A stretch of 20,800 bases of DNA from a virus. Taxonomy: Duplodnaviria; Heunggongvirae; Uroviricota; Caudoviricetes. The notes under the pieces were generated by a model that saw only the letters and a program-made list of their open reading frames with translations, was not told the origin of the DNA and did not search any database. Shown here in pieces: positions 1-20,800 of the stretch. Within the stretch, counting starts at the first letter, position 1, and each line of letters opens with the position of its first letter. The DNA lies in IMG/VR virus record IMGVR_UViG_3300033146_000394, positions 64,001-84,800 of that record, one strand, 5' to 3'. A program made the translations under genes and the position numbers.

Positions 1-8203: not shown

Positions 8204-10600
8204 TTATAACCAATTTTTATTATAATAATTAGTTGCTTTTATTGTTTTTGTCGCATTATCTGCTAATATTAAAAATTGTGATTCTTTTATAATATTTTCT
8301 TTTATTATATTTTTAATCATTAATTCTGGTATAATATCATTAAATATTCTTAGATTTGAATATTTAATATTTGAACCTTTTATTTGTAATTTAGTATCAA
8401 TATTAAATTCAACTGGTTCAATTGTTGTTGATTTTTCATTTAATAATATCAAATCTGTTGATTTTGTTGATTGTACGTTGCTTACTGGTTTAAATCCATC
8501 TGAAATAACACTATATGTATCAGCACTATTAGATACATCTACTAATTTTCTTTCATGGGATTGTTCATTTATATAAACTACTTGTATATTTCCATTTCGA
8601 GTATATAGTTTCATATCTAAATTATGTTGCTGTTGATTTAAATTAATAACACCTATATACCAAATATTTGTTAATAATTTTTCTTCTAAATTATATGTCA
8701 TATCATTAAGTTTCATGATTAAATTTGTTCCATTATAATATATATCATAACCTAAATCATCTTTATAATTATTTAATAAATTAAATTTTTGATTTGTTGG
8801 TACACTATAAGCATTAAATAATTTATTTGATATTCTTGAGTTTTCATCATATTCATTATTTATTTTAAACCAAAATATAAAACTCCTATTATCTGATTTG
8901 ATTAATTTATCTCCTTTTTTATAATCAATTGCGACTTTATTATATAATGATTTATTTGATAAATTATATATACTTTTTACTGGTGTAAAATCATCAATAA
9001 TTAGTGTTTCTTGTTCAATATCAACACCATTATATATTTTATGTCTTATAAAATCCATTGTGGTTGGTTTCATTTGGATTTTATTTGAAATTTTATCATT
9101 TTCAGCATCAATTTCATTTTGAAATAAATCATCAATTGTTGAGTTATCTGTTAATTCATCAATTAATTTTTTACTTTCTTGATGAACATTACGTATATTT
9201 GTTTTATATTCATATTTTTCTAATATTATTTTATAATATGTTGCAGCATTCATAATATCTTTAAATGCTTGTGCGTGTTTAATATAATATAGCATATTTG
9301 TTTGACATATATCAATAATATCATCTTCTGCTGGTCTTCTAGTTATACCAAATGTTTTTTTAAATTCATCTTTCATAATATGTATTTCAAATGTATCGAA
9401 TAAATCTAAATTAAAATTATTGATTATTACAGATTCTACTGGAAATTTATTATCTGGTACAATAATTCTTAATCGCTTAACATCAACAATATTTTTTAGG
9501 GTATATTCGTGTAACATTACATCCTCACCATTCCCATCTGGGTCAGTGATATGATAATTAACATCCCAACCAAACATTTCTGTAATTTGATTCCCTAACA
9601 TATTTGCAAAATCAGTAATATTCTTTTGATTATATGGATTCCAATAACTCCCACTATTAGATGCATTTTCTTTATCTAATTCATTTGCTGTGTTTTCACT
9701 ATATGAAGAGCACGAATTTAAAAATTCTGAACAATTGCTATTGTTATTATTATATCCACCATTTCCATTATTACTCCCATTATCCCCACCACCATTCATA
9801 GCAGCAACAACACAATCTTCTTTTAAACCATATTTATTTGTTTTTAAATAATTAGCTGACACATTTTGAAAATCACCAACCAATAAAATATCATATACTA
9901 TTAATGGTGTTCCTAAATTTTTAATCAAATATTCTACTTTTGCAAATCTTAATGGGTTTAATTTAGTAGCAGCAATATTTTCTGTTGTTAGTGGTGTCCA
10001 TTTAGTATATGTTCTATTATTATCTTGTGTAAACCTATATTTAATATCAACATTATTATGATTAGATAATAAATTATAATCTTCTAATTTAAATATTTTA
10101 TAAATATCTTCTGGTGCTAAAATTATTTCATCTCCAGAATTTGGTAAAATGAATGTTTCGTCAGTTGTATTTAAAACATATTCCCCACTAATTTTGATAT
10201 TATTTACTTCTAAAATAGAAGTATTAGGAATACCATTATCAACAGTAATAATATAATATAATTCTAATATCAATTCTTTTTCTGGATCAATAACATCATT
10301 AATAGTATCAATATTTTCTACACCCATACAAGAAAAAGTTAATCCACTATTTATAATATCATTTAATGGTATAAGTTCACTCCAAACATCACCATATTTA
10401 TATTTTAAAAATTTAGTAAAATATTTGTTTTTAGATTCATTAAATGTATCATCACTAAATGTTTTTATATCAATTATACCCTTAACAGACTCTGATCTAA
10501 ATTTATAACCATTATCCTCTATTTTTTGAGGTCCATCATACCAATTTATAGAATATGTTTCATCTATTTTTTTGCTAAATATATATTTTAAGTTGGGCAT
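8204..10600 (-). CDS. Extended neck/head-completion protein (T4 gp14-like core, N-terminal beta domain, C-terminal LamG-like domain)
   Basis: Core about 9200-9650: FGWDVNY...D...HEYTL...F...NNFNLDLFDTFEIHIMKDEFKKTFG...PAEDDII....NMLYYIKHAQ...YYKIILEKYE follows the gp14 pattern. C-terminal SFIFWFKIN...IWYIGVIN...YSNLRIFNDII is LamG/ConA-like. Confidence 0.6.
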   Translation of the reverse strand: MPNLKYIFSKKIDETYSINWYDGPQKIEDNGYKFRSESVKGIIDIKTFSDDTFNESKNKYFTKFLKYKYGDVWSELIPLNDIINSGLTFSCMGVENIDTINDVIDPEKELILELYYIITVDNGIPNTSILEVNNIKISGEYVLNTTDETFILPNSGDEIILAPEDIYKIFKLEDYNLLSNHNNVDIKYRFTQDNNRTYTKWTPLTTENIAATKLNPLRFAKVEYLIKNLGTPLIVYDILLVGDFQNVSANYLKTNKYGLKEDCVVAAMNGGGDNGSNNGNGGYNNNNSNCSEFLNSCSSYSENTANELDKENASNSGSYWNPYNQKNITDFANMLGNQITEMFGWDVNYHITDPDGNGEDVMLHEYTLKNIVDVKRLRIIVPDNKFPVESVIINNFNLDLFDTFEIHIMKDEFKKTFGITRRPAEDDIIDICQTNMLYYIKHAQAFKDIMNAATYYKIILEKYEYKTNIRNVHQESKKLIDELTDNSTIDDLFQNEIDAENDKISNKIQMKPTTMDFIRHKIYNGVDIEQETLIIDDFTPVKSIYNLSNKSLYNKVAIDYKKGDKLIKSDNRSFIFWFKINNEYDENSRISNKLFNAYSVPTNQKFNLLNNYKDDLGYDIYYNGTNLIMKLNDMTYNLEEKLLTNIWYIGVINLNQQQHNLDMKLYTRNGNIQVVYINEQSHERKLVDVSNSADTYSVISDGFKPVSNVQSTKSTDLILLNEKSTTIEPVEFNIDTKLQIKGSNIKYSNLRIFNDIIPELMIKNIIKENIIKESQFLILADNATKTIKATNYYNKNWL

Positions 10601-10649
10601 ATTTTCAAGAATTTAATTTAATATATATATAAAACAAACATTTTAGAAA

Positions 10650-12512
10650 ATGAGAATAAAGAAAAATAGCTTATTACCACCAACAAGCAACGAAATTACA
10701 TTTAATAATAATTGTTTAATAGCAAGGGAAGGACCAAATATTTCAGGTAAATTATCATTGTCAAGTATGTTAGTAAAATATGATTCGTTTTTCTCTTCAA
10801 CAATGATATTACAACCAAAAGATAAATATAAACCAATAATGTATGGTTTCTTGGGAACAAATGTTACATTTGTTGCAATTATACCAGATTACAATATTAA
10901 TCCACAAATGTGTCCAGGGGATAATTTTATTGAATATTATTATGAAGATCAACCACTTGTAACTAGAATATTTACAGATATTCTAATTTTATCTGGGAAT
11001 GAAGCACACAGAATACCCCAATTATATGTTTATAATCCAAGTGATAATGTTGTAACATTGAATATTATGGTAGCAAATGTTGATAATAATGAAATAAGTA
11101 CTATACTTAATCCTGAATTTGAAGTTATTAGTGGATTAGCATATAATTCAATAATTAGTAATAAAATAGAAAACCCAACATGTACTGGCTCAACACAATT
11201 TGAAATATTAGATTTAACAGACAATATACAAATGATAATAGATTATTCTACAATTGATATAATGGAGATAAAAGATAATGTAATTACTATCACAACAACA
11301 TCTGATACTCCAATTAAATTAGAATTTTTAAATAATTTTAATGCAAATCAAGCATTTTCGAGAATGAATTGGGTATATGAAAGTCAAGCATTTAGGTTCT
11401 TAACAAAAACATATCCACATATTGATATAACACCACCATTAATTACGTGGAATACTACATATGGTGATAATGAAATAAATCCATTAAGAATAAATATTGG
11501 TGGTTCAACACAATACCCTATTACTAAGAATTTTCTAATAAATCAATTTATTGATAAAGTAGAAGATTATGATGGTAATAATTCACCAGTAGAATTTATA
11601 AGTAAATATGATGGTATTGTTATTATACAAGATATTAATAATGGATTAATGATAGATGAAATAGTAAAAGATGGTAGATATAATGTGACATTTACATATC
11701 AAGATATAGCTACAAATAAAGTTAATAAAACAAGATATGTGGTTATTGATTCACTTGGTCCAGAAATAAGATTCACACCAAATGTATCAGATATATATCC
11801 AAATATTACTATGAATTTAGCTGATACAACACAAACACCAAACACAATATGTTATAATGATTTATTAAGACACACTGTTGATTCTGTTTGGGATGATGTA
11901 GATGGTTATATAGATAAAACAGATCAAGAGTATTTTTCTATTCATGTTTTATCAGGAGGTACACCAATAAATACCCCAAGTGGTATTACGTGTGTTGATG
12001 GTATAACACAAAAAGGTGATTATGATTTAATTTATACTGCAAAAGATACAGGTAATAATTGGACAATTATAACAGGTAATACATTAAAAGTTATTGATGA
12101 TAGACCAATTGTTATATTCAATAATAATGCAAATGGCTCAACAATTACAATGAGTGGATTATTACAATATACATATACTGATATTAGAAATTATTCATTA
12201 GCATCAGTAACTAGTGTGTATGGTACAAACATAGATTACAATAAAATAGAATTATTTATGCCAAATGATTTAAGTGGAACATCATATATAGCAACATCTG
12301 GTGAAACTGGTTATAATATTTCAGATATACACTCTAATGGTGGTTTTATTACTCAATATGTTGTAACAAGTGGTGTAACATCTAATATAATTGAACCATT
12401 TTTAAGAAGTGATACTATAATAAATGATTTAGGAGAATATGAAGTAATATTTATTGTTGTTGATAGTGAGGGTCACAGTATAACACATACTAAAAAACTG
12501 ATAATAGTATAA
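10650..12512 (+). CDS. Virion structural protein with C-terminal Ig-like (HYR/DUF5011-type) repeats
   Basis: DITPPLIT, DSLGPEIRF and DDRPIVIF domain starts with DGRYNVTFTYQDIATN, KGDYDLIYTAKDTGNN and GEYEVIFIVVDSEGH ends. Confidence 0.6.
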   Translation: MRIKKNSLLPPTSNEITFNNNCLIAREGPNISGKLSLSSMLVKYDSFFSSTMILQPKDKYKPIMYGFLGTNVTFVAIIPDYNINPQMCPGDNFIEYYYEDQPLVTRIFTDILILSGNEAHRIPQLYVYNPSDNVVTLNIMVANVDNNEISTILNPEFEVISGLAYNSIISNKIENPTCTGSTQFEILDLTDNIQMIIDYSTIDIMEIKDNVITITTTSDTPIKLEFLNNFNANQAFSRMNWVYESQAFRFLTKTYPHIDITPPLITWNTTYGDNEINPLRINIGGSTQYPITKNFLINQFIDKVEDYDGNNSPVEFISKYDGIVIIQDINNGLMIDEIVKDGRYNVTFTYQDIATNKVNKTRYVVIDSLGPEIRFTPNVSDIYPNITMNLADTTQTPNTICYNDLLRHTVDSVWDDVDGYIDKTDQEYFSIHVLSGGTPINTPSGITCVDGITQKGDYDLIYTAKDTGNNWTIITGNTLKVIDDRPIVIFNNNANGSTITMSGLLQYTYTDIRNYSLASVTSVYGTNIDYNKIELFMPNDLSGTSYIATSGETGYNISDIHSNGGFITQYVVTSGVTSNIIEPFLRSDTIINDLGEYEVIFIVVDSEGHSITHTKKLIIV

Positions 12513-12516
12513 TATA

Positions 12517-13269
12517 ATGGTATATGATTTAAATAATTTTGTAAAGACACCAAACCCTGGCGATAGGGTAATATTTATTTACGATCCAAATAATGTCGTC
12601 ACTATGACGATAGATCCATTTTCTTCAACATTTTTCCATAAATCAAAATACGTATATGTATTGACTGATGGTAGAATGGATATTAATAATGTGTTAGAAT
12701 TTGGGTCAGTTAATATTGCAGTTGATGCAGTTGCAAAATTAAATGATGTAAAAAAACAATTTATTGATGGTCTTAGTGACCAATGTGGTCTTGACCCAAA
12801 TTATTTTACTAGTGGTGAAACAGAACAGCGATATGTAAATATAGTTGGTGATACAATGACTGGAAATTTAGCAATAACTCCACTTAGTTTTTTTGGGGGG
12901 GATATGTATGAAAAAAATACAAATATAGATTCGAGTGGTAAGCTTATAATTGGAAATCAATTTAGGATACAAAAAACTAATGTTAATTCATCTATATTTG
13001 TTGATAGCTTTTTAAAAACGGAGTCATATTCAACATTGTGGTTTTATACTGTAAAGGATGGTGTTAATTTAAGAACTGGGCAAATATCTGCAGTTTGGGA
13101 AGATACTGGTAATGAAATTGCTTTTTCTCATACTACAACAAATTCAATAAATAATACAAATAATATTGATTTTACAGTCGATATGGATAATGGTAATAAT
13201 TATGTTAGATTATTCGCAACAGTTACATCTGGTGATTGGAAAATTAGAATTTTAAGAATATTCATATAA
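12517..13269 (+). CDS. Virion structural protein, paralogous at its C-terminus to the downstream fibre protein
   Basis: RYVNIVGDTMTGNLAITPLS fibre motif and ~90-aa C-terminal domain (W.Y.V..G..LR.G.I.AVW...W.I...R) shared with 13334..15979. Confidence 0.65.
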   Translation: MVYDLNNFVKTPNPGDRVIFIYDPNNVVTMTIDPFSSTFFHKSKYVYVLTDGRMDINNVLEFGSVNIAVDAVAKLNDVKKQFIDGLSDQCGLDPNYFTSGETEQRYVNIVGDTMTGNLAITPLSFFGGDMYEKNTNIDSSGKLIIGNQFRIQKTNVNSSIFVDSFLKTESYSTLWFYTVKDGVNLRTGQISAVWEDTGNEIAFSHTTTNSINNTNNIDFTVDMDNGNNYVRLFATVTSGDWKIRILRIFI

Positions 13270-13333
13270 AAAAATTTATATATAAGATATAATCTGGATA
13301 GTGAAAGATAAAAAAAAATAATTTAAAAAAAAT

Positions 13334-15979
13334 ATGGCACATGAACAAATAATTAGAAATGGATTAATTGTAGATAAGATTTTTAGCTTTTTATCTAATC
13401 CATCAGTTTTTGTAAGTGGTATTACAACATCTGGTCCACTTGTTGATCGAAGTAATATTGTTACAGAAAAAGCAATAAAATCAACAATCGAACATATCAC
13501 ATTAAGTGATTTATCTGGAGTTACCTTTGGAATAGCTAATATAGATGATATATTGGTGTTTGATGGTAATGAATGGATTTCAACTGGGTTATCATCATTG
13601 ACAGGAGATTTTTATTCTAAATCAGAAGCAGATACAAGATTTGTTAATGCAAGTGGTGATTCAATGACTGGAAATTTAACACTAAATGGTGGAAACATCG
13701 TTATGACTGGAAATGAAACAGTTGATGGGGTTGATATATCTACATTTAAATCCTCATATGATACTTTTGTTGGAACTACATATGTAAATAGAACATTAGG
13801 TCAAATATCTGATGTAACAATATCTAGTGTTGCGAATAATGATTTTATTAGATGGAATGGTTCTGCTTGGGTTAATGTAACAACATCAATAGCATTAAAT
13901 AACTATTATACTAAATCAGAAGCAGATACAAAATTTATAGATGCTACTGGTGATTCAATGACTGGAAATTTAACACTAAATGGTGGAAACATCGTTATGA
14001 CTGGAAATGAAACAGTTGATGGTGTAGATATTTCAGAATTTAAATCAAATTATGATAATAGAAGTTTATCTGGAAATACTGATGTTACATTAACATCTCC
14101 AACAAACACACAATTATTACAATATAATGGAACTGATTGGGTTAATGTTGATGCAAGTTCTGTTGTAACTAATTCATATACAAAAACAGAATCAGATAAT
14201 AAATTTGTGTTTGTTTCTGGGGATACAATGACCGGAGAATTAATTATTAATCCTTCTAGTGGAACAAAAGCATTAACAACAATAGGTGATGTAACAATTA
14301 TTGGTGATTTATATGTTTCAGGTATAACAACAACTATTGATTCTGTTAATACTACACTTAAAGATAATTTATTATTATTAAACTCTGGTGAAACTGGTGC
14401 TGGTGTATCTAATGGTACTGCTGGTTTCTTAGTAGATAGAGGAACATTAAGTGCAGTAACATTAATATATGATGAAGCAACATTTACAATAAGAGCGGGT
14501 GAAACAACATCAACAATAACGGATAATTCTATTGATTTAACACATACTGTTGCATTGGCTACTATATTGGATTATAATCAAATGACTGATAATAGTTTCA
14601 CTTTTTATAAAAAACATTCTGCAACAAATGGGATATTAATGAACCTTTCTGGTTTTACGATTGATTCTAATGGTGACTTAAAACTTGAAGGGTTGAATAT
14701 TGTAATGAATGGTACTGAAACAGTTGATGGTGTAGATATATCTACATTTAAAAGTGCTTATGATACTTTTGTTGGAACTACATATACTAATAGAAAATTA
14801 GGACAAATATCTGATGTTGTTACAACCGGAGTAGCTAATGATGATATATTAGCATATAATTCAACATCAGGAAACTGGGAATTAACAACAGTTGGAACAT
14901 TAGCTGGGGATTTCTATACTAAAATAGAATCAGATACAAGATATGTAAATGTTACTGGTGATACTATGAGTGGAAATTTAACAGTTCCAAAATTAATTGC
15001 TACAACATTAACATTAAATTCTCACAATGTTTCAGATATATTGGATGAAGATGATATGAATAGTGATTCTAATTCAGCATTAGCGACACAACAATCAATT
15101 AAAGCATATGTTGATGATTCTATTACAGCAATTGATTTAGATAAAGCGTTATCAGGATTAACAGATGTAACTATCACAAGTATTGCAGCAAATGATTTTA
15201 TTAGATGGAATGGAACTGAATGGGTAAATGTTGCAACAACAACAATACTATCAGATTATTATACTAAATCTGAATCAAATAATAGATTCTTAAATCTTGA
15301 TGGATCAGTTGCAATGACAGGTGATTTAGATATGGGTAGTCAAGCTATAACAAATGTTGGTAATGTTGATGGTGTTGATATATCAACATTAAAATCAGAT
15401 TATGATACTTTTGTTGGAACTACATATATTAATAGGACATTAACACAAATATCAGATGTAACTATTACAAGTGCAAGTGATGTAGATGTGTTAGTATATT
15501 CTGGTTCAACCTGGGTAAATAAATCTCTTACATCTCTTGTAGATGATAAATATGTAGATGTTGCCGGAGATACAATGACTGGAGATTTAACTATTACACC
15601 ATTATCTGGAACTGGTGAAAGATTAGTTACAGTTGATACAAATGGAAAATTAACAGAAAGTAATGAATATATTTATAAAGTTTCTCAATCTAGTATTGGT
15701 GCTGGTGATACAACAGTTGACACAATTGATAAATTACTTAGTAAAGGTGCAACTTGGGAATATGTTATAGATAGTGGAACAGCACTAAGAGTAGGAATAA
15801 TTACTGCAGTTTGGTCTGGAACAAATGTTGATTGGAATGAAACAACTACACCAGATGTTGGTGGTTCTACTCTTGATGTAGAATTTAAATTAGAAATAAG
15901 TGGATCAAATGTTATTATTGAAACAGTAGTGGCTAATGGAACTTGGTCAATTGATTTAAACAGACACATGATAGGATAA
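13334..15979 (+). CDS. Long tail-fibre-like protein with modular repeats
   Basis: 881 aa, Thr/Ser/Gly/Asp-rich; 6x L..(L/I)SDV.I....D.L.WNG..WVN, 6x Y.K.E.D..FV...GD.MTG.L and 4x VDGVDIS.(F/L)KS.YD modules. Confidence 0.8.
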   Translation: MAHEQIIRNGLIVDKIFSFLSNPSVFVSGITTSGPLVDRSNIVTEKAIKSTIEHITLSDLSGVTFGIANIDDILVFDGNEWISTGLSSLTGDFYSKSEADTRFVNASGDSMTGNLTLNGGNIVMTGNETVDGVDISTFKSSYDTFVGTTYVNRTLGQISDVTISSVANNDFIRWNGSAWVNVTTSIALNNYYTKSEADTKFIDATGDSMTGNLTLNGGNIVMTGNETVDGVDISEFKSNYDNRSLSGNTDVTLTSPTNTQLLQYNGTDWVNVDASSVVTNSYTKTESDNKFVFVSGDTMTGELIINPSSGTKALTTIGDVTIIGDLYVSGITTTIDSVNTTLKDNLLLLNSGETGAGVSNGTAGFLVDRGTLSAVTLIYDEATFTIRAGETTSTITDNSIDLTHTVALATILDYNQMTDNSFTFYKKHSATNGILMNLSGFTIDSNGDLKLEGLNIVMNGTETVDGVDISTFKSAYDTFVGTTYTNRKLGQISDVVTTGVANDDILAYNSTSGNWELTTVGTLAGDFYTKIESDTRYVNVTGDTMSGNLTVPKLIATTLTLNSHNVSDILDEDDMNSDSNSALATQQSIKAYVDDSITAIDLDKALSGLTDVTITSIAANDFIRWNGTEWVNVATTTILSDYYTKSESNNRFLNLDGSVAMTGDLDMGSQAITNVGNVDGVDISTLKSDYDTFVGTTYINRTLTQISDVTITSASDVDVLVYSGSTWVNKSLTSLVDDKYVDVAGDTMTGDLTITPLSGTGERLVTVDTNGKLTESNEYIYKVSQSSIGAGDTTVDTIDKLLSKGATWEYVIDSGTALRVGIITAVWSGTNVDWNETTTPDVGGSTLDVEFKLEISGSNVIIETVVANGTWSIDLNRHMIG
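13654..14022 (+). repeat. Identical 75-bp direct repeat within the fibre gene (13654-13728 and 13948-14022)
   Basis: tggtgattcaatgactggaaatttaacactaaatggtggaaacatcgttatgactggaaatgaaacagttgatgg occurs twice, offset 294 nt (98 codons). Confidence 0.95.
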
Positions 15980-15995
15980 CCTATTCAATTTAATA

Positions 15996-16035
15996 AAATA
16001 AAAAGAGAGATAAATATTTATCTCTCTTTTTATTT
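15996..16035. terminator. Bidirectional intrinsic terminator (perfect 40-bp palindrome)
   Basis: aaataaaaagagagataaat|atttatctctctttttattt lies between the convergent fibre and primase genes, with A/T tracts on both sides. Confidence 0.85.
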
Positions 16036-17260
16036 ATAATAATCTTTTAACATGAGATGTAAATACTCCATTATCATCACGAGTATAAGATACTTTATCT
16101 AAATACATCAAATCAAAATCATCTATTGAAAAAAATTCATCTAATTTTAATTTTTGTGATATATTTTGGTTTTTAGATATTCTAACTAAATCATTTAAAT
16201 CAATTATATTTTTTAAATAAAATTGTGCTTTTTGTTTATTCTTTTTTTGTAATTTTAAAAATAATTTATTCCATAAAAATACACCATATCCATCTTTTAA
16301 CATTTTAGTTGCTATTGAAATCCCAGCAGCATCATTATCATAAAAGAACCTCAAAATAATATCTTCACTAGCTTCAAGTAACGATAAAACATCATTTGTT
16401 GAATTAGCACCAATTAATCCAATCGAATTTGGAAAAAATAATGAATCAATAAAACCTTCAAATACCGACACTACTTTTTCAAAATCAACATTTAGAATAT
16501 TATACATATGAGATAATTTATTATATGCAATAGCTTCTTGTTCATCTAATGGTTCTTCTGGGTGCATATAATTATATAATTCTTCAAATTCAACAATTTT
16601 ATAAAAACGTTTACTTTTATCATCAACTAGATTTCTTAATTGAATACCAAGTATTTTATTCATACTTAAAGACATATTTAATGAAATCATAACTCTTGTT
16701 TCAAATACGTTTTTACCCTCTTTAAATACTCTATAAACTCCTTGTAATATCATTTTTGTCTTAGGTATATATCTTTCAAGATATAAATATTGTCCAACAT
16801 GTGAATTTGGTTCAACTATTTTAATATCGACCAACCAAGAATTTTTTCTATTATTAAAGTATTCCATAAAATCATCAACATCAATTAATTTATCCATCTC
16901 TTCCATAATATAATCATTATTATTATTAGTGAAAGATATATTTTCATCAATATATTTATATAGATTTATTTTCTCATTTAAATCTATTTTCTCATTGAAA
17001 TTGTCACATAATTCTGTAAATGATATTCTAGTATCACAATTAAAACATACGTATTTTGCATTTTTAAAATAAAAATTTCCTCTTTTTTTATGTCGCCCAT
17101 TCCATTTACTTGAATCCCCACAAATTGGACACGCACAATTAAACCTATCACTGAAAGGAACTATCTTCTTTTTTTCTGGTTCAGTGTGTGTTTTATCTAA
17201 AATTTTTTGTAACTTAGATTTTATATATTCTTTATTTAATTCTGTTTTTTGTTCTGACAT
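16034..17260 (-). CDS. DNA primase, T4 gp61-like
   Basis: Zn-binding RFNCACPICGDS...KKRG...YVCFNC; TOPRIM VFEGFIDSLF and FFYDND..G; C-terminal DLND. Confidence 0.88.
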   Translation of the reverse strand: MSEQKTELNKEYIKSKLQKILDKTHTEPEKKKIVPFSDRFNCACPICGDSSKWNGRHKKRGNFYFKNAKYVCFNCDTRISFTELCDNFNEKIDLNEKINLYKYIDENISFTNNNNDYIMEEMDKLIDVDDFMEYFNNRKNSWLVDIKIVEPNSHVGQYLYLERYIPKTKMILQGVYRVFKEGKNVFETRVMISLNMSLSMNKILGIQLRNLVDDKSKRFYKIVEFEELYNYMHPEEPLDEQEAIAYNKLSHMYNILNVDFEKVVSVFEGFIDSLFFPNSIGLIGANSTNDVLSLLEASEDIILRFFYDNDAAGISIATKMLKDGYGVFLWNKLFLKLQKKNKQKAQFYLKNIIDLNDLVRISKNQNISQKLKLDEFFSIDDFDLMYLDKVSYTRDDNGVFTSHVKRLL

Positions 17261-17333
17261 ATTTATTATATGATAAAAATATTAAATTGTTTTAATATAA
17301 ACTTTTTATTTTTATGTATATATAAGTGTCTCT

Positions 17334-17418
17334 GCTCGAATGGTGGAATTGGTAGACACGTTGGACTTAAAATCCAATGACTATTGCAGTCGTGCGGGTT
17401 CAAGTCCCGCTTCGAGTA
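17334..17418 (+). tRNA. trnL: tRNA-Leu (UAA)
   Basis: Acceptor gctcgaa/ttcgagt, D arm gtggaattggtagacac, anticodon arm ttgga-ctTAAaa-tccaa, long variable arm, T loop ttcaagt, A73; CCA not encoded. Confidence 0.95.
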
Positions 17419-17430
17419 CAAATATTAAAA

Positions 17431-18732
17431 TTATGATTTCCACGAAAGAGGAATACTATTATAATTTAGTGTATTATTACAACCATAGAAACAACTATAA
17501 TAAATAGATGGGGTGTGAGTATTCCATAAATCAGGAACATCTGTGGATATTGAAGAATCTCGTGCAAATGTTCTTGAAAAATCATCAACAATAGTATTAT
17601 AATAAAATAATGAATTTGGTATATTTACTAATGCTATACAACTTTTAAATGTGGCATTAAACGATTCAACCAAAGTATTATTATTAAATATATTATCTGG
17701 TATAGATAATAATGATTCACACATATTAAATGTTTCTTTAAATGATGTGACAGCACTATTATTATCAAATAAGCCACTTGGGATACTTGTTATATCAGTC
17801 TTATCAAAAATACCCTCAAATGATGTGACAGCACTATTATTATCAAATAAGCCACTTGGAATACTTGTTATTTCTGTATTTTTGAATGTGTCTATAAATG
17901 TTTCTACTTTTATATTATTATCAAATAATCCACTTGGTATGTTAGTTATCCCACCATGATTAATAACTGAGAATGTGGACATAAATGTTTCTGCGTTAAT
18001 ATTATTATCAAATAGACCACTTGGAATATTCGTAAGATTTTCGTTCCATGCAAATGTACCAACAAAATTTGTTGCATTAATATTATTATCAAATAATCCA
18101 CTTGGGATATTTGATATATTTGTTTGTATAAATACGTGTGAAAAATTTGTTGCATTAATATTATTATCAAATAGACCACTTGGAATATTGGTTATATCTG
18201 ATGCTGCAAATACTTTATAAAAACTTGTAACTAATGGACTATTACTAAATATATTACTTGGTATTGTGTTTAATTTAGAATAACTAAAAGTACTTATAAA
18301 GTCTGTAATTTTTTCTAAACCAGTATTATCTAAAGGGATTTCATTTAATACATCACTTGCTATTTTTATTCTCTTTAAATTTGAAATGTCTGATATTCCC
18401 CACGATAGTACTTTATAAATATGTTTTCTTGAATAAAATTCAAAATCTAATGATTCAATTTCCCCATATATTTTTAAATTATATGATCCAATATCATAAT
18501 GATGAGTTATACTATTACCACTACCAATTTGTGTAGTTTGTGTTGATGTTCCATCACCCCATGAAAATTCTGCTTTATATTCATACCCAGTTCCCAATAA
18601 AACCGAAAAATCCATAGGGTTATCAAAAATTAACCTCAGTGATATATAACTACTTTTATTAATTTTAAATGTATTTATTCTATTTCCGTTTATAGATATA
18701 CTTCTATCTGTATTTTGTATTTTTAATCCCAT
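17431..18732 (-). CDS. PKD-like domain plus BspA/DUF285-type leucine-rich repeat protein
   Basis: FSWGDGT...ITHHY..GSYNLKIYG (PKD-like), then about 9 repeats of (N/S)IPS(G/N)LFDNN....(N/S/T)F...F, period about 26 aa. Confidence 0.75.
   Translation of the reverse strand: MGLKIQNTDRSISINGNRINTFKINKSSYISLRLIFDNPMDFSVLLGTGYEYKAEFSWGDGTSTQTTQIGSGNSITHHYDIGSYNLKIYGEIESLDFEFYSRKHIYKVLSWGISDISNLKRIKIASDVLNEIPLDNTGLEKITDFISTFSYSKLNTIPSNIFSNSPLVTSFYKVFAASDITNIPSGLFDNNINATNFSHVFIQTNISNIPSGLFDNNINATNFVGTFAWNENLTNIPSGLFDNNINAETFMSTFSVINHGGITNIPSGLFDNNIKVETFIDTFKNTEITSIPSGLFDNNSAVTSFEGIFDKTDITSIPSGLFDNNSAVTSFKETFNMCESLLSIPDNIFNNNTLVESFNATFKSCIALVNIPNSLFYYNTIVDDFSRTFARDSSISTDVPDLWNTHTPSIYYSCFYGCNNTLNYNSIPLSWKS
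17740..18173 (-). repeat. 78-bp-period tandem coding repeats in the LRR gene
   Basis: 42-nt identity at 17740-17781 and 17818-17859; 32-nt identity at 18064-18095 and 18142-18173. Confidence 0.9.
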
Positions 18733-18803
18733 GTGATGATATATTTTTTTTTTAAACTTTTGAAATTTTTTTAAGCTATTATATATAAATTAATAAAACC
18801 ATA

Positions 18804-19697
18804 ATGAAAGTAATAGATAAAATAAAACAAATACATGAAGATTTTAATTCATATGTTAAACAGTCTAATAAAAAAATAATAAAACGCACTAAAATAAGTG
18901 ATATTGAAGATGTATCATTTTTAAAAAATATTGGGTTTACTAATTCTACACCAGTAATAAAATACTGAAAAAATAATTAAAAAAGAAAATCATAAAAACA
19001 CAAAGATAAAAAATGATAATTTATCTTTATTAAAAGCAAAAGAATATTATATTAAATATGGTTTACCGTGTGTATCTCAAGATATGGTAGAAAAAATATT
19101 AAATAAATATAATTTGGTTATGGTGGGGTAGAAGATTATGTTGGAGATATACCAAAGAAAAATATTAATGATTTAAAAAAATTCAAAGGAATAAATGATG
19201 AAGATATACCGTACTCTATTCATGTGGATGAAGAATTGAGTGAAGATGAATATTTTATTAATTATATGAAATATTTTGATCAATATAATTTATTGGGTTT
19301 ATTACCATTTAATGTAGAATATGATGAAAATAGTGAAAAATATAAAATCATATCAAAAAATATCAAAAGATTTATTGATAAAAAATCAGTAGATAAGCTA
19401 ATTATATCTAAAGCCACAAATTTAAGAATTGTTTGTCCAATAACAGATATAAAAATATACAACCATACTGATAGGTTACATAGTATTATACCATTTGAAG
19501 CAGCAAGAGTTTACGCAGAAGATATTTTAGATCCAATAGTTTTATTACCAATAAAAGGTCCAAAAAGATATAATATAAATGGGAATCAAGAATATTATAA
19601 TACTCCAATGTATTTAGTGTTAACAATGTGGGGGTTAGAAAGCTTTGATTGTGTTCTTAACCCAGATGGTATTGCAAAAATTAATATTTTAAATTAA
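18804..19697 (+). pseudogene. Hypothetical phage gene interrupted by two compensating 1-nt frameshifts (or sequencing indels); about 297 aa when repaired
   Basis: ATG 18804 frame ends at TGA 18966; the +1 frame continues (NTEKIIKKE...AKEYYIKYGLPCVSQDMVEKILNKYNLV) to TAG 19129; the original frame resumes (YGGVEDYVGDIPKKNI...) and runs into annotated ORF 19224..19697 (DPIVLLPI...YLVLTMWGLES). Confidence 0.7.
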
Positions 19698-19787
19698 AAA
19701 AAATAAAAAATATAATTAAAGAAGAAAGAATAGTAAATGTAATTTACCCATATGGTGATTATGATTTATTGACAACCAGTATCATAT

Positions 19788-20114
19788 GTGTTTTTTGAGT
19801 TTCAAAAACAATTAGATAATCTTGAAAACGATAAGCAAAGAATTATCATTGATATGTTTCAGCGAGTATTTGAGTCTATAAAAATAATTAATGGTAATAT
19901 ATCAATGGAACACAATGGATTAATAGAAGAATTATCCTTAATGGTAAGTGCAACAAATTTTAATGAAGATATGTTGAATTATATAATCAATATTAAAATT
20001 AATAAAGACTCACTGTTATATACTTATGATGAAAAAATAGACATTAGAAGAGTTAAACAACATTTAAAAATAAAAATAATTGAAAAATATTTAAAAAATA
20101 TATTAATATATTAA
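19788..20114 (+). CDS. Hypothetical protein (GTG start uncertain)
   Basis: 108 aa with AT-rich codon usage; the true 5' end may lie upstream across another indel near 19770. Confidence 0.55.
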   Translation: MFFEFQKQLDNLENDKQRIIIDMFQRVFESIKIINGNISMEHNGLIEELSLMVSATNFNEDMLNYIINIKINKDSLLYTYDEKIDIRRVKQHLKIKIIEKYLKNILIY

Positions 20115-20213
20115 AACTTTTTATTATCTTTACACTATAATATAAATTAGAAAAAGAAAAAATAGAAAAAAACGACTTTTTTTAATAAATATATATAAAA
20201 GTTCAAAAGATAT

Positions 20214-20241
20214 AAAACTTTTACTTATCTTTGCACTATAA
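20214..20241 (+). promoter_or_regulatory. Bacteroidota-type sigma-A promoter for the tRNA operon (TAnnTTTG at 20226-20233); near-copy at 20113-20140
   Basis: tatctttg matches the established Bacteroidota -7 consensus; the 28-nt block is repeated 101 nt upstream with 25/28 identity; no clear -33 TTTG. Confidence 0.65.
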
Positions 20242-20270
20242 TAAAAACAACAATTAAATAAATAGAAATA

Positions 20271-20363
20271 ATGAAAAACACAATTAAACATATTAGCATT
20301 TTTAGTCATAAGTGGTCGAGCTTTATCTCGTTTCGCAATGGACTTGGAATATCTGATAGTTAA
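20271..20363 (+). CDS. Attenuator leader peptide, 30 aa (MKNTIKHISIFSHKWSSFISFRNGLGISDS)
   Basis: ATG 20271 to TAA 20361-20363; A-rich upstream with A at -3; consecutive TGG TCG AGC at 20313-20321; 7 Ser and 1 Trp; lies between the promoter and the terminator. Confidence 0.75.
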   Translation: MKNTIKHISIFSHKWSSFISFRNGLGISDS

Positions 20364-20432
20364 ATTGTATTATAAATATAACTAAAACTAAAATGAAAAC
20401 CTCCAAGTTTATTAAAACTTGGAGGTTTTTTT
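20304..20432 (+). promoter_or_regulatory. Ribosome-dependent transcription attenuator (1:2, 2:3 and 3:4 helices)
   Basis: Antiterminator 20337-20348 (aatggacttgga) pairs over 12 contiguous bp (2 G-U) with 20402-20413 (tccaagtttatt); imperfect protector hairpin 20304-20320 with 20327-20344. Confidence 0.7.
20396..20432 (+). terminator. Rho-independent terminator immediately upstream of tRNA-Trp
   Basis: 15-bp stem aaaacctccaagttt/aaacttggaggtttt, loop atta, 7-T tract at 20426-20432. Confidence 0.92.
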
Positions 20433-20436
20433 ATAT

Positions 20437-20517
20437 ACGTAAGTTGCCGAGTGGACAAAGGTGCTGGATTCCAAACCCAGTCCGAAAGGTTCGTGGGTTC
20501 GAATCCTACCTTACGTG
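20437..20517 (+). tRNA. trnW: tRNA-Trp (CCA) with an atypical 12-nt variable arm
   Basis: Acceptor acgtaag/cttacgt plus G73; anticodon arm ctgga-ttCCAaa-cccag (A31-C39 mismatch); variable region tccgaaaggttc; T arm gtggg-ttcgaat-cctac. Confidence 0.85.
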
Positions 20518-20529
20518 CTAACAAAGAAT

Positions 20530-20614
20530 GGAGGATTGGCAGAGTGGTCGATTGTGATAGTCTTGAAAACTATTGATGGTAACACATCCGAGAGTTCGAA
20601 TCTCTCATCCTCCT
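20530..20614 (+). tRNA. trnS: tRNA-Ser (UGA), canonical 7/5 fold
   Basis: Acceptor ggaggat/atcctcc, anticodon arm atagt-ctTGAaa-actat, long variable arm, T arm gagag-ttcgaat-ctctc; discriminator is U. Confidence 0.93.
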
Positions 20615-20619
20615 CAAAT

Positions 20620-20712
20620 GGAAAGTGAAGCAGCAGCATTGGAGCAGCGACTAGTCTTGAAAACTAGGTGTCGGATTTATTTCTGACTGGGGGTCGGGTC
20701 CTCCTCTTTCCG
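20620..20712 (+). tRNA. trnS: tRNA-Ser (UGA) with non-canonical 8/4 acceptor/T-stem fold
   Basis: 8-bp acceptor ggaaagtg/ctctttcc (one U-U), 4-bp T stem gggg/cctc with loop gtcgggt, anticodon arm ctagt-ctTGAaa-actag, 6-bp variable stem gtcgga/tctgac, G73. Confidence 0.8.
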
Positions 20713-20723
20713 CAATAACAACT

Positions 20724-20800
20724 GGAGAGTTGTCAGAGTTGGTTTATTGTGCTACCCTGCTAAGGTAGTGTGGGTTACACCACCGAGAGTTCGAATCTCT
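20724..20800 (+). tRNA. trnS: tRNA-Ser (GCU), truncated by the window end
   Basis: 5' ggagagt, anticodon arm ctacc-ctGCTaa-ggtag, long variable arm, T arm gagag-ttcgaat-ctct. Confidence 0.9.

Follow-up and report, generated by a model that had tools for sequence, protein, structure and literature searches.

A short leader and a terminator before a phage tRNA block

The window, that is, the whole stretch of 20,800 nucleotides that was analysed, is the terminal 20.8 kb of an 84.8-kb virus contig (G+C 22.9%). It ends in a run of tRNA genes, preceded in the same orientation by promoter-like boxes, a short ORF and an intrinsic terminator:

20125..20132, + strand: upstream promoter-like -7 box, TATCTTTA, one mismatch to TAnnTTTG
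20226..20233, + strand: -7 box, TATCTTTG, Bacteroidota sigma-A type (consensus TAnnTTTG), 37 nt 5′ of the leader ATG
20271..20363, + strand: leader ORF, from ATG at 20271 to TAA ending at 20363, 30 codons plus stop
20313..20321, + strand: putative control codons TGG-TCG-AGC, consecutive (codons 15-17), with TCG again at 20328
20395..20432, + strand: intrinsic terminator (segments 3:4), stem 20395-20430 and a 7-U run to 20432
20437..20518, + strand: tRNA with anticodon CCA (Trp), called by ARAGORN, starting 4 nt past the terminator
20530..20615, + strand: tRNA-Ser(UGA), called by ARAGORN
20620..20711, + strand: non-canonical tRNA-like gene, anticodon UGA, matched by the Rfam tRNA-Sec model at 28.7 bits, below the 47-bit cut-off
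20724..20800, + strand: tRNA-Ser(GCU), found with Rfam and truncated by the contig end

The promoter, leader, terminator and tRNAs that the first-pass annotation had placed here are all present, the terminator having 16 pairs when its A-U and G-U ends are counted, and so are the TGG-TCG-AGC run and the additional TCG. Its list of tRNAs holds for Trp(CCA), Ser(UGA) and Ser(GCU), but needs to be amended in two respects. The gene with anticodon CCA has A1-U72 and G73, yet it also has a class II-like D arm and a long variable region, and the gene that had been taken for a second Ser(UGA) is not called by ARAGORN and only reaches a sub-threshold match to tRNA-Sec, which marks it as non-canonical; from its sequence, it is similar to selenocysteine tRNAs or to allo-tRNAs, whose cloverleaf is unusual. 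The contig terminus falls in the T arm of tRNA-Ser(GCU), within sequence repeated from tRNA-Ser(UGA). Elsewhere in the window, at 17334, there is a tRNA-Leu(UAA) gene that has neither a leader nor a terminator.

Regarding the phage itself, a primase encoded in the contig is 37-39% identical to those of LR756501 to LR756504 and LR745206 (annotated as ‘uncultured phage’, 630-735 kb) and 27% identical to Lak phage primases, and the window also contains tail-fibre genes. The standard genetic code suits this region, and the ORF map is the same under table 4 or with TAG read as Gln. Searches of IMG/VR with three neighbouring proteins and with a tRNA pattern gave no usable near relatives; a neighbouring protein of 157 amino acids matched only itself among 5.8 billion proteins, no family or homologue was found for the ORFs adjoining the leader, and megablast of a phage collection returned only short tRNA matches.

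The box at 20226-20233 is likely the promoter for a transcript that comprises the leader and the tRNAs. The upstream box belongs to a tandem duplication of ~100 nt that includes the promoter region, and the tandem pair is also found in the relative L068 described below. TAnnTTTG boxes, the -7 element of Bacteroidota sigma-A, recur in the contig and are located upstream of many of the other units that we discuss later, while a scan for sigma-70-type promoters stayed at background level, its model being uninformative for the present host. The 4 nt between the terminator and the first tRNA would not accommodate a further promoter. The 5′ UTR of the leader is A-rich and unstructured, and it lacks a Shine-Dalgarno sequence.

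The leader contains 7 Ser, 1 Trp, 5 Ile, 3 Lys, 2 His and 3 Phe codons. Ser accounts for 7 of its 29 codons, compared with 6.8% of the codons in the 64 long ORFs of the phage (P=0.003), and a combined Ser and Trp content this high is observed in 3 of the 292 short ORFs of the contig. The choice of Ser codons is also biased, with four of the seven being TCG or AGC, whereas the two together have a share of 4.8% across the genome (P=1.7e-4; in the 64 long ORFs, TCG is 3.1% and AGC 1.8% of Ser codons), so that the claim that these are unusual choices for this genome agrees with the counts. Such rare, G/C-rich codons could partly serve to build the helices described in the next section. In total, 8 of the 29 leader codons are cognate to the tRNAs visible in the window.

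Alternative helices and the position of the ribosome

The terminator stem, with 5 G-C pairs and a loop of 4, has a predicted energy of -20.8 kcal/mol and is separated from the leader ORF by a spacer of 31 nt. Two further segments, both within the leader ORF, complete the structure:

20280..20311, + strand: segment 1, 5′ strand of the 1:2 hairpin in the folds (anti-antiterminator)
20337..20348, + strand: segment 2, 5′ strand of the antiterminator, pairing with either segment 1 or 20402-20413

The full leader folds into a long 1:2 hairpin followed by the terminator (-44.4 kcal/mol, z=-6.1). When the upstream part is folded alone, its lowest-energy structure is the 1:2 hairpin (20280-20368), which is only moderately unusual (z=-2.5). 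When the 3′ arm of the terminator and segment 1 are left out, the minimum-energy fold is instead a 2:3 antiterminator in which 20337-20348 pairs over 12 bp with 20402-20413, that is, with the 5′ arm and loop of the terminator (-14.0 kcal/mol). Both alternatives proposed for 20337-20348 in the first-pass annotation, 12 bp with the terminator or retention in an upstream hairpin, are therefore found in the folds. As the terminator is more stable than the antiterminator (-20.8 and -14.0 kcal/mol, respectively), the switch would need to operate kinetically, like that of trp.

The effect of a ribosome was modelled by folding the RNA as far as the loop of the terminator while barring a ribosome footprint of 30 nt from pairing. 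With no ribosome, the 1:2 hairpin is formed and the antiterminator is absent. With the A site at any of codons 2-18, the complete 12-bp antiterminator is obtained, at codons 19-20 it is partial, and with the ribosome from codon 21 to the stop it is absent, leaving the terminator. The permissive zone thus finishes at Trp15-Ser16-Ser17-Phe18, and TGG-TCG-AGC are the final cognate codons within it; a ribosome stalled at codons 15-17 would, in this model, cover segment 1. By contrast, with the A site at TCG20 the antiterminator is only partial, and at TCT28 and AGT30 there is none, so stalls at these Ser codons would not aid readthrough. The masking folds reproduce the stall logic that had been predicted for this leader from trp/his-type attenuation.

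Codon-matched leaders in related phages

A metagenome scan with the odd tRNA(CCA) pattern yielded a close relative, the 3,074-bp contig Ga0164318_10078300 (L068 below), which is 92.9% identical to the window across 20158-20532. From the leader ORF to the tRNA, the two differ by one substitution in codon 2 (K2N) and by a 4-nt insertion in the unpaired spacer, whereas the 56 nt 5′ of the leader ATG contain ~9 substitutions and a 14-nt indel. That the leader and the helices are exact while the 5′ UTR has diverged indicates that selection has constrained the coding sequence as well as the structure. No paired position differs between the two sequences, and compensatory changes are absent. The tRNA(CCA) is kept in L068, with one change in the D stem from G-U to G-C. 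Downstream, L068 extends beyond the point at which the window ends:

L068, array order: Trp(CCA), Ser(UGA), inserted ORF, full-length Ser(GCU), Ile(GAU), second leader
L068:1952-2002: second leader, with many Lys, His and Phe codons; it has a terminator and an antiterminator of its own but no promoter box
L068, tRNAs behind the second leader: Lys(UUU) (Rfam only), His(GUG), Lys(UUU), Ile(GAU)

By eye only, the ORF inserted after Ser(UGA) is HNH endonuclease-like. An orphan copy of a leader, with neither a terminator nor a tRNA, lies at ~2459-2509 of the same contig. Relative to the L068 array, 18 of the 29 codons of the window leader are cognate, including 10 of the 12 at positions 7-18; its three Phe codons and its Arg CGC have no cognate tRNA there. 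Consequently, of the further tRNAs that the first-pass annotation had anticipated from the leader (Phe, Ile and Arg-CGC), and judged by this array, Ile is present in the proximal block and the other two are not.

As no near relative was available in IMG/VR or the protein collection, the tRNA arrays of distant huge phages were examined instead, using a detector that required a terminator within 110 nt of a tRNA (<=110 nt) and an ATG ORF of at least 12 codons ending just 5′ of this terminator. The cassette was present three times in LR756502 at first inspection and, besides the window, 20 units with a promoter, a mini-ORF and a terminator before a tRNA block were found in four huge phages (LR756501, LR756502, LR756504 and LR745206). 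Statistics were computed on these 20 units and the window, 21 in total, which are not fully independent because some of them are apparent counterparts (W01/W04). A homologous-looking leader of LR756501 and additional units present in LR756500 were kept outside this set. In Lak-B7, where the tRNAs are dispersed, a crude unit finder gave no matches, which is not proof of absence. The following units illustrate the relationship between leaders and tRNAs:

L016:2226-2279: seven Gln codons in a row; four tRNA-Gln genes downstream
L016:1247-1354: DQDQPD; Pro and Asp tRNAs downstream, then the Gln unit
L053:971-1030:-: rich in Ile, Met and Arg; Arg(UCU), Ile and Met tRNAs downstream
L054:1295-1399:-: rich in Ile, Ala, Val, Glu and Gly; Glu, Ala, Ile, Val and Gly tRNAs downstream
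L002:19626-19700: rich in Ser and Arg(CGN); Arg(ACG), Ser(UGA) and Arg(UCG) downstream
L002:17136-17222, L038:881-976 and L048:4897-4992:-: leaders resembling that of the window, all with a Lys-Trp core inside the apical stem

By eye, and not from a computed alignment, the window leader resembles the leaders of Trp/His/Phe/Lys blocks in LR756502, LR745206 and LR756501. The arrangement of control codons in the order of the tRNA genes, which had been pointed out for the window, is not general among the other units.

Over the 21 units, 198 of 580 leader residues match the tRNAs downstream, against 77.2±12.7 when the tRNA sets are permuted among units (0/20,000), and a codon-level match that applies wobble rules gives 168 against 59.2±11.6. 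Additionally, when permutation is restricted to units of the same genome, the true assignment is the unique best in LR756502 (1/720), LR745206 (1/5040) and LR756504 (1/720). Cognate codons are also clustered just 5′ of segment 2 (Fisher P=1e-11): they make up 55.8% of the codons from codon 7 to a point 12 nt ahead of segment 2, compared with 25.1% further on and 14.3% at codons 2-6.

These distributions bear on whether the cassette, while being a true translation-coupled attenuator, might report general translation status or infection timing (slowdown, host shut-off, starvation), with the codon match only tuning its sensitivity. In the masking folds, a stall anywhere in codons 2-18 yields the antiterminator, non-cognate codons (Phe, Asn and Thr) are also present in the leaders, and amino-acid starvation would likewise stall the ribosome. 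However, leader content follows the tRNA set block by block within genomes, with the true assignment as the best permutation, cognate codons are located specifically in the permissive zone, and a sensor of this kind would make a separate leader per block needless. We consider it unlikely that such a general signal is what the leaders read.

The match also depends on the reading frame, as it reaches 29.0% in the ORF frame and 10.7% and 9.0% in the other two, which supports translation of the leaders and argues against both a nucleotide-level artefact and sensing in the manner of a T-box. In the latter case, codon-like triplets of the RNA would bind anticodons directly, with no translation involved, an idea that gains some appeal from the fact that tRNAs are here both what is regulated and what is presumably sensed, and that T-boxes also toggle between a terminator and an antiterminator. 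Nevertheless, besides being frame-specific, the match is confined within the bounds from ATG to stop and involves many cognate triplets rather than a single specifier. Moreover, the conserved T-box sequence is absent, and Rfam reports no T-box, no leader family (Trp_leader, His_leader, Leu_leader, Thr_leader or others) and no other credible cis-regulatory family in 16800-20800: the sole match of this type is at chance level, on the opposite strand inside the cut tRNA (E=0.35; 21.6 bits against a 68-bit cut-off), the remaining ones being tRNA models and a chance miRNA match. Direct sensing of tRNAs by the transcript thus appears very improbable.

The helices, like the codons, are specific to each unit. 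Summed over units, the complementarity between each leader and its own terminator arm amounts to -264.9 kcal/mol, against -177.4±10.0 kcal/mol when leaders are swapped (0/50,000), and, with the terminator arm of the window, its own leader ranks first of the 21 (E=-14.0). Segment 2 is always in the 3′ third of the ORF and, in 19 of the 21 units, it is paired with a segment closer to the 5′ end when the upstream part is folded alone. The proposal that relatives should show conserved leader codons and helix covariation is therefore borne out in part, since codon-matched leaders and helices recur in L068 and in the 20 units, whereas covariation is seen only as whole-helix replacement between units and not as compensatory changes in homologous helices.

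Could the short ORF instead code for a micro-protein with a function of its own, or could the transcript be a small RNA that ends at its own terminator, with the tRNAs produced by constitutive leak-through or by a polymerase that ignores this terminator and the codon match being incidental? The leader N-termini are alike (M-K/T-N/T-T/L-I...), a terminated transcript of ~190 nt would be a stable RNA species, and the orphan copy in L068 has no terminator or tRNA. Against this, apart from their N-termini the peptides are unrelated and their composition mirrors the tRNA sets, the antiterminator complementarity is unit-specific, and searches with the neighbouring ORFs gave neither a family nor a homologue. 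This explanation is, in our opinion, highly unlikely, if slightly less so than direct tRNA sensing. Finally, a short ORF could lie by chance beside an ordinary terminator in an AT-rich genome; a lone 30-codon ORF is not rare in such a sequence, and the sigma-70-type scan was at background. Nonetheless, the empirical and permutation statistics and the exact conservation in L068 make mere coincidence the least credible of these explanations.

Predicted regulation and its relation to known attenuators

Every structural feature of a ribosome-mediated attenuator is found at the locus, namely an ORF, cognate codons, a terminator, an antiterminator and an anti-antiterminator. What the computations show is these parts, their alternative helices, how the leader codons match the tRNAs, and the presence of further units in relatives; of this evidence, the comparison with relatives is the strongest. 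The idea of a trp/his-type attenuator before a tRNA operon, raised by the first-pass annotation, is supported by the masking folds, the 20 further units and the conservation in L068, and we assign a probability of about 0.8 to the reading that the locus is a ribosome-mediated (leader-peptide) attenuator, i.e., a codon-specific, translation-sensing gate on the transcription of phage tRNAs. Probably, then, the phage makes the tRNA block only when ribosomes run short of those tRNAs. Beyond this, we infer that the leader is translated, that readthrough is stall-dependent and that the physiological trigger may be host tRNA loss, a codon-demand mismatch or defence nucleases. The trigger named in the first-pass annotation, anticodon-nuclease defence or starvation, is likewise a hypothesis.

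According to this model, the host RNA polymerase would initiate at the TAnnTTTG promoter and a ribosome would translate the 30-codon leader. When charged Trp, Ser and Ile tRNAs are ample, the ribosome would reach the region from codon 21 to the stop and mask segment 2, so that the terminator at 20395-20432 would form and transcription would stop 4 nt short of the first tRNA. An untranslated leader would also lead to termination, since segment 1 would then sequester segment 2. By contrast, slow decoding of the cognate codons at positions 7-18, of which TGG-TCG-AGC are the last, would leave a stalled ribosome masking segment 1; segment 2 would then pair with the 5′ arm of the terminator, and the polymerase would enter the tRNA genes. 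As the new tRNAs would relieve the stall, each tRNA block would be under negative feedback from its own decoding capacity.

A variant of this model, which is possible although we regard it as doubtful, is that the leaders act as an alarm for each block, responding specifically to the destruction or withholding of the corresponding host isoacceptors, for example by anticodon nucleases or other defences that target tRNA. The cassette would then be an inducible counter-defence and not a means of balancing supply and demand, and the choice of the rare codons TCG, AGC and TGG would direct it to specific host tRNAs.

Leader attenuators are well known from amino-acid operons, such as trpL, hisL, leuL, thrL and pheL of E. 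coli and Salmonella, and those of ilvGMEDA and thr are multivalent. Like the trpL/hisL class, the present leader is a promoter-proximal mini-ORF enriched in regulatory codons, with 1:2, 2:3 and 3:4 pairings and a U run, and a stall at the control codons is predicted from the folds to free the antiterminator; as in the ilv and thr leaders, a single leader would sense several amino acids. By contrast, it is phage-encoded, with a Bacteroidota-type promoter, no Shine-Dalgarno sequence and no sequence similarity to those leaders, and the regulated genes are tRNAs instead of biosynthetic enzymes. The product would consequently act directly on the sensed step, in a short feedback loop.

The aminoacyl-tRNA synthetase genes pheST are attenuated through the pheM leader peptide. 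Leader-peptide attenuation has likewise been described for a synthetase gene, a paralogue of hisS (PMC2965389). Although these leaders resemble the present one in applying the same logic to the decoding machinery and not to biosynthesis, their targets are enzymes and their specificity is for a single amino acid, while blocks of tRNA genes and multi-codon leaders are found here. T-box riboswitches share with our model the sensing of a specific tRNA state and a terminator/antiterminator switch upstream of translation-related genes, but they bind uncharged tRNA directly and are untranslated, whereas the signal described here is frame-specific. The E. coli tRNA-Phe genes pheU and pheV have no Phe-rich leader: in MG1655, a promoter-like sequence immediately precedes the tRNA in both cases, and a leader ORF is absent.

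The role of phage tRNAs has been debated for decades, with codon compensation, replacement of degraded host tRNAs and escape from tRNA-cleaving defences as the main proposals. Papers on how phage tRNAs substitute for host tRNAs lost to depletion or cleavage (PMC10264068, PMC11464382) provide a rationale for phages to carry them, but deal with tRNA function and not with a codon-matched sensor controlling tRNA transcription; the full text of neither paper mentions leader peptides or transcription attenuation. Similarly, the terms ‘tRNA gene’, ‘tRNA operon’ and ‘phage’ are absent from a genome-wide survey of attenuators (PMC2965389), and a full-text literature search found no paper in which leader-peptide attenuation is connected with phage tRNAs or with tRNA genes of any kind. 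Judging from the sequences, the cassette would thus represent a known mechanism acting on a new class of regulated genes, tRNA genes, in a virus.

A sensor within tRNA operons bears directly on why phages carry tRNAs. The implication of our model is that the phage would gauge the decoding speed for the codons of each block and make that block on demand, and the question of what phage tRNAs are for would become open to simple reporters. Additionally, a leader predicts the tRNAs behind it, which may be useful for fragmented metagenomic contigs, and the cassettes are a potential source of compact, codon-specific, translation-sensing switches for Bacteroidota. If the model is correct, classical attenuation would extend from enzymes to tRNA genes, and to viruses.

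Strain differences around the leader and promoter

In the relative L068 (metagenome contig Ga0164318_10078300), a tRNA-Leu(UAA) that is 100% identical to window 17334-17420 directly adjoins the promoter region on its upstream side, so that a 433-aa protein, which has a weak match to DUF3696, and two small ORFs of the window are missing from this strain.

Window 17431-20114 versus L068 434-605: strain polymorphism

The promoter region itself is present as a tandem duplicate, with copies about 100 nt apart (window 20125-20132 and 20226-20233) and an inverted repeat, A7-CGAC-T7, between them; the duplication is kept in L068 (about 582-600 and 672-690).

In L068, the second leader ORF, which is rich in Lys, His and Phe, recurs 3′ of the last tRNA as an orphaned near copy (about 2459-2509). 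As neither a terminator nor a tRNA follows this copy, it is possibly the remnant, or scar, of a lost tRNA block.

Unusual members of the leader-preceded tRNA block

Window 20437-20518; L068 902-983: tRNA(CCA)
Window 20620-20711: non-canonical tRNA-like gene with anticodon UGA, absent from the ARAGORN calls
L068 1136-1743: inserted ORF, about 200 aa long, that separates Ser(UGA) from Ser(GCU) within the attenuated tRNA block

The tRNA(CCA) combines in one molecule the Trp identity marks (A1-U72 and G73) and a class II-like D arm, and its variable region, of about 12 nt, folds as a small hairpin. This gene is kept in L068 with a single D-stem change, from G-U to G-C. The tRNA-like gene with anticodon UGA is similar either to selenocysteine tRNAs or to allo-tRNAs, the latter being tRNAs with an unusual cloverleaf. 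A sequence that, by eye, shares its anticodon arm, and another with a GGA anticodon loop, were found in the apparent gaps of the Arg/Ser block of the huge phage LR756502 (about 19930-20000 and 20250-20320 of L002, a stretch of that genome). In L068, the position of this gene is occupied by the inserted ORF, which, judged by eye from its sequence, looks like an HNH homing endonuclease.

Organisation of tRNA genes in related huge phages

L052 1086-1239 (LR756501.1 about 690585-690737): two adjoining tRNAs with anticodon CUA, labelled 'Pyl' by ARAGORN; amber suppressors

A TAtaTTTG box lies about 20 nt upstream of this pair but, in contrast to the sense-codon blocks, both leader and terminator are absent before it. 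In LR756502, LR745206 and LR756504 (tRNA regions L002, L016, L038-L041 and L053-L060), the tRNA genes are grouped in blocks by amino acid, namely Gln, Pro/Asp, Glu/Tyr, Ile/Gly, His/Phe/Lys and Arg/Ser, and this sorting is consistent with block-wise control.
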